Sequence record: MZ574432.2
Length of the DNA: 64,000 nt
Direction: 5' to 3' (one strand)
Both the position numbers and the translations under genes were made by a program. Under the pieces are notes generated by a model that was not told the origin of the DNA, did not search any database, and worked only from the letters and a program-made list of their open reading frames with translations. This document shows positions 1 through 64,000 of the stretch, one piece after another. Numbering within the stretch: position 1 is the first letter of the stretch; each line of letters opens with the position of its first letter.

Positions 1-422
1 CGCTGGGCGCGCTGATCTATCGCCTCCACGTCGAAGGCCGCTTCAACGCGGTGCGCAAGGTATCGCCGACGATCCTCATCGTCCTCTTCGTTGCGCTGAT
101 CTGGGCGCCGGCTCAGCACGACACCCTGGTGGACATGCTGGTCATCGCCTTGGTCTTCCCGCCGTTCCTGATCCTGGCCGCCCAGGCGCGCTTTTCCAAG
201 CCCTCGCCGCTGTTGATCGCGCTGGGTGACCTCTCCTACGCCATCTACGCCACCCACATGCCGACGCTGCTGATCGCTTCGATGATCGCTGGCGCTCTGG
301 GCGCGCGCGCCTTGACGATCCTCATCTCGATGCCGCTGGTCCTGGTTGTCGCCTGGGTGGCCCAGAAGTGGACGACGCCATCCTGCAAGAAAGCTGTTGA
401 CACCCGTTTCGCGCGCGCTTAA
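1..422 (+). CDS. Acyltransferase family 3 (OafA-like) membrane protein, 5'-truncated by window edge
   Basis: Frame open from base 3; several TM segments; LGDLSYAIYATH matches the family motif LGxxSYxxYLxH. Confidence 0.75.
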   Translation, partial: LGALIYRLHVEGRFNAVRKVSPTILIVLFVALIWAPAQHDTLVDMLVIALVFPPFLILAAQARFSKPSPLLIALGDLSYAIYATHMPTLLIASMIAGALGARALTILISMPLVLVVAWVAQKWTTPSCKKAVDTRFARA

Positions 423-425
423 GAA
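385..425 (+). promoter_or_regulatory. Phage promoter, GCAAGAAAGCTGTTGACA type
   Basis: Exact copy of the repeated motif at 385-402; TTGACA -35; upstream of ORF 456. Confidence 0.8.
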
Positions 426-455
426 GGGTTCAACAGCAACCGAGGAGCCTAGCGC

Positions 456-977
456 ATGCCGAAGATCATCCACACCGTGACGTTCGCCGACGGCAAGACC
501 GCAACCCGCGAGTCCGTCAACAAGGCCTACACCCACGTCGTGGTCGGCAAGCACAGCAAGGCCCTGCATCTGCGCCAGCTTGACGAGTACGTGCGTAGCG
601 ATCGCAGCAACTACAACTATGGCATGGCCAAGAGCCGGGCGACGCCGGGCGTGCCGACCTCCTACCAGTCACTGTCCGAGCGCGAGCGGCCTTACACCTT
701 CACCTGGAGCGCGGAAGAAATCGCCGACGCCAAGGAAGAAATGGCGCCCTATGCCGACATGGACGCCTATGTTGCGGCCAAACGCGCCCAACGGCTGGAG
801 GATATCGCCAAGCGCGAAGCCGACGGCTACTACGACATGTGGTGCGCTCTGACCTGGGCCTCGAACCTCACCCTGGCCAGCAAGCAGGTCGGCAAGTGGT
901 CCAAGACCTTTGATGAGGTCGACATCCTGCCCACCGAGCAGCGCGAAGTGATCCCGCGCAAGAAGAAGGAGGGTTAA
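456..977 (+). CDS. Hypothetical protein
   Basis: GAGGAG RBS, downstream of promoter, GC3-rich codons. Confidence 0.8.
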   Translation: MPKIIHTVTFADGKTATRESVNKAYTHVVVGKHSKALHLRQLDEYVRSDRSNYNYGMAKSRATPGVPTSYQSLSERERPYTFTWSAEEIADAKEEMAPYADMDAYVAAKRAQRLEDIAKREADGYYDMWCALTWASNLTLASKQVGKWSKTFDEVDILPTEQREVIPRKKKEG

Positions 978-981
978 GGCG

Positions 982-1176
982 ATGAACTTCGAGACCGTCC
1001 TTCGCTTCCTGGCCGCGTGCTGGGCGCTGCAATTGGTCCTGTCGGGCTGGAGTATCAACATCGACCGCACCGAAACCGGCTACCGTGGCTCGCTCGACTA
1101 CAGCTACGGCAACCTGTTCTTCGGTGCGTTCCTGACCGCCTTCGCGGTCCTCGGCTACGGCCTCTTCGGGAAATAA
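982..1176 (+). CDS. Small membrane protein
   Basis: Two hydrophobic segments, in operon. Confidence 0.65.
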   Translation: MNFETVLRFLAACWALQLVLSGWSINIDRTETGYRGSLDYSYGNLFFGAFLTAFAVLGYGLFGK

Positions 1177-1179
1177 TCC

Positions 1180-1527
1180 ATGCCCATGAACACCAAAGAC
1201 TTCCCGAGCGGCGATCAGGTCGCCAGCCTCAAAGCCACCTTCCTGGGCGGCCCCGGCCGGGCGTTCATGTCCACCGACGCCATGACCGAGGCCATGCGCA
1301 AGCTGATCGCCTTCTACGAGGCGACGGCGCCCGTCTCCGTTCCCGGCATCGAAGGCTATCAGATCATCGTCGATGGTCAGATCGTGTTCCTGACTGAAGC
1401 CTCGTGGGCCGAACTGGCCGGCGCGCTGAAGATCAGCCTGGACCATCTGGAGGTGCTGGACGACCAGACCCAGATCATCGCGCGCAGCATTGACAACCTG
1501 CGCAATGGAAGGCCGCCGGTCGGATGA
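1180..1527 (+). CDS. Hypothetical protein
   Basis: GC3-rich ORF, ATGA-coupled to next gene. Confidence 0.7.
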   Translation: MPMNTKDFPSGDQVASLKATFLGGPGRAFMSTDAMTEAMRKLIAFYEATAPVSVPGIEGYQIIVDGQIVFLTEASWAELAGALKISLDHLEVLDDQTQIIARSIDNLRNGRPPVG

Positions 1528-1766
1528 AGAACGCCACCTATTCCCTGGACCGCGAACCGGTCAAAGGCCATCCGCAGTTCTACCTGATCGAGATGGGTCA
1601 CGAGCTTGGCGAGTTCTGGATCAGCGGCTATGTCCGCGCCCGCTCGCCGCAGAAGGCCGTCAAGAAGGCGCGCCGCATCCAGCAGAACACCGGCTGGCCC
1701 TATCTGCGCGTCGCCGCTCTGCCGACCCGCCGCTACGCCTGGGATGACAACGAGGTCGAACCGTGA
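1524..1766 (+). CDS. Hypothetical protein
   Basis: Coupled ORF in operon. Confidence 0.7.
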   Translation: MKNATYSLDREPVKGHPQFYLIEMGHELGEFWISGYVRARSPQKAVKKARRIQQNTGWPYLRVAALPTRRYAWDDNEVEP

Positions 1767-1981
1767 CCTTGCGGCTGAGCAAGCTCAAGCCATCCCTCTG
1801 GAACGGCAATGGCTTCGGCTATAGCGCCGCCATGTGGACCCTGGCCGATCACCCTGGCTGGATCATCACCAAGGTCTATGACTGGGAAGCTCAGCACGAG
1901 GATGGTCGGCGCGTCTCGGCCTTCACCCGCAAAGAGCTTCTGGAGAAGCTGACGCCGATCGTCGAAGGGTCTCCTCAATGA
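1763..1981 (+). CDS. Hypothetical protein
   Basis: GTGA-coupled ORF. Confidence 0.65.
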   Translation: MTLRLSKLKPSLWNGNGFGYSAAMWTLADHPGWIITKVYDWEAQHEDGRRVSAFTRKELLEKLTPIVEGSPQ

Positions 1982-2235
1982 AACAGCGTCAGCGCCGCGT
2001 GCGCGCCTTTACCATCACTGGCCTGCATGAAGCGCGGGGCTATGTCGGTCGGCGCTCCGAGCGGGTCCAGGTCCTGGAAGAACGACGCTGGTGGGGCTGG
2101 AAGCGTATCGACGAGGAGGTCGTCCCCGACCAGTACCTCATTGACGTCGCCACACTGGGCTACAGCCCGTCGGGGTGGTCGTCAAAGTTCCTGGACGTCA
2201 TCCAAGCCAACCGTGCCGCTAAAACTGTCACGTGA
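1978..2235 (+). CDS. Hypothetical protein
   Basis: ATGA-coupled ORF. Confidence 0.65.
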   Translation: MKQRQRRVRAFTITGLHEARGYVGRRSERVQVLEERRWWGWKRIDEEVVPDQYLIDVATLGYSPSGWSSKFLDVIQANRAAKTVT

Positions 2236-2260
2236 CAGCCTTCACGTCTTGAGCTACATC
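2221..2260 (+). promoter_or_regulatory. Promoter with palindromic operator over the -35
   Basis: GTGACA-N15-GCTACATC (Caulobacter-type -10 GCTANAWC); perfect palindrome CTGTCACGTGACAG at 2225-2238. Confidence 0.6.
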
Positions 2261-2283
2261 ACCAACACCAATCGGGGAGTCCC

Positions 2284-2862
2284 ATGAAACGAAGAACCAT
2301 CATCGCCGGCGCCGGTATCGCTCTGGGCATGGCCGTCGCCATGACCCTGGCGGGCTGCGACACGCCGCAGCAGAAGGCGATCAACGAGGCCAGCTACAAC
2401 GCCTCCCAGCGCGTGGCCTACGTGGCCAAGAACGCCCTGGACTTCGACAACTACAACAGGCGTCAGAAGCTGAGCGATAACCCGTCGACCATCATCTGGT
2501 GTACGGCGGTCTTCCCGCAGGCCGGCATGCCGCCGATCACCGTGCCGATCGTGGGCAAGCTGACCTCGGGCGGTAAGCGTCCGTTCAACACCGACATGGG
2601 TCCCGACGGCATGTACGGCTCGTCTGGCGCCTACCGCTACGGCTTCACGCCGGGCGGCAACATGGTCGAGTTCGACGGCATCCCGACCTTCTGCTCCAAC
2701 GAGCCGACGGTCTGGCAGCGCGAGAAGACCACCATCGTCGTCGAGACGGCCGCTGATCTGTCGGCCGCCACCAAGACGGCCCAGAGCCACGTGGCTGGCG
2801 GCCAAGGCGCGCGCGCCGACGCCATCCTGTCGGCCGCCGCGAAGGGGACCCCGAACCAATGA
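2284..2862 (+). CDS. Lipoprotein with twin-arginine-like signal
   Basis: MKRRTII N-region, hydrophobic core, lipobox LAGC. Confidence 0.75.
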   Translation: MKRRTIIAGAGIALGMAVAMTLAGCDTPQQKAINEASYNASQRVAYVAKNALDFDNYNRRQKLSDNPSTIIWCTAVFPQAGMPPITVPIVGKLTSGGKRPFNTDMGPDGMYGSSGAYRYGFTPGGNMVEFDGIPTFCSNEPTVWQREKTTIVVETAADLSAATKTAQSHVAGGQGARADAILSAAAKGTPNQ

Positions 2863-3254
2863 AGGTCATCGGCTCCATCTTCCTCGGTCTCATCGCCGTC
2901 GTCCTGGTCATCCTGACCGCCAACGCCCTGGGCTGGCTCGGCGCTGGTTCCAACGTCGTCTCGGCCGGCAACGTCAAGGCTCAATGGGCCGAGGCCTACA
3001 AGGCCCACGAGTCCCTGGGCTCGGCCGCCTTCTCGGTCTGCTCGGCGGAAAAAGCCCTGGCCAACGCCATCACCGACGGTGAACGCATCCAGCGCCAGAC
3101 CCAGCTTTCGGCCTACGAGCAGAACTACGCCCGCATCGCCGGCGAGTACAACGCCCAGATGGCCGACGGCTTCCGCGCCAAGTACGTCAAACCGGCGGAC
3201 CTGCCCGATCGGGCGCCGTCGCTGACCGAATCCAAGCTGGCCTGCGCCGGCTGA
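2859..3254 (+). CDS. Membrane-anchored or secreted protein, probable partner of the lipoprotein
   Basis: N-terminal TM helix; ATGA-coupled; followed by terminator. Confidence 0.7.
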   Translation: MKVIGSIFLGLIAVVLVILTANALGWLGAGSNVVSAGNVKAQWAEAYKAHESLGSAAFSVCSAEKALANAITDGERIQRQTQLSAYEQNYARIAGEYNAQMADGFRAKYVKPADLPDRAPSLTESKLACAG

Positions 3255-3260
3255 CATGAC

Positions 3261-3290
3261 AAAGGCCCGGAGGCATCCTCCGGGCCTTTT
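3261..3290. terminator. Bidirectional intrinsic terminator
   Basis: AAAGGCCCGGAG-gcatc-CTCCGGGCCTTTT between convergent units. Confidence 0.85.
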
Positions 3291-3342
3291 GCTTGATGTA
3301 TCATGCGTATTCGCCCGTTATGACTGATGTGTCAGTCAAGGG

Positions 3343-3421
3343 TGGCGGCCCCGGTGGGGATCGAACCCACGACCTCTGCTTTCGGAAAACAGCGCTCTTA
3401 ATTCCGCTGAGCTACGGGGCC
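3343..3421 (-). tRNA. tRNA-Arg (anticodon CCG)
   Basis: Cloverleaf: GGCCCCG/CGGGGCC acceptor, GCTC/GAGC D-stem, loop TTCCGAA, TTCGATC T-loop, encoded CCA. Confidence 0.93.
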
Positions 3422-3423
3422 AT

Positions 3424-3498
3424 TGGCATGCCCGGCCGGAATCAAACCGGCATCCGGCGCTTAGAAGGCGCTTGCTCTCTTCGTTGAGCTACGGGCAC
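3424..3498 (-). tRNA. tRNA-Arg (anticodon UCU), slightly non-canonical
   Basis: GTGCCCG/CGGGCAT acceptor, loop CTTCTAA, encoded CCA; A-C mismatch in anticodon stem, T-loop TTTGATT. Confidence 0.85.
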
Positions 3499-3515
3499 GC
3501 AGAAAGGTGGGGCGC

Positions 3516-3563
3516 TTAGCGCCGCCGCCTGATCGTCTTTCTGATGGTGCCCGAGAAGGTCAT
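3516..3563 (-). CDS. Arg-rich leader peptide MTFSGTIRKTIRRRR
   Basis: AGGAGAGG SD-like sequence, ATG..TAA; Arg codons AGA AGG CGG CGG CGC; stop 17 nt before tRNA-Arg(UCU). Confidence 0.65.
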   Translation of the reverse strand: MTFSGTIRKTIRRRR

Positions 3564-3569
3564 GATCCT

Positions 3570-3599
3570 CTCCTAACCTATCTCGTCGGCGCCGTCAAC
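3570..3599 (-). promoter_or_regulatory. Promoter for leader-tRNA unit
   Basis: TTGACG-N15-GTTAGGAG; 13-nt GTTGACGGCGCCG identical to the promoter at 15737. Confidence 0.55.
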
Positions 3600-3651
3600 A
3601 AATGCGCCATGACGTCTTGCGTGACACGAAGACTTGGGGCAGATTGCCGCC

Positions 3652-3978
3652 ATGACGATCCTCACCGAAGCTGAATTCCTGTCCGGCCACCTGCCTCCCG
3701 CCCCGGCGGTCGAGCGCGACTTGGCTGGCCTGATCAAGGTCCTGGCGCAGTCCCTCTATTACGAGGCTGACGATCCCGCCCCGAGCGAGGACTACTTCAA
3801 CTACCACGGCGGACGCGGCTATGATTCGCACCTGCGCAAGGACTACAAGGTCACCGTGAAGGGCAACATCCTGTCGACCGGCGCCAACAACGCCGACGAC
3901 TTCTACAACGTCAACTTCCTGGCGCCGGCGCTCTACGATCGCCTGGAGGCGTTCTTCGCTGGGAAGGCCGCACGATGA
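3652..3978 (+). CDS. Hypothetical protein (paralog of next gene)
   Basis: GC3-rich from ATG 3652; LYDRLEAFF motif. Confidence 0.7.
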   Translation: MTILTEAEFLSGHLPPAPAVERDLAGLIKVLAQSLYYEADDPAPSEDYFNYHGGRGYDSHLRKDYKVTVKGNILSTGANNADDFYNVNFLAPALYDRLEAFFAGKAAR

Positions 3979-4286
3979 GCCAGGACCGCGACTTCCAGGG
4001 TCTCGTCGACGTCCTCGAAAAGGCCATGGCGTCTGAGGACTACGGTGACTACAACCATCACATCGCGATCGGGCCGGAGGCCAGCTACGATGGCTGGAAG
4101 ATCACGGCTGGCTCGGGCAGCATGACCTATGACGCCCGTTTCAATCCCGAGGACCTCTATGACGGCCTGGAGGCGTTCTTCGACGCCCGTCTGAAGGCGC
4201 GCATCCATGCCCTGATGGACAAGATGGTCGAGCACGAGAAACGCTATATCGAGCACCTCTTCGGGCCGGACGGCGCGCTGAAATGA
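3975..4286 (+). CDS. Hypothetical protein (paralog of previous gene)
   Basis: ATGA-coupled; LYDGLEAFF motif. Confidence 0.7.
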   Translation: MSQDRDFQGLVDVLEKAMASEDYGDYNHHIAIGPEASYDGWKITAGSGSMTYDARFNPEDLYDGLEAFFDARLKARIHALMDKMVEHEKRYIEHLFGPDGALK

Positions 4287-4594
4287 TCCACTTCGCCACC
4301 GCCAGCACCGAAGACCAAGTCAAGGTCGTCGACATCCTGACGCAGTTCGATCATGCGCGGCAGGCTGCCTATGACAAGGCCAAGACCACGCCCGAGTTCG
4401 CGCCCTGGTTCGAGCGCGCCGAGGCGATGTACCAGGACTTCTGCGCCGCCTACGGCCTGACGCCCCAGCCGGTCTTCGACAGCGAGCAGCACATCCGCCG
4501 CCGCATCGAAGAAGGCCATCCCGACTTCATGCACTACCATGACCGGCCCGAGTTCGCCGATGTCGTGCCCTTCTCCAGGGATCGGACCTACTGA
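4283..4594 (+). CDS. Hypothetical protein
   Basis: Coupled ORF. Confidence 0.7.
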   Translation: MIHFATASTEDQVKVVDILTQFDHARQAAYDKAKTTPEFAPWFERAEAMYQDFCAAYGLTPQPVFDSEQHIRRRIEEGHPDFMHYHDRPEFADVVPFSRDRTY

Positions 4595-4788
4595 TGGCCG
4601 CCAAGCTGAGCGTCTACGAGCGCATCATGAAGGCCGCCGAGAAGGGCGTCGGCATCCGCCTATCCGCGAAGGACTGTGAAGAAATGTCGATGGACGACGC
4701 CATCGCCACGGCGGCGTTCAACTTCGAGCTTCTCCGCAAGGGCAAGAAGCTGGACGAGTACGGCGACATCATCGACGAGGACGCTTGA
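4594..4788 (+). CDS. Hypothetical protein
   Basis: TGATG-coupled ORF. Confidence 0.65.
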   Translation: MAAKLSVYERIMKAAEKGVGIRLSAKDCEEMSMDDAIATAAFNFELLRKGKKLDEYGDIIDEDA

Positions 4789-4970
4789 CCATGGACATCC
4801 GCACCACCGTTCACGTCCGCCGCAGCTATCCGATCCCCGCCTCGACCGACACCTACAATGTCGACGTCCACGTCAAGCCCGAGGACTACGACTTCGATCA
4901 GATCACCAAGGCCTGCGATGCCCAGTACGCGGCGTTCCTGGCCTCGATGAAGGTGCGTTATCCGGGATGA
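4785..4970 (+). CDS. Hypothetical protein
   Basis: Coupled ORF. Confidence 0.6.
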   Translation: MTMDIRTTVHVRRSYPIPASTDTYNVDVHVKPEDYDFDQITKACDAQYAAFLASMKVRYPG

Positions 4971-5563
4971 CCCAGCCGCTAAAGCCCCTGGCGCGCGACA
5001 AATACTGGGTCAAGCTGATCGACACCCTGACCGCGTTCAACAAGCGCTTCGATCACCTGGAGCCCGACCACTTCGGCGAGCCCACGTGGATGGCGAGGCC
5101 CGTCGGACCCAAGGCCAGCCAGTACGAGGTCTGGGCGCGCGAAATCTACCTGAAGGCCTACCGCCTCAATCGCTGCGCCTGGGCGCCGCGCTGTGCTCCC
5201 TTGTTCCCCTCGCCCGTCATGATCGGTGCGATCACCGACCCGCCAGGGATCGGCAGCCTCGTCTACATGTCGTCGATCCGTCCTGGCAACGTCATGCGCG
5301 CCGTGGGCCAGTTGATTATGATGGACGAGGAGCGCGGACCAGGGGCGCCAAAGCTCTACGATCACCGCGATGGAGGTCCCGCCACGCGTGGGGAGCGCTG
5401 GACGATCAAACTGCTCGACGGTTCGGTCCAGCGCTGGGTCAACACCAAGCCCGAACGCATCTTCGACCTCAATCGCTATGTCGGCACGATCCCCGAGTGG
5501 GGCGCGCCGATGAGCCAGGAAGAGGCGCGGCGCCTCGTGCCGGCCAACTGGAGGCAATGGTAG
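4967..5563 (+). CDS. Hypothetical protein
   Basis: ATGA start at 4967 within track ORF 4676..5563. Confidence 0.65.
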   Translation: MTQPLKPLARDKYWVKLIDTLTAFNKRFDHLEPDHFGEPTWMARPVGPKASQYEVWAREIYLKAYRLNRCAWAPRCAPLFPSPVMIGAITDPPGIGSLVYMSSIRPGNVMRAVGQLIMMDEERGPGAPKLYDHRDGGPATRGERWTIKLLDGSVQRWVNTKPERIFDLNRYVGTIPEWGAPMSQEEARRLVPANWRQW

Positions 5564-5565
5564 CC

Positions 5566-6144
5566 ATGACCGACAAGCTGCTCGATTTCGACTACCTGCG
5601 CGCCAGCGGCGCACAGCCGCATAACTTTGGCCTGGGCTTCATCCAGTTGAAGCTGAACGAACACAGCCGCCTGCACTTCTGGACGGGCGAGCCCAACGTT
5701 CCCGAGGACGAAATCCACGATCACCGCTACAGCTTTCGCTCGGAGGTCCTCAAGGGTTTCGTCGAGCATGAGACCTTCGTCTTCCGGCCGCTGATGGACT
5801 CGCTCCTGCGCGGCGGCGTGGCGGCCGAGAGCGCCATCTGGACGATGACCATGGTCTCCTGCGATCCCGACAAGCTGGTGCGCGATCCGCATCACACCTT
5901 CGGCACGATCGAGAAGACCGGCGAGTACCATCTGGCTGAGAACTCCTCCTACTGGTTCCCGTATGGCGCCTTCCACCGCTCCAGGGGCAGCAAGGGCGCG
6001 ATCACCCACCTCGTCCGCGATCCCACGGTCAACGAGTATGCGCGTGTGATCCGCCGCCAGGGCGCGGTCGAAATCTGTCCATTCGCCGATCCTCGCCCGC
6101 CCGAGGCGCTCTGGGAGACGATCAAGGAGTTCCTGGCCCAATGA
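5566..6144 (+). CDS. Cupin-fold (RmlC-like) protein
   Basis: LHFW...EIHDHRYSFRSEVLKG and distal FHRS metal-binding pattern. Confidence 0.6.
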   Translation: MTDKLLDFDYLRASGAQPHNFGLGFIQLKLNEHSRLHFWTGEPNVPEDEIHDHRYSFRSEVLKGFVEHETFVFRPLMDSLLRGGVAAESAIWTMTMVSCDPDKLVRDPHHTFGTIEKTGEYHLAENSSYWFPYGAFHRSRGSKGAITHLVRDPTVNEYARVIRRQGAVEICPFADPRPPEALWETIKEFLAQ

Positions 6145-6878
6145 AGTACGATCGCATCGTCGAGCATCACGTCAAGATGCTCTATAAGCGCCGCTACGGG
6201 CCTCAACCGACCGTGACGGACATCCCGGCCTTCGATGCCGAGATCGCCCGTCTGAGGGGCCTCCAGGACCGTTGTAGGGCACGTGACGAGCGTAAGGCCG
6301 CCAAGGTCCGCTGGGCCGAGCACGTGGCGCGCATGCTGGGTGAGATGGCGTTCGCCCATCGGGTGATCCACAACCGCGACAATCGCGAGCCCCTGACCCT
6401 GATGGCCTTCGACATCGAGCAGACGCTGGATGGCGTGCTCGAAGAGGTTGGCGTTGCTATCATCCGTCGCGGCGTGATCCTCAACTACAACTACCGGCTC
6501 GCCGGCGCCCGCCGCGCGCAGGACTTCCACTTCGGCTCGACCATCTATCTCCAAAGCCTCGCCGCCTTCCAGGCCGTCCTGGAGGTCCATGCCGCCGGTG
6601 TCGACTACTATGCCGGGCAGAGCCTCAACTACGACTTCGACCGCTTGAAGGAACAAGGCATCGTCCTGCCGCGCCGCGCGGTCTTCGATGTCGGCCATTG
6701 GTCGACGATCGAGAGCGACAACAAGGAGATGACCTCGCTGGAGGCCTCCTGCGCGCGCCATGGCATTGCCACCAACGGCATGCACTGTGGGGGCAATGAC
6801 GCGGCCTACACGCTTCAACTGATGCTGGCCATGATCGATGAGCACATCATCGTTCCCCAGGCCCTGGCCGCCGCATGA
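6141..6878 (+). CDS. DEDDh 3'-5' exonuclease (Gfd2/QIP-like)
   Basis: ExoI AFDIE, ExoII GQSLNYD, ExoIII HCGGNDAAYT. Confidence 0.75.
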   Translation: MKYDRIVEHHVKMLYKRRYGPQPTVTDIPAFDAEIARLRGLQDRCRARDERKAAKVRWAEHVARMLGEMAFAHRVIHNRDNREPLTLMAFDIEQTLDGVLEEVGVAIIRRGVILNYNYRLAGARRAQDFHFGSTIYLQSLAAFQAVLEVHAAGVDYYAGQSLNYDFDRLKEQGIVLPRRAVFDVGHWSTIESDNKEMTSLEASCARHGIATNGMHCGGNDAAYTLQLMLAMIDEHIIVPQALAAA

Positions 6879-7190
6879 CCCAGCACGCCTACATCGTCGT
6901 CGCCAACGATCGCTACCGTGACATGGGCGATTGGCGCCCGATGGCCATCTTCGATCGCATCGACGACGCCACCAAGCTGTGGCGCGAGATGTGCGCCCTG
7001 GCCTGCGATCCGGTCTTCGAGGACTGGAAGGGGCGAGAGCGTCCGCATCCCGTTCGCGATCAAGTCGTGGGAGGAGCGCAAGCCTGTCCTGCTCAAGCGC
7101 CTGGAAGACTTCCTCACCCCGGAAGACATCGAGTGGATTCGCCCCACCGATCTCGCCTTCGACATCCACAAGGTCCGCAAGCTTCCATGA
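6875..7190 (+). pseudogene. Hypothetical gene interrupted by an apparent +1 frameshift at about 7030-7033
   Basis: Codon bias switches frame at AAGGGGC; the second frame ends in an ATGA overlap with the next gene. Confidence 0.6.
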
Positions 7191-7606
7191 CCCGCAACTA
7201 CATCGAGATGTCGGCCCAGAGCCTGATCAAGTTCATCGCCTTCGACTTCGTTGAACTGAGCCACGACAAGGTCCAGCACCAGTACCACGCCTACAAGCGC
7301 ATGTGCCGCGAGTGGCTGGCGGCCCGCAACAAGGGCAGCAAGGTCAACCCGCTGAAGGTTCGTCAGGACGCGATCGTCCGGGGCCTCACCGAGCGCGGCG
7401 ACGGCGCCATCTTCCTGGGCAGCCAGATCGACGTGATCCACCAGATGGCCGGCCGCATCGCTCTGCTTGAAGAGAAGATGGGCCTGCTGGACGACGAGGG
7501 CACGCTGATCGCCCTGGCGTCGACCAAGCCCAAGAAGAAACGAGATGCCGACCGTTCCAACGTCGGCTATGTCAACAACGGTTATCGCGAGCAGGACGAC
7601 TTCTGA
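7187..7606 (+). CDS. Hypothetical protein
   Basis: MTRNYIEMS start, GC3-rich. Confidence 0.7.
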   Translation: MTRNYIEMSAQSLIKFIAFDFVELSHDKVQHQYHAYKRMCREWLAARNKGSKVNPLKVRQDAIVRGLTERGDGAIFLGSQIDVIHQMAGRIALLEEKMGLLDDEGTLIALASTKPKKKRDADRSNVGYVNNGYREQDDF

Positions 7607-7950
7607 TGCAAGTGCAGCACATCTCCCTCAAGGGCGGCCTGGGCGACGCCCGCAACGAGCAGTTCCAGCGGCTGAGCCCGATGATCCCCGCCGGTGTGCC
7701 CAGTCCCAACCTCCAGGCCATCATCACCAATCTGGAGTCGGGTAAACTCGGAGCGCTGCGCGCCCTGGCCGACAAGATCGAGAACGGCGGCGCCACCGAG
7801 GACGAAGCCGAACTCGACGCCCTCTACGATGGCCTGCCGCTGCTGGTGGCCTATGTCGAGGACCTGATCGGCATGTGTCAGCGCCGCGAGGAAGCCCTGG
7901 CCGAGTGCGACGTGCGCGTCGGTCGCCCGATCACCGATGACGAGGTCTAG
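7606..7950 (+). CDS. Hypothetical protein
   Basis: TGATG-coupled ORF. Confidence 0.7.
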   Translation: MQVQHISLKGGLGDARNEQFQRLSPMIPAGVPSPNLQAIITNLESGKLGALRALADKIENGGATEDEAELDALYDGLPLLVAYVEDLIGMCQRREEALAECDVRVGRPITDDEV

Positions 7951-7953
7951 GAC

Positions 7954-8277
7954 GTGGCCGAGGACGTTGTCGAGCAGCGCCTGAGCGAGTGGGGCGCTTA
8001 CGATGCGCGGCGAGGGCGTAGCCCCTCGCAGGATCATCCCGCGTATCGCGAGGCTTATGAGCGCGCCGCGCATCAAGCCTTCGCCAATCTCGACCCGTGC
8101 CCTTTCTGCCGTAAGCCGCTGCACATCATCGGCACGGAAAGCCGGGACCGCACGGTCATTCAGTGCATGACCAATACCTGTCCCGGTGACGTTCGGATCG
8201 CCCTGACTGACCCTGACAAACACAAGCGCTGGGTGCTACTGGCCCACGGCTGGAACAACCAGGACACGGTGGCATGA
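7954..8277 (+). CDS. Zn-ribbon protein, Lar (restriction alleviation)-like
   Basis: LDPCPFCRK...IQCMTNTC pattern. Confidence 0.4.
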   Translation: MAEDVVEQRLSEWGAYDARRGRSPSQDHPAYREAYERAAHQAFANLDPCPFCRKPLHIIGTESRDRTVIQCMTNTCPGDVRIALTDPDKHKRWVLLAHGWNNQDTVA

Positions 8278-8600
8278 TCGACGAGACCGACATCGTCTAC
8301 CGCCTGCGCAAGCGGGCCGAAATCCGGCGCCAGATACCCGGCCGTAAGTCGGTGGAGGAGGGCAAGCCCGATCGCATGGCCGACCTCCTCGACGAGGCGG
8401 CCGAAGAGATCGAGCGTCTGCGGATCGGTGAAGCGACCAACCATCGCAGCCCTGAAGAGATGGCGCAGGACTACAGGCGATGGCTGGACAACGGCGGCAG
8501 CGAAAATCTGGCCCAAGCCATGGGCCGCGCCAAGCAGACGAGCGACGAGTTCGCCCGTTCGACCGCTGTGAGACCAGAGACGCTGCACGAACGCTTCTAG
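8274..8600 (+). CDS. Hypothetical phage protein
   Basis: ADLLDEAAEEIERLR helix; coupled. Confidence 0.7.
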   Translation: MIDETDIVYRLRKRAEIRRQIPGRKSVEEGKPDRMADLLDEAAEEIERLRIGEATNHRSPEEMAQDYRRWLDNGGSENLAQAMGRAKQTSDEFARSTAVRPETLHERF

Positions 8601-8612
8601 GGGAGGCACGAC

Positions 8613-9071
8613 ATGAGCACCGAGGACCTGGGCGGTCCGGCCGTCTATATCGACCAAATGGACCCCAACAACCGCTGGTATGATCCCAAACGGGCGAAAG
8701 ACATCTCGGTGGTGGACCTGGAACGCTGGCCTGTCGACCTGACGCAGTGGCGCGAATGGCACCGCAACAGCGCCTTTGAGCCGGGTCAATACGGCTATCA
8801 GCGCAAGGTCGAGCCGCCGACCTTCTACAACCCCTATCCGATCATCGCCAAGGATGAGAAGCTGGAGCCTGGGGTCGATTGGAAGCATCTTCCGCCGGAC
8901 GCCTTTGACTGGGATCGCTGGGACTGGAAGCGCAAGGCGGCCGGCGAGCGCAGCGAGACGAGGCGTCGCCGCGTCGAGGAGACCCTGTTCAACAAGGTCT
9001 GCTTCTATGCCGCGATGGCCACCTACGTCGTGGCGATCACCGCCGTCCTGATGCTGGTGTTCCGGGCGTAA
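8613..9071 (+). CDS. Hypothetical protein with C-terminal TM anchor
   Basis: GGAGG RBS; hydrophobic C-terminus. Confidence 0.7.
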   Translation: MSTEDLGGPAVYIDQMDPNNRWYDPKRAKDISVVDLERWPVDLTQWREWHRNSAFEPGQYGYQRKVEPPTFYNPYPIIAKDEKLEPGVDWKHLPPDAFDWDRWDWKRKAAGERSETRRRRVEETLFNKVCFYAAMATYVVAITAVLMLVFRA

Positions 9072-9108
9072 GAAAGCTGTTGACACCCTAGGTGGCCTCC
9101 TCTATCAC
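9068..9108 (+). promoter_or_regulatory. Phage promoter
   Basis: GTAAGAAAGCTGTTGACA at 9068-9085. Confidence 0.75.
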
Positions 9109-9140
9109 CGTGACAACACAAGCGACACGAGGAGCCCCAG

Positions 9141-9836
9141 GTGAAGCAAGGATCGCAGGAACGCGACTACCACGAAGCGATCGTCGAACTGAGCGACGTC
9201 AGTATCGTGGAAGGTCTGGAGACCCTGCTGGAGCGGCTGCGCGCCAAGGGCCAGTTCGAGGTCGCCGCCTGGGTCAACGCTGCTGCTTGGCGCATGCGCT
9301 GCCTGCGCACCTCCGACCCCACGCCCGAGGACGATGACGACCAGCCCGTTCTGGCGGCCCTGGAGCACATCAAGGGTCGCGGCGGCCTGCTGGATGACAG
9401 CGAGCCCCTGCCGATCCTGGACAGCTATGTCCACACCCGTCGCAAGACGATGCCCGACACGCTGCGCCCCTGGTACATCGTCATGGTCTATACGACCGAC
9501 GGCCGCGTGATCGGCCCGATCGAGGCCAAGGATGTCGACTGGGCCGATAATGTCGGAGGCTACCGCCTGGGCTGGGCGCGCAAGGCCATCCAGTTCGATG
9601 CGGCCGATCAGGCCCACATCGCCGCCGCCGCCATCGGCCGTGTCGAGGTCGACGTCGACTACTATCTCGACCAGATGATCGACGAGCCGCTATGGCTGTG
9701 GAAGGCCCACGCCTTCGACTACGGCATGGACCCCTGGCAGTTCTTCATGGACCTGCCGGTCGAGCCCGAGGACGTCAAGGAGCGCGGCCTGCGCATCTTC
9801 GTCCAGATCAAGAACATGCCGCACAAGGACAAATGA
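9141..9836 (+). CDS. Hypothetical protein
   Basis: GAGGAG RBS, GTG start. Confidence 0.75.
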   Translation: MKQGSQERDYHEAIVELSDVSIVEGLETLLERLRAKGQFEVAAWVNAAAWRMRCLRTSDPTPEDDDDQPVLAALEHIKGRGGLLDDSEPLPILDSYVHTRRKTMPDTLRPWYIVMVYTTDGRVIGPIEAKDVDWADNVGGYRLGWARKAIQFDAADQAHIAAAAIGRVEVDVDYYLDQMIDEPLWLWKAHAFDYGMDPWQFFMDLPVEPEDVKERGLRIFVQIKNMPHKDK

Positions 9837-9837
9837 G

Positions 9838-10236
9838 ATGAACGACGTGCTCACAGGCGTCCTGATCCTGGGCGGCTCGACCGCTGCTGTGTTCGCCGGC
9901 TGGCGCTGGGCGGGGCGCGCTGTCGCCAAGGACAACAAACGCTTTGCCCTGGACATCGACAATGACGGCCGCGTCAACGTCTACTCCCTGGCGATCTTCA
10001 TCGGCAACATGCGCTCCAAGTTCCTGGTCGATCCCATCCAGCCGGAAACTAGCTGGATCGTCACCGGCTATGAGCCCGAGTACAAGCGCCGTCTGGCGAC
10101 TGCGGCCTCTACGCTGCGCGTGTCGGTCCCGACCGTGAACGCGTTCATCCGCAGCGAGGACGGCGACCTGATGGCTGCCACCTTGCTCCTGGTCGAGAGC
10201 CTCAAGGCCGACGAGCGGCTGGAGCAACTCCGATGA
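9838..10236 (+). CDS. Membrane-anchored hypothetical protein
   Basis: N-terminal TM helix. Confidence 0.7.
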   Translation: MNDVLTGVLILGGSTAAVFAGWRWAGRAVAKDNKRFALDIDNDGRVNVYSLAIFIGNMRSKFLVDPIQPETSWIVTGYEPEYKRRLATAASTLRVSVPTVNAFIRSEDGDLMAATLLLVESLKADERLEQLR

Positions 10237-10466
10237 GCCTTCTTGTCACGGGTTTGGGCATCCTCATCGGAGGAGGCATCTGTGCTTGGTGTGAGTGGCG
10301 CACGCTACGCGAGGAGCGCCAGGACGCTATCAAGCCCCTGGCGCAGATGACGCAAGAGGAGAAGGAGACGCGCATGGTCATGATCCTCAACCGCCTGGGC
10401 GCCATCCGCAAGGAAGAGGGCCTCCTGACCGACGAACTCTTCATGCTGAAGGAGTCGATGTCGTGA
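10233..10466 (+). CDS. Small membrane-anchored protein
   Basis: N-terminal TM; coupled. Confidence 0.65.
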   Translation: MSLLVTGLGILIGGGICAWCEWRTLREERQDAIKPLAQMTQEEKETRMVMILNRLGAIRKEEGLLTDELFMLKESMS

Positions 10467-10885
10467 GCGATCAGATCGCCCGCTGGAGCCCCTGGGACCG
10501 CCCGCGCTTCCACAAGAAGGACCTCGACGCCAAGGTCTACGTCGGGTCGGGTGGTGATGCCTGGAAGGGCCATCACTTCGCCAAGGAGCCTCAGGTCGCC
10601 GCCTGCAAGCCCTATGGCGGTGACTGCCTGGGCGACGGCTGCCGCGCCTGGATGCCGCTGCCCTCGCCGGCCAAGTGCCAGGAAGGCACCTGCGGCCTCT
10701 CGCGCCGGGAGCAGCCTATCCATCTGCGCGAGGCCAAGCGTCGCATTGGTCAGAACATCCACGTCGGCAACGAGGCCGCCCGCCTGGGCTGGGCGCGCTC
10801 GGCGCAGATCGCCTATCAGCGGGCCTGGGCCTACGCGCTCCTGGTCGAGAACATGATCGAGGAACAGGAGAAGCAAGCCGCATGA
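10463..10885 (+). CDS. Cys-rich hypothetical protein
   Basis: GTGA start; five Cys in about 35 aa. Confidence 0.65.
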   Translation: MSDQIARWSPWDRPRFHKKDLDAKVYVGSGGDAWKGHHFAKEPQVAACKPYGGDCLGDGCRAWMPLPSPAKCQEGTCGLSRREQPIHLREAKRRIGQNIHVGNEAARLGWARSAQIAYQRAWAYALLVENMIEEQEKQAA

Positions 10886-11088
10886 CCGCCGAACAGCAAA
10901 TCGCCGAGGCCGGCAAGCGCTACCTCTACTTCAAGAACTGGAAGACCCAGGAGATCGCGCCCAATCCGATCGACGTCACCCATCGATCCGATCGCGAGAT
11001 CGAGAAGATCAAGGGTGGCATGGGCATCAACATCGGTCAGGACTGGTTCATCGGCGACACCTTCTACGATCGCGAGGGCAAGTCGTGA
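10882..11088 (+). CDS. Hypothetical protein
   Basis: Coupled ORF. Confidence 0.65.
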   Translation: MTAEQQIAEAGKRYLYFKNWKTQEIAPNPIDVTHRSDREIEKIKGGMGINIGQDWFIGDTFYDREGKS

Positions 11089-11399
11089 CGCGGCTGACGC
11101 AGGCGCAGCGCCGTATCGTCGCCCAGGCGCTCGATCATGCGCTGAACCTTGTTGAGCCCCACCATTCGTGGAATGGACTGCGCCGCGCCAACTGGCACAC
11201 GACGATGAGCCGGCTCGTCGCCGAGGACGTGTTCAAGCCCTATGCCCACGGCGGTTACGAACTGACCGAAAAGGGCAAGGCTTTCGGCCGTCCGCCGATC
11301 ATTCCGCTGGATCATGCGGAGGTCGAGCGCATGGGCAAGGCCATGCAAAAATCCATGGCCGAACCCTTCGTCATCCCGAGAAAGTCCTATCTGCGGTGA
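11085..11399 (+). CDS. Hypothetical protein, possible winged helix
   Basis: TMSRLVAEDVFKPYAHGGYELTEKG wing-like motif. Confidence 0.55.
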   Translation: MTRLTQAQRRIVAQALDHALNLVEPHHSWNGLRRANWHTTMSRLVAEDVFKPYAHGGYELTEKGKAFGRPPIIPLDHAEVERMGKAMQKSMAEPFVIPRKSYLR

Positions 11400-11581
11400 C
11401 CTCCGACCAACGTCGCCTTCTCAAGTACAGGCGCAAGAAAGCGGTTGCCTTTCGCTCTGGCAACGCTAAGCTGAGCAAATACCTGACCCTCTACTGGCGC
11501 TACCACTGGAAGGTCTACGGTCCACCCATCCATCTCTGGGGAACGCCCGTCGCGGCGCCCCAAAAAGGAACCAAGCGATGA
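11396..11581 (+). CDS. Basic hypothetical protein
   Basis: Coupled at both ends. Confidence 0.5.
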   Translation: MTSDQRRLLKYRRKKAVAFRSGNAKLSKYLTLYWRYHWKVYGPPIHLWGTPVAAPQKGTKR

Positions 11582-11832
11582 CCCCGGCGATGGCCAGCCT
11601 GCTCAAGCGACTGATCGAGGCCGATCGCCGCTACCATTCGCGCATCAAGGCCGGCGAGTTCGTGTCTTGGGACGAGCGCGGGGTGGAGATTGGCTGGATC
11701 AACGGGGTCAACCCGCGCACCGCCGACGCCCTGGCGGACCTGGGCCTGTGCGAAACGATGACGGTCAACGTCCAGGGCCACTGCCACGCCTTCCTGGGCA
11801 AGTACAACCCCTATGACAAGGTCGACGCCTGA
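11578..11832 (+). CDS. Hypothetical protein
   Basis: Coupled ORF. Confidence 0.65.
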   Translation: MTPAMASLLKRLIEADRRYHSRIKAGEFVSWDERGVEIGWINGVNPRTADALADLGLCETMTVNVQGHCHAFLGKYNPYDKVDA

Positions 11833-12122
11833 TGCAGGAAACAGCCCGCGAGAAGCACGTCCGCGAGACCGAGGAACTGGTCGTCCAGGTCATGGCTCTG
11901 CGCCAGCTATGCGAGGACCCCAAGGTCAGCATCGAGGACCTGCGCGACGACATCAAGTTCCTCTGCCACAAGGTCACCTTCGCTCTGCTGAAGGCGCCGC
12001 TGCCGGCTTACACCCTGGAGGACAGCGGCGACATCTTCGGCATCCTCAACAAGCTGCTCGAAAACGAGAACAACGCCGCGCTCAATCGCTCGCCGATCGT
12101 GCGCATGGCGCGCGGCTCCTGA
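11832..12122 (+). CDS. Hypothetical protein
   Basis: TGATG-coupled ORF. Confidence 0.7.
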   Translation: MQETAREKHVRETEELVVQVMALRQLCEDPKVSIEDLRDDIKFLCHKVTFALLKAPLPAYTLEDSGDIFGILNKLLENENNAALNRSPIVRMARGS

Positions 12123-12514
12123 TGGCCGGCCCGCATCTCTATCGGCTGGCGATCGCCACGGCCCTGCACGAGAAGTTCGGCGAGGCTCCCGAGGAGGTCA
12201 TGGACCTCATCATGGAGACGATCACGCCGATGCTGGCCAAGGACGACGAGGCCATCGCCGGCATGATCGAGCAGATGAAGGAGTTGGCGCGAGGGCGCGA
12301 GCACCTGCATAGCTACGAGGCCAGGGCCTTCAAGGTCCTTCTCGATCTCTATCACGACAAGCCGGGCAGTCGGGAGGCGGTCGAAGCGTTCCTGGAATAC
12401 GAGTACCCCGCCGACTGGCGCAAGGTCGCCCACACCCGCAACTGGAAGCAGCCCGAGTGCCTGACCGAAGGGGTCCTCGGTCGCTGGCGCCGACACTGGC
12501 CCGTAGAGCCATAA
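12122..12514 (+). CDS. Hypothetical protein
   Basis: TGATG start within track ORF 11813..12514. Confidence 0.7.
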   Translation: MAGPHLYRLAIATALHEKFGEAPEEVMDLIMETITPMLAKDDEAIAGMIEQMKELARGREHLHSYEARAFKVLLDLYHDKPGSREAVEAFLEYEYPADWRKVAHTRNWKQPECLTEGVLGRWRRHWPVEP

Positions 12515-12522
12515 GGATTTTC

Positions 12523-12807
12523 ATGAACGTCTTCAAGAACGGCGGCTCCTACGAGCGCCACACCCGCTACGCCCTGGTTCTCCTGGCGTTGATCGTCTTC
12601 AGCCTGATCATCGTGCTGGCGCTCAATCCGCCCGGCGCGCGCCTGCCGATGGCGGCCGAACCACCGAAGGTCCGCAGCAGCAGCATCGACGGTGATGGCC
12701 GCAAGCACCTGATCCAGGACCCGCGCTCGGGCTGCGTCTGGCTCTCGACCCAAGAGAGCGTCTACAAGCTGCGCGGCGGCGCCGAGTGCGAGGTTCGACG
12801 CCCGTGA
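12523..12807 (+). CDS. Membrane-anchored small protein
   Basis: AAGGA RBS; TM helix; CxW...C. Confidence 0.65.
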   Translation: MNVFKNGGSYERHTRYALVLLALIVFSLIIVLALNPPGARLPMAAEPPKVRSSSIDGDGRKHLIQDPRSGCVWLSTQESVYKLRGGAECEVRRP

Positions 12808-13607
12808 GCAAGACCCCTGTCTCCTGGCTGCTTCAAACGCACGCCTTCAACGCCCTGGACATGGGGCGCATGCTGGTCCACGCCGCCAACCGGGGCTGGA
12901 CCGTCCACACCCTCCAGGTGATCCCGTTCATCCACCAGCCGATCGGGACCGTCCCGCGCATCAACGGGCCGGTGGCGATCTACGGCCTGGGCGCGGCCAA
13001 GGCCTCGCGCTTCTACGGCTGGGGACCGGGCGTCTGGGACGACTATGACGCCTTCAGCTACAAGACCTTCCTGCCCGTGATCCCCGACCTGATGCTCAAC
13101 TCGGACGCTCTGGTCGTGAAGCTCTCGGAAGTCTCTGACGTCGTTCACAATACCGATGGGCCGTTCTTCCTCAAGCCGGCCGGCGAGAACAAGGAGTTCC
13201 CCGCCGGCCTGACGACGCGGGACAAGTTCGAGGCCTGGATGGAGAAGCTCACCGAGATCGACTACCTGATCGAGGACGACGCAAAGAACGACATCGACGT
13301 CGTCGTCGCCTTGCCCAAGGACATCGTCAAGGAATGGCGCGTGACCGTGGTCGATGGCGCGATCGTCTCCTCGACCCTCTACGTGCCCAAGGCCCGGCGG
13401 GAACTGCCCGAAGCGGTCGAGGCCGTGGTTCGCGAAGCCATCTCGCGCTACGAGCCCGCGCCGGTCTATGTGATCGACGTTGCCCAAACCGTCGAGGGCG
13501 ATCACCTGATCGTCGAGTACAATAGCTGGAACTCCGCCGGCTTCTATGACGGCGACATCGAGGCCATGATGGACGCCATCACCGCCTACATCGAAAGGAC
13601 CGTCTGA
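12804..13607 (+). CDS. ATP-grasp domain protein (DUF4343/R2K-like)
   Basis: FFLKP, KEWRVTVVDG, YVIDV, IVEYNSWNSAGFY motifs. Confidence 0.8.
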   Translation: MSKTPVSWLLQTHAFNALDMGRMLVHAANRGWTVHTLQVIPFIHQPIGTVPRINGPVAIYGLGAAKASRFYGWGPGVWDDYDAFSYKTFLPVIPDLMLNSDALVVKLSEVSDVVHNTDGPFFLKPAGENKEFPAGLTTRDKFEAWMEKLTEIDYLIEDDAKNDIDVVVALPKDIVKEWRVTVVDGAIVSSTLYVPKARRELPEAVEAVVREAISRYEPAPVYVIDVAQTVEGDHLIVEYNSWNSAGFYDGDIEAMMDAITAYIERTV

Positions 13608-14224
13608 TGTCGCGCTACGCCTCGCGGCCCTGGCAGAAGGGCGATCCCGTGCCCAAGGCCGGCGACGTCGTTCTCATCTCGGGCGTCCATGGCGACATCA
13701 CCAGCGACCAGGATCGCGGCTACCGCGAGCGCACGGTGCTGACCGTCACCGATGACGAGGAGTTCATCGTGCTGCAAACTCCGGGCTGCTGGCCTACCGT
13801 CGAGCGCCTGGAGAACTGCTGGTTCGCCGATCGGCGCTGGCCGGTGGTTGAGCGCCTGTGCGAGCTTTTCGACAATGCGCCGAGTGGCTCGCCGGCGCTG
13901 GACGTGGAGGTCTGGGGCCTGTGCTGCGCCAAGCCGATGTCGCCGGCGCCGCACAAGGCTGGCGTCAAGCCGCCCGCCTTCACCACCGACATCAACGCCG
14001 CCTTCTGGCTCCTCTGCTACCTCTTCCCCGGCCATGACGCCGGCAGCGTCCGCAGCGAGATCACCCGCGAGGCGCTGGAGGAGGCCGAGAACGCCTTCTA
14101 CACCTCCAAGGAGGACGTCGAGCCGTTCGCCGAGCCCTTCACCCGACGGTTCGCCATGGAGATCGCCCAGGCTTGCGTGCGCAGCCTGATCGAGCGTGCC
14201 GACTATCTGCGAGATCGCCCGTGA
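13607..14224 (+). CDS. Hypothetical protein
   Basis: TGATG-coupled; PPAFTTDINAA motif. Confidence 0.7.
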   Translation: MSRYASRPWQKGDPVPKAGDVVLISGVHGDITSDQDRGYRERTVLTVTDDEEFIVLQTPGCWPTVERLENCWFADRRWPVVERLCELFDNAPSGSPALDVEVWGLCCAKPMSPAPHKAGVKPPAFTTDINAAFWLLCYLFPGHDAGSVRSEITREALEEAENAFYTSKEDVEPFAEPFTRRFAMEIAQACVRSLIERADYLRDRP

Positions 14225-14676
14225 CCGAACAAGACCTCATTGACCTGATCTTCGACCTGGAGAACGAGCTAGGCGATGATTCCCGCCTCAACGCTCTCTT
14301 CTCCGTGATGCTCTCGGATTTTGGTTATCGCGATAAGTGGTGCGCCGACATCCGCGTCTCTTCGACCAATCCTGGCAAGATCGTCTCGACCTATCCCCAC
14401 GAGGGCCGCAAGACGACGTATGGCACGTCCTGGCCGGCGGAATGGACGCGTCGCCCCGACTACACCATGCAGGCGTTCAAGGCCCTCTATCCTGACGCGG
14501 TGATGACCATCACCTTCGATCCGAATGGTCATGATCCCGATCACCCTGATGCCGTCTACTGCGCCACGGCGCACGTCGGCGAGACCTATACCTCCCTGGC
14601 CAAGACCATCGGCAAAGCCGTGTGCGCCGTCCTGGCTGAGACGCTGCACGGGCACGGGCCGTGGACGAAAGCATGA
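14221..14676 (+). CDS. Hypothetical protein
   Basis: GTGA-coupled. Confidence 0.65.
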   Translation: MTEQDLIDLIFDLENELGDDSRLNALFSVMLSDFGYRDKWCADIRVSSTNPGKIVSTYPHEGRKTTYGTSWPAEWTRRPDYTMQAFKALYPDAVMTITFDPNGHDPDHPDAVYCATAHVGETYTSLAKTIGKAVCAVLAETLHGHGPWTKA

Positions 14677-15053
14677 CCCAAGGTCCCTGGCGCTGCTTCC
14701 ACTGCGACTTCCTGGCCACGACCACCCAGGAGGCGATCGACCACTTCGGCTATGACGAGTCCGAAAAGCCCGCCTGCCTCCAGGTCCTGACCGAGACCGA
14801 GAAGGCCATCGTCGAGGACCGGCGGATGTGGCGCGGTCGTGCGCTGGAGCTTGAGGATCACCTGGAGCAGGCGCACCACGAACTGGGCATGGCCCGCTAC
14901 GACATCCACCATCACTTCAAGGTCCACACCCTGTCGGAGGCCGGCCACGCCTACGACAACCTCAAGGGCGAGGTCCTGGCGCTCAAGGAGCGCGTCAACT
15001 GGGTCCCCAAATGGGTCCGCCGTATCTTCACGCCCAAGGGGTACTATCCGTGA
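14673..15053 (+). CDS. Zn-finger / coiled-coil hypothetical protein
   Basis: WRCFHC...HF...C then coiled coil. Confidence 0.65.
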   Translation: MTQGPWRCFHCDFLATTTQEAIDHFGYDESEKPACLQVLTETEKAIVEDRRMWRGRALELEDHLEQAHHELGMARYDIHHHFKVHTLSEAGHAYDNLKGEVLALKERVNWVPKWVRRIFTPKGYYP

Positions 15054-15724
15054 CCGAACTCGTCTTCGACAACCAGCACCCCGACGACGAGTTCTTCTTC
15101 GCTACCGCTGTCGATGAAGGGATCGGCAAGTGGCAGGTGTCCCACGACATGTTCTACGGCTACGAGGTTGGCTTCCAGCGCCTGCCCGAGGACAGGGAGA
15201 AGGCCGAAGCCGACTACGCCGCCTACTATGACGAACACGTCAAGGGCAACGACAAGCGCCCCAAAAAGGTCACCGCCCGCTGGTTCGAGCTAGCCTCCTG
15301 GGTGCGCAGCCAGTCGTTCCTGCGCGCCAATGCCGACTTCACCTTCGAGTTGATCGACTTCCTGCGCAGCCTCGACCTGGAGGGTGACTGCGCCGAGACC
15401 CTCTCCACGCGCATGAAGGCGCAAAAGCCGTCGATCTGGCCCGGCGCGCCGGAGGGGTGGGCGCAGTTCACCCAGGAGTTCAAGTACACCGCGCCGGGTA
15501 AGCGCCACTTGTCGGTGATCCTCAACGATGGCCTGATCCGGGTCTACTATACCGAGCCCTTCAAACATCAGCGCCAGATCATGCGCCTCCAGACCGAGTC
15601 CGACGCCTTCCGCACTCACTTCCATCCGCGCATGAACGTCAGGCTCGCGGCCTGCCGGTTCATCGTCAAAATGATCATCCCGGCCATGGACAACGGCCAC
15701 GTCTTCAGCAAGTCCAAGCTCTAG
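15050..15724 (+). CDS. Hypothetical protein
   Basis: GTGA-coupled, GC3-rich. Confidence 0.7.
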   Translation: MTELVFDNQHPDDEFFFATAVDEGIGKWQVSHDMFYGYEVGFQRLPEDREKAEADYAAYYDEHVKGNDKRPKKVTARWFELASWVRSQSFLRANADFTFELIDFLRSLDLEGDCAETLSTRMKAQKPSIWPGAPEGWAQFTQEFKYTAPGKRHLSVILNDGLIRVYYTEPFKHQRQIMRLQTESDAFRTHFHPRMNVRLAACRFIVKMIIPAMDNGHVFSKSKL

Positions 15725-15736
15725 CTTCATGACGCG

Positions 15737-15766
15737 GTTGACGGCGCCGTGCCATCCTGCGATGAA
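15737..15766 (+). promoter_or_regulatory. Promoter of nadE-like operon
   Basis: TTGACG-N15-GCGATGAA. Confidence 0.55.
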
Positions 15767-15792
15767 TGGCGTCAACTTCCACGAGGGACCCA

Positions 15793-16536
15793 ATGAGCGA
15801 CACGTTCAAGAAGTATGACGGCGTCGTCGATCGTCTGAGCAAGAAGATCGGCTATTCCCAGTCCCGCGTGCCGGGGTTCATCATCGGCCTGTCGGGCACC
15901 GACTCGATCGTGGCGTTCGACGCCCTCTATAGCGCCATGCAGAACCACTGGCGCGAGGAACGCATGCTGGGCATCCACTATGTGGATCGCGTCGACAAGT
16001 CCCACGGCAGTTTCGACACCATCGCCATTCCCTGGATGCGCGAGAAGTACCCCAAGGCCACGTTCCTGGTCGCCGAACCGCTCGGTGGCAATCACGATCA
16101 GCAGCGCTGGGCTGACCTCCACTCCCGCGCTCTGCACACCCTCCATGCTGGCGGCGGTCGTTCGCCGCTGCCGCCCGAGGAGACCTACTGGATCGCCGGC
16201 GCCATGAACGCCACCGAGGCGGCCCTGGGCAAGTACACCATCCTGGCCAACGCCGTCTCGATCCAGCCGATCCGCTCGCTGTGGAAGGCCGAGGTCCTGG
16301 AGATCAGTGAGAAGCTGGGCGTGCCGGCCAAGATCATCGCCAACTCCCGCATCCCCGACTGCCTTTGCGGCCGGGACGATCTGGCCGCCGAGAACATCGA
16401 GTTGATCGACGACATCCTGCGCGCCCGATACGACCCGACCCAGCACGACGTGGTCCTGCTCAAGAAGCTGCTGGAGTACGTGCGCATCAACCAGGAAGAC
16501 AACGGCTTCCGCACCCGCATCCCGTACCGAGTCTGA
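15793..16536 (+). CDS. nadE: NH3-dependent NAD+ synthetase-like (PP-loop) protein
   Basis: FIIGLSGTDS, AGAMNATE...GKYT, IQPIRSLWKAEV...LGVPAKII follow NadE motif order; P-loop degenerate. Confidence 0.65.
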   Translation: MSDTFKKYDGVVDRLSKKIGYSQSRVPGFIIGLSGTDSIVAFDALYSAMQNHWREERMLGIHYVDRVDKSHGSFDTIAIPWMREKYPKATFLVAEPLGGNHDQQRWADLHSRALHTLHAGGGRSPLPPEETYWIAGAMNATEAALGKYTILANAVSIQPIRSLWKAEVLEISEKLGVPAKIIANSRIPDCLCGRDDLAAENIELIDDILRARYDPTQHDVVLLKKLLEYVRINQEDNGFRTRIPYRV

Positions 16537-16537
16537 C

Positions 16538-16861
16538 ATGCTCACCCAATTTGACTTCGAGACCCAAGGTCTCGGTTGGCCAACCACACCGCGTAAGACG
16601 TTGACCATGAATGTGGTGGGCGCCGACAAGACCCTGCGCACACTGCAACTGGCCGGCAAGGGCCTGGAAAAGTTCCAGTCCTTTGTGAAGCTGATCAAGC
16701 TCGAAAAGGAACGATCGCGCCGTCAGTTCGAGGCCCGGCGCAGCCGCGCCTACGTTAGCCGGGGGCATCGAGACATTGGGGCTCGTGGCCCGCTGCGCCG
16801 CGTGGCGCGTCTGACCCGGCAGGCCCACCAACTGCGCCGTAGGTTCCAGGCCCGTGCCTGA
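16538..16861 (+). CDS. Basic hypothetical protein
   Basis: In operon; Arg-rich C-terminus. Confidence 0.55.
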   Translation: MLTQFDFETQGLGWPTTPRKTLTMNVVGADKTLRTLQLAGKGLEKFQSFVKLIKLEKERSRRQFEARRSRAYVSRGHRDIGARGPLRRVARLTRQAHQLRRRFQARA

Positions 16862-17126
16862 TCATCGTTTCAACGTCCTGACGCCGATCGTCTTGAAAGT
16901 CCGCGAGAAGACCGACCTCAAGCCCGTACGCAAGTCCGATTGGTTCAAAGTCTTCGAGAGCGTCGAACGGATGAAGAACGGCCCACCACTGAAGGGCGAC
17001 AACGCCGAGGCGGTCGATCTGATGATCGAATTCCTGCTGGAGCATCTGCCCACCTCTGACGTGGGCGGCAAACAACTGAGGGCTGACGCGTGGCGCCGGC
17101 TCCGCTACCTGGAGAGTGTGCTTTGA
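16854..17126 (+). CDS. Hypothetical protein
   Basis: Overlapping coupled ORF. Confidence 0.6.
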   Translation: MPDHRFNVLTPIVLKVREKTDLKPVRKSDWFKVFESVERMKNGPPLKGDNAEAVDLMIEFLLEHLPTSDVGGKQLRADAWRRLRYLESVL

Positions 17127-17554
17127 GCATCACCGCCATCATCAACAAGACCGCCATCCGCTCGGCGGTCACCAGCATCGAGATCGTCGCCAAGCGCGCC
17201 ACCAATGTCGATGAGATCGTCGACAAGATCATGACCGAGATCAGGGTCGCCGAGGAGGCCGCCGCCACCGCTGCTGACTTTGGTCTGCCTGTCCAGGTCA
17301 TGGCTGCGTTCGCCGACGCTGGCCTACCGATCACCGAGGTCGAGAAAAACACGACCTACGAGAACCGCTGGGAGGTCAACGTCCGCGCCGGCAAGAGCGA
17401 GCCGCTCATCTATCTTGCCCGCTCGGTCGACGGACGCTGGTTCATCAATGAGCACGGCAGCATCGGCGCCACGGCGCTGCACTATCTGATCGAACGGCTC
17501 AATGCCGTACCGCCCGACATCGAACTGCCGTCATCCAGGAGGGCTCGGTTTTGA
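17123..17554 (+). CDS. Hypothetical protein
   Basis: TTGA-coupled. Confidence 0.65.
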   Translation: MSITAIINKTAIRSAVTSIEIVAKRATNVDEIVDKIMTEIRVAEEAAATAADFGLPVQVMAAFADAGLPITEVEKNTTYENRWEVNVRAGKSEPLIYLARSVDGRWFINEHGSIGATALHYLIERLNAVPPDIELPSSRRARF

Positions 17555-17955
17555 ACATCCTCGATCACCTAGACTACAAGGAAGTCACCAAGCTGTTCGA
17601 CGGCGTTCGTGATGGCTCCCTGCCGATGTCGTCGAAGGAAGCCGCCACGGCGGTCGGCCGCCTCGTGCTTGAGGCCGAGCGGCAGGCCAAGCGCTGCGAA
17701 GAGTGGCGCATCCCGCCCAAGGTCTTGAAGGCCTTCGACGAGTTGGGCTGGCCAGTCTCCGACGTCGAGGTTCCCGAGGGCCATCCCTATCTGCGCCGGG
17801 TCGAGATCGATGACGGCGCCGGCAATCCCGTCGTGACCCTGGCGTGCGACCCGATGCAATTCGTCTGGATCGTCGTTCACGTCACCAAGATGTCGACCCA
17901 CCAGACCGGGCACATCATCGAAGCGTTCGAGAAGCTCTCCAGGGGTCAGCAATGA
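17551..17955 (+). CDS. Hypothetical protein
   Basis: TTGA-coupled; C-half resembles previous gene. Confidence 0.65.
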   Translation: MNILDHLDYKEVTKLFDGVRDGSLPMSSKEAATAVGRLVLEAERQAKRCEEWRIPPKVLKAFDELGWPVSDVEVPEGHPYLRRVEIDDGAGNPVVTLACDPMQFVWIVVHVTKMSTHQTGHIIEAFEKLSRGQQ

Positions 17956-18284
17956 ACCAGACCGTCAAGAACATCCTCCAGGCCAGCGCCATGATCGCCG
18001 CGATCCTGGTCCCCTTCGTCGGAGGCGCCTATGCCCTGGGCGCGCAGGCCCAGAAGGCCCCGCGCCTGGAAGCCGGCGGCTTTCGCTGGCGGGGGCAGAC
18101 TTCGCCGCCGGTGCTGACCAAGGTCCTGACCATGCAGCGCTCCAACTGCACGCTCTACCGCGTCGACACCGAGGGCACGCGCCTCTATCTCGTCACCTCC
18201 GAGGACATCGGCGGCGAGGCCTATGGCGACCTGCAATGCCAAATCACCACGGTGGCCAAGCCCGCGCCCGAAGAGGACGACTGA
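17952..18284 (+). CDS. Secreted or membrane-anchored protein
   Basis: Signal-peptide-like N-terminus. Confidence 0.65.
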   Translation: MNQTVKNILQASAMIAAILVPFVGGAYALGAQAQKAPRLEAGGFRWRGQTSPPVLTKVLTMQRSNCTLYRVDTEGTRLYLVTSEDIGGEAYGDLQCQITTVAKPAPEEDD

Positions 18285-18287
18285 TCC

Positions 18288-18656
18288 ATGACCCGCGAAG
18301 AGATCAATGGGCTGCTGGCCCTGTCGGGCATCCAGCCGGTCCTGGGCGCCGGCGGCGAGGGCGTCTGGGAAATCCCCGACGGCTATGTGCGTGATCGCGC
18401 CGTGCCGTGGTGGCTGGTGCGCACCGACTGGGGCATGCTCAAGATCGGCTGGCGCAAGCGCGTCATCAACATCGACTGGGAAGACACCCCGGTCCGTGAG
18501 AAGATCATCGACGAGGTCAACATCACCAGTGAGGAGACCTACGTCCACGCCTGGAGCAAGGCCGACGCGGTGCGCTATCTGACCGAGTGGCGCAAGGCCG
18601 CGCAGACCTATGCCTCGCGCATGGAGGCCTACAGGATCGAGCAAGAGTACGGCTGA
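18288..18656 (+). CDS. Hypothetical phage protein
   Basis: WWLVRTDWGMLKIGWRKRVINIDW; GC3-rich. Confidence 0.75.
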   Translation: MTREEINGLLALSGIQPVLGAGGEGVWEIPDGYVRDRAVPWWLVRTDWGMLKIGWRKRVINIDWEDTPVREKIIDEVNITSEETYVHAWSKADAVRYLTEWRKAAQTYASRMEAYRIEQEYG

Positions 18657-18658
18657 CG

Positions 18659-19618
18659 ATGCGTGTCAGTGTTCAATGCGAGGGCTGTGGTCAAACGTTT
18701 TGCGTGAGGCCCTGCGAAGGTGGGCGTAAATACTGCACACTGGCATGTTACGACGCCCACAAGCCTTATCCGCCAAAGAAATACGAGCAGGCGGAGGTGA
18801 GGGAATTCTTCTACTACTGCGGCTCGCTTAAAAAGACCGGTGAGGCTTTCGGCGTTACAGGCGGCGCGATCGCCTATATTGTGAATAAGCATCCTAAGGT
18901 CATCCCGCTCATTCCCCTTCAGAAGGGTAGGAAGCCGCGAAAGATTACCGGCGACACTGAAAAAGAAATAGCCCGACTTTACACAGAATCCGACATACCT
19001 GTTTCGGAGTTGTGTCGGAAGTTTGATATAGATTATCAGTATCTTAAGAGAATTAGAGAAAGACTGGGTCTTAACAAGAGGTCCGCCGGTTCTGTTGACT
19101 GGGCTTCGTTAGTCTCAGATATCAAGGACGGAGCTACGTGGACATCAGCAGCCGAAAGATACGGCACCAATAGAAGTGCTATTCACAAATATATTAAGGA
19201 ATATAACCCAGATTTACTGCCTGATCTCAGAAGAACCAAAGGACGAGAGGAAGAAATCCTCACGCTGTATAAATCTGGTATGACACTTGAAGAAGTATCA
19301 GATGCACTTGATCTTAGAGCAGGCGGTGTCAGGAAAGTGATCCTGCGCTTAGAGCCTGAGCTACTAAAACGCCCGAAACGCAGCCGCCCTGAAACCTTTG
19401 ACAATGAACTAGCTATTCGGCTATTTGCGGATGGGGATAAATCCTATCGAGCAGTGGCTGAGATAGTAGGCGCCACAGAAAACGCGGTACGCGTCTGCAT
19501 CCGGTCAAAAGCACCACACCTCATACGGCAGAACTGGGCAAAACGCAGAGGGTTCGAGGCTGCTAAGGCTGCGATCCGTTCAGTCCGGTTAGTCAACGAT
19601 TTCAAAGGTTCCTCCTGA
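18659..19618 (+). CDS. Zn-finger plus tandem HTH DNA-binding protein, low-GC island
   Basis: CEGC..F...RKYCTLAC; about five HTH-like repeats; AT-rich codons unlike flanks. Confidence 0.7.
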   Translation: MRVSVQCEGCGQTFCVRPCEGGRKYCTLACYDAHKPYPPKKYEQAEVREFFYYCGSLKKTGEAFGVTGGAIAYIVNKHPKVIPLIPLQKGRKPRKITGDTEKEIARLYTESDIPVSELCRKFDIDYQYLKRIRERLGLNKRSAGSVDWASLVSDIKDGATWTSAAERYGTNRSAIHKYIKEYNPDLLPDLRRTKGREEEILTLYKSGMTLEEVSDALDLRAGGVRKVILRLEPELLKRPKRSRPETFDNELAIRLFADGDKSYRAVAEIVGATENAVRVCIRSKAPHLIRQNWAKRRGFEAAKAAIRSVRLVNDFKGSS

Positions 19619-20271
19619 TGCTTCCGAATAATCTAGGCATCCTCTCCCTATCCGAACTGGTCGCCAGATTCACCGACGCGCGTGCGGACCTCGAAGCTAA
19701 CATGAAGGAGGCCTGCATCCTCCTCATGGAACTGCGCCGTCGCGGCCAGTCCAAGCCGGCTTGGCGCAAGGGCGTCTTCCAGTGGGCAGAGCAGGTCGCC
19801 AATGGATCGCTGCATCCGCGCGCCGCTCTGATCATGGGCGAGAGCACGCAGATGATCCGGGGCATCCTGGGGCTGCCTCCCGAGGAGCAGCTTCGTATCG
19901 CCGAAGGGGGCGTCGTGACCGTGGCGATCCTGCGCACCGACGGCGTCGTCGTCGCCGAGGATCAGTCGATCCCGCAGATGTCGCAGGTCACCTTCGATCT
20001 GGTCTTCGATCAAGGCGTCGTGCGGACCTTCGACGCCCAGAAGAAAATCCTCTTGGACCGCGCCTCAAAGCGCCGCGCACATCGCTCGCCCAACCCGGTC
20101 GAAATCCGGGTCGACCGCCAGTCCGAGGAGGTGATCGTCGGACAGGTGCGTCTGTCGGTCCAGGAACTGGCCACCGCCCTCAATCAGCTTGGCTTCAAGG
20201 TCGAGCGCCGCGAGAAGCCGCGCGTCCGGGTCCAGGCAGGCACGCAGGAAGCGCTCGCGACTGTGCAATAA
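19618..20271 (+). CDS. Hypothetical protein
   Basis: TGATG-coupled. Confidence 0.7.
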   Translation: MLPNNLGILSLSELVARFTDARADLEANMKEACILLMELRRRGQSKPAWRKGVFQWAEQVANGSLHPRAALIMGESTQMIRGILGLPPEEQLRIAEGGVVTVAILRTDGVVVAEDQSIPQMSQVTFDLVFDQGVVRTFDAQKKILLDRASKRRAHRSPNPVEIRVDRQSEEVIVGQVRLSVQELATALNQLGFKVERREKPRVRVQAGTQEALATVQ

Positions 20272-20305
20272 AGCGGTTGACAGGCTCCGCTGCCCCGACT
20301 TAGAT
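20265..20305 (+). promoter_or_regulatory. Phage promoter
   Basis: GCAATAAAGCGGTTGACA variant. Confidence 0.7.
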
Positions 20306-20338
20306 GGAGCCAACATCCATTCGAGCGGAGATCATGGC

Positions 20339-20734
20339 TTGTCACTGAACCCCTACTACCCGTTCGTCGTCATCGGCAACGACGTGGCCGCCTACGGCGA
20401 CGCGGTCCTGAACCCGTCGGAGACGATCCTGATCATCCAACTGAAGGGCTCCTTGGAGGAGCTTGAGGATGAACTGGAGGAGGTCGGCAAGCGCTACCGC
20501 GCCGAGATGGAGAGCAAGATCGCCGACCTGAAGGCCGACATCGCCGACCTCCAGCAGCAGCGCGTCAAAGCCTTCCTAGCCGACCCCGACGGCGTCGTTC
20601 GGCCTCTGCGCGAGTTCCTGGCCGACCGCAAGCAGGTGCTGGCCGAGACCGTCGATCCCAACGCCCGTGAGCACCTCACGATCGTGATCACCGAGATCGA
20701 GGCCGCCTTCGCCGAGTTGGGCGTGGCGGCATGA
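20339..20734 (+). CDS. Coiled-coil hypothetical protein
   Basis: TTG start 8 nt after GGAG; heptad-rich. Confidence 0.65.
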   Translation: MSLNPYYPFVVIGNDVAAYGDAVLNPSETILIIQLKGSLEELEDELEEVGKRYRAEMESKIADLKADIADLQQQRVKAFLADPDGVVRPLREFLADRKQVLAETVDPNAREHLTIVITEIEAAFAELGVAA

Positions 20735-21117
20735 TCGACCCGCGCGAAGTCAAGGCTCTCTACTTTGACGTCGTCGCGACCGATGGCGATTTCATCGAGG
20801 GTATCACGGGCGCCTTCTGCCTGAACCTGGAGGCCCTGGCGCGGCATCGCGAAGCGGTGCGCGACTGGGTCGATCAGATCGCCGACGAGTTCCAGCGCGG
20901 CAAGGGCGAGGGCATGTCGTTCCTGCGCCTGTGCATCGACGCCGACGGCGTCCAGTGGACCGGCGAACAGCAGGTCTGCGAACTGCTCTACGTGCTGGCC
21001 GCCGGTCTCAACATGGCGCGCTTCTGCATGCCGCGAGACATCTGGCCGCACATGCCCGGCGGCGTGCCCTACGTCGTCTTCGACCGCGAGGGCAGCCTGA
21101 CGCCGATCGCGACCTGA
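20731..21117 (+). CDS. Hypothetical phage protein
   Basis: GMSFLRLCIDADGVQWTG...MPGGVPYVVF; coupled. Confidence 0.75.
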   Translation: MIDPREVKALYFDVVATDGDFIEGITGAFCLNLEALARHREAVRDWVDQIADEFQRGKGEGMSFLRLCIDADGVQWTGEQQVCELLYVLAAGLNMARFCMPRDIWPHMPGGVPYVVFDREGSLTPIAT

Positions 21118-21165
21118 GTTACGCATAGGCGTAAGTTCGGACCGAAAATACGCCTATCCGTAAAC

Positions 21166-21207
21166 GCAAGAAAGCTGTTGACATCCTCCAGGCTGTGCGG
21201 CTAGATC
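21166..21207 (+). promoter_or_regulatory. Phage promoter
   Basis: GCAAGAAAGCTGTTGACA-N16-GCTAGATC. Confidence 0.85.
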
Positions 21208-21232
21208 GGCTCAACGTTCACTGGAGGCGGCC

Positions 21233-21490
21233 TTGAAGTTCCTGCGCAAGCTCTTTGGTCTCTGCGACCACGTCTGGGAGAAGATGCAAGACCCCAAGGT
21301 CGAGCGCCGGTTGGTGCGCGGTGACTACGAGGATCGCTTCGATACCGCCGACAAGGAAGACATGGTCCACGTGCGGACCTACCACTTCCAGGCCTGTCTG
21401 CGCTGTGGCGTGATCGCCACCTACCACATCGAACACGAGAGGTTCCCGGCCGCCACCTACAAAGGCGACCTGTCCTCGATCAGCCTGTAG
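21233..21490 (+). CDS. Small Zn-binding hypothetical protein
   Basis: GGAGG RBS, TTG start; CDH...CLRC. Confidence 0.65.
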   Translation: MKFLRKLFGLCDHVWEKMQDPKVERRLVRGDYEDRFDTADKEDMVHVRTYHFQACLRCGVIATYHIEHERFPAATYKGDLSSISL

Positions 21491-21498
21491 GAGAGCCC

Positions 21499-22173
21499 GT
21501 GCGCTTTGTTGCCCCTGCCCTGGCCCGCAAGGTCCTGGAGGAGTCCCGCTTCTTCACCGAGGACGCGCCCTTCACCGGCCGGCTCTATGACGGCGACCCG
21601 CGCCTGACGCTGATCGTCGGCGAGAACGCGGCGGGCAAGAGCCTGTTCTTCCGGGTGATGAACGCGCACGCCAAGCTCGATCACGGCATCACCGGCATCA
21701 CCATCTCGATCCGCGAGCGCACCGACAGCAGCGTGCCGTTCCGCCGCATGTTCATGTTCGGCGACGAGGCCGAACAGTCGACCGGCGCCACGTCCTTCAA
21801 GACCATCCTGTCGGGCTTCAACACCGCCAATGGCGACCAGCAGGGCAAGACCATGCTGATGATCGACGAGCCCGAGATGGGCCTGTCCGATGGCTACGCC
21901 CGCGCCCTGGGCGAGTACCTGGGGCAGCAGGCCCACAAGCTCGAAGACAACTGCCACGGCCTTGTGGTGGTGACCCACAACCGTCCCCTGGCCGCCGGCT
22001 TGCAGGTGGGCCTGGGCGCGGCGCCGACCTTCGTCTGCCTGGGCTCCGATCCCGTCGATCTGGCCTCCTGGCAGAAGCGTGAGGAGGTTCGCACGGTTGA
22101 CGACCTCTTTGCGTTGAAAGACCTTGCCCTGGAGCGCTGGCGCAAGACCAACACCCTGATGAAGGAGAAGTGA
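21499..22173 (+). CDS. ABC-type / AAA ATPase
   Basis: Walker A GENAAGKS, Walker B MIDEPE, H-loop VVVTH. Confidence 0.8.
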   Translation: MRFVAPALARKVLEESRFFTEDAPFTGRLYDGDPRLTLIVGENAAGKSLFFRVMNAHAKLDHGITGITISIRERTDSSVPFRRMFMFGDEAEQSTGATSFKTILSGFNTANGDQQGKTMLMIDEPEMGLSDGYARALGEYLGQQAHKLEDNCHGLVVVTHNRPLAAGLQVGLGAAPTFVCLGSDPVDLASWQKREEVRTVDDLFALKDLALERWRKTNTLMKEK

Positions 22174-22445
22174 TGGACGACTTCATGTCCCGTCGCCTGG
22201 ACCAGATGGAGCCGATCGGCGCGCGCATGGGCGTGCGACTGGGTCTGCACTTCATGGTCTACGTCTCGCTCGTCACCCTGGCCGGCCAGACCTATACCCG
22301 CATCGAACGCGAGGACGACAGCGATCGCCTGCACCTGCTGGGCGAGATCGGCAATGTCGATGCGGCCACCGCCTGGGCCAAGCAGAAAGCCGGTCCCGAG
22401 GACCAGAAGCTGATGTGGGAAGCCTACCTGATGGAACTCGTCTGA
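22170..22445 (+). CDS. Hypothetical protein
   Basis: Coupled ORF. Confidence 0.65.
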   Translation: MMDDFMSRRLDQMEPIGARMGVRLGLHFMVYVSLVTLAGQTYTRIEREDDSDRLHLLGEIGNVDAATAWAKQKAGPEDQKLMWEAYLMELV

Positions 22446-22702
22446 TGTCCAGCGCCTACCAGACGGAACTGGAAGACATCCACCGCGCCGAGATCGAAGG
22501 CAGCCTCAAGGTCCGCCTGACGCCGCATATGCTGATCTCCAAGGAGCTTCGCCGTGAGATCGCCAAGGTCGCCAACGCCGTCGACTATGCCGACTGCTGG
22601 CCCGGCGCGCCGCTGAACGTCGACGAGATCATCCACGCCTACGCCATCGTCGAAGCCGTGCGCGCCAACGGTTTCATGGCCCCGCCGGAGCTTGACGTCT
22701 GA
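22445..22702 (+). CDS. Hypothetical protein (IxAWxLVE family)
   Basis: TGATG-coupled; LNVDEIIHAYAIVEAVR. Confidence 0.65.
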   Translation: MSSAYQTELEDIHRAEIEGSLKVRLTPHMLISKELRREIAKVANAVDYADCWPGAPLNVDEIIHAYAIVEAVRANGFMAPPELDV

Positions 22703-22721
22703 TGGGAATTCTCCTGGCGGC

Positions 22722-22751
22722 TTGACGCCCTTCATGGCGCCGTGCTACGCC
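22722..22751 (+). promoter_or_regulatory. Promoter, probably leaderless
   Basis: TTGACG-N16-GCTACGCC, ATG 7 nt downstream. Confidence 0.65.
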
Positions 22752-22758
22752 TGACGAC

Positions 22759-23274
22759 ATGAAGGAGCTTCACCATCAGGACCTGTGGGTCGTCCAGGCG
22801 CCGGGCAAAGCGCGTCTCGTCCACGGGACCGAGCAGGACGCCGAGGCGCGCACGAGCGACGTGGCAAGCTGGACCAATGGTCCGGCGGAATACTGGCCGC
22901 TGACCGACGCCTATCGCATCCTCCACCAGGACGACATCTCGGCGCTGGAGCGCCGGCGCATGGTCAACCTGATCACCATCCTGGGGCAGGTGGCCAAGGG
23001 CTCGACCCTGCTCGTCACCGGCAAGGCCGGCGATGCTCGCCCCGAACTGGTCTCCAAGGATGACGTCGACGCCTCCAGCGCCATGATCCTGGCCGGCGCG
23101 GCGATCCATCGCCTGAAGAAGGCCGCCGAGGCTGGCGAGCCGGTGATGCTGGGCCTGGGCGATGTCGAGAAGATCATCGAAGGCTGGGCCGTGGCGATCG
23201 CCCGCTCCAGCCGCCTGGGCTATCTGGAACAAATGCTGAGCGGCGCGGTGCCGTGGGAGGGCGTTGAGCCATGA
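22759..23274 (+). CDS. Hypothetical protein
   Basis: GC3-rich ORF after promoter. Confidence 0.7.
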   Translation: MKELHHQDLWVVQAPGKARLVHGTEQDAEARTSDVASWTNGPAEYWPLTDAYRILHQDDISALERRRMVNLITILGQVAKGSTLLVTGKAGDARPELVSKDDVDASSAMILAGAAIHRLKKAAEAGEPVMLGLGDVEKIIEGWAVAIARSSRLGYLEQMLSGAVPWEGVEP

Positions 23275-23531
23275 GCGAAGAGTACGACACCGACGATCAC
23301 CGCAAGGACATGTTGGACTTCATCGCCCCGGTCGAGGCCGAGTTCGATGACGACTTCGACAATCCCACGTTCAAGCGCTCGCTCAACGAGGCCGGCTACA
23401 CCATGAGCGAACTGAACCTCTGGCACGACCTGGAAGGCGGCCTGACGTCGGAGGCCATCATCCAGGCCTGGGCGCTGATCGAGACCCTGCGGCGCAACGG
23501 CGGCAAGTTCCCGCCCAAACTGAGGATGTGA
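23271..23531 (+). CDS. Hypothetical protein (IxAWxLVE family)
   Basis: LTSEAIIQAWALIETLR. Confidence 0.7.
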   Translation: MSEEYDTDDHRKDMLDFIAPVEAEFDDDFDNPTFKRSLNEAGYTMSELNLWHDLEGGLTSEAIIQAWALIETLRRNGGKFPPKLRM

Positions 23532-23920
23532 GCATGGACCAGCAAGACATCGCCACCTCCAACCATCCCTGGTTCCTGGCCGCGCTCGTCAAGTACGCCA
23601 AGCTCGGTCCACAGGCGTGGATCGTCTGCGAGCGCACCAACGACCAAGACCATCTGCCGGGTCTGCTGAAGGGAACTTGGACGGTCGACGGTCACGTCAA
23701 CTACGCCTCGTTCGACGAGAGCCACGTCTATGGCCACTTCGCCACCGAGGCCGAGGCGCACAAGGCCCTGGAATACGCCCACGTCAACTGGAGCACCAAC
23801 ATCACCGCCGTGCTGCAAGCCGAGGCCGTCTTGAAGCAGGCCGTCAAGAACTGCCAGCAAGGCGCCGTCGACATGGCCCGCGCGCTCGCCCAGGTGCTGG
23901 ATGAGGGTCGCGCCTCGTGA
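23528..23920 (+). CDS. Hypothetical protein
   Basis: Coupled ORF. Confidence 0.7.
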   Translation: MSMDQQDIATSNHPWFLAALVKYAKLGPQAWIVCERTNDQDHLPGLLKGTWTVDGHVNYASFDESHVYGHFATEAEAHKALEYAHVNWSTNITAVLQAEAVLKQAVKNCQQGAVDMARALAQVLDEGRAS

Positions 23921-24348
23921 TCCAGGCTTGGCCGCAGGGCTATAGCTTCGAGCGCGACGAACTCCTGGCCCTGGTCAAGACCCTGGACCAGTACGATGCG
24001 GCCACGCGCTCCAACTTCCTGGGTCTCGTCGCCGAGGAGGCCAGGGGCGGGCGCGTCGCGCTCCTCTCCAAGGTCTGGCCGCCGCAGCACAGGCAGTTCT
24101 GGCTGAGCATGACCGGCGTTCAAGAGCGCCTGTTCATCCGCTGCTTCGAGCACATTCGCTATGGCGAGGCGCCGCTGAAGATCACCGACGAAGGCGTCAA
24201 GCTGCTACACCTCTTCGCCGAATTCTATCCCGACGAGATCGCCGATCACATCGGCCCTCACGCCGCCAAATGGACCCACCTGCGGCCTCCGCCCAAGGAG
24301 AAGCCCGCCAAGAAGCCCAAGAAAGACGCCTCATGTTCGGCTGGTTGA
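23917..24348 (+). CDS. Hypothetical protein
   Basis: GTGA-coupled. Confidence 0.7.
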   Translation: MIQAWPQGYSFERDELLALVKTLDQYDAATRSNFLGLVAEEARGGRVALLSKVWPPQHRQFWLSMTGVQERLFIRCFEHIRYGEAPLKITDEGVKLLHLFAEFYPDEIADHIGPHAAKWTHLRPPPKEKPAKKPKKDASCSAG

Positions 24349-24773
24349 AGACCCTGTTTGGCAAGGCCGACAAGGTGATGAGCACCGAGATCGTCAACCT
24401 CGCTGAACTGGCCGCCGCCAAGCGCTTTGGCGAGCACCGCATCATGCAGACCGACAAGGACGTCTTCCAGGTCCAGATTTGCGACCGAGAAGGCGATTGG
24501 CGGCCCGTGGGCTGGCGCGTTTCGCGTACCTATTACGAGTACGAGTATCGCGGCGATTTCTACAAGAAGACTCAGGAAGAAGCGATCGCCTTTGGCAAGG
24601 CGGTCGAGGAAAAGGTCAGAGGTGATGTCTTGCAGGAAGTTCTACGCCTGCGCGAGCATAACAATATACTCTACCCGACTGAGTATGGCGTCCAGCCTAT
24701 CCATGCCAGGGTCTCCGATGATGGTCTGCTGATCCAGGCCGTGCGCGAGATTAATCAGAAGCTGCGCCGCTGA
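24333..24773 (+). CDS. Hypothetical protein
   Basis: MFGWLKTLF start. Confidence 0.65.
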   Translation: MFGWLKTLFGKADKVMSTEIVNLAELAAAKRFGEHRIMQTDKDVFQVQICDREGDWRPVGWRVSRTYYEYEYRGDFYKKTQEEAIAFGKAVEEKVRGDVLQEVLRLREHNNILYPTEYGVQPIHARVSDDGLLIQAVREINQKLRR

Positions 24774-25087
24774 TGCGCCGGCGCGCTCACGAAGTCCTGG
24801 CCATGCTGATCGCCGCACCACCGGACGAGAACGACATCCTCTGTGATCGCGGCACGTGCTACGCCGGCAACGTGCGGATCGCGCGCGCCACGGTCGATGA
24901 GCTTCTCTGCCATCTAGCGATCACCCGCGACGGCGAGGAGATCGGCGACCGGTACGTGGTCAACAGCACCGGGCGCGCCATCCACCGCCGGCCGGCCCTG
25001 GCGCCTGAGATCATGAAGGTGATGGGTCAGCAACTGCCGTTCCGCATCGACGCGGACGACCAGATCAAAATCCTGGAGGACCTGTGA
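24773..25087 (+). CDS. Hypothetical protein
   Basis: TGATG-coupled. Confidence 0.65.
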   Translation: MRRRAHEVLAMLIAAPPDENDILCDRGTCYAGNVRIARATVDELLCHLAITRDGEEIGDRYVVNSTGRAIHRRPALAPEIMKVMGQQLPFRIDADDQIKILEDL

Positions 25088-25536
25088 CCCTCGACGACGC
25101 TGTCCAGCGCCTGCCGACCTTGATGCTCCTGGCCTCCGGGGGCGGGCGCTGGACGCGCCTGCGTGACACCTCGATCGACGTGCCGCTGCTCAACGCCTTG
25201 CTGGCCAACGACATCGTCATCCTGGAGCACTACAAGAAGCCGCAGATCGTCCGGGGCAAGCAGCGCTTCTTCTACATGCTGGGGCTCACCCAGGCTGGAG
25301 ACCGGCTGGCCGCCGCGATCAGCGACGCTTTTCGCCATGGCAATCTGGCCTGGGCGGCGGAAGGGCATGATGGTGTGGGGCGTCACGCCATGCGCCAGGA
25401 ATGGGGTCTGCCGTCGACGAGCTATGTCAGCGGCCTCTATCATCGCCGCAAGGTGCTCACGCCCAGCCCTTGCAAACGACGAGACGAAATGAAGGCCGCC
25501 GCCCTGAAAGGTCTGGCCGCCTGGAGAGCTTCCTGA
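25084..25536 (+). CDS. Hypothetical protein
   Basis: GTGA-coupled. Confidence 0.65.
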   Translation: MTLDDAVQRLPTLMLLASGGGRWTRLRDTSIDVPLLNALLANDIVILEHYKKPQIVRGKQRFFYMLGLTQAGDRLAAAISDAFRHGNLAWAAEGHDGVGRHAMRQEWGLPSTSYVSGLYHRRKVLTPSPCKRRDEMKAAALKGLAAWRAS

Positions 25537-26189
25537 TGCGCACCGGCGTCTTCGATCGCACCTACAACAAGGACAAGAGCTACTGGGTGGTGCGCGGGTT
25601 CTCCGAGCGCTCGCAGACCTACGTCTATCCTCATCACGGCTGGTCGTGGACCAGTTGGGTGGAGGACATCCGCGAGACCTACGAGACGCTGGACCGGGCC
25701 AAGGGCGCGATCGCCAGCGGCTACATCAAGGACATGATCAAGACCCAGAAGGTGGTCGACATCGTGTTCATCCATGTCGAGCGCACGCGCAAGATCATCG
25801 AGCACGAGGTGATCACCGCTTATGGCGCGGATGGGAAGCCCTCGACCCTGGCCGAGCCCGAGATCGTCACCGAGAACTGGGACCTCCAGATTGACAACTA
25901 TCTGGGCGTGAGCCTTGCGGATGATACCCGCAACCCGCCCGCCCTCTATTGTCGGGCCACGTCGATCCGCGATGGCAAGGCCTATCTTCGGGTCATCAAC
26001 GGCGCTTGGACTCTTGTCGTGCGCCTGGGCGCCAACGGCGTCCTGACCGTCGATGAAGAGACGCAAGGCGGCGAGGTGGGCACCCCCGTCATTGTTCACT
26101 TTGTCGGCGTTCCCGATCCCCATGTCAGCGCCAGCGACTACGATCACCAGATCGAATTCTACCGCGAAAAACAGGGCATCTCGGCATGA
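25536..26189 (+). CDS. Hypothetical two-domain protein
   Basis: TGATG start within track ORF. Confidence 0.7.
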   Translation: MRTGVFDRTYNKDKSYWVVRGFSERSQTYVYPHHGWSWTSWVEDIRETYETLDRAKGAIASGYIKDMIKTQKVVDIVFIHVERTRKIIEHEVITAYGADGKPSTLAEPEIVTENWDLQIDNYLGVSLADDTRNPPALYCRATSIRDGKAYLRVINGAWTLVVRLGANGVLTVDEETQGGEVGTPVIVHFVGVPDPHVSASDYDHQIEFYREKQGISA

Positions 26190-26497
26190 GCATCGAAGAC
26201 CTCGAAGAAGACCTCGCCAAGCGCTTCGACGAAGGCGGCTATGCGGTGCGCAAGTACGCTCGCGAGCAGTTTGGGCGCATGACCCTGGACATGCCAGCCC
26301 TGCCTGATCTTCCCGACACCGACGAGGTTGATACCGCCATTGCCTTCGCCAACCACTTTGGCTGGTTCGAGACCAAGCTGGACGTCGACGCCGTGATCGC
26401 CGCCTGGAGCTTGGTTGAGACCTTCCGCCAAGCTCCGGCCGGCGCAATGGACGCCCTGCTGGCCCGCATCAACGATCACATGGAGAGTCTGAAATGA
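26186..26497 (+). CDS. Hypothetical protein (IxAWxLVE family)
   Basis: LDVDAVIAAWSLVETFR. Confidence 0.7.
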   Translation: MSIEDLEEDLAKRFDEGGYAVRKYAREQFGRMTLDMPALPDLPDTDEVDTAIAFANHFGWFETKLDVDAVIAAWSLVETFRQAPAGAMDALLARINDHMESLK

Positions 26498-27153
26498 CCC
26501 CGACCCGCCGCCACCTCCTCGCCGCGATCGCTGCCACCCCGCTCCTGGGTTCGACCGCCCTGGCCGCGCCGGCCTTCAGCAACATTCGGCCCTCGACGAT
26601 CGAGGCCCTGCTGATCGATCGCGTCTCATCCGGCGACCTGACCTTCGTCGCCCGTAACCCGACCATGCTGGCTCTGGCGCGCGCCATGGCTGACGGCATG
26701 TACCTGACCCGCCAGAGCGTCACCACGCCGGGCGCGCCGCCGGTCTTCGACGTCACCAAGCTGGGCGTGCGCCACGGTCACTACCTCCTGGCCGAGCGCC
26801 TCTATGACGGCGCCGGCGGCAAGCGCGCGGCTCAACTGATGCGCGACTGCTACGCCCTGGCCAAAGCGCGTCAGAGCCTTCCCGTCGCCGAGCAGGTGAC
26901 GCTCGTGCCGCAGGCGCAGCGTAATCTCATCCAGCAGGTCCGCGACGGCGGTCGAACGATCCTGACCCTGGACCACGCCCGCGAGAACGACTGGCGAATG
27001 GCCCACCTGCGCGCGGGCAAGCTCCGTCCCTACGGCTACCTGATGACCACCAACTACTTCATCGTCGAGGCCACACCGGCCTTCCTGACGGAGAAGGGCA
27101 AGGCCCAGGCCAAGCGCATGGCCGAACTGCGAGCCCAACTGGGTCTGGCATGA
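26494..27153 (+). CDS. Tat-signal protein, paralog family member 1
   Basis: TRRHLL motif, AxA cleavage site, WRM.HLR.G.LRP motif. Confidence 0.7.
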   Translation: MTPTRRHLLAAIAATPLLGSTALAAPAFSNIRPSTIEALLIDRVSSGDLTFVARNPTMLALARAMADGMYLTRQSVTTPGAPPVFDVTKLGVRHGHYLLAERLYDGAGGKRAAQLMRDCYALAKARQSLPVAEQVTLVPQAQRNLIQQVRDGGRTILTLDHARENDWRMAHLRAGKLRPYGYLMTTNYFIVEATPAFLTEKGKAQAKRMAELRAQLGLA

Positions 27154-27461
27154 GCCGCGCCACCCACACCCTGGGCGCGCGGTACTACTACACCGTCGAG
27201 GCGACGGCGCGGCGCAAGAGCCCGACGGGCGGGGCCGACACCACGTGGCCGATCTTCCTGGCCGGCAGCCGCCATGTGCTGCACGGCTGGGCGCAGTCGC
27301 CGGGGCACCTGACCAGTTCGTTCCCCTTCCAGTTCCAGCGGCTGGAGGAGGCCAAGGCCGCCGCCTATGCGCCGGTCACCGGCTTCACCGTCGAGAACGT
27401 GGTCATCTCCCTGACCATCATCGAAACCAAGTCCACCACCAAGATCGTCGAGCACGTCTGA
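27150..27461 (+). CDS. Hypothetical protein (FxxLEEA family)
   Basis: HGW...FQRLEEAK. Confidence 0.65.
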   Translation: MSRATHTLGARYYYTVEATARRKSPTGGADTTWPIFLAGSRHVLHGWAQSPGHLTSSFPFQFQRLEEAKAAAYAPVTGFTVENVVISLTIIETKSTTKIVEHV

Positions 27462-27462
27462 T

Positions 27463-27801
27463 ATGACGACCCTTAATCCCCGCAAGACCGTCTCCGAGAC
27501 GAGCGAACACTATATCACCGTCAGGGCGCTCGCCCTCTTCGACAAGCCACGCGGCGAAGTCGGCTCCGCGCCGGTCGAGTACAAGGGCCGCGATGGACGC
27601 ATGGCCGGCTGGCGGCTGGACGAGCAGCCTTTCCTCGCCTTACGTGGTGAGCTTGAACCCTATCGCTTCAAGACCCTGGAGGAGGCCCAGCAGGTCGTCG
27701 CCAAAACGCAGGTCTCGGGCTTCAAGGTCATCGATGTCGTCTATCGTGAGCATCGGGTAACGACCGTCCGCTCCGTCGAGATCACCGAGCACCACGAATG
27801 A
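27463..27801 (+). CDS. Hypothetical protein (FxxLEEA family)
   Basis: AGW...FKTLEEAQ. Confidence 0.65.
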   Translation: MTTLNPRKTVSETSEHYITVRALALFDKPRGEVGSAPVEYKGRDGRMAGWRLDEQPFLALRGELEPYRFKTLEEAQQVVAKTQVSGFKVIDVVYREHRVTTVRSVEITEHHE

Positions 27802-28103
27802 ACCTCACTCCCTACAAGGTCGTGATCCGCCGCTACCAGCACGAGGGCTTGAACGGCGACCGCTCCACCCGCAAGGTTCCCTACTTCAACTACGAGGTGG
27901 TGGCGATCCGCGAGGACGGCATGGAGATGACCGGCAAGAAGCTCGACGGCTATGACGGCTTCCACTGCGCGCCGGCCTCCAACCGCCTCAAGGAGGCCGA
28001 GGACTTCGCCCTGGAACTGTCCGACTTCCTCCAGGCCGAATTGCTGCCAATGGAAACCTACCAGCCCTTCGTCACCACCTCCTGGAAAAAGGTCGAGTCA
28101 TGA
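27798..28103 (+). CDS. Hypothetical protein
   Basis: Coupled ORF. Confidence 0.7.
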   Translation: MNLTPYKVVIRRYQHEGLNGDRSTRKVPYFNYEVVAIREDGMEMTGKKLDGYDGFHCAPASNRLKEAEDFALELSDFLQAELLPMETYQPFVTTSWKKVES

Positions 28104-28795
28104 TCTCCCGCCGAACTCTTCTGCGCGCCGCCGGCGCCACCGCCGCGATCATCGCCCTGCCCGCCCACGCCGCCCTGCCGACCCTGGACGAGCGCATCGA
28201 CGCGATCCTGGCCAAGCACGTCCACAACGGCGACCTGGAGATCAGCGGCAAGGCCATCGATGGCGAGGTGATCGCCGCCATGGTCGAGGATTGGCTGATC
28301 GACCGGACCATCCTCTTCCACCGCGTCTGGGTGACGAGCGAGGGTAAGACGATCGCCGATCAGGTCTACAAGATCAACAGGCGCGGTATTGAGCGCGGGC
28401 AGATCGCCCTGGCCCATCGCCTGAGTCCACACGCCGGCATGCTGATGCGCACCGCGTTCGAACTGAACCAGAGCCCGCTGCGTCGCCAGAACTATCCCGA
28501 GGTGGCCCAGCGCGCCCGCAAGCGCGTCTTCACCGACCCGCCGATCGGCGGCGCCTTGCCCGTCGTCGTCCTGACGCCCGAGCAGGCCGAGGCCGGCGAC
28601 TGGCGCATGCACGCGCTGCGCAACGCCTATCTGCGCCCGGTGCGCTATGGCAAGACCCTGCTGGCCCTGGAGCGCACGCCGCTGGGCGTGGAATGGTTCG
28701 AGAGCCACGAAGCCTTCCTGAACCAAGTTCAGTCGGTCACCGCCCGCGTCTCCCATCAACACCCCAACCTTAGCTATGGCATCGGCAAGGCATGA
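28100..28795 (+). CDS. Tat-signal protein, paralog family member 2
   Basis: SRRTLL motif, AHA cleavage site, WRMHALR..YLRP...LERTP. Confidence 0.7.
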   Translation: MISRRTLLRAAGATAAIIALPAHAALPTLDERIDAILAKHVHNGDLEISGKAIDGEVIAAMVEDWLIDRTILFHRVWVTSEGKTIADQVYKINRRGIERGQIALAHRLSPHAGMLMRTAFELNQSPLRRQNYPEVAQRARKRVFTDPPIGGALPVVVLTPEQAEAGDWRMHALRNAYLRPVRYGKTLLALERTPLGVEWFESHEAFLNQVQSVTARVSHQHPNLSYGIGKA

Positions 28796-29082
28796 GCGAG
28801 CGCGAACTGGTCATCGTCGACAAGGAGCGCGAGATCGTCGAGCTTCTGGAAGGCGGCTATCTCTGGACGGTGCTGTCCTGGCGCGTCGATGACTATGCGC
28901 CGACCCTGATCGAGAAGTTCCAGAGCGCGGACTGGGCGATCGTCTGCGCCGAGCAGCGGGTCGCCGAAGGCTACCACCGGGTGGAGGCCTATCACGCCAT
29001 CGCCTTCTCATTCTGGACCGACGCGGTCGAACAGGAGCGGCTCTATCTGATGGAAGAACAGCGCCAAGAGGTATCTGGCTGA
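28792..29082 (+). CDS. Hypothetical protein
   Basis: Coupled ORF. Confidence 0.7.
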   Translation: MSERELVIVDKEREIVELLEGGYLWTVLSWRVDDYAPTLIEKFQSADWAIVCAEQRVAEGYHRVEAYHAIAFSFWTDAVEQERLYLMEEQRQEVSG

Positions 29083-29270
29083 TGGGACTCTTCGCCCTGC
29101 CCTATGATGTCAAGACGCGTCAGGAAGCCATCGACTGCCTGAAGGCCAACATCGCCATCTGGGACGACTACGCCGCCAAAGGCCAGGACCTGGACTATCT
29201 CCTGGGCTTCATGCAGGTCTCTCTCAACAAGGCCAAGGAGCTACCCTTCGTCGTGGAGCCCGCGTCGTGA
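29082..29270 (+). CDS. Hypothetical protein
   Basis: TGATG-coupled. Confidence 0.6.
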   Translation: MGLFALPYDVKTRQEAIDCLKANIAIWDDYAAKGQDLDYLLGFMQVSLNKAKELPFVVEPAS

Positions 29271-29461
29271 AGGCGCCGCCCCCGGTGGGCTATGTCGTCA
29301 CGGTCCACAAGTGCCAGGGCGGGACCTACGAAGACGTCGTCACCATCATGCCCGACGGCAAGACCCCGGTCGAACTCAGGATGGGTGAAGGCCTCATCCT
29401 GCGTGGCTGCGACTGGCTCCATCTCCACAACCCGCGAGACCTCCCATGCCCCTCGTCCTGA
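29267..29461 (+). CDS. Hypothetical protein
   Basis: GTGA-coupled. Confidence 0.55.
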   Translation: MKAPPPVGYVVTVHKCQGGTYEDVVTIMPDGKTPVELRMGEGLILRGCDWLHLHNPRDLPCPSS

Positions 29462-29856
29462 CCGATGAAGAACTGCGCTGCGCTTCGTCGTGGTTTGGCG
29501 CCTGCCAGGACCTGGGCGTCAGCTTCGAGAGCCCCGACGCCGAATTGGTGATCAAGCTCTACGAGCACCTGGGCATCCACGTGCCGTTCTCGGTCCGCGC
29601 CATGGTTCGCCCGCCCGAGCCGTTCGTCGTCTATTTCGAGGACTGCGACGCGTCCGTCGAGGAGGTCTACAGCCAGACCGACACCTTGGACTTGATCATC
29701 GCCCTGGGTGAGATCGCCCGCTTCAATCGTGTCGTGTCCCTGGGTCCCTACGCCTACCGGCTGGAGTGCGACATCGTCGCCCTGGAGGAGGTCCTGAACC
29801 ATCACCCCGACTGGTCGCTGACGACGCCCGACGCCTACAAGGCCATGACCGGATGA
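29446..29856 (+). CDS. Hypothetical protein
   Basis: GC3-rich ORF. Confidence 0.7.
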   Translation: MPLVLTDEELRCASSWFGACQDLGVSFESPDAELVIKLYEHLGIHVPFSVRAMVRPPEPFVVYFEDCDASVEEVYSQTDTLDLIIALGEIARFNRVVSLGPYAYRLECDIVALEEVLNHHPDWSLTTPDAYKAMTG

Positions 29857-30254
29857 GCACGGTCGACTGGTCCTTTGAGGACGGCCGGCGCGAGCAGGCT
29901 CAGCGCCGCGAGAAGTGGTTCCAGAACGTCCTGATCGACGCCAGCTATAACGACCTCGTGGGCATCGCCGATGCGCGCGAAGGCTTGCGAGGCCTCTGGC
30001 GCGATGGGCGGCTCTACTGGTGGAACCCGTGGCTGGCCACTCATGCCCAAGCCGGCCGCTGGCTTGGCAACGATGGCCGCCTCCTCGACGATGAGGTGGA
30101 GATGCACGTCGATGAGGACGGCATGCTACACCTGTCGGCCTGGACCTGGGAGACCTTGCACAAGGCCGAGGCCCATCCGTCCCTGGCCGAGCCCCAGACG
30201 CGCCGGTTTGTCAGACCCGCGCCGCCGCCAGAATGGGAGGTTGACGCGGCCTAG
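29853..30254 (+). CDS. Hypothetical protein
   Basis: ATGA-coupled. Confidence 0.65.
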   Translation: MSTVDWSFEDGRREQAQRREKWFQNVLIDASYNDLVGIADAREGLRGLWRDGRLYWWNPWLATHAQAGRWLGNDGRLLDDEVEMHVDEDGMLHLSAWTWETLHKAEAHPSLAEPQTRRFVRPAPPPEWEVDAA

Positions 30255-30270
30255 GTCATCGTGCGAGAAA
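30241..30270 (+). promoter_or_regulatory. Promoter, probably leaderless or short-leader
   Basis: TTGACG-N16-GCGAGAAA, ATG 9 nt downstream. Confidence 0.6.
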
Positions 30271-30279
30271 CCCGTTGCC

Positions 30280-31359
30280 ATGACCCTACCCGTCGACACC
30301 AAAGCCAAGCTCCTCACCCGCGACCAGTTTCGCGAGGCCGTGTTCGCGCGCGACGGCCATGCTTGCGTCTTCTGCAAGCGCCGCGCCGAGGACACGCCCG
30401 AGGGCAAGCTGGACGCCCACCACATCCTCGAACGCCGCCTCTTCCAGGCGCCCCACGAGAAGGGCGGCTACTTCCTGGGCAATGGCGCGACGGTCTGCGA
30501 GGACCATCACCGCCAGTGCGAGTCCACGCAAATCTCCACCGCCGAGGTCTATGCCGCCTGCGGCCTGACCAAGCGCATCCTGCCCGATCACCTCTACTCC
30601 GACTTCGAGTACGACAAATGGGGCAACTTCATCACGCCGTCTGGTGAGCGCCTGAAGGGCGAACTCTATGATGACGTGAGCGTCCAGAAGATCATGGCCG
30701 AGTGCGATCCGCCGATCGTCTTCAAGCCCTACGTCAAGTACCCGCGCACCAACCACCTGCCCTGGTCGCCCGGCATCAATGACGACGATCGGGTCCTGAA
30801 GGACTTGTCACAGTTCATCGGCCAGCGCGTGATCGTCACCACCAAGATGGACGGCGAGCAGACCAACATGTACCGGGACCACTACCATGCCCGGTCGGTC
30901 GAGAGCAGCCACCACGAGAGCCAGGGCTGGGCCAAGAACTTCTGGTCGCAGATATGCGGCGACATCCCCGAGGGCTGGCGTGTGTGCGGCGAGAACCTCT
31001 ACGCCAAGCACTCGATCGCCTACGACGACCTGCCCACCTACTTCATGGGCTTTGGCGTCTGGACCGAGGCCAATTACTGCCTGTCCTGGGACGAGACCAT
31101 GGTCTGGTTCGAGCTTCTCGGCGTCCAGCCCGTGCCGGTGATCTATGACGGCGTCTTCGACGAAGCGGCGATCAAGGCCCTCTATGACGAGAAGTCCTGG
31201 GAGACCTGCGAGGGTTATGTCATCCGGGTCGCCAGAGGCTTCCACTACGGCGAGTTCCGCTCCTGCGTGGGCAAGTACGTCCGCGCCGGCCACGTCCAGA
31301 CCACTAAGCACTGGAAGCATGGCCAGCGGGTCGAGAAGAACGGGCTGGTTAGCGCATGA
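30280..31359 (+). CDS. HNH endonuclease - RNA ligase fusion
   Basis: N-terminal RDGHACVFC..DAHHI..NGATVCEDHH; C-terminal YPRT.HLPWS, motif I TKMDG, GEN, EGYV, KYV. Confidence 0.85.
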   Translation: MTLPVDTKAKLLTRDQFREAVFARDGHACVFCKRRAEDTPEGKLDAHHILERRLFQAPHEKGGYFLGNGATVCEDHHRQCESTQISTAEVYAACGLTKRILPDHLYSDFEYDKWGNFITPSGERLKGELYDDVSVQKIMAECDPPIVFKPYVKYPRTNHLPWSPGINDDDRVLKDLSQFIGQRVIVTTKMDGEQTNMYRDHYHARSVESSHHESQGWAKNFWSQICGDIPEGWRVCGENLYAKHSIAYDDLPTYFMGFGVWTEANYCLSWDETMVWFELLGVQPVPVIYDGVFDEAAIKALYDEKSWETCEGYVIRVARGFHYGEFRSCVGKYVRAGHVQTTKHWKHGQRVEKNGLVSA

Positions 31360-32114
31360 GCAAGGGACCTCCGAGGCGCTTTGACCACGACGAGATGATC
31401 GCCCTCTGGCGGGCGGGGCACAACTCCATCGCCCTGGCCGCCCGCTATGGCGTCACGCCTAGCGCGATCAGTCGCGCCATCAGCCATGCCCGGAGCAAGG
31501 ACCCGACCATCCCTGGCCGCAAGCGTGTTGATCTCGACGCCGTGGTCGCCGCCTATAACGCCGGCGCCACCGAGGTGACCATCGCCAAGGACCTAGGCTA
31601 TTCCCTGGCCGTGGTTTATCGCGCTCTCGCCCAGGCCGGCGTGCCACTGCGTCCGCGCCCCGGCTCGGTCGATGTCCAGGCCGCCACCGACCTGCGCAAG
31701 CAAGGCCTGACGATCGACCAGATCGCCGACAAGCTGGGCGCCACGCGCCATGGCGTGCGTCGCGCTCTCACCCGTGCGGGCCTGACGGCGCGGCCTTCCC
31801 ACACCCACGCCGGTCCCCCTCCGCGCTTTGATCACGCCGAAGCCCATCGGCTCTATGCGGCCGGCGGGCACACCTTCGCGTCCCTGGCCCGCAGGTTCGG
31901 CGTCTCGCGCCAAGCCTTGCAGGACATGCTGGTGCGCAACTATGGCGTCACGCCCAAGCGGCGCACCTTCCGGCCCCTGGTCGACAAGGTCCGCAAGATC
32001 GATCCGTTCGAGGCCCGCACCCTCTATGCGACGGGTCAATGGACCTACCGCGCCCTGGCCGCCAAATACGACGTCACCTGCCGGGCGGTGGAGCGCGCCA
32101 TCAAGGGCGTTTGA
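31356..32114 (+). CDS. Five-repeat tandem HTH protein
   Basis: Five units of about 45 aa such as LAARYGVTPSAI, IADKLGATRHGV, LARRFGVSRQAL. Confidence 0.8.
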   Translation: MSKGPPRRFDHDEMIALWRAGHNSIALAARYGVTPSAISRAISHARSKDPTIPGRKRVDLDAVVAAYNAGATEVTIAKDLGYSLAVVYRALAQAGVPLRPRPGSVDVQAATDLRKQGLTIDQIADKLGATRHGVRRALTRAGLTARPSHTHAGPPPRFDHAEAHRLYAAGGHTFASLARRFGVSRQALQDMLVRNYGVTPKRRTFRPLVDKVRKIDPFEARTLYATGQWTYRALAAKYDVTCRAVERAIKGV

Positions 32115-32118
32115 TCCT

Positions 32119-32160
32119 GCAAGAAAGCTGTTGACAGCACTGTTGCCGCCGTGCTTTATG
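32119..32160 (+). promoter_or_regulatory. Phage promoter
   Basis: GCAAGAAAGCTGTTGACA at 32119-32136. Confidence 0.8.
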
Positions 32161-32194
32161 GCTCCAACGCAACAACGCAGAAGGAGCCGCCGTC

Positions 32195-32371
32195 ATGAAA
32201 ACCGCTGATCTGGGCCAAGGCTGGTGGGCCAACGCCAATGACGACGGCAGCTTCACGGTCCGCAATTTCGACAAGGGCCAGCGCATCAACCTGACGGCCG
32301 ACGAGGCCAAGCGCTTCGTCGAACTCTACCGCGAGGCCGAGGCGCAAGTCGTTCAAGGCGCCCAGTCGTGA
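32195..32371 (+). CDS. Small hypothetical protein (58 aa, not in ORF track)
   Basis: AAGGAG RBS; MKTADLGQGWWANA; GTGA-coupled to next gene. Confidence 0.7.
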   Translation: MKTADLGQGWWANANDDGSFTVRNFDKGQRINLTADEAKRFVELYREAEAQVVQGAQS

Positions 32372-32802
32372 AGATCGGCGTCAACGATCAGTTCTGGATG
32401 GAGCCCGTCCACGGCGGCTGGACGGTTCTGTTCCGCGCCGAGGCCGGCAATCAGAGCAACAGCGTGGAGGTCGCCCGCTTCTTGCTGGTCGACTATGCCA
32501 CCGCCGTGGCCTGCGAGAACTCGGCCGCGATGCTGCGCAACAAGCTCAACATCGCCCTCGACAGCGAGAAGGCCGTCTTCGTCGCCACGCCCAAGCCCTG
32601 GAATCCGCGCGGCAGCTACGCGGCCGGCGATCAGGTGACCTTCGAGAGCGAGGTCTACGAGTACGTCTCGCGCACGCCCCGCGACTTCAGCCAGGACGAC
32701 AAGGTCGCCATGGTCCCGAAGTATTCGGGCCTGTGGCAGGACGTCAAGAACGAGCGGGCGCTGGAATACGCCCGTAAGATGGTCGCGGACAACGCCCTCT
32801 GA
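32368..32802 (+). CDS. Hypothetical protein with CBM5/12-like motif
   Basis: WNPRGSYAAGDQVTFESEVY. Confidence 0.55.
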   Translation: MKIGVNDQFWMEPVHGGWTVLFRAEAGNQSNSVEVARFLLVDYATAVACENSAAMLRNKLNIALDSEKAVFVATPKPWNPRGSYAAGDQVTFESEVYEYVSRTPRDFSQDDKVAMVPKYSGLWQDVKNERALEYARKMVADNAL

Positions 32803-33059
32803 TGCCCAAGGCCTACAACCTCACGGGCGGTCTGAAGCTGGTGGTCGAGATGCGCGGTCAGTACACGATCACGCGCGCCGGCAAGACCCTGGGCAGCGGA
32901 TCGTTCTGGCGCGGCAAGAACGCGGCCGGCGACATCGCCACCTACTGCCGGGTCTGGGACCACAACAACGTCGATCTCGGCATCAACGCGGTCTACTTCA
33001 AGGACTTCAAGCGCGAGGTCGACTGGTACTGGACACACGGCGAAGGCAAGGACAGCTAG
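32802..33059 (+). CDS. Hypothetical protein
   Basis: TGATG-coupled. Confidence 0.65.
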   Translation: MPKAYNLTGGLKLVVEMRGQYTITRAGKTLGSGSFWRGKNAAGDIATYCRVWDHNNVDLGINAVYFKDFKREVDWYWTHGEGKDS

Positions 33060-33061
33060 TC

Positions 33062-33289
33062 ATGGGCGCCTACGATCTCAAGGAACTGATGGAGCGCCGC
33101 CGCCGGGCGCTGGTCGACGAGGCCGAGGCCCGCAAGGGCGATCCGTATTTCCAGGCCCTGGAGCGCGAGCGCATCGCCGACGAGATCGCCATGGGCCTGC
33201 GCAACGCCGACGGCGAATGGCTGTGGGCCGACACCCCCTCTTCCGACGAGGAGGAAGACGAAACCCTTCAGGACGAGGACGAAGAATGA
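33062..33289 (+). CDS. Acidic-tailed hypothetical protein
   Basis: In operon. Confidence 0.65.
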   Translation: MGAYDLKELMERRRRALVDEAEARKGDPYFQALERERIADEIAMGLRNADGEWLWADTPSSDEEEDETLQDEDEE

Positions 33290-33603
33290 ACCGCGAGCAC
33301 CCCCGCTTCAAGAAGACCTTCACCGTCGGCGACATGATCGACATGCTCCAGGCCCTTGACCGGAACCTGCCGCTGGGCATCTACAGTCCCAGCATGGGCG
33401 TGATGTTCCCGCCCCAGGTCAAGGCCGAGACGATCAACACGATCGGCTTCAAGTCCGAAGACGCGCGCGGACGGATCGGCTTCAACCTGCATGATCCGAC
33501 CGAACTGACCAATCCCATGCTGTGCGCCAAGACCGTGCGCAAGCTCAATGGCCCGCCCGTGCCGATCGTCCTGATCCACGCGCCCAAGGAATATGTGGGC
33601 TGA
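33286..33603 (+). CDS. Hypothetical protein
   Basis: ATGA-coupled. Confidence 0.65.
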   Translation: MNREHPRFKKTFTVGDMIDMLQALDRNLPLGIYSPSMGVMFPPQVKAETINTIGFKSEDARGRIGFNLHDPTELTNPMLCAKTVRKLNGPPVPIVLIHAPKEYVG

Positions 33604-33609
33604 TCACCC

Positions 33610-34656
33610 ATGGGCGACTGGAAGCAACAGCTTGTGGCCCAGGCCAAGGGCGCGCCCTTAGACATTGAGCCGCTGGAGGCTTCGCCGCCCAGGCCGCCCG
33701 CGCCGCAAACCTTGCGCCGGCGCCGCCCGATCCTGACCGACGCCGAGCGCCAGATGCTCGGGATCGGCGTGGGGCCGACTCCAAAACAACCCGGCGGCAA
33801 GCGGAAGTTCAAGACGCCCCGCACCCGTCCTTTCAAAGGTCCGCGCGCCTGCGTGCTGTTGGTCAGGGAGGCCAAGGTCCTGAATAAGAAACCGCGCATG
33901 GCCCGTCTGCGAGGCCAGAAGGTTCCGATGCTGGCGACCCGCACGCCGTTCAGCTACGACAAGGCCATGGACATGCGCGAAGCGGGAGTCTCGGTGCTGA
34001 ACATCGCCAAGGCGCTGGATGTATCGCCGCTGGCGATCCGGGCCTTCGTCAACACCTATGCCAGCCATGTCAAGGCCACGCGAGGCTCCAACCTTTCCGA
34101 AGAGGTTCAAGACCAGATCGTCAAGGCCTATGCGCAAGGCGGCGTCACCCAGGTCCAGGTGGCCAAGCAGTTTGGAGTCAGTGGCCCGACGGTCTGCAAC
34201 GTCATCCGGCGCCGCGCCCCTGGCTTAGGCAAGTCCATGCGGCGCTATGCCTTCCACCCCAATCGCAGACTGGACATCGAAGTGGCGGCTGCGGCCTACG
34301 AGGCTGGTCAGACCTTGCGCGAGATCGCCAAGGCCCAAGGGGTGTCACAGAACGCCGTCTACCTGAACCTGAAGACCTATGCGCCACAGGTGATGGAGGC
34401 AAAGCGCCTGGAGCGCGCCGCTGCTAAGGCGGCCAAAGAAGCACGGAAGCAGGCCAAGCTGAAAGCCAAGGAGCCAACCCTGGGCTATACCTTCAATGCG
34501 ACCCTGGCGATCCGCACCCTGCGCGCCGGCGGCTCGCGCCAAACCGTGCTCGACTATTTCAAGATCAGTCGGAGCACGCTGGCGCGGATGCTGAGCAAGG
34601 AAGCCCCCGACCTCTTGCGACCCAGGGTGGGCCGGCCGCCCAAAGAGACGCCGTGA
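33610..34656 (+). CDS. Four-repeat tandem HTH protein with basic N-terminus
   Basis: IAKALDVSPLAI, VAKQFGVSGPTV, IAKAQGVSQNAV, VLDYFKISRSTL. Confidence 0.75.
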   Translation: MGDWKQQLVAQAKGAPLDIEPLEASPPRPPAPQTLRRRRPILTDAERQMLGIGVGPTPKQPGGKRKFKTPRTRPFKGPRACVLLVREAKVLNKKPRMARLRGQKVPMLATRTPFSYDKAMDMREAGVSVLNIAKALDVSPLAIRAFVNTYASHVKATRGSNLSEEVQDQIVKAYAQGGVTQVQVAKQFGVSGPTVCNVIRRRAPGLGKSMRRYAFHPNRRLDIEVAAAAYEAGQTLREIAKAQGVSQNAVYLNLKTYAPQVMEAKRLERAAAKAAKEARKQAKLKAKEPTLGYTFNATLAIRTLRAGGSRQTVLDYFKISRSTLARMLSKEAPDLLRPRVGRPPKETP

Positions 34657-34777
34657 GGATGTGACGACCTGACAGGCGCCGGCCGATTGAAAGTGAGGCC
34701 GCGTCTGATTTGAAGCTTGAAGTCGCGAGCGGGTCGCCGAAGGCGGCGCGTGATGCGTCCATGAACGAGGAACCTGA

Positions 34778-35611
34778 ATGAACCAGACCGCTGAAACCAT
34801 GGCCCGCGCCGAGTATGAGCGCCTCGCGGCCATGGATATGTTCAAGTCCAATCCGATGCCGGCCTGGGAGTCTCTGCCCGAAAGCCAGCGCGGCGCGTGG
34901 ATCAGGCAGGCGGCCGAGAAGATCGAGCGCGAGCGTCCCCAGGTTCTGTCGCCCCTCGACCGCGACATCGTCGACCTGCTCCAGGAAGAGAGCGCCGAGG
35001 TCTTGGAAGAACTGACGCCGCACATGGCCGCAGCCATCGCCCGGATCGTCAAGCTGGCCAACAAGGCCAAGCGCTTCGGCAACGTCAAGAACCCGTTCGA
35101 GGGCGAGGACACCAAGCCCAACTACGAAAAGCTCGAAGACGAGATCGGCGACTTCGGCGCCCTGGTGGCGATCCTCTGCGCGCGTGGCGTGCTTTCCAAG
35201 ACGCGCATCAACGAGCGCATCGAGTGGAAGGTGGGCATGCTCAACACCCACGGCTCGATCGACTGGACCAAGGACGATCAGCCGGCCGCCGTCCCCGAAG
35301 ACCCTGCCGTCGTCCAGGCCCGCTACGAAGACAAGGCCGCCTACCAGGAGATGATCCTGCGCAAGGCCCTGACTGGCCAGTCCGCGCCGCACGAGGGCGT
35401 CTGGGTCGAAGCCCTGCGTCGGCTCAACGACTTCCTGGCCGAGGATACCCCGCCGCTGTCGACGGCCCTGGACCTGATCGGCCTGCGCAACAACTTCCTG
35501 GCGAACCGCGACTACAGCGAGATCGACCTGTTCGAGCAGGCCGTCGTCATGCTGCTGGCCAAGCTGAAGGACACCCATCCGGGCAACATCCTCGATCCGG
35601 CCGGCGCGTAA
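34778..35611 (+). CDS. MazG-like nucleotide pyrophosphohydrolase domain protein
   Basis: LQEESAEV...KAKRFG...KLEDEIGD acidic motif. Confidence 0.6.
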   Translation: MNQTAETMARAEYERLAAMDMFKSNPMPAWESLPESQRGAWIRQAAEKIERERPQVLSPLDRDIVDLLQEESAEVLEELTPHMAAAIARIVKLANKAKRFGNVKNPFEGEDTKPNYEKLEDEIGDFGALVAILCARGVLSKTRINERIEWKVGMLNTHGSIDWTKDDQPAAVPEDPAVVQARYEDKAAYQEMILRKALTGQSAPHEGVWVEALRRLNDFLAEDTPPLSTALDLIGLRNNFLANRDYSEIDLFEQAVVMLLAKLKDTHPGNILDPAGA

Positions 35612-35650
35612 GAAAACTGTTGACAACTTCTTGGGGCGGACGTAGAAGGG
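35608..35650 (+). promoter_or_regulatory. Phage promoter
   Basis: GTAAGAAAACTGTTGACA. Confidence 0.75.
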
Positions 35651-35675
35651 ACGCAACAGCAGCCCAGGAGACCTC

Positions 35676-36095
35676 ATGACCTACGCCCTGCCCGACCTCG
35701 CGAAGATCACCTTCCACGACAAGAAGGTCGAGCGGTTCGCCGAGTTCCTGATCGGCTGCATCAACATCGGCTCCGCCAGCATCCAGGGCTTCAAGACGGC
35801 TCTGGACAGCGACCCGTTCGCCGCCTGCGAGGACATCGCCAAGCTGAAGTTGGCCGCCGCCCGCCTACGCACCGCCAAGTGCTATCTGGAGCATGTCCTG
35901 GACCTCGCCGCAAACGGCCCGGACAAGACCTGGGCCTACATCGGCGCGATGATCCGCAAGGACCTGGACACCCGCGTCGTCTACGCCGCCAGTCGCCCGC
36001 CGCGCTCGTCCAACCCCGAGTCCGATGACATGGCGGCGGTGGAACTGCGCGCCCTGGCTGAACTGCTCAAGCGCTTCCAGGACGGTGAGTTCTGA
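35676..36095 (+). CDS. Hypothetical protein
   Basis: AGGAG RBS after promoter. Confidence 0.75.
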   Translation: MTYALPDLAKITFHDKKVERFAEFLIGCINIGSASIQGFKTALDSDPFAACEDIAKLKLAAARLRTAKCYLEHVLDLAANGPDKTWAYIGAMIRKDLDTRVVYAASRPPRSSNPESDDMAAVELRALAELLKRFQDGEF

Positions 36096-36466
36096 TGAAC
36101 CTCGACCCGCGCATCGGCATGCTCCAGACCGAACGGGGTCTGGCCTTCTACGCCTATCCCCACGGCTATGACGCGCCGGCCGTGCGCGGCAGCCGCGAGA
36201 AGGTCGAGTTCGCCCTGGGCCTTCGCCATCGACGCTTCGCGCGGATGGCCGACGTCCCACTCGGCCCGTACCTGAGCGTCTATGACGTCGAGATCACCGT
36301 GCGCAGCTACAGCCACGGCTATCACCGCTACACGCGCGGCCCCTATCACTACGAGGGCATCCGTGCCCCGTCCAAATCCGCCGCCAACGACGAGGCCCGC
36401 CGACTGCATGGTCACAAGGGCCATGGCCTACCGTCGGCCAAAGCCACCCTGCGCCAGGACGCCTGA
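36095..36466 (+). CDS. Hypothetical protein
   Basis: TGATG-coupled. Confidence 0.65.
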   Translation: MNLDPRIGMLQTERGLAFYAYPHGYDAPAVRGSREKVEFALGLRHRRFARMADVPLGPYLSVYDVEITVRSYSHGYHRYTRGPYHYEGIRAPSKSAANDEARRLHGHKGHGLPSAKATLRQDA

Positions 36467-36469
36467 TCC

Positions 36470-36850
36470 ATGAAGAAGACCCACAAGATCACGGCCGACG
36501 AGGCCGCCATCATCCGCAAGGCCGCCACCAAGCTGGTCGGCAACGCCCGCGTGCGCCTCGAACTCAACCTCCACGCCAACGACGCCGACCAGGAGGGCTA
36601 CAACACCCTGGCCCTGGGCGAGGAGCACAGCACCGTTGACACCTGCGACTGGGGCCAGTTCCGCAACCGCGTCTTCCCACTGGTCGACGGCGCCGCGCGC
36701 CTGGACATCTCGATCTACACCGTGCGCTCCAAGGACGGCGACTTCGAAGTCCTCAACTACATCTACCCGATCTGGGAAGGCGGCAAGCTCGTGCGCATCG
36801 AGGGCCTGTCGCGCATCGGGGCTGGCTACGCGCCGATCTGGGGCCTCTAG
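36470..36850 (+). CDS. Hypothetical protein
   Basis: GC3-rich ORF. Confidence 0.7.
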   Translation: MKKTHKITADEAAIIRKAATKLVGNARVRLELNLHANDADQEGYNTLALGEEHSTVDTCDWGQFRNRVFPLVDGAARLDISIYTVRSKDGDFEVLNYIYPIWEGGKLVRIEGLSRIGAGYAPIWGL

Positions 36851-36852
36851 CC

Positions 36853-37107
36853 TTGGCGACCAAGCCTAGGCCCGTCGGCGTCCGAGGCCACACCGAGATC
36901 ATCGAGGCGGGTGGCACGCGCGTGCGCTTCTTCTGCCCGCACGGCCATACCCAGATCGAGGACCTGGGACGCAAGTCCCTGCCGATTTCCAAGCGCCTGT
37001 CACCGGGCGCTGTGAAGCTACTTGCGCGCGTCTGGGGCAAAGGGCATGCTGGTGTGACCTTCACCTGTAAGGCCTGCACCAAGGAAAACCATGCCCTCTC
37101 GTCGTGA
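36853..37107 (+). CDS. Small Zn-ribbon protein
   Basis: CPHGH...CKAC. Confidence 0.55.
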   Translation: MATKPRPVGVRGHTEIIEAGGTRVRFFCPHGHTQIEDLGRKSLPISKRLSPGAVKLLARVWGKGHAGVTFTCKACTKENHALSS

Positions 37108-37744
37108 CCTGATCACCGGCGCCCTGGCGCTAGCCGCCGCCTCGGCCCTGCCGGCGATCTCCCTGGCCTCCACGCCCATCGAGCACCGCGCCGAGAAGGT
37201 CCTGGCCAAGGCCGCCCATGCCGGCGGCGTCCTGCCGTTCGATGAGCCAATGGACGCCGACGTGCGTCTGTGGCTCCAGCAACAGGACCTGATGCGCGAG
37301 CGCTATCGCGGCTCCGATGGTCGCCAGGACCTGGGACTGACCCCAGCGGGGCTGGTGGTCGGGCAGCTATCCCTGGCGCGTGCCCTGCACCCGGAGGCTG
37401 GTGAACTCCTGGCCCGGCTGCTGGCCGTCGCGCCCAACCCCTACAGCATCTCGATCCTGCGCGGCGATGACGTCTATCATCGCAACGATATGCTGGCGCC
37501 GGCGGCGGCCGACGGCACCTTGCCCCACCACTTCATCCACGCCCAGACCGATCCCGCCAACTGGGCGATCAGCAGCCTGATGCTGGGCCACCTGCGCCCG
37601 GTCGGCTACGTGGCCAATCTGCGTGATCGAGAGGCCAGCGGTCACCTGCTGCTGGAGCGCACGCCGCTGATGCTCCAGCACTGGACCCACAACCCCGACC
37701 TGGGCAAGCCTTACCGCTACCAGCCCGTGATCATCTGGGACTAG
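37091..37744 (+). CDS. Tat-signal protein, paralog family member 3
   Basis: SRRDLI motif; W....L..GHLRPVGY...LLERTP. Confidence 0.7.
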   Translation: MPSRRDLITGALALAAASALPAISLASTPIEHRAEKVLAKAAHAGGVLPFDEPMDADVRLWLQQQDLMRERYRGSDGRQDLGLTPAGLVVGQLSLARALHPEAGELLARLLAVAPNPYSISILRGDDVYHRNDMLAPAAADGTLPHHFIHAQTDPANWAISSLMLGHLRPVGYVANLRDREASGHLLLERTPLMLQHWTHNPDLGKPYRYQPVIIWD

Positions 37745-37748
37745 GCCG

Positions 37749-37937
37749 ATGCAATCGCCCTTCGAGCCCATGCACTGGACCATCTCGCCGAAGGCCCTGG
37801 AAGCCGACCGCGCCGAATTCGCCGCCCTGCCGCCAGCCATCCGCGCCCGCTTCGACCGGTTTCAGCGCGCCATGGGCTGGCCCACCAGCGCCGAGATCGA
37901 GGCGTCCCTGGCCGATCCGCCTCCCCTTTCTCTTTAA
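37749..37937 (+). CDS. Small hypothetical protein
   Basis: Last ORF before terminator. Confidence 0.55.
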   Translation: MQSPFEPMHWTISPKALEADRAEFAALPPAIRARFDRFQRAMGWPTSAEIEASLADPPPLSL

Positions 37938-37949
37938 TTCCACCCGCCG

Positions 37950-37982
37950 AAGGCGCATCCTTGTGGTGCGCCTTTTTCTTTC
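37950..37982 (+). terminator. Intrinsic terminator
   Basis: AAGGCGCAT/GTGCGCCTT stem followed by T-tract. Confidence 0.75.
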
Positions 37983-37998
37983 ACCATGTCATTTCCGC

Positions 37999-38028
37999 TT
38001 GCACATTCCTTAAAATTCATCATAAATC
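37999..38028 (+). promoter_or_regulatory. AT-rich promoter, probably leaderless
   Basis: TTGCAC-N16-CATAAATC, ATG 6 nt downstream. Confidence 0.5.
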
Positions 38029-38034
38029 TCACTC

Positions 38035-38379
38035 ATGAAGAATTTGCTCACCCCTGAGGCCGTGGCCGACCTGGATTGGATGTATCCCACCCAGCAAGAC
38101 CGCAAAGCTTTGATTTCATTCATCAATGAGTCTTTCGAAGGGACAAGCTTCGCCGACCGCATGGCGCGCGACAGTCACATCGCCGCCTTGGCGCCGAACC
38201 GCAAGACCCGCGAACACCTGCGAGCCCTCCTGCTGCGCTCCCGCCTCGGCGCGGGCCTGGGACTGAAGAAGACGCCCACGCGGACGGCCATCCTCTGGCT
38301 CTTGAACCATCACGCGCCCCTGGCCGCAAGCCTGCACCTAGAAGCGATCGCGCTGGCGCGGGTTTCGCCCCCTCAGTAG
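38035..38379 (+). CDS. Hypothetical protein
   Basis: ORF after promoter. Confidence 0.6.
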   Translation: MKNLLTPEAVADLDWMYPTQQDRKALISFINESFEGTSFADRMARDSHIAALAPNRKTREHLRALLLRSRLGAGLGLKKTPTRTAILWLLNHHAPLAASLHLEAIALARVSPPQ

Positions 38380-38459
38380 CGGAGTGTGCCGCGCGAAGCG
38401 CTCGCGTTATGGTTTTTCAAAGTTGCCTGACGGTTGTCGTATCAACAGGTTTTTCTCGC

Positions 38460-38771
38460 ATGACGAGTCCCAGGTCCCGCCGTTCAGGCACGCCCCCGCG
38501 AGGCGATCTCTCACGCCCTAAGTCCTCCAGCCATCGCTATGTGATCGACCAGCGCTGGTACTCCACCGAGGAGGTCCATGGCCTCATCGTCCAGACCCTG
38601 CCCAAGCTGAAACCCAACGCCCGCACCTGCGACCAGTTGGTCCTGCATCTGGGCTCGGCCGATCTCTCCCAGGGCACGCTCAGCCGCATGCTCAAAACCC
38701 TGGCCAAGAAGGGCGTGCTCGATCAAGTCGCCCACGGCCGCTACACCCTGCCCGCCAAGGACCCCCGATGA
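38460..38771 (+). CDS. Winged-helix DNA-binding protein
   Basis: LSQGTLSRMLKTLAKKGVLDQVAHGRYTL. Confidence 0.7.
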   Translation: MTSPRSRRSGTPPRGDLSRPKSSSHRYVIDQRWYSTEEVHGLIVQTLPKLKPNARTCDQLVLHLGSADLSQGTLSRMLKTLAKKGVLDQVAHGRYTLPAKDPR

Positions 38772-39964
38772 CCGAGCCCAAGAAGAGAGGCCGCCGCGCC
38801 GGCGAGAGCAACAAGACCCGCTACATCAACGGCGTGGCCTTCGAGACCCGCGAGTTCGTCAACAAGCTGATCGAGACCATCAACGCCCTGCGCGATCTGC
38901 CTGTCCCCACCGTCCAGGGCATCGTCGACCTGTGGGCCGATCCCTACTGGACCAGCACCGAGGGCGACCTTGATCTGCGCCGCTGCCTGCATCGCATGCA
39001 CCAGCAGGGCAACCTGATCCGCGAGACGCGCGGCGTCTACCGGGTGTCGGACGTCCTGCACCTGCGCGCCTCCCATGATCTGCAACTGATCGCCGAGCGC
39101 ACCTTGCGCGACCTGGGGGGGTTCGCCTCGGCCAAGACCCTGCGTAGGGCCATGGGCTATTCGGCCGAGGAAGCCGTCAACGCCAACCTCTGGCACGCCC
39201 TGCGCCTGGAAGGCTCGCGCATCCGCCGCGACTTCCGCGAGCGCTACCTTTACAACCTCCCCGCCGAGGACCTGCGCAACCTCGTCCTGGCCGGCAAGTG
39301 GGCGCTGCCCTACTATCGCGGGGTCTATCTGGGCATGGCCAGCGCCGAACCGGGCGAGCGTCCCTGGCGCGCGCTCGTTGATCTGCACATCACCGCCGTC
39401 GGGTCGGCCTTCCAGACCGCGCGGCTGATCTGCGGCCTGGAGATCGAGGACCTGATCGCCCTCAAGCCGAACCGCGTCGACGGCGAGAGCCCCCACGTCT
39501 ATCCCGATCTGGTCAAGGCCATCGACGCGGCGCGCTACGCCAATCCAGCCCGGCGATCGGTCAGCGAGTATCGCCGCGAGATCAAGAACAAGGTCGTCGT
39601 CGGACAGCGCGAGAACCGCAATGGCCGCCTCGTCGACGAGGTCGCCGAAATCCCGATCGAGGATCACGAGGAAAAAGCCGTCTTCGCCGACGACCTGCGC
39701 CGCGCCTTCCTGCGCTCGATCGAGAGCCCCGGCGCCGATCCTGATCCGCGCTATCTCGACGACAGCGACTATCGCTTCCTGCCGGCCGAGTTCTTCACCG
39801 CCGCCGCCGCGATCTTCAAATGCGATCCCGTCGACCTGTCCTGGGGACGGGTGGGGCCGCGCGCCGACCTCGGCTGGCATACACGACGCGACAGCCGCAA
39901 CCACGCTCAGCCCGAGTTCGAGGATGAAGACCTCACCGAAGAGGGCGATCGCCAGGAGACCTGA
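38768..39964 (+). CDS. Multi-domain DNA-binding protein (winged-helix-like domains)
   Basis: LRRCLHRMHQQGNLIRETRGVYRV wing; second helix-wing-like segment; ATGA-coupled. Confidence 0.6.
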   Translation: MTEPKKRGRRAGESNKTRYINGVAFETREFVNKLIETINALRDLPVPTVQGIVDLWADPYWTSTEGDLDLRRCLHRMHQQGNLIRETRGVYRVSDVLHLRASHDLQLIAERTLRDLGGFASAKTLRRAMGYSAEEAVNANLWHALRLEGSRIRRDFRERYLYNLPAEDLRNLVLAGKWALPYYRGVYLGMASAEPGERPWRALVDLHITAVGSAFQTARLICGLEIEDLIALKPNRVDGESPHVYPDLVKAIDAARYANPARRSVSEYRREIKNKVVVGQRENRNGRLVDEVAEIPIEDHEEKAVFADDLRRAFLRSIESPGADPDPRYLDDSDYRFLPAEFFTAAAAIFKCDPVDLSWGRVGPRADLGWHTRRDSRNHAQPEFEDEDLTEEGDRQET

Positions 39965-39979
39965 AACCCTTGGCGTGCT

Positions 39980-39996
39980 TGGCCCGAAGGGCCTTT
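39980..39996 (+). terminator. Short intrinsic terminator
   Basis: GGCCC-GAA-GGGCC-TTTT. Confidence 0.55.
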
Positions 39997-40104
39997 TAGG
40001 GGCTGCCCGGTCATGAAAAATAGACAGGTAAGACTCTTGGTGTACTGAAAGACAACAAAAAGACTAGACCTGAACAGGGGGTGGGCGGTGCAGACACGGC
40101 CTGC

Positions 40105-40303
40105 CCCTATAAGCTTATACACATACATGGTGTATTAAACGACAAGGGAACGACATACTCAGGAGCGGCGGAAAAGGTCCCTTCCCTATAAGCTTATACA
40201 CATACATGGTGTATTAAACGACATATAAAAGGTATGAGCCACAGGCTCTCACAGACATGCCGCCCTTATAAGCTACACCACATACATGGTGTATTAAATG
40301 ACA
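40105..40303. repeat. Three 40-bp direct repeats with unique 39/40-bp spacers (CRISPR-like mini-array or iterons)
   Basis: CCCTATAAGCTTATACACATACATGGTGTATTAAACGACA at 40105 and 40184 (identical), variant at 40264. Confidence 0.85.
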
Positions 40304-40833
40304 TGTTAAAGGCATCACTCCCCCACTCCACACAGGAGACAGGGCGAAGCTTTCTCACAACCACACTCCCTATCATTCTTTTTATTTATTATTAAATACA
40401 CCAATTTATCCCTCTTATAGAATAGGAAAAGAAGGAATCTTCTACTTTGGTGTAAAAAGAGTAGAGACAACCTTTGAGAGAGTGATCCCCAGCCTGCATG
40501 GTCCAGACGAAGAGACGATGAGAGGACGGCGAAGGGAGGGCGACACGATTTGCGACACCTCCCGGTAGGACGACACCGAGGGGACGATCCTGACCAGCCG
40601 ACGTCACGACACCCGACACCGCGATGATGAGTGCGCGACCGGCGAACGGAGGGCGCAGCCCGAGTGAGGTGGGAGGCGTAGCTGACCTGGACTCCTGGTG
40701 ATCGAACCGTCCTGGCTCCAGCCGCTCGATGCCGAGGTCTTCGAGGATTCTGGGGAAACTGATCCCGACCGGCGACGAGGGCGAAGCCCGAGGCGGTGGG
40801 ATGGGGCGTCGATCATGACCCATGTCGTGTTTG

Positions 40834-40862
40834 TTGACATGTGTCACGTGACGTGGCATGAA
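40834..40862 (+). promoter_or_regulatory. Promoter with GTCACGTGAC palindrome
   Basis: TTGACA at 40834; palindrome at 40843-40852; upstream of ORF 40907. Confidence 0.5.
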
Positions 40863-40906
40863 GGATTCAAGATGGTTAACGGACACCATCTTCAGGACCT
40901 CCCGAA

Positions 40907-41636
40907 ATGTTCACGCCCATCCGCGCCGCCAGCCTCGACGACCCCCGCCCCCAACTGGGCGATGGGGCTGTTCTGACCGCCGCCGTCAAGCTGGTGCTGC
41001 CCAGCTTCGTCGAGTGGACCAAGGCGCGCGGTCTGGACCTGACCGACGAGCAGATCACCTTCGCGGTGGAACTCGCGCTCAAGCAGTCCAAGACCGCCGG
41101 CGTGGATTGGGCCTGGACTTCGGCCAAGGTCCTGGAGACCGCCTTTGGCCTGCCCGGCGATGGCAAGCTGATCGCCCGCCTCGAAGCGGTGATCGCCAAC
41201 CAGAAGCTGGCCTGGGAGCGCGAGACGCGCGCCTGGGTCCTGCGCACCGGCTATCGCATCCCGGCCGACGAGCAGGAGAAGGTCGAGGCCCTGGTCGAGG
41301 GCGTGCCCGTCGTGTGGCAAGATCGTCGGCGTCTCGCGCGGCCTGGGCGTGGCCTATCTCCAGACCGAGGACGGGACCCAGACCTTCCGCATCGACGGCG
41401 AGGACATCATCGCCAACCACACCCAGGGCCGCTTTGCCCCCGAGACCCCGATCCTGGGCTCGCGCTATGAGGATGCGCCGGCCCTGGCGCTGGCCGCCGA
41501 GGCGCAGCGTCGCAAGAAGCCGGCCGGCAAGTTCGCCCAGCCGGCGAGCGATGCACGCACCCGCCAGCAACAGATCGCCGACGCCTACAAGGCCGGCACG
41601 TTCGGCGCGGACGCCGATGGTCCTGGAGCGGCCTGA
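40907..41636 (+). pseudogene. Hypothetical gene with apparent +1 frameshift near 41312-41316
   Basis: Coding bias moves from frame of 40907 to frame of 41349 at GTCGTGTGGCAAG; second frame ends TGATG-coupled. Confidence 0.6.
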
Positions 41637-41746
41637 TGTTCGACAGCATCCCCATTTTCGTCGGCGGCCTCGTGCTGGTGATCGTCCTGCTCACCGCCCT
41701 GATCCGTGTCGCCGACGACCGTTACGACCGGAGCAGCTTCAAGTGA
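41636..41746 (+). CDS. Single-TM peptide (36 aa)
   Basis: MFDSIPIFVGGLVLVIVLLTALIR; coupled. Confidence 0.65.
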   Translation: MFDSIPIFVGGLVLVIVLLTALIRVADDRYDRSSFK

Positions 41747-41886
41747 GCCTCTTTCTGACCATCCTCGCCATCCTGACGCTCATCGTCGTGTTGGTGATCG
41801 CCGCCTTCTACTTCGGCGTCTTCGTCCTGCTCTACGCCCTGGCTGGCATGTTCGAGACCAACGGCTCCAAGTGGGGCAAGGCATGA
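41743..41886 (+). CDS. Single-TM peptide (47 aa)
   Basis: MSLFLTILAILTLIVVLVIAAF; coupled. Confidence 0.65.
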   Translation: MSLFLTILAILTLIVVLVIAAFYFGVFVLLYALAGMFETNGSKWGKA

Positions 41887-42026
41887 CCCTGCTGCTCACC
41901 GCCATCATGGTCCTGGGACCCTATCTGGTCATGTTCGGCATGCTGGGCGTGGCCGCCCTCGCCGTCTGGATGTGGTCGGGCCTGATCGCCAAGGCCCTCG
42001 CCGGCCAGACCAAGGACGACCAATGA
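41883..42026 (+). CDS. TM peptide (47 aa)
   Basis: MTLLLTAIMVLGPYLVMFG; coupled. Confidence 0.65.
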   Translation: MTLLLTAIMVLGPYLVMFGMLGVAALAVWMWSGLIAKALAGQTKDDQ

Positions 42027-42283
42027 CCTTCGCCCTCACCCTCCTGGGCTGGCTGCTCAAGTCGATCCTGGTCCTGCTGATCACGGTCGCTGCCGGCACG
42101 ATCCTGGTCGTGGTCCTCTATTTCGGCCTGATCCTGCTGGGCGTGATGACGGGCATCGTCCTGGTCGCGGCCGAGATGCGCAAGGAGGCCGTCACCATCG
42201 ACCACAAGGTCAGCGTCTCGACGGCCGGCGACCTGAAGGTCACCAAGGCCCAGATCGCCAAGCTGGCGGCCACACGCGCCTAG
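42023..42283 (+). CDS. Membrane protein (86 aa)
   Basis: Long hydrophobic N-terminal half. Confidence 0.65.
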   Translation: MTFALTLLGWLLKSILVLLITVAAGTILVVVLYFGLILLGVMTGIVLVAAEMRKEAVTIDHKVSVSTAGDLKVTKAQIAKLAATRA

Positions 42284-42291
42284 GCCTGATC

Positions 42292-42375
42292 TTGAACGAC
42301 TTCCTCACCCTGGGGCTGGTGGCGATCCTCGCCTTCGCCCTGTTCTTCAACTCCGACCCGGACAACACACGATGA
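42292..42375 (+). CDS. Single-TM peptide (27 aa)
   Basis: TTG start; MNDFLTLGLVAILAFALFF; ATGA-coupled to next gene. Confidence 0.5.
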   Translation: MNDFLTLGLVAILAFALFFNSDPDNTR

Positions 42376-42524
42376 GCATGCTGCTGCAAGTGACCCTGGT
42401 GCTGGTCGGCGTCGCCCTGGTGGCGGGCCTTGCCTGGGCCATGGAGCACGTCGAGGACGCCATCCACCAGACGATCGACTATTCGGATCGCTTCACCGAG
42501 AAGGCCGCCGAGGCCCCCGAATGA
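42372..42524 (+). CDS. Single-TM peptide (50 aa)
   Basis: MSMLLQVTLVLVGVALVAGLAW. Confidence 0.6.
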   Translation: MSMLLQVTLVLVGVALVAGLAWAMEHVEDAIHQTIDYSDRFTEKAAEAPE

Positions 42525-42607
42525 TCGAGATCGTCTTCGCCGCCGGCGTCGCCCTGGTGCTGGTCATCGCCATCTTCCGGGTCGTCGACCACTACGATGG
42601 TCAGTAG
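42521..42607 (+). CDS. Single-TM peptide (28 aa)
   Basis: MIEIVFAAGVALVLVIAIFR. Confidence 0.6.
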   Translation: MIEIVFAAGVALVLVIAIFRVVDHYDGQ

Positions 42608-42609
42608 CC

Positions 42610-42681
42610 ATGAGCGTCTTGATCATCGGTGTCTTCATCGTCTGGCTGGCCTATGCCAGCGCCCGTAATCTACGCGTGTAA
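42610..42681 (+). CDS. Single-TM peptide (23 aa)
   Basis: MSVLIIGVFIVWLAYASARNLRV. Confidence 0.55.
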   Translation: MSVLIIGVFIVWLAYASARNLRV

Positions 42682-42682
42682 C

Positions 42683-42769
42683 ATGATCTGGACCATCCTC
42701 GGCTGGGTTCTGGGCATCTCGATCGTGGTGCTCATGTTCGCCACCTCCAACGGTAGAACCTGCGAATGA
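42683..42769 (+). CDS. Single-TM peptide (28 aa)
   Basis: MIWTILGWVLGISIVVLMF. Confidence 0.6.
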   Translation: MIWTILGWVLGISIVVLMFATSNGRTCE

Positions 42770-42945
42770 CCTTCTTCCTACTGCTGGCCCTGGCGATCGG
42801 CTGCTTCTACGGGCTCTGCCGTTCGTTCGAGAAGATGATCCAGAGCGACGGCGCCCTGGTCTTTCCGATCCTGTGGTTTTCCGCCCTGTGTCTTTCGGCC
42901 GGCGCGACTGACTACTGGCTCGTGCTCCACGGTCTGTTCGGATGA
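42766..42945 (+). CDS. Two-TM peptide (59 aa)
   Basis: MTFFLLLALAIGCFYGL...LVFPILWFSALCL. Confidence 0.6.
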   Translation: MTFFLLLALAIGCFYGLCRSFEKMIQSDGALVFPILWFSALCLSAGATDYWLVLHGLFG

Positions 42946-43112
42946 TTGCGGCGGCTGGAGCGGTCGGGGCGCTCGCCGCCCAGCGCATCCGTGAGCGCGG
43001 TGATCCGCCGCCCGCGCCGATGACCCGCGCCGAGACCATGATCCTGCTGACCGAGGCCTGCGTGATGGTCCTGGCCGTGGCGATCGTCATCGCCGTCTGC
43101 ATGGCGGCCTGA
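42942..43112 (+). CDS. TM peptide (56 aa)
   Basis: C-terminal hydrophobic helix; ATGA-coupled. Confidence 0.5.
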   Translation: MIAAAGAVGALAAQRIRERGDPPPAPMTRAETMILLTEACVMVLAVAIVIAVCMAA

Positions 43113-43114
43113 CC

Positions 43115-43633
43115 ATGCGTATTCTCGGGGTCGACCCCGGCACCAAGGGCGCGCTGGCCATCCTCGACACCGTCAAGTGGACGGTGGCCATCATCGACAT
43201 GCCCCTGGAGATCGGCACCAAGGGCAAGGAGAAGGTCTCCGCCCAGGGCGTGCTCGAAGTCGTCCGCGCCGCCGCCCCCGACGCGGCCTTCCTCGAAGAG
43301 GTCCACGCCAGCCCGCAGATGGGCGTGACCTCGGCCTTTTCGTTCGGCGACGGCTATGGCTGCACCCGCACGGCGATCCTGGCCTATGGCTGCGCGCTCT
43401 GGCCGATCCGCCCCCAGGTCTGGAAGCCGGCCATGAAGGCGCCCAAGGACAAGAAGCAGGCCACCACCCGCGCCAGCCAACTGGTCCCCGCCGCCCACAG
43501 CATCCTCTTTGGACCGCGTGGCGGCGCCTATGACGGACGGGCCGAGGCCCTGTTGCTCAGCCTCTATGGCTGCTTCCACCTCAAGGACGTGCCCAAGAAG
43601 GCCCTCACCCTCGTGCCGTTCCCGACCCTCTAA
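43115..43633 (+). CDS. ruvC: RuvC-like Holliday junction resolvase
   Basis: ILGVDPG, FLEEV, FSFGDGYG, PQVWK, DGRAEALL. Confidence 0.85.
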   Translation: MRILGVDPGTKGALAILDTVKWTVAIIDMPLEIGTKGKEKVSAQGVLEVVRAAAPDAAFLEEVHASPQMGVTSAFSFGDGYGCTRTAILAYGCALWPIRPQVWKPAMKAPKDKKQATTRASQLVPAAHSILFGPRGGAYDGRAEALLLSLYGCFHLKDVPKKALTLVPFPTL

Positions 43634-43655
43634 GCTTACCCGAGTAGCACCCAGT

Positions 43656-44210
43656 ATGACCGGCTATACCGTCCAGCCCTACCAGTATCGGCCCAAGAAG
43701 GCCCGCCTGCGCGACAACACCGCCCTGGCCCTGCTGGACCTGCGTCCGCGCCGGCCCGCCCCCACCGTCGCCGCCTACCAGCCGCGCAAGAAGCGCGCCC
43801 GCCTGACCGGGCCATACCTGCCGCTCGATGCGCTGAAGGCTGGCCATACCCGGCCATACCAGCCCACCAGCCGTCCCCAGGGCGTAACCCGCGCCGGCGT
43901 CCACCCCGTCTACGACGAGTGCTTCGCCACCGCCGACCACGTCTATGAGGAACCGCGCGGCCCCGAGATCGTGCCGATCGGCATCCTCGATGAGCGTGGG
44001 ATCATGCTCTGCCGCGTGACCATGCCGATCAAACAGCAGTTGGGCATCAACACTGGCGGCAACGCCTGGACCGGTGATTTCGACGAAGAGGTCGAGGCGC
44101 TGGTTCCGGCCGACATGCTGCGCATCTCCACTGGCGGCGGCGGCGTCAGCGAGATCGACGCCTCGGAGTTCGACGAGGATTTCGACGATGAGGACGAGGA
44201 CCTCTTCTAG
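43656..44210 (+). CDS. Hypothetical protein, basic N-terminus and acidic tail
   Basis: YQYRPKKARL / YQPRKKRARL internal repeat. Confidence 0.65.
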   Translation: MTGYTVQPYQYRPKKARLRDNTALALLDLRPRRPAPTVAAYQPRKKRARLTGPYLPLDALKAGHTRPYQPTSRPQGVTRAGVHPVYDECFATADHVYEEPRGPEIVPIGILDERGIMLCRVTMPIKQQLGINTGGNAWTGDFDEEVEALVPADMLRISTGGGGVSEIDASEFDEDFDDEDEDLF

Positions 44211-44213
44211 GCC

Positions 44214-44426
44214 ATGAACATCGACTTCACCCCCATCTTCGTCATGGCCTTCATCGGCCTTGTCGCCTGTGGCGCGGGCGCCGGCGCGCTCCTGGCCCTG
44301 CTGATCGCCTTGCCGGCCATGCTCTGGAGCCACAGTTTCGTCGGAAGCGGCGACTACGCCCTGATCGGCGCCGGCGCCGGCGTGGTTCTCACCGCCCTGT
44401 GGGTCTATCGGGGGATGCGCCCATGA
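44214..44426 (+). CDS. Small membrane protein
   Basis: Two TM segments. Confidence 0.65.
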   Translation: MNIDFTPIFVMAFIGLVACGAGAGALLALLIALPAMLWSHSFVGSGDYALIGAGAGVVLTALWVYRGMRP

Positions 44427-44746
44427 CCCGCGCCCTCGAAGCTGAGATCGTCAAGCTGCTGGCCGAGATCAAGGACGCCGAGGCGCGCCTGTCGGCCCAG
44501 ACCGACTTCTGGGCGGAAAAGCAGCGCATCTATCTCGACGCCTGCGAAGCCACCGGCGATCCCAAGGTCCTGTCGGCCGCGCAGATCGCCGCCCAGGTGG
44601 CCTATGACCTGACGCTCGACGCGGTCGCCTTCAAGGGCGCCATGATCGTCAAGCTCAAGGACCTCAAGGCCCAGCGCCAGGACGCCATCGCCAAGAAGAC
44701 CGCCGCGCGCAAGACCCGCCGCGACGATGGACGCGAGGCTGCCTGA
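44423..44746 (+). CDS. Coiled-coil hypothetical protein
   Basis: Coupled at both ends. Confidence 0.7.
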   Translation: MTRALEAEIVKLLAEIKDAEARLSAQTDFWAEKQRIYLDACEATGDPKVLSAAQIAAQVAYDLTLDAVAFKGAMIVKLKDLKAQRQDAIAKKTAARKTRRDDGREAA

Positions 44747-45459
44747 TGCCGGTTCTCGCCAATGCCCGCCAGGAGCTTTACGCCAAGCACCGCGCCAACG
44801 GTTTCGTCGCCAAGAAGGCCGCCCAGGCCGCAGGCTACGCCACCGGCTCGGCCATCTATCAGGGTCTGGAAGAAGACCCCGAGATCATCGCCCGCATCCA
44901 GGAACTGATGGATGAGCGCGCCGAGGCCAAGGCCGCGCGCATGGCGGCGGCTCAAGCCAAGGCGCTCGCCGAAGGCCACACCGTCGGCACCATCACCGGC
45001 GTCTCCCACGCCTGGGTCATCGAGCAGTTGAAGATGAACGCCGAGGACGCCCGCGAGGCCGGCGACTTCAAGGAAAGCAACGCCTCCCTGAAGCTGATCG
45101 GCGAGGCCATGGGCATGTGGACCGGTTCGGGCAATGACGGCGGGCCGGGCGGCAGCTTCAATCCGAACGGCGGCGAAGGGGCCATGCAACTGATCGACCT
45201 GGACGCCATCGGCCAGCTTGTCCAGGTCACCGACCAGTTCCACGCCAAGCTCGAAGGTCCCACCGAAGTCAGCGTCGACCAGCGCGACACCGCCATGATG
45301 CTGATCGCCGGCCAGGGGACCAAGAGCCTTGCGCCCCAGCGCGAGATGTCCACCGGCAGCGAGACCGACGCCGCCCTCCAGATGCTCGACGCCCTGGACG
45401 AAAACCTCCTCGAACTGGCACGCGAAGTTCCCCCGCCGGCCCCTGAAATTCTCGACTAA
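44746..45459 (+). CDS. terS: Terminase small subunit
   Basis: N-terminal LANARQELYAKH..G...KAAQAAGY HTH pattern; upstream of terL. Confidence 0.75.
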   Translation: MPVLANARQELYAKHRANGFVAKKAAQAAGYATGSAIYQGLEEDPEIIARIQELMDERAEAKAARMAAAQAKALAEGHTVGTITGVSHAWVIEQLKMNAEDAREAGDFKESNASLKLIGEAMGMWTGSGNDGGPGGSFNPNGGEGAMQLIDLDAIGQLVQVTDQFHAKLEGPTEVSVDQRDTAMMLIAGQGTKSLAPQREMSTGSETDAALQMLDALDENLLELAREVPPPAPEILD

Positions 45460-45476
45460 GGACAAGACCTAAGACC

Positions 45477-45629
45477 ATGACTCAAGCCGCTCCCCGCACC
45501 ACCTTCAAGGCCTTTTTGCTGAATGGCACCGCCATCCACAATCAGACGGCCCTGATGCACGAGGTGCGCATCCCGTCCGCCTATGGCCCGATGCGCGCAT
45601 GGCAACTGATCGCCGAGCGCTACGAATGA
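45477..45629 (+). CDS. Small hypothetical protein (50 aa)
   Basis: ORF between terS and terL, ATGA-coupled to next gene. Confidence 0.45.
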   Translation: MTQAAPRTTFKAFLLNGTAIHNQTALMHEVRIPSAYGPMRAWQLIAERYE

Positions 45630-45766
45630 GGCCCTCGACGCTCGCCCTGGGGCTGGCCGCGATCGTGGCGGCCCTGGCCTTGCGCCTGACCGGCCCGGTC
45701 AGCGCCCGCTCCAAGCTTCTGTCGCTGGCCACCAGACCCCCGTGGGTCGGCCGCAAGCTTCCCTAA
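45626..45766 (+). CDS. Small hydrophobic peptide (46 aa)
   Basis: MRPSTLALGLAAIVAALAL. Confidence 0.4.
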   Translation: MRPSTLALGLAAIVAALALRLTGPVSARSKLLSLATRPPWVGRKLP

Positions 45767-45857
45767 AACCCCACCCCAAGAGCCCGCCCGATCAACGAGG
45801 CGGGCCTTGCCATATTCGCTTCGATGACGAGCCGCCCACCAACCTGGACGACTCAAA

Positions 45858-48683
45858 GTGACCTCCGCTTCTGCTCTTGGCCTGGATTTTTCCAAGGCGC
45901 CGATTTCTCCCTATCCGCACGAGGAGCGCTCCAAGCGCCGTGAGGGCGTGCGCCGCATGCGCAAGCTCTCCGACGACGTGCGCTATTTCGTCGATCGCGG
46001 CCTTGAGCCGGACCCGACCATCGCCCAGGTCGCCAACGCCATCACCGGCGTGACCGACCCGCGCATGCAGGTCAACCTGCTCGACCAGATCGCCGACAAA
46101 ATCCAGCACGAGCACCTGGAGAAGCTCTCGGCCCTGGCCAAGAACGATTTCTCGGCCTTCTGCGAGGTGATCAGCCCCGAGGAGCCGCCCGAGAGCCCTT
46201 GGCACATCTGGCTGACCAACTTCCTGCAAGAGGTCGAGATGAGCCCCGACCTCAACAAGGTCGTGCTCAACGTGCCGCCCGGCCACGCCAAGCCCCTGGC
46301 CGACACCACCCCGGTGCTGATGGGCGACGGCGCCTACAAGCTCTTGCGCGACGTCAAGGTCGGCGACGAGGTCTGGACCCATGCGCGCCGCGCCCGGCCG
46401 GTGACGGCGGTCCATGACCAGGGCAAGCTGGCCACCGTCTGGGTCGAGACCACCGCCGGCCGCCGCGTCCAGGCCGCGCTCGATCACCCGTTCCTGGTCA
46501 AGCTCGGCGAGCGTGAGGATGGCAGCCCCATCGCCGAATGGATCAATGCCGGCGATCTGCGTCCGGGCATGGACCTTGTCGTGGCCGCCCACAGCGCGCC
46601 TTCGCTCGCCCACCTGCGCTATGACGGCGACCACACCGACTACGACGCCTTCCTGCACCGCGCCCGCATGCTCGGCTACATGGCCATCGGCGGGGCGCTG
46701 CACTGGCAGAAGTCCAAGACCCAGGTCACCCCCTCGCCGGACTTCCGCCTGTCGACCCACAAGCGCCCGCTGATGAAGGCCATCCTGTCCCTGGTCAAGA
46801 AGGACCTGGGCCACCACATGAGCGTCTGCAAGGTCTCCTCGCAGAACACCTTCGTCGCGCGCCTGGGCGTCAAGGCCTTCCGCGACCTCAACGCCGGCGA
46901 CTGGTTCACCTACGAGCCTGAGAAGCGCCGCGCCCCGCCGGCCATCTTCACCGCCTCCAAGGAAGAGATCGCCGCCTTCATCGGCGCGGCCTTCACCCTG
47001 CGCGGCGAGGTCATCCGCCGGCTCAAGGGCAAGAACCTGCGCCTCTACCATCGCTCGCAAGACCTGCTGAGCGACATCCAGAAGCTGTGCGCGACCCTCG
47101 GCGCGTTTTCCAGCCTCGACAGGGGCGATCCCGACTTTGGCGGCCGACCCTGCCTGAACCTCGACTTCGGGGCTGTGGAGGCCCTCCAGGCCGCCGGAGT
47201 GACCTTTGATGCGGAGACCGACGCTGACCTCGCCGCACAGCCGCCCAAGGTCCTGGGTCAGGCCTTCGACGCGGGGCTGGACGCGGTGGTCTCGGTCATG
47301 CCCGGCAAGAAGGCTCCTTGCCTGTGCCTGACGGTCGAGGAGGACCACAGTTTCACCGCCGAGACCCTGGTGGTCAAGAACTCCACCTACGCCTCGCGCC
47401 TGTTCGTGGCGTGGCGCCTGGGGCGTGACCCCAACCAGCGCATCATCGGCGGCGGCCACAGCCAGAACTTTGTCGAGAACGAGTTCTCCTCGAAAATCCG
47501 CGACATCGTCGAGAGCCCCGAATACCAGAAGGTGTTCCCGGCCGTGGTCATCGACCACAAGACCAACGCCAAGCAGCAGTGGAAGCTGGCCGGCTACAAG
47601 GGCCAGTACGTCGCGCGCGGCGTGGGCCAGGGCATCCACGGTTTCCGCGCCACCTTCATCTGCGTCGATGACCCCTACTCCAAGATCGAGGACGCCAACA
47701 GCCCCGTTCACCGCCGCAAGGTCGAGCAGTGGTTCGACGCCGACATCGGCTCGCGCGCCCTGCCCGGCTGCAAGACTTTCCTGATCATGACCCGCTTCCA
47801 TGGTGAAGACCTCACCAATCACCTGGAAGAGATGAATAAGGTTTTGCCGGCCGATGCACAGTGGAAGATTGTCACTGTACCTGCGATTTGTTTTGACGAA
47901 GACACTGACTTGCTAGGCCGCAAGGTCGGTGAACTTTTGTGGGATTACTATCCGCTGAGCTACTTCGTTGATAAGAAAGTACAATTTGGATTTCTGGGTT
48001 TCGCCCTCACCTACCAACAAGTCTCTTCGGCGGCCAATCCCGACAATATCGCCAGCAAGTTCAATTTCTACGATTATTTGCCTCACGAGTCGCCTGAGGC
48101 CCTGGCCCGCGCCCCCAAGGATCAGTTCGGAAGACCCCAGCCGGACCTGTCGGATTTTTACCGGCGCACGATCGTCTCGGTCGACACCGCCGCCAAGACC
48201 ACCGAACGGGCCGACTACACCGTCGTCCAGGTCTGGCGCGAGGATTTCAAGGGCAACCACTATCTGGTCCACCAGGACCGCCGGAAGGTGGAATTCAACG
48301 ACCTGATCGCCATGATCGAGGGGCCGGCCCTGAAATACCGGGCCGATCAAATCCTCGTCGAGGACAAGGGCTCGGGCACTCAGTACCTGCAAAATCGCGG
48401 CGCCACCGACAGCCAGAAGCGTCAGGCCCCCGCGCCCCTGGTAGCGGTCAATCCCGGCGTGGCCGGCAAGGAGTTCCGTTTCGACGGCGTGACCCCGATG
48501 ATCACCGCCGGCGAGGTCTGGCTGCCCAAGAACGCCCCCTGGATCGAGCAGCTTCTGGTCGAAATCGGCCAGTTCCCCGACAGCGCCCACGATGACCAAG
48601 TCGACGCCCTGTCGCAGTACCTCAACCACGCCAAGAAGAACCGCACCCGCTACGGCAGCCGCAAGATCACCAAGCATACCTGA
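45858..48683 (+). CDS. terL: Terminase large subunit with intein
   Basis: Walker A PPGHAK|ST split by intein; Walker B FICVDDP; nuclease VSVD, VEDKGSG, HDDQVDA. Confidence 0.95.
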   Translation: MTSASALGLDFSKAPISPYPHEERSKRREGVRRMRKLSDDVRYFVDRGLEPDPTIAQVANAITGVTDPRMQVNLLDQIADKIQHEHLEKLSALAKNDFSAFCEVISPEEPPESPWHIWLTNFLQEVEMSPDLNKVVLNVPPGHAKPLADTTPVLMGDGAYKLLRDVKVGDEVWTHARRARPVTAVHDQGKLATVWVETTAGRRVQAALDHPFLVKLGEREDGSPIAEWINAGDLRPGMDLVVAAHSAPSLAHLRYDGDHTDYDAFLHRARMLGYMAIGGALHWQKSKTQVTPSPDFRLSTHKRPLMKAILSLVKKDLGHHMSVCKVSSQNTFVARLGVKAFRDLNAGDWFTYEPEKRRAPPAIFTASKEEIAAFIGAAFTLRGEVIRRLKGKNLRLYHRSQDLLSDIQKLCATLGAFSSLDRGDPDFGGRPCLNLDFGAVEALQAAGVTFDAETDADLAAQPPKVLGQAFDAGLDAVVSVMPGKKAPCLCLTVEEDHSFTAETLVVKNSTYASRLFVAWRLGRDPNQRIIGGGHSQNFVENEFSSKIRDIVESPEYQKVFPAVVIDHKTNAKQQWKLAGYKGQYVARGVGQGIHGFRATFICVDDPYSKIEDANSPVHRRKVEQWFDADIGSRALPGCKTFLIMTRFHGEDLTNHLEEMNKVLPADAQWKIVTVPAICFDEDTDLLGRKVGELLWDYYPLSYFVDKKVQFGFLGFALTYQQVSSAANPDNIASKFNFYDYLPHESPEALARAPKDQFGRPQPDLSDFYRRTIVSVDTAAKTTERADYTVVQVWREDFKGNHYLVHQDRRKVEFNDLIAMIEGPALKYRADQILVEDKGSGTQYLQNRGATDSQKRQAPAPLVAVNPGVAGKEFRFDGVTPMITAGEVWLPKNAPWIEQLLVEIGQFPDSAHDDQVDALSQYLNHAKKNRTRYGSRKITKHT
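46293..47381 (+). mobile_element. Intein (363 aa, Pro1...Asn, +1 Ser) with degenerate LAGLIDADG domain
   Basis: PLADTTPV block A, DHPF block B, CLCLTV..HSF block F, VVKN|S block G. Confidence 0.9.
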
Positions 48684-49123
48684 TGAGCACCCTGGCCTAC
48701 AAAGACGGCGTCCTGGCCGCAGACACTCGCGTCACCGACGGAGGTGTCATTGTCGGCTCGGTGTCCAAAATCCGCCGTGTCGGACCGGTCCTGATCGCTG
48801 GCTGCGGGGACCTGCTGGACTTGGAACGTTTCCACGTCTGGGTGAAGGCGGGCCTGGAGGATGGCTTTGCAGTGGAAGACAGTGAGTGCTGGTTGATCGC
48901 ACCGGGCCACCCGTTTCTGGTCTTCGAGGCCACGGGCTTTCTGAGCCTGGAGGCGCCGTTTCATGCGGCGGGCTCGGGCGGCAAGTTCGCGCGCGGCGCC
49001 CTGTCGATGGGCGCAGATGCGGTTGAGGCGATCCGATGCGCTCAGCAGCACGACACCCTAAGCGGTGGCCCCATCGACGTCCTCTACCTCGACGGCCGCC
49101 CCAGTCAACGGCTGGCCATCTGA
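48683..49123 (+). CDS. HslV / proteasome-beta-like (Ntn) peptidase
   Basis: MSTLAY..GVLAADTRVT, AAGSGG, DTLSGG. Confidence 0.75.
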   Translation: MSTLAYKDGVLAADTRVTDGGVIVGSVSKIRRVGPVLIAGCGDLLDLERFHVWVKAGLEDGFAVEDSECWLIAPGHPFLVFEATGFLSLEAPFHAAGSGGKFARGALSMGADAVEAIRCAQQHDTLSGGPIDVLYLDGRPSQRLAI

Positions 49124-49142
49124 CTTTGCGGCCTGTGGGCTG

Positions 49143-49186
49143 CGTTAACCATGTTTGTTTACCCTCTTCGCCGCGTTAACCTTAAC
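49143..49186. promoter_or_regulatory. CtrA-like half-site cluster
   Basis: GCGTTAACCATGTTTGTTTA (inverted copy of 50945 and 54547) and GTTAACCTTAAC. Confidence 0.55.
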
Positions 49187-49242
49187 AAAATCCCAGGTAG
49201 TACCCGGTATGGCCGGTACTACCGGCGGTAATACCGGAGAAA

Positions 49243-49779
49243 ATGCCCGTGCTTCGCTATCTGAGCGCCCTTTTCGACCACATCGTCCACTACAAGCTCG
49301 CCCCCGCCCACCTGAAGGTGGAGAACCAGTACGCCCTGGAGCGCCTCAAGGCCGTCGACCGCGAGATCGCCGCTGGCCGCTATGAGGGCGCCGACCTCTA
49401 TGGCTCGCGCTCCTGGACCTTCTGGCGCCTGAGCCCCACCGAGCGGCTCAAGCGCGCCAACAAGGCCATCGAAGGCCGCTATGGCCGCTTCCACGCCGGC
49501 GTCAATCTGGCCGCCCCGATCACCCCGGCCCGCCCTGACGCGCGCGATCGCCGCGTCCTGGGTCACAACGCCGCCTATGACGCCGATCTGGTCCTGGGCT
49601 TTCACGATGCGCGTGAGGCCGTCGATGTCGCCCCCGCCCACATCGAGCGCTATCCACGCTACAGCGAACTGCCCGCGTCCCTGCCGGCCCACCTCGACAA
49701 GGACAGCTTCCTGGACTCCCATCCAGCCGACACCGGCGGGGACCCGTTCGCCTTGGCCTCGGGGACCCTGGCCAAATAG
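49243..49779 (+). CDS. Hypothetical protein
   Basis: GGAG RBS, GC3-rich. Confidence 0.7.
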   Translation: MPVLRYLSALFDHIVHYKLAPAHLKVENQYALERLKAVDREIAAGRYEGADLYGSRSWTFWRLSPTERLKRANKAIEGRYGRFHAGVNLAAPITPARPDARDRRVLGHNAAYDADLVLGFHDAREAVDVAPAHIERYPRYSELPASLPAHLDKDSFLDSHPADTGGDPFALASGTLAK

Positions 49780-49840
49780 CGTCAGGGACCCTGGCCAAAT
49801 CACGTCGGGGACCCTGGCCCAAACCGGTCAGGGACCCTGC
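49762..49840. repeat. Four GGGACCCTG(GCCAAA) repeats, 23-bp period
   Basis: Copies start at 49762, 49785, 49808, 49831. Confidence 0.85.
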
Positions 49841-49863
49841 GACTTTTCGTTTCCAAGGCCGCC

Positions 49864-50001
49864 ATGAATTACCTGCCCATCCTCGCCTTCTGCGCCACCC
49901 TGATCGTCCTGACCCTGGTCTGCGCCTCCTTGCGCCTGTTCCGCGCCCAGGGCGATCTGCACACGCTCGCCCACGATCTGGCCGGCCTACCCCGGTCATA
50001 G
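49864..50001 (+). CDS. Small TM peptide (45 aa)
   Basis: MNYLPILAFCATLIVLTLVCASL. Confidence 0.5.
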   Translation: MNYLPILAFCATLIVLTLVCASLRLFRAQGDLHTLAHDLAGLPRS

Positions 50002-50610
50002 TTCAGGGCAATCATGACAGGGTTTGATTTCATTGAGGAATTTCGGCCGCTGTCATCTTTCAGAGTGTTTCACGCATGCCCCGCGCCCTCGAAATCCACC
50101 CATTTTGGGCGAAATCGCTCGATCTCCTGATCTGGACCATCGCCTGGATCATGCTGGCCAAGGACGAGGTGCTCGGACCACCCACCAAGAGGCCGTGGTT
50201 GTCAAGACCCGCCTGAAATCGTGTCATAGATGGGCGGATTCGTGACAGAGTGGGCGAAAATAAACCCAAAAAGCCTACCAAGGCCCTGAAATCACAGCGA
50301 GAATCCTATTCTCCGCCGTTTCTGCGGCGATTGGGCCGCCTATTCGCCGCATGTCGCCCCCGATGGCGCCGTACCGCAGCGCTTGACACGCCATTCGCCG
50401 CCGATTAGACGAAAGGCTCGGGACCGGCGAGGGGATGTCCACCCTCTCGCGCAGGACCTGCCCTGGAGCTAGGCTTAAGCCGCCTTCTAGCCTCGCGCTC
50501 CAGGGGACCTCGTCGAGCGGCAGGCCCCCATGCAGAGCCGCTCGACCCTGACGCCCGCCCTGGCCGCCCCCCGCGCGCCTCGGCGGGCGTCTTGCATTTG
50601 GGACCTTAAC

Positions 50611-50843
50611 TTGACGTCGGATCATTTCCCCCAGGCGCCGGGCCGGCCGATGTCGACGATCCTCGACATTGACAGGTGTCACCGATCGTCGACTTGACGT
50701 CGGATCATTTCGCCCAGACTTGACGCAAGCGCATTTTGCCGGGCGACTTGACGCGAGCGCATTTTTCAAATTTGACGCGAACGCATTTCGAATTTGACGC
50801 GCAAGCATTTCGTTTCCAAACTTGACTTGACGTCATTTCATTT
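50611..50843. repeat. Eight TTGAC(G/T)-N6-CATTT repeats
   Basis: Starts at 50611, 50694, 50720, 50748, 50772, 50794, 50822, 50827. Confidence 0.85.
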
Positions 50844-50871
50844 CTTGACCTGACCGCGTTCCGATTCCCCT

Positions 50872-51147
50872 GGTTAACGAAGAAGGTTAACGGCCGGTTA
50901 ACCATTGGGCCGTTAGGGTTAATTTTTAGGGTTAACACCCATGGTAAACAAACATGGTTAACGCGCCTTAAGGTTAACCGTTAGGGTTAATGCGCGTTAA
51001 GGTTAACGCCCTTAGGGTAAAGGGGCCGTTAGGGTTAACGCCCAGGCCCGCAGCGTTAAGGTTAACCCCGCCAGGGCGCGCGTTAGGGTTAATCCCGAGG
51101 CCCTGAGGCGTTAAGGTTAACGAAAAGGGCCAAAAATTAGGGTTAAG
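50872..51147. repeat. Dense TTA(A/G)GGTTAA / CtrA-like array
   Basis: About 11 copies of TTARGGTTAA; canonical TTAA-N7-TTAA at 50887-50901. Confidence 0.85.
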
Positions 51148-51472
51148 ACGCGGAAAATCGCCCAAAATCCACGATTTTGGGGTCAAAATGGCCATTTTTA
51201 GCGGTTTTTCGGCCGATTTTGGGCCTTCTAGCCCGTTTTTGGGTTAATTTCGGCGAGTCGCCCGGTTTTGGGTGTGCCCTGAGCGGCGGCGCGCGACCTG
51301 TCGTGATCCCAGGTCGCGCGCGGGTCAATGCAGGAGCCAGAGCAGGAACGCCAGCGTCAGCAGTGACCATCCGTTCAAAAGCTTCAGGCGCTCGCCTCCT
51401 TGGTTGCCGTGGCCGCTCGCCACGTTCAGACCCTAGCGCATAAGAAAAGTGTTGCCAAGCCCAACAATGCAG

Positions 51473-51501
51473 TTGACAGCATAATTCTGCTATGCGACAA
51501 A
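51473..51501 (+). promoter_or_regulatory. Early-type promoter 1
   Basis: TTGACA...ATGCGACAA. Confidence 0.75.
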
Positions 51502-51528
51502 GGCTCATCGAAACGAGGAGCCGCCCAC

Positions 51529-51669
51529 ATGTGGGAAGTCAAGACCTTCAAGACCCGCCTCGCCAAGGAGGCCTGGATCGCCCGCAATGAGGCGCGTTAC
51601 CAGATCGTCGAGATCGTGGTCGCCAACGCCTACGGCGTCGAATTCAAGCCCCTGCGACGCATCGGCTAG
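51529..51669 (+). CDS. Small hypothetical protein (46 aa)
   Basis: GAGGAG RBS, first gene after promoter. Confidence 0.7.
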   Translation: MWEVKTFKTRLAKEAWIARNEARYQIVEIVVANAYGVEFKPLRRIG

Positions 51670-51687
51670 ACACGAAAGGAAAGCCCC

Positions 51688-51879
51688 ATGATTCCGCCCG
51701 AGGTCCTCAACCCGCGCGACTACTGGACCCCCATCGCCACGCGTCAGAAAGCCGAGGCCCTCGCCGAACGCTACGCGGTGGACGACTACGAGGCGCCCGG
51801 AACCTACACCGTCGAAGAAAAGGGCGCGGCCTTCGCCATCGCCTATTACGAAGACGGCGAATTCATCGCCTACGTCTAG
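51688..51879 (+). CDS. Small hypothetical protein
   Basis: AAGGA RBS. Confidence 0.7.
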   Translation: MIPPEVLNPRDYWTPIATRQKAEALAERYAVDDYEAPGTYTVEEKGAAFAIAYYEDGEFIAYV

Positions 51880-51884
51880 GCCAG

Positions 51885-51918
51885 ACCCGGCGCCCCCTCC
51901 CCAGGGCGCCGGGTTTTT
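51885..51918 (+). terminator. Intrinsic terminator
   Basis: CCCGGCGCCC/GGGCGCCGGG stem followed by TTTTT. Confidence 0.85.
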
Positions 51919-51932
51919 CCTGGCGCCCAGCC

Positions 51933-52005
51933 GTTAAGGTTAACCCGGCGTTAAGGTTAACGCCCCATTAGGGTTAACGCCGCGTTAGGGTTAATCGGCC
52001 ATTAA
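51933..52005. promoter_or_regulatory. Four tandem CtrA-like boxes, 17-bp period
   Basis: TTAA-N7-TTA(A/G) at 51940, 51957, 51974, 51991. Confidence 0.75.
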
Positions 52006-52024
52006 CCCTCCAGGCGAAAATAGT

Positions 52025-52065
52025 GCAAGAAAGCGGTTGACTGCATATCAGGCCTATGCGACAAG
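52025..52065 (+). promoter_or_regulatory. Early-type promoter 2
   Basis: GCAAGAAAGCGGTTGACT...ATGCGACAAG. Confidence 0.8.
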
Positions 52066-52092
52066 AGGGCGTCCCCAACGAGGAGGCCTCTC

Positions 52093-52728
52093 ATGGCTCT
52101 GCCGGAACACCTTTTCATCGCCGATCACGGCGACCTCTACGATACCCGCGTCGAAGGCTGGAGCGCCAAGGCGCCCCTGCGCCGCGCCTATCGCGTCGCC
52201 CTGCCCAAAATCGAGAGCATGGGCCACGTCAAGGCCGCGCTGCGCTATGGCGACACGACTGACCTGGGCGGCTATCCGCTCTACTTCGTCACGCGCGATG
52301 GCGCGGCGCTGTCGTTCGAGAGCGCCCGCAAGATGCTCTATCAGATCGCGCTCGACTTCCAAGCCGACGCCTCGACCGGCTGGCGCATCGCCGCCGTCCA
52401 GATCAACTATGAGGACGGCGACTTGCGTTGCGATCATAGTGGCGAGCGCATCCCCTGCGCCTACAATGACCCCGAAGTCATGGCCTGGGCGAGCGGCTCC
52501 AACGTGTCGGGCTTCATGCCGGACAACGAGCCTTCCCATCATGCGACCTGGGAAGAGGCCCGCGACGCGCTCAAGCAAGACATCGAATTCGCGCGCGAGG
52601 CCTGCGAGGAGGGGAGCGAGGAGGACGGCCAATTCGCCCACGTCCTCGACGTCCTGGCCACGCTCCAAGAGGGCGCGGAATTCAACTACGGCGCCAACGG
52701 TTACCGTTGGTGGGTCGAAAAGCTCTAG
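52093..52728 (+). CDS. Hypothetical early protein
   Basis: GAGGAGG RBS; GGYPLYF..DG, INYED..LRCD. Confidence 0.8.
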   Translation: MALPEHLFIADHGDLYDTRVEGWSAKAPLRRAYRVALPKIESMGHVKAALRYGDTTDLGGYPLYFVTRDGAALSFESARKMLYQIALDFQADASTGWRIAAVQINYEDGDLRCDHSGERIPCAYNDPEVMAWASGSNVSGFMPDNEPSHHATWEEARDALKQDIEFAREACEEGSEEDGQFAHVLDVLATLQEGAEFNYGANGYRWWVEKL

Positions 52729-52742
52729 CGAAAGGAACGCCC

Positions 52743-52889
52743 ATGTTCATCCTGATTGTCGGCAATCCCGTCGATGGCTACGCCTATTATGGTCCCTTCC
52801 ATGACCATGACGATGCGACCAACTATGCCGAGAACACCGGCACGGAAGGAAACCCTTGGTGGGTCGCGCCGCTTGAAGAGGCCGAGTAA
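52743..52889 (+). CDS. Small hypothetical protein
   Basis: AAGGA RBS. Confidence 0.65.
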   Translation: MFILIVGNPVDGYAYYGPFHDHDDATNYAENTGTEGNPWWVAPLEEAE

Positions 52890-52926
52890 CCCCGCGATCT
52901 AAACCCCCTTTAAGAGGAGACCGCCC

Positions 52927-53229
52927 ATGGGCGCCGACTGTTTTGTGACCACCGCCAAGGGCAAGAACGCCAAGGAAGCGTTTCGCGACGCCGTGGACGA
53001 AGCCCAGTATAAATATGGCCATGGTGGCTATACCGGAACCATCGCCGAAAAGCACGAATTCGCCATGGACAAGGGTTTCAAGCCCGACCCCGCGAGCGAA
53101 AAGACGGTGATCGAGCAAGCCCAAGACTACGCCTGGACCAAGGTCGAGGACGAAGACAAATATGGGCCTGCCGTGTGCCTGGACCTGGGCGAAGGTCAAT
53201 TCCTGTTCTACGGCGTCGCCAAATGCTAG
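52927..53229 (+). CDS. Hypothetical early protein
   Basis: GAGGAG RBS; YGHGGYTGTIAEK. Confidence 0.8.
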   Translation: MGADCFVTTAKGKNAKEAFRDAVDEAQYKYGHGGYTGTIAEKHEFAMDKGFKPDPASEKTVIEQAQDYAWTKVEDEDKYGPAVCLDLGEGQFLFYGVAKC

Positions 53230-53235
53230 GCGAGT

Positions 53236-53259
53236 CCAGGCCTTCGCGGCCTGGGCTTT
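53236..53259 (+). terminator. Intrinsic terminator-like hairpin
   Basis: CCAGGCC-ttcgc-GGCCTGG followed by GCTTT. Confidence 0.55.
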
Positions 53260-53273
53260 GCCCTCCCGCCGGC

Positions 53274-53302
53274 GTTAACCTTAACGCGGCATTAGGGTTA
53301 AC
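53274..53302. promoter_or_regulatory. 29-bp CtrA-like quasi-palindrome
   Basis: GTTAACCTTAA-N7-TTAGGGTTAAC. Confidence 0.75.
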
Positions 53303-53341
53303 GCCGGCCGCCCAGGCTGTTAACCACCTTGCGAAAATAGT

Positions 53342-53382
53342 GCAAGAAAGCTGTTGACTGCATCAAAGCCCCATGCGACAAG
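53342..53382 (+). promoter_or_regulatory. Early-type promoter 3
   Basis: GCAAGAAAGCTGTTGACT...ATGCGACAAG. Confidence 0.8.
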
Positions 53383-53407
53383 AGGTCATCGAAACGGGAG
53401 ACACCCC

Positions 53408-53959
53408 ATGACCGACAAGACCACCGACCTGCTCTATCCGCAAACCCTGCTGGCCCAGAACCTGCCGGGTCGCCCCGGCATGCTGCCGGCCTGGATCGTG
53501 CTGCGCGACATGGGGCCGAAATCCCATCACCGCTACGTCACCCATATGCGGCTCGAATATCCGGCCATTGACGAGGCCGGCCCGAAATACGGCTTTGACC
53601 ATGGCCATTATTTCGCCGACCTGCGCGAGGCGATCGAAGACTATAGCCAGCGCTGCGCCGATAAGGTCATGAGCGCCATGCGCCAAGCCTACGACGTACC
53701 GCGCGCGCCGGACAAGCCGCGCACCGTGACCCTGCCGCTGGGCGTGGTCCAGGCCGCCTATGGCCTGATCGACGGCAACACCTTCGACCTCAACGCCGCC
53801 ACCGAGGACAAGGACTTGGTGAACGCCACCGAGGAGGCGCTTCGCGAGGCCCTGGGCTCCGATCGCTTTTTCCGCGATGTCGAAGCCGCCTCCAAGGCGC
53901 TCGCCGACGCCTACCGCGCCGCCAATCAACCGCCGGCCGAGGAGACCGCCCATGGCTGA
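53408..53959 (+). CDS. Hypothetical early protein
   Basis: GGGAGACACCCC leader. Confidence 0.75.
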   Translation: MTDKTTDLLYPQTLLAQNLPGRPGMLPAWIVLRDMGPKSHHRYVTHMRLEYPAIDEAGPKYGFDHGHYFADLREAIEDYSQRCADKVMSAMRQAYDVPRAPDKPRTVTLPLGVVQAAYGLIDGNTFDLNAATEDKDLVNATEEALREALGSDRFFRDVEAASKALADAYRAANQPPAEETAHG

Positions 53960-54467
53960 TTATGAGGCCTATGTGGTCTTGGACAAGCGCCGTCGCCATG
54001 TGGCGACGGTGACGTTCAAATTCACCGAAAGCCAAGTGACGGCCACCGTCGTCACGCCGTGGTCGGCGCCGGAGTCCCTGGCGCGCATCGCCAAGGTCAA
54101 GGGCTGGGTGATCGATCAAAACCGGCTCATCGATCCTGCGACCGGCAAGGCCGTGGCCTATGTCTCCAAGGTCCAGGAGCAGACCGGCAAGGCCGGCGGC
54201 TACGGCTACGACAAGCGCGCCGCCTCGCTCGCCGGCCTCTATGTCGATGGCCACGAGATGGGCGACCATTCGTCCAGCCTCGGCGCCCCGAAAAAGCCCA
54301 AAGGCGCCGACCTCTACCCGGCCGACTTCACCCCGCCCAAGGGCTACCGGCTGGCCAACTACCAGAGCGCCACCGAGACCAAGGAAGCCGGCTATATGTC
54401 GTGTTTCCGCGAGCAAGGGCTGAACTACCTGACCGCCCTGGGCTACGACGTTATCCAGGCGCTCTAA
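53952..54467 (+). CDS. Hypothetical early protein
   Basis: GGAG RBS; AGGYGYDK motif. Confidence 0.75.
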   Translation: MADYEAYVVLDKRRRHVATVTFKFTESQVTATVVTPWSAPESLARIAKVKGWVIDQNRLIDPATGKAVAYVSKVQEQTGKAGGYGYDKRAASLAGLYVDGHEMGDHSSSLGAPKKPKGADLYPADFTPPKGYRLANYQSATETKEAGYMSCFREQGLNYLTALGYDVIQAL

Positions 54468-54471
54468 GGCG

Positions 54472-54497
54472 AAGGCCCGCCACACCGGCGGGCTTTC
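54472..54497 (+). terminator. Intrinsic terminator
   Basis: GCCCGCC/GGCGGGC followed by TTT. Confidence 0.6.
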
Positions 54498-54511
54498 TGC
54501 TGGCCCTAGGC

Positions 54512-54565
54512 GTTAACCTTAACCGGGCGTTAGGGTTAACGGGGCGTAAACAAACATGGTTAACG
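54512..54565. promoter_or_regulatory. 29-bp CtrA-like quasi-palindrome plus extra half-sites
   Basis: GTTAACCTTAA-N7-TTAGGGTTAAC at 54512-54540. Confidence 0.75.
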
Positions 54566-54594
54566 CGGCCCATGGTCAGCCCAGGCGAAAAGGT

Positions 54595-54635
54595 GCAAGA
54601 AAGCTGTTGACAGCATTTCGACCCCATGCGACAAG
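54595..54635 (+). promoter_or_regulatory. Early-type promoter 4
   Basis: GCAAGAAAGCTGTTGACA-N15-GCGACAAG. Confidence 0.8.
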
Positions 54636-54682
54636 GGGGCTCCAAACAACGCCAACGCCCCAAGCGGGCAGGGAGACACCCC

Positions 54683-55264
54683 ATGGCCCTGGTCACCGAA
54701 TCCTTCGCCGTCGACATCGACTGCACCCGCGCCCTGACCCCTGCCGAGCGGCGCGGTCTGGCCGCCGCCATCGCCCATCTGCTGGCCATCAACATCGATA
54801 AGGTCGAGCCCGAGCCGGGCGGCTACCTGACCGCCAATATCGGCCGCGTTCGCCCGGCCGGCATGACCGGCGAGGCCGGCCGCGAGGCGCGGATCAGGAC
54901 CGAGGCCCTGACCAGCCTCGACCATGACGCCCCGGTCGCCCTGACCCTGGAGTGTGGCGGCAGCGTCGATGTCATCGCCCGCTTCTACACCATGGCCGAC
55001 GCCGAAACCTACCTCAACGAAAACCCGGAAATCGACCCGGTGTCGCTGAACCTGGGCTGCTACGGCATCGACGCCCCCTATGGCGTGGCCAGCGACGCCG
55101 ACGCTGATAAGCTGCTCTACGACCTGGGCTATCGCCTGCACGCCACGGCCGGCGGCTCCTGGACCTTCACCGACCCGAAGGGCTATCTCTGGGACGGCGG
55201 CGCCAAGCGTGAGGCCGTGGTCATGATCGCCCTGGCGCAAGCCGCCCAAATCGAGGAGGCGTAA
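54683..55264 (+). CDS. Hypothetical early protein
   Basis: GGGAGACACCCC leader. Confidence 0.75.
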   Translation: MALVTESFAVDIDCTRALTPAERRGLAAAIAHLLAINIDKVEPEPGGYLTANIGRVRPAGMTGEAGREARIRTEALTSLDHDAPVALTLECGGSVDVIARFYTMADAETYLNENPEIDPVSLNLGCYGIDAPYGVASDADADKLLYDLGYRLHATAGGSWTFTDPKGYLWDGGAKREAVVMIALAQAAQIEEA

Positions 55265-55269
55265 ACGCC

Positions 55270-55695
55270 ATGACCCGCTATTCGATCATGGTCGAGGTCC
55301 AGACCCTCGCCGACAGCGAAACCCAGGCCCGCAAGGACGTTGAATTCGCCATCATTGAGGGCCGGTTCCCCGAGCACATGAATTGGATGGTTCGCCAGAG
55401 CGCCCCTTGCGCCGGCGAGACCGTCCAGGCCGATGACACCCCCACCCGCTGGGCGACCTTTGTCGGTCAAGCCTGGGTCCAGGGCCACAGCATGGAGGTG
55501 GACGACGCGCGCGTGCGCTACGGGATCACCGACGCCGAATTCAACGCCAATGGCGGCGATGAGCCCGCCGACTTCGACGCCCTGGCCCAAGCCGCCCGCG
55601 CCCCGCAATGGGTCAAGGACTGGTCAGGCCCGTTCGACGTCTATATTTCCGACATCGAGGACGGGGAAGACCCCGAGGAAGTGCGCCAGCTATGA
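55270..55695 (+). CDS. Hypothetical early protein
   Basis: GAGGAGG RBS. Confidence 0.75.
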   Translation: MTRYSIMVEVQTLADSETQARKDVEFAIIEGRFPEHMNWMVRQSAPCAGETVQADDTPTRWATFVGQAWVQGHSMEVDDARVRYGITDAEFNANGGDEPADFDALAQAARAPQWVKDWSGPFDVYISDIEDGEDPEEVRQL

Positions 55696-56243
55696 AACGC
55701 CGCCACAGCCTTTATTTGCTGGTGATCAACACCGGCCCCCTGGTGATCCTCCAGGCGCCGGCCGATTTCCTGCGCTGGGACATCCACCGCGCCGCCATCC
55801 TGCGCATGATGCGCCGTGACCATGGCGTCAAGGCCAAGGACGTTCACGCCATCGAAGGCCTCGCCGGCTCGCCCTACGGCGCCGACGATGACCGCGAGGC
55901 CCTGGGCAAGCTCAAGGAAACCTTCGCGGGCCTGCGCCACGGCTTCGCCGCCTTCCACCTCTACACCTGGGACGGCAAGGACTATCAGCCCTTGCGCGAG
56001 CCCCTGACGCGCCCGCAAGGCCTTGTTCGCCTCCTAGGCCCCTATCCGCCGCCGAGCGGCGTCTATGGGCCGCACGCGCGCAAGACCGCCTCCCACGTCT
56101 ATCAGGTCTTCAACGCCGATGGCGTCAAGCTGGTGGGCGGCTCGTTCGGCCCCGATCCTGACGCGGCCCTGGCCTATGCCCGCGCCCAAGCCGCCGCCAA
56201 GGGCTACCCTGACCCGGCGGTCGAGATCGTCACCCCGAATTAA
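55692..56243 (+). CDS. Hypothetical early protein
   Basis: ATGA-coupled. Confidence 0.7.
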   Translation: MKRRHSLYLLVINTGPLVILQAPADFLRWDIHRAAILRMMRRDHGVKAKDVHAIEGLAGSPYGADDDREALGKLKETFAGLRHGFAAFHLYTWDGKDYQPLREPLTRPQGLVRLLGPYPPPSGVYGPHARKTASHVYQVFNADGVKLVGGSFGPDPDAALAYARAQAAAKGYPDPAVEIVTPN

Positions 56244-56245
56244 AT

Positions 56246-56286
56246 GCAAGAAAACTGTTGACAGCCTTTCGGGGCCATGCGAGAAC
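56246..56286 (+). promoter_or_regulatory. Early-type promoter 5
   Basis: GCAAGAAAACTGTTGACA...ATGCGAGAAC. Confidence 0.8.
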
Positions 56287-56328
56287 AAGGCTCAAGACGA
56301 GACAAGAGACAGCCAAGAGGAGGACATC

Positions 56329-56337
56329 ATGAAGTAG
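56329..56337 (+). other. Minigene ATG-AAG-TAG with strong SD
   Basis: GAGGAGG 5 nt upstream; in frame with ORF 56359. Confidence 0.5.
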
Positions 56338-56358
56338 CGACAATCTGGAGCACACCTC

Positions 56359-56817
56359 ATGAATGTATTCGTCCGCGACGATCTTTTTCAAACCGATCTC
56401 GACGAGTGTGGTGACCCGCTTCTGGGTCGCGTCTTCTACGTCGTTGTCGAGGATCAGAACGGCGCCCGCATCGCCCACGATCGTTGTTTCTACGATCACC
56501 GGCGCGTCACCGATGAGGATGGCTTCGCCTTCTGGCAAGCCCTCTCTTACGAAGACGTCGCCGCCGAGGAAGCCAAGGCGAAAGCCCTGGCCGCCAAGAT
56601 CGAGAGCCATCTGGCGCGGGGCGGCGCCCTGGACCCCGAGCACTGGCGAGACATCGACCCGTGCTATGGCTCCAAGGCCTATGCCGATCTCGACCGGTTC
56701 GGCTACTTCCTGGCCAAGGAACGGGCCGCCGACCGCGATCGAGGCGAGAACGTCCCTGACAGCCCTTGGGACGGCATCGCCGCCATGGTCGATGGCCCCA
56801 ACTGGTTCGACCGCTGA
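56359..56817 (+). CDS. Hypothetical early protein
   Basis: GGAG RBS. Confidence 0.75.
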   Translation: MNVFVRDDLFQTDLDECGDPLLGRVFYVVVEDQNGARIAHDRCFYDHRRVTDEDGFAFWQALSYEDVAAEEAKAKALAAKIESHLARGGALDPEHWRDIDPCYGSKAYADLDRFGYFLAKERAADRDRGENVPDSPWDGIAAMVDGPNWFDR

Positions 56818-56821
56818 TCTT

Positions 56822-56850
56822 AAGGCCTCGCCACCCGGCGGGGCCTTTTG
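56822..56850 (+). terminator. Intrinsic terminator
   Basis: AAGGCCTCGCC/GGCGGGGCCTT followed by TT. Confidence 0.7.
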
Positions 56851-56864
56851 ACCACCGCCTGGGC

Positions 56865-56893
56865 GTTAACCTTAACCGCCCGTTAGGGTTAAC
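56865..56893. promoter_or_regulatory. 29-bp CtrA-like quasi-palindrome
   Basis: GTTAACCTTAA-N7-TTAGGGTTAAC. Confidence 0.75.
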
Positions 56894-56922
56894 CCCGTCG
56901 CGCCCGGCGTTAACCCTGTGGC

Positions 56923-56963
56923 GCAAGAAAGCTGTTGACAGCATATCAGCCCCATGCGACAAG
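56923..56963 (+). promoter_or_regulatory. Early-type promoter 6
   Basis: GCAAGAAAGCTGTTGACA...ATGCGACAAG. Confidence 0.8.
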
Positions 56964-56990
56964 AGCCCATCACAACGAAGGAGGTCGCCC

Positions 56991-57668
56991 ATGGGCGCCG
57001 GCATTTCAAAGACCGCACTGAACGCCCGCGTTCGGCGCCGCCTGCAAAACTTCGCCCACGCCAACGGTGGGACCTACGCCAAATATCAGGCCCAAGGCGT
57101 CAAGGACGGCCTGCCCTGGACCAAGGGCGTCAACGTACTTCGCGCCTCCAATGGCGAGACCTTTGGCCTTGACTGCATCGTCATCGGTCAGGGCGAGGCC
57201 GCCCGCCCCTACGGCTTTTCCGACCTCGATAGCGCGATCCTGGCCTATCGCCTGGACGAGGCCGAAACCGGCGCGGCGATCTTCGCGGGCCAGCGCGGCG
57301 ATTACAAGCGCTTGATCGGCCGGCGTAGCCCGTTCATCCAGACCTGGGGCTTTGACTATTGCCTCGCCCTGGAGTTGGACGACGGCGGGTTTACGCTCTT
57401 TCGCCCGAACGGGACCATGCTTCCCTTCCGGGGCGAGGCCGCCGACAGTTGGGCGCGTGAGCTTTGGGTTCTGTTGCCCAAGGTCTACCGCCGCCACGAC
57501 GAGCGCAAGCCGCTCTATCGCAGCGAGGCGATCGCCCAAGCCCAGGCCCTGGACCTGTGGGCCAGCCAGTTCGCCGACGAGGATTGGACCACCGCCGGGG
57601 ATGACTGGCGCGGCAAGCCCGACCACTACAAAGGCCCCCGCAACCTGCCCCACGGCGACCCGCTCTAG
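56991..57668 (+). CDS. Hypothetical early protein
   Basis: AAGGAGG RBS. Confidence 0.75.
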   Translation: MGAGISKTALNARVRRRLQNFAHANGGTYAKYQAQGVKDGLPWTKGVNVLRASNGETFGLDCIVIGQGEAARPYGFSDLDSAILAYRLDEAETGAAIFAGQRGDYKRLIGRRSPFIQTWGFDYCLALELDDGGFTLFRPNGTMLPFRGEAADSWARELWVLLPKVYRRHDERKPLYRSEAIAQAQALDLWASQFADEDWTTAGDDWRGKPDHYKGPRNLPHGDPL

Positions 57669-57717
57669 CCAGAGGATCACCCAGGCCCCGCGCCTGGGTT
57701 CGATCCTTGCCGCGTCC

Positions 57718-57746
57718 GTTAACCCTAACACGGCGTTAAGGTTGAC
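57718..57746. promoter_or_regulatory. 29-bp CtrA-like quasi-palindrome (inverted)
   Basis: GTTAACCCTAA-N7-TTAAGGTTGAC. Confidence 0.7.
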
Positions 57747-57756
57747 AAAAATAAAT

Positions 57757-57797
57757 GCAAGAAAGCTGTTGACAGCATCGAAGCCACATGCGACAAG
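57757..57797 (+). promoter_or_regulatory. Early-type promoter 7
   Basis: GCAAGAAAGCTGTTGACA...ATGCGACAAG. Confidence 0.8.
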
Positions 57798-57822
57798 AGG
57801 TCATCGAAACGGGAGACACCCC

Positions 57823-58323
57823 ATGAACGACCAATATCCGCCCCTGACCGATGGCCAGCAAGCGGCCCTGGTCGCCTTCGCCGACCAGCATGGCGGCCTG
57901 GGCGAGGCCTGGAAGGAAGCCCTCGGCGACGCCTGGAGGACGTGCAGCGAGCCCGAGGCCCTCAAGGCCGACCTGCGAACCATCCGCAACACCTATGGCC
58001 CCTCCTGGCTCTATGATGAATATGCCTGGGGCTGGCGCCCGACCCTGCCGGAGTGGGAGCGCGCCGGGCGCTGGACCGACACCCCGCCGCAGCCGACGCC
58101 GGGCAAGGCCCGCTGGAGCGCGTCGTTCGACCCGCCGGCCATCGGCGAGCGCGTCCGGGTGACCACCAACGGCCTGGGCTGGGCGAGGGTCACCGGCTAC
58201 TTCGTCGAAGGCGACTGGCTGGGCGTGATCGTCAAGCTTGAAGCCCCGGCCGACTGGTATGTCAAGCAGAACGGCGGCAACGTCCCCGGCCACAGCTTCG
58301 GAACCGAAATCGCCCTGGATTAA
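57823..58323 (+). CDS. Hypothetical early protein (two domains)
   Basis: GGGAGACACCCC leader; LRTIRNTYGPSWL. Confidence 0.75.
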   Translation: MNDQYPPLTDGQQAALVAFADQHGGLGEAWKEALGDAWRTCSEPEALKADLRTIRNTYGPSWLYDEYAWGWRPTLPEWERAGRWTDTPPQPTPGKARWSASFDPPAIGERVRVTTNGLGWARVTGYFVEGDWLGVIVKLEAPADWYVKQNGGNVPGHSFGTEIALD

Positions 58324-58389
58324 CCATCTGGGACTAGCCTGGGCGGCCCTGGCTGGGAAACCAGCCGGGGCGCAAGGCCGCCGGCCGGC

Positions 58390-58450
58390 GTTAAGGTTAA
58401 CCTCTCTCGCCCGGCAGTTAAGGTTAAACCCGCCGCCCAGGCCGTTAACC
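58390..58450. promoter_or_regulatory. TTAAGGTTAA half-site cluster
   Basis: Two GTTAAGGTTAA plus GTTAAC. Confidence 0.6.
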
Positions 58451-58467
58451 AAGGCGCCCAAGAAAGT

Positions 58468-58510
58468 GCAAGAAAGCTGTTGACAAGCATCTAGGCCACA
58501 TGCGACAAGA
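58468..58510 (+). promoter_or_regulatory. Early-type promoter 8
   Basis: GCAAGAAAGCTGTTGACA...ATGCGACAAG. Confidence 0.8.
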
Positions 58511-58534
58511 GGGCATCACAACGGGAGACACCCC

Positions 58535-59389
58535 ATGACCACCGCCCCGCGCCTGTTCGCCGATCTCGACGACCTCGCCAAGACCACCTATGTCGTCCGC
58601 ATCGTCGACAACGGCGGCGAGAGCGCCGACCGTTACACGATCGTCACCGCCGACGGCGACTATTACGCCTACAGCGCCAACCCCGGCCATCCCCAAGGCG
58701 TGGGCCTGTCGGGCGAAGGCATCGACCCCCAAGTGCTGGCCACCTGGGTTGAGCGCGGCGAGGCCGTGGACCTCACCCTAGGCGAGCTTCCCGAGGCCGC
58801 CGCAAGGTGCCTGCTGGGCTCGCTGAACCAGTCTTTCGAGGACTTCCTGAAAGCCGTCGAGGACGGCGCCCGCGACGCCGTGGCCCCGACTCGCGAAAAG
58901 GCCTCGATCCATGACGGCTCTTACGACTCGTTCGGCAAGGGCCTCTATCGGGTCGGTGAGGCCCTGGCCATCCGCCGCGACGGCGACGACGCGGGCGACG
59001 ATCTAGGCCCCTACATGACCGCCGTCGAGGCGGTCAAGAACACCCTCCCCGATGAATACGCCTTCGCCGGCGAGGAATATCTGTCGCCCCGCGACATGAC
59101 CTTGACCGAGCCGGTCGCCAAGCCGCTGGCCCTGGTCCACGCCCTGGAGGCCATTCGTGACTATGAATATCAGCGCGACAACCCCGGCTCGTTCTTCGAC
59201 GGCCTCAACGAGGACGACACTGACGCGGGCCTGGGGACCGATCGCCGTATCGCCTACCTCAACGCCGTGACCAGTGATGCGCGCATCGTGTCGCGGATCG
59301 GCGAGGCCGACGCCCTGGCCCTGGCCCATGAGTGCCTCGCCGAACTGTGGACCCTCGCCCAAGAGCGTTGGGAAGAGGCCAAGGCCTAA
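58535..59389 (+). CDS. Hypothetical early protein
   Basis: GGGAGACACCCC leader; DNGGESADRYT. Confidence 0.8.
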   Translation: MTTAPRLFADLDDLAKTTYVVRIVDNGGESADRYTIVTADGDYYAYSANPGHPQGVGLSGEGIDPQVLATWVERGEAVDLTLGELPEAAARCLLGSLNQSFEDFLKAVEDGARDAVAPTREKASIHDGSYDSFGKGLYRVGEALAIRRDGDDAGDDLGPYMTAVEAVKNTLPDEYAFAGEEYLSPRDMTLTEPVAKPLALVHALEAIRDYEYQRDNPGSFFDGLNEDDTDAGLGTDRRIAYLNAVTSDARIVSRIGEADALALAHECLAELWTLAQERWEEAKA

Positions 59390-59400
59390 GACTCCTGCAT

Positions 59401-59431
59401 CGCCCCGGCCTCATCGCCGGGGCGTCTTTTT
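59401..59431 (+). terminator. Intrinsic terminator
   Basis: CGCCCCGGC/GCCGGGGCG followed by TCTTTTT. Confidence 0.75.
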
Positions 59432-59445
59432 GACCACCGCCTGGG

Positions 59446-59474
59446 GTTAACCCTAACGCGACGTTAAGGTTAAC
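59446..59474. promoter_or_regulatory. 29-bp CtrA-like quasi-palindrome (inverted)
   Basis: GTTAACCCTAA-N7-TTAAGGTTAAC. Confidence 0.75.
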
Positions 59475-59506
59475 CCCGGCGGCCCAGGCCTTAACCATCT
59501 TTTCCC

Positions 59507-59547
59507 GCAAGAAAGCTGTTGACGGCATGGCATGGACATGCGATGTC
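59507..59547 (+). promoter_or_regulatory. Early-type promoter 9
   Basis: GCAAGAAAGCTGTTGACG...ATGCGATG. Confidence 0.75.
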
Positions 59548-59577
59548 ACAGAAACACCGAACGGGAGACACCCCCTC

Positions 59578-60612
59578 ATGACCACCTATCGGACGACCAC
59601 CCGCCCCGACCGCCTGACGCAGATGGCGTTTTTCTCGTTCGACGCCCTGCGCTCGGACTCGCCCTTCGCCGTCAAGCCCGCCTGTGGCAAGGCGCCGCGC
59701 GAGCGCGCCCTGGAGGACTTCGACCCGGCCGTGATGTTCACCATCAAGCCGCGCGATCGCGGCGACGGCTACACCGCCCATGCCAATTTCGGCGGCTCTG
59801 AGGTGTCGTGGATCAGCATCGCCGGCTATGGCCTCACCGAGGAGGCCGCCCGCGCTGATCTCCTCGCCCGGTTCATCGCCGATCGCAACGGCGAGGGCAA
59901 ATATGGCCCTCATGAGCCGCTGCATGGCTATGCCTGGACCAGCCAACTGGCGCCGTACTGGGATTTGCTGGAGCGTGAGGCGGCCATTCGCCAGCCCTTC
60001 GCCCGCACTCTCTATCTGGGCAAGCTCAAGTCGGGCCGCCCCAATCCCAAGGGCTTTGACGTGTTCGTCGATGTCACATGGACCGGCGAGCGCCTGACGC
60101 TGTCGGGCGTCATTGGCCCCAAGGCTAACGGCAATTCCTGGGGCGGCTGTGGCCAGATCATCGACAGTCTGGAGCGCAAGGCCTTCCTCGAATTCGCCCC
60201 GTCCTGGCATTATGACAGCGCCCTGACGGGCCTTGTGCAGGCCTGGACGCGCTGGCATTTGAACGACCTTCGCGCCGGCTCGCCGGCTCAGGAAAAGCAC
60301 CTGCGCCACTATCAGGCCAAGCTCAACATTGAGCAGGCCATGACCGCCGGCGCCCATCATCTGGACGCCACCCGCGCCGAACTGGCGCGCGTGGGCCTGG
60401 AGCCTGACCCCTACCACCGCCACGGCGTCGGCTCCAAGGCCTACAGCTACGGCAGCGGCTGGCTGAAAGAGGAGGTTCCAACCCACGTTCTGGACTTCCT
60501 GCGCAACCTACCCGCCCCATCAAACAAAGCCCCTGGAGGTAATCGCATGGCCCTAAACACCGCCGGCCTCGTCGCCCGTCTGCGCGAGGTTCTCGCCGCC
60601 GCCCGTCCCTGA
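59578..60612 (+). CDS. Hypothetical early protein (3' end may be a fused small ORF)
   Basis: GGGAGACACCCC leader; GGCGQI, RWHLNDLRAG, YSYGSGWLKEEVP. Confidence 0.75.
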   Translation: MTTYRTTTRPDRLTQMAFFSFDALRSDSPFAVKPACGKAPRERALEDFDPAVMFTIKPRDRGDGYTAHANFGGSEVSWISIAGYGLTEEAARADLLARFIADRNGEGKYGPHEPLHGYAWTSQLAPYWDLLEREAAIRQPFARTLYLGKLKSGRPNPKGFDVFVDVTWTGERLTLSGVIGPKANGNSWGGCGQIIDSLERKAFLEFAPSWHYDSALTGLVQAWTRWHLNDLRAGSPAQEKHLRHYQAKLNIEQAMTAGAHHLDATRAELARVGLEPDPYHRHGVGSKAYSYGSGWLKEEVPTHVLDFLRNLPAPSNKAPGGNRMALNTAGLVARLREVLAAARP

Positions 60613-60650
60613 CCGAATGGGCCAAGGGGCGCGGTCTACAGCATCAAAAC

Positions 60651-60941
60651 GTGTCCGCCGTGGCGCGTGGCGACACCGTGCCGCAAACCTCGATCGCCAC
60701 GGCCCTGGGCTTGCGCCGGGTGACCATCCAAGCCTATCTGGCGCCCAGTGAAGCCCTGCCCCTGCTTCCGCCGGGCTGGGAAGAGGTGCAGCCCGGATCG
60801 GCGACCCCGGTCGGCTGGACCCCTCGCGACAAGGCCGCCCAACCCATCCCGCAAAGCGGTTCGGCCGATCGCGCCGCCCGCGCCCGCGCCATCCGCCTGG
60901 AGCGGCTGCGAAACGAAAAAGAAATGCGAGAAAGCCGTTGA
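60651..60941 (+). CDS. Small HTH-like protein
   Basis: QTSIATALGLRRVTIQAYL. Confidence 0.45.
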   Translation: MSAVARGDTVPQTSIATALGLRRVTIQAYLAPSEALPLLPPGWEEVQPGSATPVGWTPRDKAAQPIPQSGSADRAARARAIRLERLRNEKEMRESR

Positions 60942-60966
60942 CAGCATAACAAGGCCATGCGACAAA
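60926..60966 (+). promoter_or_regulatory. Early-type promoter 10
   Basis: GCGAGAAAGCCGTTGACA...ATGCGACAAA. Confidence 0.75.
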
Positions 60967-60991
60967 GCCTCATCAACTGAGGAGCGCCGCC

Positions 60992-61210
60992 ATGGCCTAT
61001 GCTCAAGCCTTCGTCGTCAACGCCTACATCAACGCTCATGTCGAGGAAATCGCCTATAGCGCCATGATGGAAGACCGCGCCGCCGAGGAACTCGACGGCC
61101 TGGACTTTGGCGACCGCTGTTACTACGGCGACCGCGCTTATACGGAACAAAGGATGCTGGAGCGCTACGCCCTGGCCGCCGCTGATCTTCACCCCATCCT
61201 CTACGCCTGA
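60992..61210 (+). CDS. Small hypothetical protein
   Basis: GAGGAG RBS. Confidence 0.7.
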   Translation: MAYAQAFVVNAYINAHVEEIAYSAMMEDRAAEELDGLDFGDRCYYGDRAYTEQRMLERYALAAADLHPILYA

Positions 61211-61224
61211 AAGGAGGGCGTTCC

Positions 61225-61617
61225 ATGGCTAAGAAAAAGCTTCCGACGCCAAACCCGTATCGCCGCTACAGCGTCGAGGGCCTGGACGCGGCGACGAAGG
61301 CCGCCCGCCGTCCTTCGCGCGCCTGCATCCGCCATCACGTGGAAGAGGCCGCCAAGCGCCGCGCCGACGCCCTGGCCGCCCTGGCCAGCAAGACCCGCGT
61401 TTCGCGCGCCTCGACGATGAGCCTCCAGATGTGGCAAGAGGCCGCCACCGTCTCGCTCCACATCCTGGCGCGCAAGGCCCTGGAATACCATCGCATGAGA
61501 GCGTTCGCCGTCTCCAGCGGCGGCGGCTCCTACGCCCCGAGCGGCTGGCCTCTCGACCGCCACGCCCGCGACCAATGGGCCGCCCTCAACCCTCAAGCTT
61601 TCAGCGAGGCCGCATGA
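61225..61617 (+). CDS. Basic hypothetical protein
   Basis: AAGGAGG RBS. Confidence 0.7.
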   Translation: MAKKKLPTPNPYRRYSVEGLDAATKAARRPSRACIRHHVEEAAKRRADALAALASKTRVSRASTMSLQMWQEAATVSLHILARKALEYHRMRAFAVSSGGGSYAPSGWPLDRHARDQWAALNPQAFSEAA

Positions 61618-61826
61618 CCCTGACCTATCGCACCGACTACACGCCCGACGACGGCAAGACCATCGAGGTCAGCGACCCGATGACGCGTGAGCAGGCCATG
61701 CGGCAAGCCGCCTACCTGTCGCGCACCTACGGGACCGCCTACGCCATCGCCAGCGACGGCAAACGCGACACCGGCCAAAGGGTCTATCAAGACGGCCGGT
61801 TCGCCTACCAAGACGACAAGTTCTAA
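61614..61826 (+). CDS. Small hypothetical protein
   Basis: ATGA-coupled. Confidence 0.7.
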   Translation: MTLTYRTDYTPDDGKTIEVSDPMTREQAMRQAAYLSRTYGTAYAIASDGKRDTGQRVYQDGRFAYQDDKF

Positions 61827-61827
61827 G

Positions 61828-61856
61828 GAAGGGCCTGGAGCGATCCGGGCCTTTTC
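61828..61856 (+). terminator. Intrinsic terminator
   Basis: GGCCTGGA/TCCGGGCC followed by TTTT. Confidence 0.65.
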
Positions 61857-61869
61857 ATCGCCGGCCGGC

Positions 61870-61898
61870 GTTAACCCTAACGCGGCGTTAAGGTTAAC
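61870..61898. promoter_or_regulatory. 29-bp CtrA-like quasi-palindrome (inverted)
   Basis: GTTAACCCTAA-N7-TTAAGGTTAAC. Confidence 0.75.
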
Positions 61899-61929
61899 CC
61901 TGGGACGCGGGGCGTAAACCAAGGAAAAT

Positions 61930-61970
61930 GCAAGAAAGCTGTTGACACGCATCGAAGGACCATGCGACAA
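61930..61970 (+). promoter_or_regulatory. Early-type promoter 11
   Basis: GCAAGAAAGCTGTTGACA...ATGCGACAAA. Confidence 0.8.
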
Positions 61971-61996
61971 AGGCTCACCAACAACGGAGAGCCCCG

Positions 61997-62554
61997 ATGC
62001 TCGACCACCCGCTGATCGTCACCGCCCTGGCCAATCTTCGCGAAGGCCCCGGCATGACCAATTCCGCCGATCGTCAGACCAAGGTCACGAGTCATCAACT
62101 GACCACGGCGATCATGCTCAAGGCCGCCGACCAGATCGCCCAAGCCCTGGGCGACCTCACCCCGCCGCCCTGCCTGGGCTATTTCCTCGCCAACGAGTTT
62201 GATCGCCTGGGAGACACCTGGGGCGACTTCATGACCGCCTTCGACGAAGGTCAGGCCCTTGCGGATGCTGACGAGGTGCTGGCGTGGTATCGCCGCACCG
62301 TCCGCGACGATCCCGAGGGCTACGCCGAGCGCATGGACGGCGCCTTGCCCAACGCCGCCACCCGAGCCCAGATCGAATCCGACTACGCCGCCGCCAAGGC
62401 CGGCGGCCGGTTCATCGTGGTTCACGGCAAGACCGGCTCGCAGTACGGCGACCGCCTGTCGCAACGCTTCGCCACCTACGAGGCGGCCGAAGAAGCCTGC
62501 GCCCCCTACCGCAAGCCCGGAACCTGGGCTTATGTCGATGAGGCCGCCTCGTGA
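61997..62554 (+). CDS. Hypothetical early protein
   Basis: GGAG RBS. Confidence 0.75.
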
Positions 62555-62952
62555 CCAAGTTCGAGCGCCTGGACGGCTTCACGCAAGCCTTCATTTCGTC
62601 GATGGTGACGGGCAAGCCCTACGGCTTCGCCGACCTGTCGCCCGACGCCCTGGCCCGCATCATCGCCGATTGCGAGGCCTTCCAATGCGGGCGCCTGGAC
62701 AAGCCCGCCCGCATGGTCTTTGGCCGCACGCCGCCGGCCACCACCGCCGTCATGGCCGTGGTCCGGGGCTCCCTGTGCTGGCACGCCGGCCGGCACTTCT
62801 GGTTGTCGCGCCAAGGCCTGCCCGACGGCTTCGACCAGAGCGAGGCCTTCGCCGGGACCTGGGCGCCGCTGCTGCACAAGCTGGCCCTGACCTTCCCGCC
62901 CCTCACCGTTCACCAAGACGCCCAAGGCGTCGTCACCGTCTCGGAGGCCTGA
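62551..62952 (+). CDS. Hypothetical early protein
   Basis: GTGA-coupled. Confidence 0.7.
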
Positions 62953-62954
62953 CC

Positions 62955-63590
62955 GTGGACCGCATCGAATCCGCCACCCGCGCCGTGGACACCTTCGTAG
63001 GCGCCACGTGCGCCCCCGCCTCCATGTTCGGGCATCTGCGAGACGACGACGCCCGCGACGGCGCGCTCTGCGAACTGCTGCGCAATCTGCGCCACTTCGC
63101 CGACACCTACGGCCTGGACTTCGCCGCCCTGGACGCCCGCGCCGGCCGGCTCTACGAGGGCGACACCGCCCAACTCGGGACCCTCGTTCTCGACGAGTCG
63201 GCCTGGAGCGCCTACGGCGACACCCTGGACACGCGCCGCGCGGCGATCGCCGCCGCCCTGCTGGCCAAGGACCACGCCGAACCGTCCGCCAGCCGCGAGG
63301 AGGCCGAAACCGAGGCCATGACCGATCACGCCGCCGTCGTCGGAACCGTGATCCGGGTAAACGACATCACCGGCTATTACGGCGAGACCGGGCAAGAGGA
63401 CTTGCGCCCCCATGACGGCGCCCCGCCCTTCGCCGTCGTCGTCATGCCCTCGCCGCGCGATGATGTCATCTACTGGAATGACGAGCATCTGGACGCGCGA
63501 TGGAACGTCGAGCCCGCGCCGGGCGAAACCCGCCTCTATGGCCTGCGCTCGCTCTGGGTCTTTGGCCGCTCTTTCGTCGTGGAGGGCTGA
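62955..63590 (+). CDS. Hypothetical early protein
   Basis: GGAGG RBS, GTG start; ELLRNLRHFADTYGLDF. Confidence 0.7.
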   Translation: MDRIESATRAVDTFVGATCAPASMFGHLRDDDARDGALCELLRNLRHFADTYGLDFAALDARAGRLYEGDTAQLGTLVLDESAWSAYGDTLDTRRAAIAAALLAKDHAEPSASREEAETEAMTDHAAVVGTVIRVNDITGYYGETGQEDLRPHDGAPPFAVVVMPSPRDDVIYWNDEHLDARWNVEPAPGETRLYGLRSLWVFGRSFVVEG

Positions 63591-63592
63591 TC

Positions 63593-63736
63593 ATGACCAG
63601 CCTGCAACGCGCCGGCTACGAGGCCCAGCGCGCTGGCGTCAAGTGGTGGCACAACCCGCACCCGTCGGGCTCCCCCGCCGCCTATCAATGGGACGAGGGC
63701 CACACCTTCGCCCGCCGTTCGATCACCCCCGTCTAG
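63593..63736 (+). CDS. Rmf/CrpP-like small protein (47 aa)
   Basis: AGYEAQRAG...NPHPSGS...WDEG pattern. Confidence 0.5.
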   Translation: MTSLQRAGYEAQRAGVKWWHNPHPSGSPAAYQWDEGHTFARRSITPV

Positions 63737-63748
63737 GAAAGGCCACCC

Positions 63749-64000
63749 ATGACCGAAGAACCGATTCGCCTGCGGGCCGAGCCCGCCAACATGACCACCG
63801 TCGCCGTGGGCGGGGTGCTGCTGTACTTCTCATATCTGACCCTGGTGGGCTTCCGCTGCCCGCGCCTGGGGACCGTCGTCAACCCCGAGGGCCGGGCCAA
63901 GTCCAAGACCACCGCCGCCCACATGACCCACTTTGGCCTCAACGCGCCGGGAACGGGTCAATGCAGCACTGAAGAAGACTTTCAGACCCTGGCCATGGGC
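63749..64000 (+). CDS. Hypothetical early protein, 3'-truncated by window edge
   Basis: AAAGG RBS; YFSYLTLVGF...SKTTAAH; open to window end. Confidence 0.7.
   Translation, partial: MTEEPIRLRAEPANMTTVAVGGVLLYFSYLTLVGFRCPRLGTVVNPEGRAKSKTTAAHMTHFGLNAPGTGQCSTEEDFQTLAMG

Follow-up and report, generated by a model that had tools for sequence, protein, structure and literature searches.

A conserved short reading frame ahead of two tRNA-Arg genes in Caulobacter phage BL47 is a candidate codon-sensing leader

Two tRNA-Arg genes on the minus strand of a Caulobacter phage genome are preceded by a 15-codon open reading frame (ORF) that is kept in related phages and carries codons read by these very tRNAs. 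Judging from sequence comparison, we consider it fairly likely that this ORF encodes the leader peptide of an operon of two tRNA-Arg genes. It would then be the smallest in a family of ribosome-read sensors that act in cis and precede the tRNA clusters of this group of phages. A preliminary description of this DNA had proposed such codon-sensing control. The comparison favours the proposal with respect to conservation of the ORF and its codons, sister units at other tRNA clusters and an attenuator in one of them (unit C), but does not support a conserved terminator hairpin or a Shine-Dalgarno sequence as its parts. With a conserved ORF, three codon-matched sister units and the unit C attenuator, codon sensing appears well supported for the leader family, and it plausibly applies to the Arg unit.

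Results

Layout of the Arg unit

The window, i.e. the whole stretch of DNA that was analysed (64,000 nucleotides of sequence record MZ574432.2), belongs to the jumbo phage BL47, in which the Arg unit (unit D) is one of four leader–tRNA units. It had been called the only clear minus-strand unit of the window, which is roughly right since 95 ORFs with a coding-like GC profile lie on the plus strand and three on the minus strand. Its −35 hexamer TTGACG (3593..3598, minus strand, as are all features of the unit) can be read directly and corresponds to TTTACA at the same alignment position in phages CcrBL9 and CcrSC. The predicted −10 hexamer TAGGAG (3570..3575) follows after 17 nt and lacks the consensus final T; its equivalents in RB23, CcrBL9 and CcrSC read TACGAG, TAGAGA or TAGGGA. 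A simple scan with E. coli consensus sequences reported neither a promoter nor a terminator at the Arg unit. Upstream of the −35 hexamer lies a block, GTGTCACGCAAGACGTCATGG (3607..3627), which contains a TCACG motif and is identical at 17 of 21 positions between BL47 and CcrBL9 despite a non-homologous flanking plus-strand gene. The motif also lies 5' of the promoters of the other stable-RNA units, with TCACG...TTGACA recurring at the tmRNA and at units A and B.

The leader ORF MTFSGTIRKTIRRRR (15 codons plus TAA; 3516..3563) begins 6 nt downstream of the putative −10 hexamer and ends 17 nt before the first tRNA; a second promoter would not fit. This tRNA, tRNA-Arg(UCU) (3424..3498), is followed after 2 nt by tRNA-Arg(CCG) (3343..3421). 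Both have an encoded CCA end, are called by ARAGORN and score 56.1 and 60.1 bits, respectively, with the Rfam tRNA covariance model (threshold, 29 bits). A GC-rich hairpin, AAAAGGCCCGGAGG-ATGC-CTCCGGGCCTTT (3261..3290), identical at 27–30 of 30 positions across four phages, closes the tRNA unit and, on the opposite strand, gene gp416, where a bidirectional terminator had been noted. Promoter element, ORF, 17-nt gap and tRNAs all lie where the preliminary description had placed them. In a search of 2800–4200 with a permissive E-value, the two tRNAs are the only Rfam matches above the gathering threshold, and neither a T-box nor any other cis-regulatory Rfam family matches in this interval.

Arginine codons and conservation of the leader

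The leader contains the Arg codons AGA (codon 8; 3540..3542), within a CAGAA sequence that is invariant in all four phages, and AGG CGG CGG CGC (codons 12–15; 3519..3530), exactly as had been noticed. AGA is cognate to the downstream tRNA-Arg(UCU), and AGA, AGG and the two CGG together are codons of the two downstream tRNAs if tRNA-Arg(UCU) wobble-reads AGG. With these four cognate codons among 14, both tRNAs are covered; P is 8e-5 if phage codon usage is taken as the null and 0.0085 if base composition is. That the leader uses rarer codons than CGC also holds: as shares of the Arg codons in the plus-strand genes of the window, CGC accounts for 58.8%, CGG for 13.6%, AGG for 6.0% and AGA for 3.1%.

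Conservation in related phages, which had been suggested as a check, is found in all four Bertelyvirus sequence types (BL47, RB23, CcrBL9 and CcrSC), where ORF start, frame, 15-codon length and stop are kept, with MTFSGTTRKTIRRRR in RB23, MTFTATIRTVSRRRR in CcrBL9 and MISTVTIRTVSRRRR in CcrSC as the leader peptides. AGG-CGG-CGG-CGC-TAA-G is identical at 16 of 16 positions in the four phages, against 41–67% in its flanks (22/33 for codons 1–11, 7/17 or 41% for the 3' spacer) and 51% in the promoter region. Codons 2–11 have accumulated 11 substitutions and the invariant block none; the substitutions hit all three codon positions and show no protein-coding signature. At the peptide level, there is little conservation in the first 11 residues, also when CcrBL9 is compared with CcrSC, while the C-terminal RRRR is kept. 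The ORF is free of indels, which do occur just outside of it. However, the Arg unit occurs in no more than roughly two and a half independent lineages, over which it is not improbable that a 15-codon ORF stays open by chance. A blastn search of phage genomes for the unit returned only Bertelyvirus records, IMG/VR yielded only CcrBL9 and CcrSC, and a metagenome scan gave no further Arg-type units. Arg leaders upstream of the tRNA-Arg genes in phiCbK, Rogue, BL10 and Colossus were discarded, since these gaps contain unannotated tRNA-like genes and no leaders.

A probably leaderless mRNA

The sequence AGGAGAGG, previously read as a Shine-Dalgarno sequence, does not hold up as a ribosome-binding site: it shares bases with the predicted −10 hexamer and has changed in the relatives, with TAGAGATCGAAT in CcrBL9 and TAGGGATTGGAT in CcrSC at the same positions, and the alignment reveals no conserved Shine-Dalgarno sequence upstream of the ATG in either of these phages. 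As this overlap places the ATG approximately at the predicted transcription start, the mRNA of the Arg unit is probably leaderless. Its geometry of −35, 17 nt, −10, 6 nt and ATG is kept in 4/4 phages. An ATG 6–7 nt after the −10 hexamer characterizes unit D in four phages, unit C in eight and unit A in five of seven, with CcrBL9 (no clear −35) and Colossus (spacing of 9–11 nt) as the exceptions in unit A. The leaderless geometry is thus common to units A and C and is shared by the annotated protein genes gp233 and gp305. A loose version of the pattern occurs at only 12 sites on both strands of six BL47 stretches (approx. 312 kb), three of which are tRNA leaders and two the exact starts of gp233 and gp305. 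In Caulobacter, 375 leaderless mRNAs have been described, whose translation efficiency is about equal to that of leadered mRNAs (PMC4117421).

Hairpin and alternative pairings

The hairpin GGCGC-UAA-GCGCC followed by CCACCUUUCU is present as had been described (3505..3530). Its 5' arm is the Arg run, its loop holds the UAA stop codon, and it ends 6 nt before the 5' end of the first tRNA. Folding gives −16.5 kcal/mol for BL47 and RB23 and −14.4 kcal/mol for CcrBL9 and CcrSC, where a different 3' arm pairs in a different register with an unchanged 5' arm. That the 3' arm has changed and re-paired but the 5' arm has not suggests that codon identity acts on the latter as an additional constraint.

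The comparison does not support this hairpin as an intrinsic terminator that is conserved, because the U-rich tail UUUCU (3501..3505) occurs in BL47 and RB23 only and is replaced by ACCCCUC in CcrBL9 and CcrSC. A terminator scan made no call in the Arg unit, and we regard termination as a weak possibility that applies to BL47 and RB23 alone, where UUUCU would be a weak terminator tail at best. Folding and comparison of the four phages also revealed no conserved alternative (antiterminator) pairing within the 65-nt Arg leader. With neither a conserved U-tract nor an antiterminator found, the Arg unit is without two defining parts of a classical attenuator. The complementarity between CGGCGCU in the leader and AGCGCCG in tRNA-Arg(UCU) does exist, but may be trivial because both sequences contain a self-complementary GCGC core, and we have therefore put aside a pairing of the leader with the anticodon arm.

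Sister units at other tRNA clusters

Three sister units in BL47 (A, B and C) each consist of a TTGACA-type promoter and a short ORF upstream of a tRNA cluster. Over the four units, every tRNA has codons in the leader of its own cluster (24/24), and in a leader-by-cluster codon table the diagonal is highest for units B, C and D. Unit A shows no enrichment for Glu/Asp codons in its leader (2/20, P = 0.75). In the unit B leader, 33 of 38 residues and 22 of 38 codons are cognate, with all 12 tRNAs covered. The leader of unit C, which comprises eight tRNAs, has 15 consecutive cognate residues, YRQFVRQIQFVRVNR, corresponding to its Tyr, Val, Ile, Gln, Asn, Arg and Phe tRNAs. Unit C has the organization of a trp-type attenuator, with terminator and antiterminator both backed by compensatory changes across eight phages: the terminator has five such pairs and a U-tract, and the antiterminator, with two, is paired in 72 of 72 cells of the comparison. 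In its layout of 1:2, 2:3 and 3:4 pairings, with CGGGCGGGCC as segment 2, the cognate codons lie exactly where stalling would select the antiterminator, and between phages these codons undergo synonymous swaps and appear in reshuffled order. Brevundimonas phages and a single metagenomic viral contig carry unit C as well, and the GenBank records of phiCbK and Colossus have a terminator annotated at its position.

All four leader types have their stop codon in a hairpin loop. The sister peptides match no family in Pfam or PHROGs. If the codon-sensing reading is right, small 'hypothetical proteins' adjoining phage tRNA arrays, such as gp151 of BL47, are probably regulatory leaders rather than proteins. 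By eye, neither cluster E (tmRNA, Met, Met, Cys) nor the lone tRNA-Gly showed a leader ORF.

Discussion

How could a leader of this kind control its tRNAs? Transcription by host RNA polymerase would begin at the AUG or directly beside it. The leaderless RNA would be translated by 70S ribosomes, with their dwell time on AGA, AGG and CGG being set by the charged pools of tRNA-Arg(UCU) and tRNA-Arg(CCG) of host and phage. A ribosome held on the Arg run would keep the hairpin open, which would form once the ribosome had finished and left. The hairpin in turn may lower the tRNA yield, in BL47 and RB23 through UUUCU as a site of pausing or weak termination, or else by hindering 5' processing of the precursor. 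Either output would amount to negative feedback, i.e. slow decoding of these codons would give more tRNA-Arg. A simple kinetic version of this scheme seems awkward in one respect, since a ribosome halted at codon 8 (AGA) would not keep the top hairpin from forming, opposite to the effect of a stall at AGG or CGG.

An important question is whether translation has to be invoked at all. The Arg leader could be an untranslated 5' leader, with a hairpin that serves stability, processing by RNase P or RNase E, or polymerase pausing, and with an ORF that is a by-product of a (GGC)n stem. Consistent with this, the hairpin is maintained by re-pairing in both lineages and ends 6–7 nt before the RNase P site, substitutions in codons 2–11 show no third-position bias, no Shine-Dalgarno sequence is conserved, and a (GGC)n-type hairpin arm gives a run of Arg codons in one of three frames anyway. 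A purely structural role, however, should free both arms of the hairpin, whereas the 5' arm is invariant (16/16) and the 3' arm is not (7/17). It also does not account for an ATG fixed at 6 nt after the −10 hexamer, for an ORF without indels despite indels nearby or for the conservation of AGA and AGG outside the core stem, and RNA structure fails to explain the codon matching in the three sister units. We regard an untranslated leader as unlikely, though worth keeping in mind. If the ORF is translated, it might still act as a general coupling device, which ties tRNA synthesis to ribosome availability with non-specific Arg codons: a ribosome following the polymerase would open a pause hairpin or protect the transcript, and under tight coupling any translating ribosome would cover the hairpin. 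The stop codon in the hairpin loop of all four leader types, just as in the trpL pause hairpin, would fit such a device, as would the lack of cognate-codon enrichment in unit A. Yet the Arg codons are the rare ones of these two tRNAs and not the usual CGC, the leaders of units B and C cover every tRNA of their own clusters, and the unit C layout puts cognate codons at the position where stalling selects the antiterminator, all of which makes general coupling rather improbable.

Two further alternatives assign a function to the leader RNA or to the peptide itself. Codons 4–6 (CGGGCAC) could base-pair with GUGCCCG, the 5' acceptor strand of tRNA-Arg(UCU), and thereby impose a non-tRNA fold on the precursor unless a ribosome covers the leader. 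In BL47 this 'anti-tRNA' fold is striking, with seven Watson–Crick base pairs, −32.6 kcal/mol for leader plus tRNA start (z = −3.98) and a minimum-energy fold of the whole precursor that contains the leader/acceptor pairing and not the cloverleaf; moreover, the unit A alignment shows a similar helix with one covarying pair. In CcrBL9 and CcrSC, however, a mismatch interrupts the helix at its central base (z = −1.35), and two normal cloverleaves are obtained when the whole precursor is folded. The Kikimora unit A leader lacks the helix in its predicted minimum-energy fold, inspection of the Bajun leader turned up no matching complement, and folding of truncated RNAs artificially favours such pairings. 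As it was not reproduced in CcrBL9, we have not adopted this fold, and a precursor switch seems very improbable. That the ORF encodes a small basic peptide acting in trans, e.g. by binding RNA, would be in keeping with the conserved length and C-terminal RRRR, and roles in trans are reported for some leader peptides, such as peTrpL (PMC7298713). The poor conservation of the 11 N-terminal residues, even between CcrBL9 and CcrSC, the absence of Pfam or PHROGs matches for the sister peptides and a conservation that operates at the nucleotide level, with zero synonymous changes in the Arg run, leave hardly any room for such a peptide.

The codon-sensing reading is best seen against known regulatory systems. 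Like the trpL, hisL, leuL, pheL and thrL attenuators, the phage units have a short leader ORF between promoter and regulated genes, over-represented codons cognate to the product and a stop codon in a hairpin loop, and unit C matches these attenuators down to the full 1:2, 2:3 and 3:4 pairings and the U-tract terminator. Amino-acid operon attenuators, however, control biosynthetic enzymes, whereas the phage units would control tRNAs, such that the sensed molecule is the product itself; the Arg unit differs further by its probably leaderless mRNA, by having no conserved U-tract and in that no antiterminator was found. Multivalent attenuation, as in ilvGMEDA (Leu/Val/Ile) and thr (Thr/Ile), likewise has one leader sample several amino acids, but the sister leaders sample seven to eight amino acids and every one of 8–12 tRNA species, isoacceptors included, whereas for the Arg unit it is a single amino acid with two isoacceptors. 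The pheM leader of pheST (phenylalanyl-tRNA synthetase) is a case of cognate-codon attenuation of the translation machinery, yet its target is a protein; in the phage, the leader is decoded by the very tRNAs that it would control, which would close a direct feedback loop. T-box riboswitches also respond to the state of a specific tRNA, but bind the uncharged tRNA directly and without translation, and Rfam gives no T-box match at the Arg unit. In pyrBI, a ribosome near the polymerase similarly blocks terminator formation, but UTP is sensed via polymerase pausing and not via codons. Finally, the bar minigenes of phage lambda are very short ORFs that also affect tRNA pools; these have two to three codons and deplete tRNA by peptidyl-tRNA drop-off, in contrast to a 15-codon ORF in cis to tRNA genes.

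Leader-peptide attenuation is textbook knowledge for amino-acid biosynthesis, while tRNA genes are usually held to be controlled at their promoters, by growth rate or the stringent response. To our knowledge, leader-peptide attenuation of tRNA genes has not been reported, and a search of the full-text literature, including the phiCbK genome paper, found no prior description of leader-controlled tRNA genes. If our reading is correct, tRNA genes would be under feedback regulation by their own decoding activity, with the Arg unit as a minimal version for two isoacceptors: the circuit would sense decoding capacity directly and adjust the supply of the sensed tRNAs, isoacceptor by isoacceptor. Such compact natural sensors of individual tRNA pools could also be of use in synthetic biology.

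For the Dolichocephalovirinae that infect Caulobacter and Brevundimonas, we lean towards a picture in which tRNA operons are governed by short leaders, predicted to be leaderless in three of four unit types, that poll each of the downstream tRNAs, with slow decoding of any polled codon leading to more transcription or maturation of the entire cluster. A phage could thus replenish tRNAs that are missing from its host, are lost during shut-off or are cleaved by the host in defence, and a built-in answer to the depletion of host tRNAs or to defence by anticodon nucleases would be predicted; BL47 also encodes a polynucleotide kinase, an RNA ligase and a CCA-adding enzyme. If so, these leaders would offer a testable answer to the question of why large phages carry sets of tRNAs and how these are dosed.

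Anatomy and promoter of the Arg unit

The window comes from Caulobacter phage BL47 (MZ574432.2, Bertelyvirus, Dolichocephalovirinae, 326.8 kb; genome position = 248000 + n for window position n) and is nearly all plus-strand coding apart from the Arg unit, which occupies a 397-nt gap between the plus-strand genes gp416 and gp417, where GenBank annotates two tRNA-Arg genes only. Read along the minus strand, the unit consists of a -35 hexamer TTGACG (3598-3593), a 17-nt spacer, a predicted -10 hexamer TAGGAG (3575-3570) and, 6 nt further on, the 15-codon leader ORF MTFSGTIRKTIRRRR (ATG 3563 to TAA 3516) with the Arg codons AGA, AGG, CGG, CGG and CGC. The 3' end of this ORF forms the hairpin GGCGC-UAA-GCGCC, followed by CCACCUUUCU; 17 nt separate the stop codon from tRNA-Arg(UCU) (3498-3424; Rfam 56 bits), which precedes tRNA-Arg(CCG) (3421-3343; 60 bits), both called by ARAGORN, and a strong GC hairpin lies past the latter (3290-3261). 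All sequence features listed in the preliminary description were found as stated, and its observation of the unit is confirmed. Arg codons in the genes of the window are CGC (58.8%), CGG (13.6%), AGG (6.0%) and AGA (3.1%), whereas four of 14 leader codons are cognate, i.e. decoded by tRNAs encoded downstream in the same cluster (P = 8e-5 under a phage codon usage null, P = 0.0085 under a base-composition null).

The sequence AGGAGAGG, previously taken for a Shine-Dalgarno element, overlaps the predicted -10 TAGGAG. Since this hexamer lies 17 nt past the -35 and the ATG follows 6 nt later, AGGAGAGG is probably promoter sequence; a role as ribosome-binding site is rejected on this overlap together with the absence of a Shine-Dalgarno at the equivalent positions of CcrBL9 and CcrSC. 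The same spacing of -35, hexamer and ATG recurs in RB23, CcrBL9 and CcrSC with differing intervening bases. Across six BL47 stretches (approx. 312 kb, both strands), a loose version of this promoter-ATG pattern occurs at only 12 sites, among them three tRNA leaders and two sites that coincide exactly with the annotated start of a gene (gp233 and gp305); a scan with the E. coli promoter consensus gives no call at the Arg-unit promoter. In Caulobacter itself, 375 mRNAs are leaderless, and their translation is about as efficient as that of leadered transcripts (PMC4117421). Given the conserved spacing, the rarity of the pattern and this host background, the predicted promoter layout makes a leaderless Arg-unit transcript most likely. 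The annotated starts of gp233 and gp305 fall exactly on an ATG 7 nt past a -10 hexamer (13867 and 49825 of L011, a separate BL47 stretch; genome 163867 and 199825), so that some ordinary protein genes of BL47, too, are apparently expressed from leaderless mRNAs. Upstream of the -35, a block GTGTCACGCAAGACGTCATGG (3607-3627, minus strand) is kept in CcrBL9 and CcrSC, yet these phages have a different plus-strand gene next to it; the block might act as an upstream promoter element or bind a regulator common to stable-RNA promoters.

Conservation of the Arg unit

In blastn against phage genomes, in IMG/VR and in a metagenome scan, the unit was confined to Bertelyvirus genomes (BL47, the RB23/C1/C2/J4 type, CcrBL9 and CcrSC), and start, frame, 15 codons and stop of the leader are retained in 4/4 sequence types. 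In terms of independent lineages, these types count for no more than about two and a half. Between BL47 and CcrBL9, identity is 18/35 from -35 to ATG, 22/33 in leader codons 1-11, 16/16 in AGG-CGG-CGG-CGC-TAA-G, 7/17 from stop codon to tRNA and 149/156 in the two tRNA genes together. Substitutions in codons 2-11 hit all three codon positions, and CAGAA with its AGA codon is invariant across the types. The stop-codon hairpin is kept in two lineages (-16.5 and -14.4 kcal/mol), with a 3' arm that differs and pairs in another register. That the 5' arm stays invariant while its partner changes suggests that it is under a second constraint, for which codon identity would be the obvious candidate. 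The small number of lineages and the spread of changes in codons 2-11 over all codon positions are caveats here, as is the fact that a GGC repeat yields Arg codons in one of three frames. Upstream of the leader, a TAG has changed to TAC in C1 and RB23 and the leader frame is thereby opened, which is why C1 carries the annotated 45-residue 'hypothetical protein' gp395c (1758-1895 of its stretch, L005) sharing the leader's stop codon; this annotation is apparently an artefact produced by automatic gene calling.

Sister units and their codons

Further tRNA clusters of BL47 were found outside the window, three of them headed by the same type of unit: A (leader MTFSIFLFRETGSPSRDTSAS; Glu, Asp), B (MTRIHTTLTTAKPASTGALTLASWPASSKPLLRHSAVLA, annotated as hypothetical protein gp151; Pro, Thr, Lys, Leu x3, His, Ala, Ser x3, Trp) and C (MSKSYRQFVRQIQFVRVNRAGRSRMDDGGTRV; Tyr, Val x2, Ile, Gln, Asn, Arg(ACG), Phe), the Arg unit with its Arg(UCU) and Arg(CCG) genes being unit D. 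In units A-D all tRNAs (24/24) have at least one codon in their own leader. The leader-by-cluster table peaks on the diagonal for B, C and D, with binomial P for amino-acid matching of 1e-7, 7e-4 and 4e-3, respectively; the unit A leader is not enriched in cognate amino acids (P 0.75). The unit B leader matches its cluster at 33/38 residues and 22/38 codons, and the unit C leader has 15 residues in a row that all belong to the seven amino acids of its cluster. Brevundimonas phage Kikimora has a B-type leader that differs in sequence yet agrees in composition, with T, S, A, L, K, H or P at 39/44 residues, and a canonical terminator follows it; this leader lacks a Trp codon just as its cluster lacks tRNA-Trp, while BL47 has both. 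The unit A leader has exactly 21 codons in seven phages (31290-31355 of the BL47 stretch L009; homologues in L020, L021, L023, L024, L025 and L026), with the invariant codon pairs CGA-GAG and CGA-GAT (the latter followed by AC) and the stop codon in a hairpin loop. A rare CGA precedes each test codon here and may sensitise decoding.

The leader of unit C also occurs in CcrBL9, CcrSC, phiCbK, Rogue, BL10, Colossus, Brevundimonas phage Papperlapapp and one metagenomic viral contig. Its ATG lies 7 nt past the -10 hexamer in eight isolate genomes, and 5-6 nt past it, behind a similar promoter, in the contig. Synonymous swaps at cognate codons (TAT/TAC, CGC/CGT, TTT/TTC) and a codon order reshuffled between phages around a constant amino-acid set indicate selection for decoding rather than for peptide function. 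An invariant GC hairpin with U-tract, showing compensatory changes in five pairs and already annotated as a terminator in the phiCbK and Colossus records, follows 3' of the leader. Inside the ORF, CGG(G/A)CGGGCC pairs in 72/72 cells with the 5' arm of the terminator, and changes in both terminator arms are tracked by two compensatory pairs; further upstream lies a 1:2 helix that overlaps the cognate codons. As judged from sequence, unit C is a complete trp-type attenuator layout on a tRNA operon.

How the Arg unit may work

By its promoter, predicted leaderless geometry, first codons (12 nt identical to unit A), cognate codons and stop codon within a hairpin loop, seen by eye in folds and sequences of all four leader types, the Arg unit is a member of this family. 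Like unit A it is compact, the tRNA beginning 17 nt after the stop; neither a conserved U-tract nor an alternative pairing was found in it, and a 7-bp pairing between leader and acceptor strand (z = -3.98 in BL47) was discarded, as it is not reproduced in CcrBL9. Most likely, ribosome dwell time on AGA, AGG and CGG would decide whether the stop-codon hairpin forms, which in turn would limit tRNA output, be it through weak termination or pausing or through interference with the 5' processing that takes place 6-7 nt downstream; for the sensing step we infer this from the sister units. The idea of codon sensing by the leader, as originally put forward, is therefore partly supported by that comparison, strongly for the family and moderately for the Arg unit; its Shine-Dalgarno component has fallen, and the Arg-unit hairpin is a putative terminator.

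Other RNA and tRNA features of BL47

A permuted (two-piece) tmRNA, unannotated in GenBank, lies at 805-1114 of BL47 stretch L013 (MZ574432.2 about 150004-150313; Rfam RF04321, 73.9 bits, threshold 47), with a TCACG...TTGACA-type promoter like those of units A and B and a tRNA-Met, Met, Cys cluster after it. The unannotated 1.4-kb gap separating clusters B and C contains a GOLLD-like large RNA (L009 35631-36048, minus strand, genome about 85631-86048; RF02032, 104 bits, E = 4e-27, below the gathering score of 150). The first gene of cluster C is an unannotated class-II tRNA-Tyr(GTA)-like gene (L009 40037-40126), called by ARAGORN at relaxed threshold only and scored at 29.6 bits by the Rfam tRNA-Sec model; it is also present in CcrBL9 (L014), Papperlapapp (L022) and, by eye only, the related stretch L033. 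According to the phiCbK genome paper, tRNA-Tyr is absent from all phages of the group. Gaps in phiCbK, Rogue and BL10 hold unannotated tRNA-like genes as well, two in phiCbK being called tRNA-Arg by relaxed ARAGORN. Between gp211 and nrdA (gp212), on the opposite strand, there is another promoter of the type seen at the tRNA units (BL47 stretch L010, about 43766-43660, minus). The sequence ATGACCTTGAAG..., a 13-codon ORF (MTLKTQVLVSSRP) with a 9-bp hairpin in it, starts 8 nt past the hexamer in -10 position; a small RNA or a further leader may be encoded here. BL47 also encodes a 3'-phosphatase/5'-polynucleotide kinase (gp188c, L010 26679-27737), an RNA ligase (gp231, L011 12520-13683) and a CCA-adding enzyme (gp320, stretch L012, 6344-7537), a repair and maturation set that fits a phage investing in working tRNA pools.

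Relation to known attenuators

Beyond the tRNAs themselves, no matching Rfam family was found for the Arg unit and no matching Pfam or PHROGs family for the sister peptides, nor was an earlier description found in the phiCbK genome paper or in full-text literature whose coverage leaves out most subscription journals. Their closest known counterparts are the leader-peptide attenuators of trp, his, leu and phe, the multivalent ilv and thr leaders, and pheM-pheST, which controls a translation component. Attenuation of tRNA genes by cognate leader codons would be a variant on this known type of regulation. The BL47 units differ in their target, i.e. the very tRNAs that decode the leader, and, unlike known leader-peptide attenuators, a leader of this type would poll up to 12 tRNA species per peptide. 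Being decoded by its own target tRNAs, such a leader would establish a direct feedback loop on decoding capacity.

Follow-up and report, generated by a model that had tools for sequence, protein, structure and literature searches.

Classical iterons, the binding sites of plasmid replication initiators, are 17-22 bp long, and the Rep proteins that bind them have two winged-helix domains. Plasmid centromeres are often tandem direct repeats lying beside the gene for their binding protein, the 43-bp repeats of F sopC being an example. At the primary origin of phage T7 a pair of tandem promoters precedes an AT-rich segment, and phage-borne CRISPR mini-arrays are known in other systems. Where among these does a repeat array stand that lies in the 326,794-bp genome of BL47, a Bertelyvirus of Caulobacter and the source of the window considered here, a stretch of 64,000 nucleotides from record MZ574432.2 to which coordinates refer unless otherwise stated?

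Research on the Caulobacter cell cycle has long made use of the phiCbK-like and giant Caulobacter phages. Phages of the phiCbK type have a T7-like polymerase, a helicase without a primase domain and no single-stranded-DNA-binding protein (Gill et al. 2012, PMC3556154). A term search of the text of that study found no mention of an origin, and neither origin, initiator nor primase is identified there for these phages. They persist as replicating, stably inherited episomes, for which an origin has been postulated (Mohammadi and Ely 2025, PMC12195562). A literature search returned nothing on the array locus described below.

Repeat analysis confirms as real the three 40-nt repeats that a sequence-only reading had placed at 40105, 40184 and 40264. 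The direct repeats begin at 40103, 40182 and 40262, a spacing of 79 and 80 bp, and belong to three plus-strand units, at 40094..40172 (unit 1; nhmmer E = 7e-12 with a profile for which four phages supplied 12 units), 40173..40252 (unit 2) and 40253..40336 (unit 3). The cores of the first two (40105-40144 and 40184-40223) are 100% identical, that of the third (40264-40303) matches them at 34 of 40 positions as read from the sequence, and 39-40 nt lie between the 40-nt cores. Within them a 19-nt core, ACATACATGGTGTATTAAA, is present in exactly three copies in the window against an expectation of none from 100 shuffles, and seven of the 29 copies of the heptamer TGGTGTA in the 326,794-bp genome fall within the 480-bp repeat locus (Poisson P about 1e-11; 0 of 20,000 shuffles). 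Units 1 and 2 do contain the palindrome TATAAGCTTATA as had been described, and the two outlying copies are real as well. Upstream the unit core recurs in part and in degenerate form (CTTGGTGTACTGAAAGACAACA; 40036..40057, plus strand), with 68% identity to the reference copy, and is also recovered by pattern match; downstream an inverted copy (40392-40403), which on an inverted-repeat search can be extended to 31 nt at 77% (40373..40403, minus strand), repeats part of the unit's AT-rich 3' half (TGGTGTATTTAA...) and is placed inside an AT-rich stretch. The 12-unit profile has no match elsewhere in the 326,794-bp BL47 genome, and because it is confined to this one locus the units do not constitute a general promoter family, a possibility that was rejected.

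The stretches between the cores had been taken for unrelated spacers, and of this the lengths of 39-40 nt stand but the unrelatedness does not hold in full, spacer ends being partly alike between units. The stretch after repeats 2 and 3 opens alike (TATAAAAGGTAT and TGTTAAAGGCAT), repeats 1 and 3 are preceded by similar sequence as well (CAGACACGGCCTGCC and CAGACATGCCGCC), and these similar ends align with unit blocks conserved in other phages. The conserved blocks, CCCC, AAAGC, ATGG, TTAAA and ATAAAGG, are spread over about 50 bp, and the conserved part of each unit comes to about 45-55 bp. Hairpins had been noted too and are indeed there, but they are weak (-2.8 to -4.9 kcal/mol as DNA, z -0.4 to -1.7 against shuffles). 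Selection on single-stranded structure had been suggested on their account; RNAalifold finds 0 consensus pairs over the 12 units, so that the suggestion comes down to one variant repeat. Single units fold at between -0.3 and -7.3 kcal/mol (z-scores between -1.7 and +0.7), and a conserved hairpin was rejected, the units having no consensus pairs and folding no better than shuffles. On this anatomy the locus looks like a cis-acting array of protein-binding sites, comprising three direct units of ~79 bp with a degenerate and an inverted copy.

A common order is found in ten lineages (BL47, C2, CcrSC, CcrBL9, L013, phiCbK, Bajun, Colossus, L025 and L024), which span four named phage genera together with unclassified phage and metagenome contigs, L013 being one of the latter and Bajun a Brevundimonas phage. 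A gene of the gp497 family comes first, then two or three direct units spaced 63-89 bp, and then, in eight of the ten (BL47, CcrSC, CcrBL9, phiCbK, Bajun, Colossus, L025 and L024), an inverted partial copy. The repeats of C2, CcrSC, CcrBL9 and L013 differ from those of BL47, with the copy number still three. Unit sequence is lineage-specific, with 65-78% identity within a lineage versus 35-52% between lineages, and the comparison shows the three units evolving in concert within each. At an equivalent position in eight lineages (BL47, C2, CcrSC, CcrBL9, L013, phiCbK, Colossus and Bajun) a -10-like TATAG, TATGG or TATTG accompanied by a purine-rich tract can be read, and in six lineages 2-43 nt separate that element from the end of the inverted copy upstream.

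The flanks of the locus in BL47 and C2 are 89-91% identical, on the left up to about 38003 and on the right from 40337, and what lies between is almost unalignable. Similarity to C2 ceases at about 38513 and picks up again, with 89%, at 40337, about where the variable cassette ends. The gp497 protein is 28.8% identical to its C2 counterpart as against 48-49% to those of CcrSC and CcrBL9, and similarity between units tracks gp497 rather than the flanks (0.49 for BL47-SC versus 0.38 for BL47-C2). Units and gp497 are thus shown, by the pattern of identities, to have been exchanged together as a cassette. Scans of IMG/VR returned one partial gp499 match, plus CcrSC itself.

The gene that travels with the units, gp497 (38768..39964, plus strand), encodes 398 aa and is the candidate repeat binder. 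An AlphaFold2 model (pLDDT 81.6) gives its N-terminal half two winged-helix domains, at about aa 25-98 and 100-172; the C-terminal part has no structural match and ends in a DPVxLS motif that is conserved in alignment. Structure searches match it to nothing but winged-helix domains (Z up to 8.3 in VIA-align, E no lower than 0.03 in Foldseek), mostly those of transcription regulators (IdeR, MarR and IclR), and at the sequence level there is a weak AbiEi_4 match in Pfam and a match to phrog_10876, to which PHROG assigns no function. Beyond the generic winged helix no sequence or fold relationship to known initiators was detected, and there was no homologue on 72,556 plasmids; assignment to a known initiator or regulator family was set aside on these grounds. 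The homologue in phiCbK is CbK_gp311. Lying directly upstream of the repeats, gp497 is their likely binder. All relatives examined have a small gene in front of their gp497 homologue, and in BL47 this is gp496 (38409..38771, plus strand; 120 aa), whose 3' part is within the variable cassette and whose winged-helix signature is weak, consisting of Pfam HTH matches (IclR, MarR and others) over aa 72-118 that are all under the curated cut-offs. Directly past the gp497 stop codon a terminator-like hairpin, GGCCC-GAA-GGGCC followed by TTTT, can be read from the sequence (39981..39997, plus strand); having no more than four T, it went unflagged in a consensus terminator scan. Colossus has an annotated rho-independent terminator at the equivalent position.

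The description of the surroundings as an AT-rich island proved apt. The locus includes the lowest-GC 300-bp window of the entire BL47 genome (GC 0.383), the genome-wide minimum being at record position 288187; a second low-GC patch (18.7-19.5 kb in the window) is coding, lacks such repeats and was discounted. By GC scan and alignment the AT-rich stretch of this region extends over 40365..40470 and holds the conserved -10-like TATAGAAT (40416-40423), the purine-rich tract and a GAATC site (40435-40439), with another TGGTGTA at 40448. There follows a conserved GC-rich segment (40470..40833, plus strand) which in a multi-phage alignment has many indels that are not multiples of three as well as conserved islands, and which is probably non-coding and would serve as leader RNA or as DNA sites. 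A 46-nt hairpin-bearing element is present there in two copies found with nhmmer (40632-40685 and 40766-40815), with three compensatory pairs in its consensus structure; it had no match in a metagenome scan, and no Rfam family reached E <= 1 over 39500-41500. The annotated minus-strand CDS gp498c (40392..40889) is probably a spurious call: it has no Pfam or PHROG match, is missing from the annotation of CcrSC and CcrBL9, and its ORF is fragmented in both, the alignment having frame-breaking indels.

Ahead of gp499 is a promoter- or operator-like block (40834..40879, plus strand), nearly invariant in BL47, C2, CcrSC and CcrBL9, with TTGACA (40834-40839), the perfect palindrome GTCACGTGAC (40843-40852) and ATGGTTAA (40872-40879), which may act as a promoter. 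The gene itself (40907..41470, plus strand; phrog_11118), the first downstream, is conserved across the subfamily, with homologues in 49 phage records by tblastn, Colossus, CcrPW, phiCbK-like and Brevundimonas phages included, and it heads the gene run to the small and large terminase genes. No site was called by a sigma-70-type promoter scan of 39500-41200. The Caulobacter housekeeping promoter consensus is reportedly TTGACGS-N10-14-GCTANAWC, and at a threshold of at least 11 of 14 positions there is no match in units or AT-rich stretch in seven lineages; promoters of either kind in the units were accordingly dropped. The CtrA-regulated region of these phages consists of clustered TTAA-N7-TTAA sites in the terminal repeats (Mascolo et al. 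2022, PMC9437464), which in BL47 begin 8.2 kb downstream of the locus; CtrA boxes were discarded, there being no full TTAA-N7-TTAA site in the intergenic region of seven lineages, with ATGGTTAA ahead of gp499 as a single half-site-like occurrence. Several other candidates were set aside: a DnaA box, TTATCCCTC at about 40407 agreeing, by eye only, at 6 of 9 positions and not being conserved in relatives; tRNA or tmRNA, none being found; a pac site, packaging starting 8.2 kb downstream at the terminal-repeat boundary inside the large terminase gene; and an attP-like recombination site, the sole annotated tyrosine recombinase gene being 130 kb away.

What might such an array be for? The reading that we favour, tentatively, is of iteron-like sites bound by gp497 and marking the replication origin. 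We infer that gp497 binds the units, that its complex melts DNA and that replication starts at the array: monomers or oligomers of gp497 would occupy the direct units together with the inverted copy that faces them, the complex so formed would bend or wrap the DNA and open the adjoining stretch, the most easily melted of the genome, perhaps aided by transcription from the -10-like TATAG into the structured GC-rich leader, and the phage T7-like DNA polymerase and helicase would then start. Structured origin iterons were one of the two proposals of the sequence-only reading, and this one fits the anatomy, with its single locus, inverted copy, AT-richest DNA and co-varying winged-helix gene. The cluster of direct repeats with its inverted copy is of iteron type, though length and the 63-89 bp spacing are atypical. 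An AT-rich element adjoins it, much of which is the inverted unit copy and which is therefore not fully independent evidence of an origin. The adjacent gene is a tandem winged-helix gene that co-varies with the units, without initiator homology; its two-winged-helix plan, which matches that of iteron-binding Rep proteins, is counted for an origin. Counted against one are the conserved unit part of about 45-55 bp and the spacing, far beyond the 17-22 bp of classical iterons; the absence from gp497 of detectable kinship to initiators and of a plasmid homologue; the placing of the locus at a boundary between transcription units and far from the replication genes (at 131-157 kb); and the position of the inverted copy, 2-43 nt upstream of the -10-like element, which is that expected of an operator or activator site. 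GC skew, which had been put forward as a check, gives no sign of an origin: the cumulative skew follows gene orientation, with no switch at the locus, and for that reason is uninformative here.

The same data are explained almost as well by an array for transcription control, which we regard as quite possible while not inclining to it. Here the units and the inverted copy would be operator or enhancer sites through which gp497, as a dedicated regulator, acts as activator or repressor of a promoter within the AT-rich stretch with TATAGAAT as its -10-like element, that promoter would drive the structured leader and the operon from gp499 to the terminase genes, and regulator and sites would move together as one specificity cassette, in the manner of lambdoid immunity regions. 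Consistent with this are the -10-like element and purine-rich tract at an equivalent position in eight lineages and the inverted copy, which in BL47, CcrSC, CcrBL9, Colossus and Bajun leaves 2-18 nt between its end and the -10-like element downstream and overlaps the -35 place; the counterpart in phiCbK, however, is about 43 nt upstream. The terminator-like hairpin (annotated in Colossus) that closes the upstream transcription unit, the transcription regulators (IdeR, MarR, IclR) that make up most of the winged-helix matches of gp497, and the conserved, probably non-coding 360 nt downstream with their structured element point the same way, but no sigma-70-type promoter is called in 39500-41200, and neither units nor AT-rich stretch match the reported housekeeping consensus in any lineage. 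Moreover, a regulator with one site cluster in a 327-kb genome would be unusual for a temporal switch, since the structural and lysis genes are elsewhere, and three long direct units of fixed number and spacing exceed the needs of a simple operator. That the units are instead tandem small-RNA genes, with a promoter and a short RNA product for each ~79-bp unit, or stacked promoters feeding one long leader, is improbable. All are oriented like the downstream genes, blocks conserved over about 50 bp would fit a promoter with its start region, and the T7 primary origin also has tandem promoters before AT-rich DNA; nevertheless the units have no promoter-like match, no consensus RNA structure, no tRNA or Rfam family match and no plus-strand terminators after them, the motif is missing from every other intergenic region of the genome, and the inverted copy and the co-variation with gp497 would be left unexplained.

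Slightly less probable again is a partition site, with the gp497-bound repeats a centromere-like handle for segregation of the episome, as sopC and parC are for plasmids. The tandem repeats with a binder gene alongside are a layout comparable to that of plasmid centromeres, and phages of the subfamily are reported as stably inherited episomes (PMC12195562). Against this, Pfam finds no ParA-type ATPase or ParB-like domain in gp497 or 16 neighbouring proteins, gp497 is without a plasmid homologue, there are only two or three units, and BL47 was isolated as a lytic phage. As to the other proposal of the sequence-only reading, a CRISPR-like mini-array without cas whose transcript would be cut to guides by a host or co-infecting CRISPR-Cas system, the probability is very slight. 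Three 40-nt repeats set 39-40 nt apart do give the superficial look of one, and phages elsewhere carry mini-arrays, but three independent isolates, BL47, RB23 and J4, show 100% identity of the array across 401 nt, and there is therefore no spacer turnover. In diverged relatives repeat and ‘spacer’ change together with the copy number fixed at two to three, the spacer ends being conserved parts of the unit. The proposed search for spacer targets yielded none: blastn of 40030-40430 against 50,697 phage records gave self-matches only, spacers and repeats had no match in 72,556 plasmid records, and an 18-nt repeat core had four single matches in 185,579 species genomes, the number expected by chance, with none in an array and none in Caulobacter. 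The statement that no cas gene is present extends to the annotation of the whole genome, none being among its 608 features, and Pfam scans of the 16 neighbouring proteins found no Cas protein. With identity across isolates, co-changing units, and neither protospacer, annotated cas gene, matching host array nor conserved repeat hairpin, the CRISPR reading was rejected and, as far as sequence goes, is already refuted.

The locus is, on these comparisons, a good candidate for a replication origin or master control region of the giant Caulobacter phages, and being a single, subfamily-wide, lineage-specific cassette of protein gene and sites it offers the origin question a concrete testable target. 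A bolder proposal, that gp496 and gp497 with the array constitute the Dolichocephalovirinae replicon, in which new tandem winged-helix initiators acting on long composite iterons ~80 bp apart would start lytic replication and also underlie persistence as an episome, we consider doubtful. Were it true, phages of 200-330 kb could persist as plasmid-like episomes, lineage-specific initiator/origin pairs would be exchanged as modules, and there would be a replication start for a T7-like polymerase without recognised primase. Should the locus be a control region instead, it would still bring a new DNA-binding protein family with its cognate sites, natural orthogonal protein-site pairs and a switch heading the packaging operon. 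In either event a false CRISPR lead is removed, and probably the spurious gp498c call too.

Among known systems the likeness to CRISPR arrays is confined to the regular alternation of ~40-nt repeat and ~40-nt non-repeat; the BL47 ‘spacers’ are partly conserved and without turnover or protospacer, and there is no cas gene, host array or repeat hairpin. With lambdoid immunity regions the locus has in common a DNA-binding protein gene and a cluster of sites swapped between near-identical phages, but the operators there are 17 bp, the BL47 units being much longer and more widely spaced, and gp497 is not divergently transcribed from its sites and has no lysogeny module next to it. The T7 primary origin (1.1A/1.1B) likewise has tandem direct elements upstream of an AT-rich segment, and T4 oriF and oriG, with a MotA-dependent promoter and an unwinding element, have a factor site at the -35 place upstream of a -10-like element. 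A dedicated DNA-binding protein encoded next door does not belong to the T7 origin, and BL47 has no annotated phage RNA polymerase and units that match none of the promoter consensus sequences tested. The T7-like DNA polymerase of this phage group, without a recognised primase (PMC3556154), invites comparison with transcription-primed origins.

Similar in layout are lambda ori with O, SPP1 oriL with G38P and P4 ori-crr with alpha, where repeated initiator-binding sites lie against an AT-rich segment at one place in the genome and where, in lambdoid phages, the DNA-binding part of the initiator co-varies with its sites and is exchanged with them as a module. They differ in that the repeats of lambda and SPP1 are inside the initiator gene and those of BL47 downstream of gp497, past a terminator-like hairpin, in that gp497 has no sequence similarity to O, G38P or alpha, and in that no helicase loader or primase gene adjoins the BL47 locus. 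From iteron plasmids (pSC101 repA/ori, F ori2/RepE, R6K gamma ori/pi and RSF1010 oriV) it is set apart by units which in the BL47 group are spaced 63-89 bp and have a conserved part of about 45-55 bp, as against iterons of 17-22 bp, by their number, only two or three in the phage loci and in BL47 on a phage of 327 kb, by the lack in gp497 of detectable homology to Rep_3-type or other initiators, and by an inverted copy that does not overlap the gp497 promoter because gp497 is upstream of the array. Yet in these plasmids, as at the phage locus, direct repeats and an inverted copy lie beside an AT-rich segment, RSF1010 has hairpin priming signals nearby with which the 46-nt elements of BL47 may be compared, and the adjacent gene encodes a two-winged-helix protein, sites and protein together making up one unit of specificity.

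The window belongs, by Megablast, to Caulobacter phage BL47 (MZ574432.2, genus Bertelyvirus, linear, 326,794 bp), with window position 1 being record position 248,001, and the repeats sit in a 942-bp gap between gp497 (38768-39964, + strand) and gp499 (40907-41470, + strand). A repeat search recovers the three direct copies of the sequence-only reading, starting at 40103, 40182 and 40262 and spaced 79 and 80 bp apart; the 40-nt cores of the first two are identical, the third agreeing at 34 of 40 positions. A 19-nt core occurs exactly three times versus none in 100 shuffles, and 7 of the 29 genomic occurrences of the heptamer TGGTGTA are within the 480-bp locus (P about 1e-11). Both outlying copies are real, the degenerate one upstream (40036-40057) and the inverted one downstream (40392-40403), the latter extending to 31 nt at 77% identity (40373-40403). 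So is the AT-rich island: with the whole BL47 genome scanned, its lowest-GC 300-bp window (GC 0.383) falls in the repeat locus. The hairpins, put forward as a structural signal, are weak, shuffled sequence folding as well, and RNAalifold found no consensus base pair over 12 units.

The notion of a CRISPR-like array is hardly credible and has been rejected. Its ‘spacers’ have the claimed spacing and yet are not fully ‘unrelated’: the stretches following repeats 2 and 3 resemble each other, as do those preceding repeats 1 and 3. The proposed comparison for spacer turnover found the array identical in three isolates, so there is no turnover among them, while in diverged phages the whole unit, repeat and ‘spacer’ jointly, changes at constant copy number. 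A search of 50,697 phage records and 72,556 plasmids found no match to the spacers; among 185,579 species genomes the repeat core has four isolated matches, as many as chance predicts, and none in Caulobacter. No tRNA or Rfam family matches at the locus, and, as had been said of the window, no cas gene is annotated in BL47. Under either of the leading readings considered below, origin or control region, the CRISPR label should be dropped.

What relatives share is a layout. In each of the four Bertelyvirus lineages that the phage collection contains (BL47/RB23/J4, C2/C1, CcrSC and CcrBL9), the gp497 homologue is followed by a large gap with exactly three tandem units in it, which differ in sequence yet align in common blocks (ACAC-GGC..CCCC, AAAGCTA, ATATGGT, TTAAA and CATAAAGG). 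The metagenome contig L013 has three units at 80 and 79 bp with a core of its own, the Shapirovirus phiCbK two at 76 bp and an inverted copy, and Brevundimonas phage Bajun two at 76 bp and inverted copies. Among phages with distant gp497 homologues, Colossus has an annotated terminator, two units at 77 bp and an inverted copy, and the same scheme is seen in contigs L025 (three units at 74 bp and an inverted copy) and L024 (direct and inverted copies, two of each); outside it are L023, lacking a gap after the gene, and L015, with a large repeat-bearing gap upstream instead. In 8 of 10 lineages the AT-rich stretch carries an inverted copy of the unit's AT-rich half; none was found in C2, and that of L013 is only 11-12 nt.

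Units and protein appear to form one cassette. Judged from their sequences, the units show concerted evolution, since identity is 65-78% within a lineage versus 35-52% between lineages. BL47 and C2 share 89-91% identity to about 38003 and from 40337 onwards, but in between are almost unalignable except for a short 81% patch (38356-38513); this diverged block comprises the three units together with gp497 and the 3' portion of gp496, ending directly after unit 3. The gp497 protein shares 28.8% identity with its counterpart in C2 versus 48-49% with those of CcrSC and CcrBL9, and unit similarity tracks the protein rather than the flanks (BL47-SC 0.49, BL47-C2 0.38). A profile of 12 units matches only BL47's own three in 326,794 bp, so they are not a genome-wide promoter family. 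An AlphaFold2 model of gp497 (pLDDT 81.6) has two winged-helix domains, for which all fold matches are generic winged-helix domains, and beyond them a region without structural matches. We infer that the units are an array of candidate protein sites tied to gp497, which would bind them.

Beyond the units the order is inverted copy, a -10-like TATAG/TATGG/TATTG and a purine-rich, GGTAGAGAAGAG-like tract (40416-40440), with equivalents of the latter two in L013 and in C2, CcrSC, CcrBL9, phiCbK, Bajun and Colossus, an arrangement kept in four named genera. A GANTC methylation site comes next in BL47, CcrSC, CcrBL9, Bajun and Colossus. Bertelyvirus lineages then have a conserved GC-rich segment and, ahead of gp499, a nearly invariant block (40834-40879) resembling a regulated promoter and its operator and made up of TTGACA, the perfect 10-bp palindrome GTCACGTGAC and ATGGTTAA; ATGGTTAA resembles a CtrA half-site. 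The annotated gp498c (40392-40889, minus strand) is probably a spurious call, as it matches no family, CcrSC and CcrBL9 do not preserve its ORF, and indels that break the frame are numerous in the alignment. The GC-rich segment holds two copies (40632-40685 and 40766-40815, + strand) of a 46-nt GC-rich element, CGCGACCGGCGA..GGGC-GNA-GCCC..GAGGTGGGAGGCG. All four BL47 copies are on the + strand, the others being at record 152933-152984 and 196992-197040: one is between convergent genes beside the DNA helicase gene and one within the gp300 coding sequence. C2, CcrSC, CcrBL9 and L013 have two copies each downstream of the units. Twelve copies from five lineages give a small stem-loop consensus with three compensatory pairs; for the copy beside the helicase gene the folding energy is -46.5 kcal/mol (z = -3.75). 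No Rfam family matches. The element may represent a structured RNA or else a site in single-stranded DNA.

As to wider setting, BL47 has annotated terminal repeats of 30,174 bp, the right-hand one beginning within the 3' end of the large terminase gene (window 48621, record 296621), which places the repeat locus 8.2 kb upstream; in phiCbK the start is likewise inside that gene's 3' end, by experiment (PMC3556154). Both terminal repeats carry at their inner ends (L005 25366-29984 and L006 9986-14604, stretches outside the window) some six annotated copies each, in tandem, of a roughly 885-bp unit with three genes (195, 171 and 192 nt). The inner end of the left one also has a further low-GC patch (0.417; L005 30070-30590) in which GGACATTTGCCGGACAT and CTAAAAATTTT(T)ATAAAAA recur, as read by eye, and which may belong to the boundary for packaging termination. 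The second-lowest GC patch of the window (18700-19600, GC 0.41) is coding, has repeated helix-turn-helix-like segments and none of the units studied here, and, its composition being foreign to the phage, may be a recently acquired gene. The hypothetical protein gp487 (33634-34656, 340 aa) has strong resolvase- or transposase-type helix-turn-helix matches (HTH_23, 8e-18; HTH_7, 3e-15).

No description of the locus was found in the literature searched. We tentatively favour, at somewhat less than an even chance, an iteron-type replication origin: candidate sites are confined to a single locus, direct copies occur together with an inverted one, the most meltable DNA of the genome is there, and the adjoining two-winged-helix protein gene co-varies with the units. 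The literature also leaves a place for it. A T7-like polymerase and a helicase are present in the phiCbK-like phages, with no recognised primase or single-stranded-DNA-binding protein, and a term search of that account (PMC3556154) finds no mention of origin or initiator protein; persistence as replicating episomes, origin unidentified, is reported for the subfamily (PMC12195562). Against an origin, unit length far exceeds that of classical iterons, gp497 is unlike any known initiator and lacks homologues on plasmids, and GC skew, suggested as a check, gives no signal at the locus. Also, the inverted copy lies immediately upstream of the conserved -10-like element, where an operator or activator site would sit. 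These points make a control array the main rival, itself a serious though rather doubtful possibility; its promoter would head the run of genes that leads from gp499 to the terminases. Tandem promoters or small RNAs are unlikely, and a partition site is a shade more improbable.

If an origin, the locus would vary the iteron scheme in a new way and with a protein family that is itself new; a control region would be a new regulator-and-site family. The two could be combined, a transcript priming or activating an origin much as transcripts do at the origins of T7 and T4.
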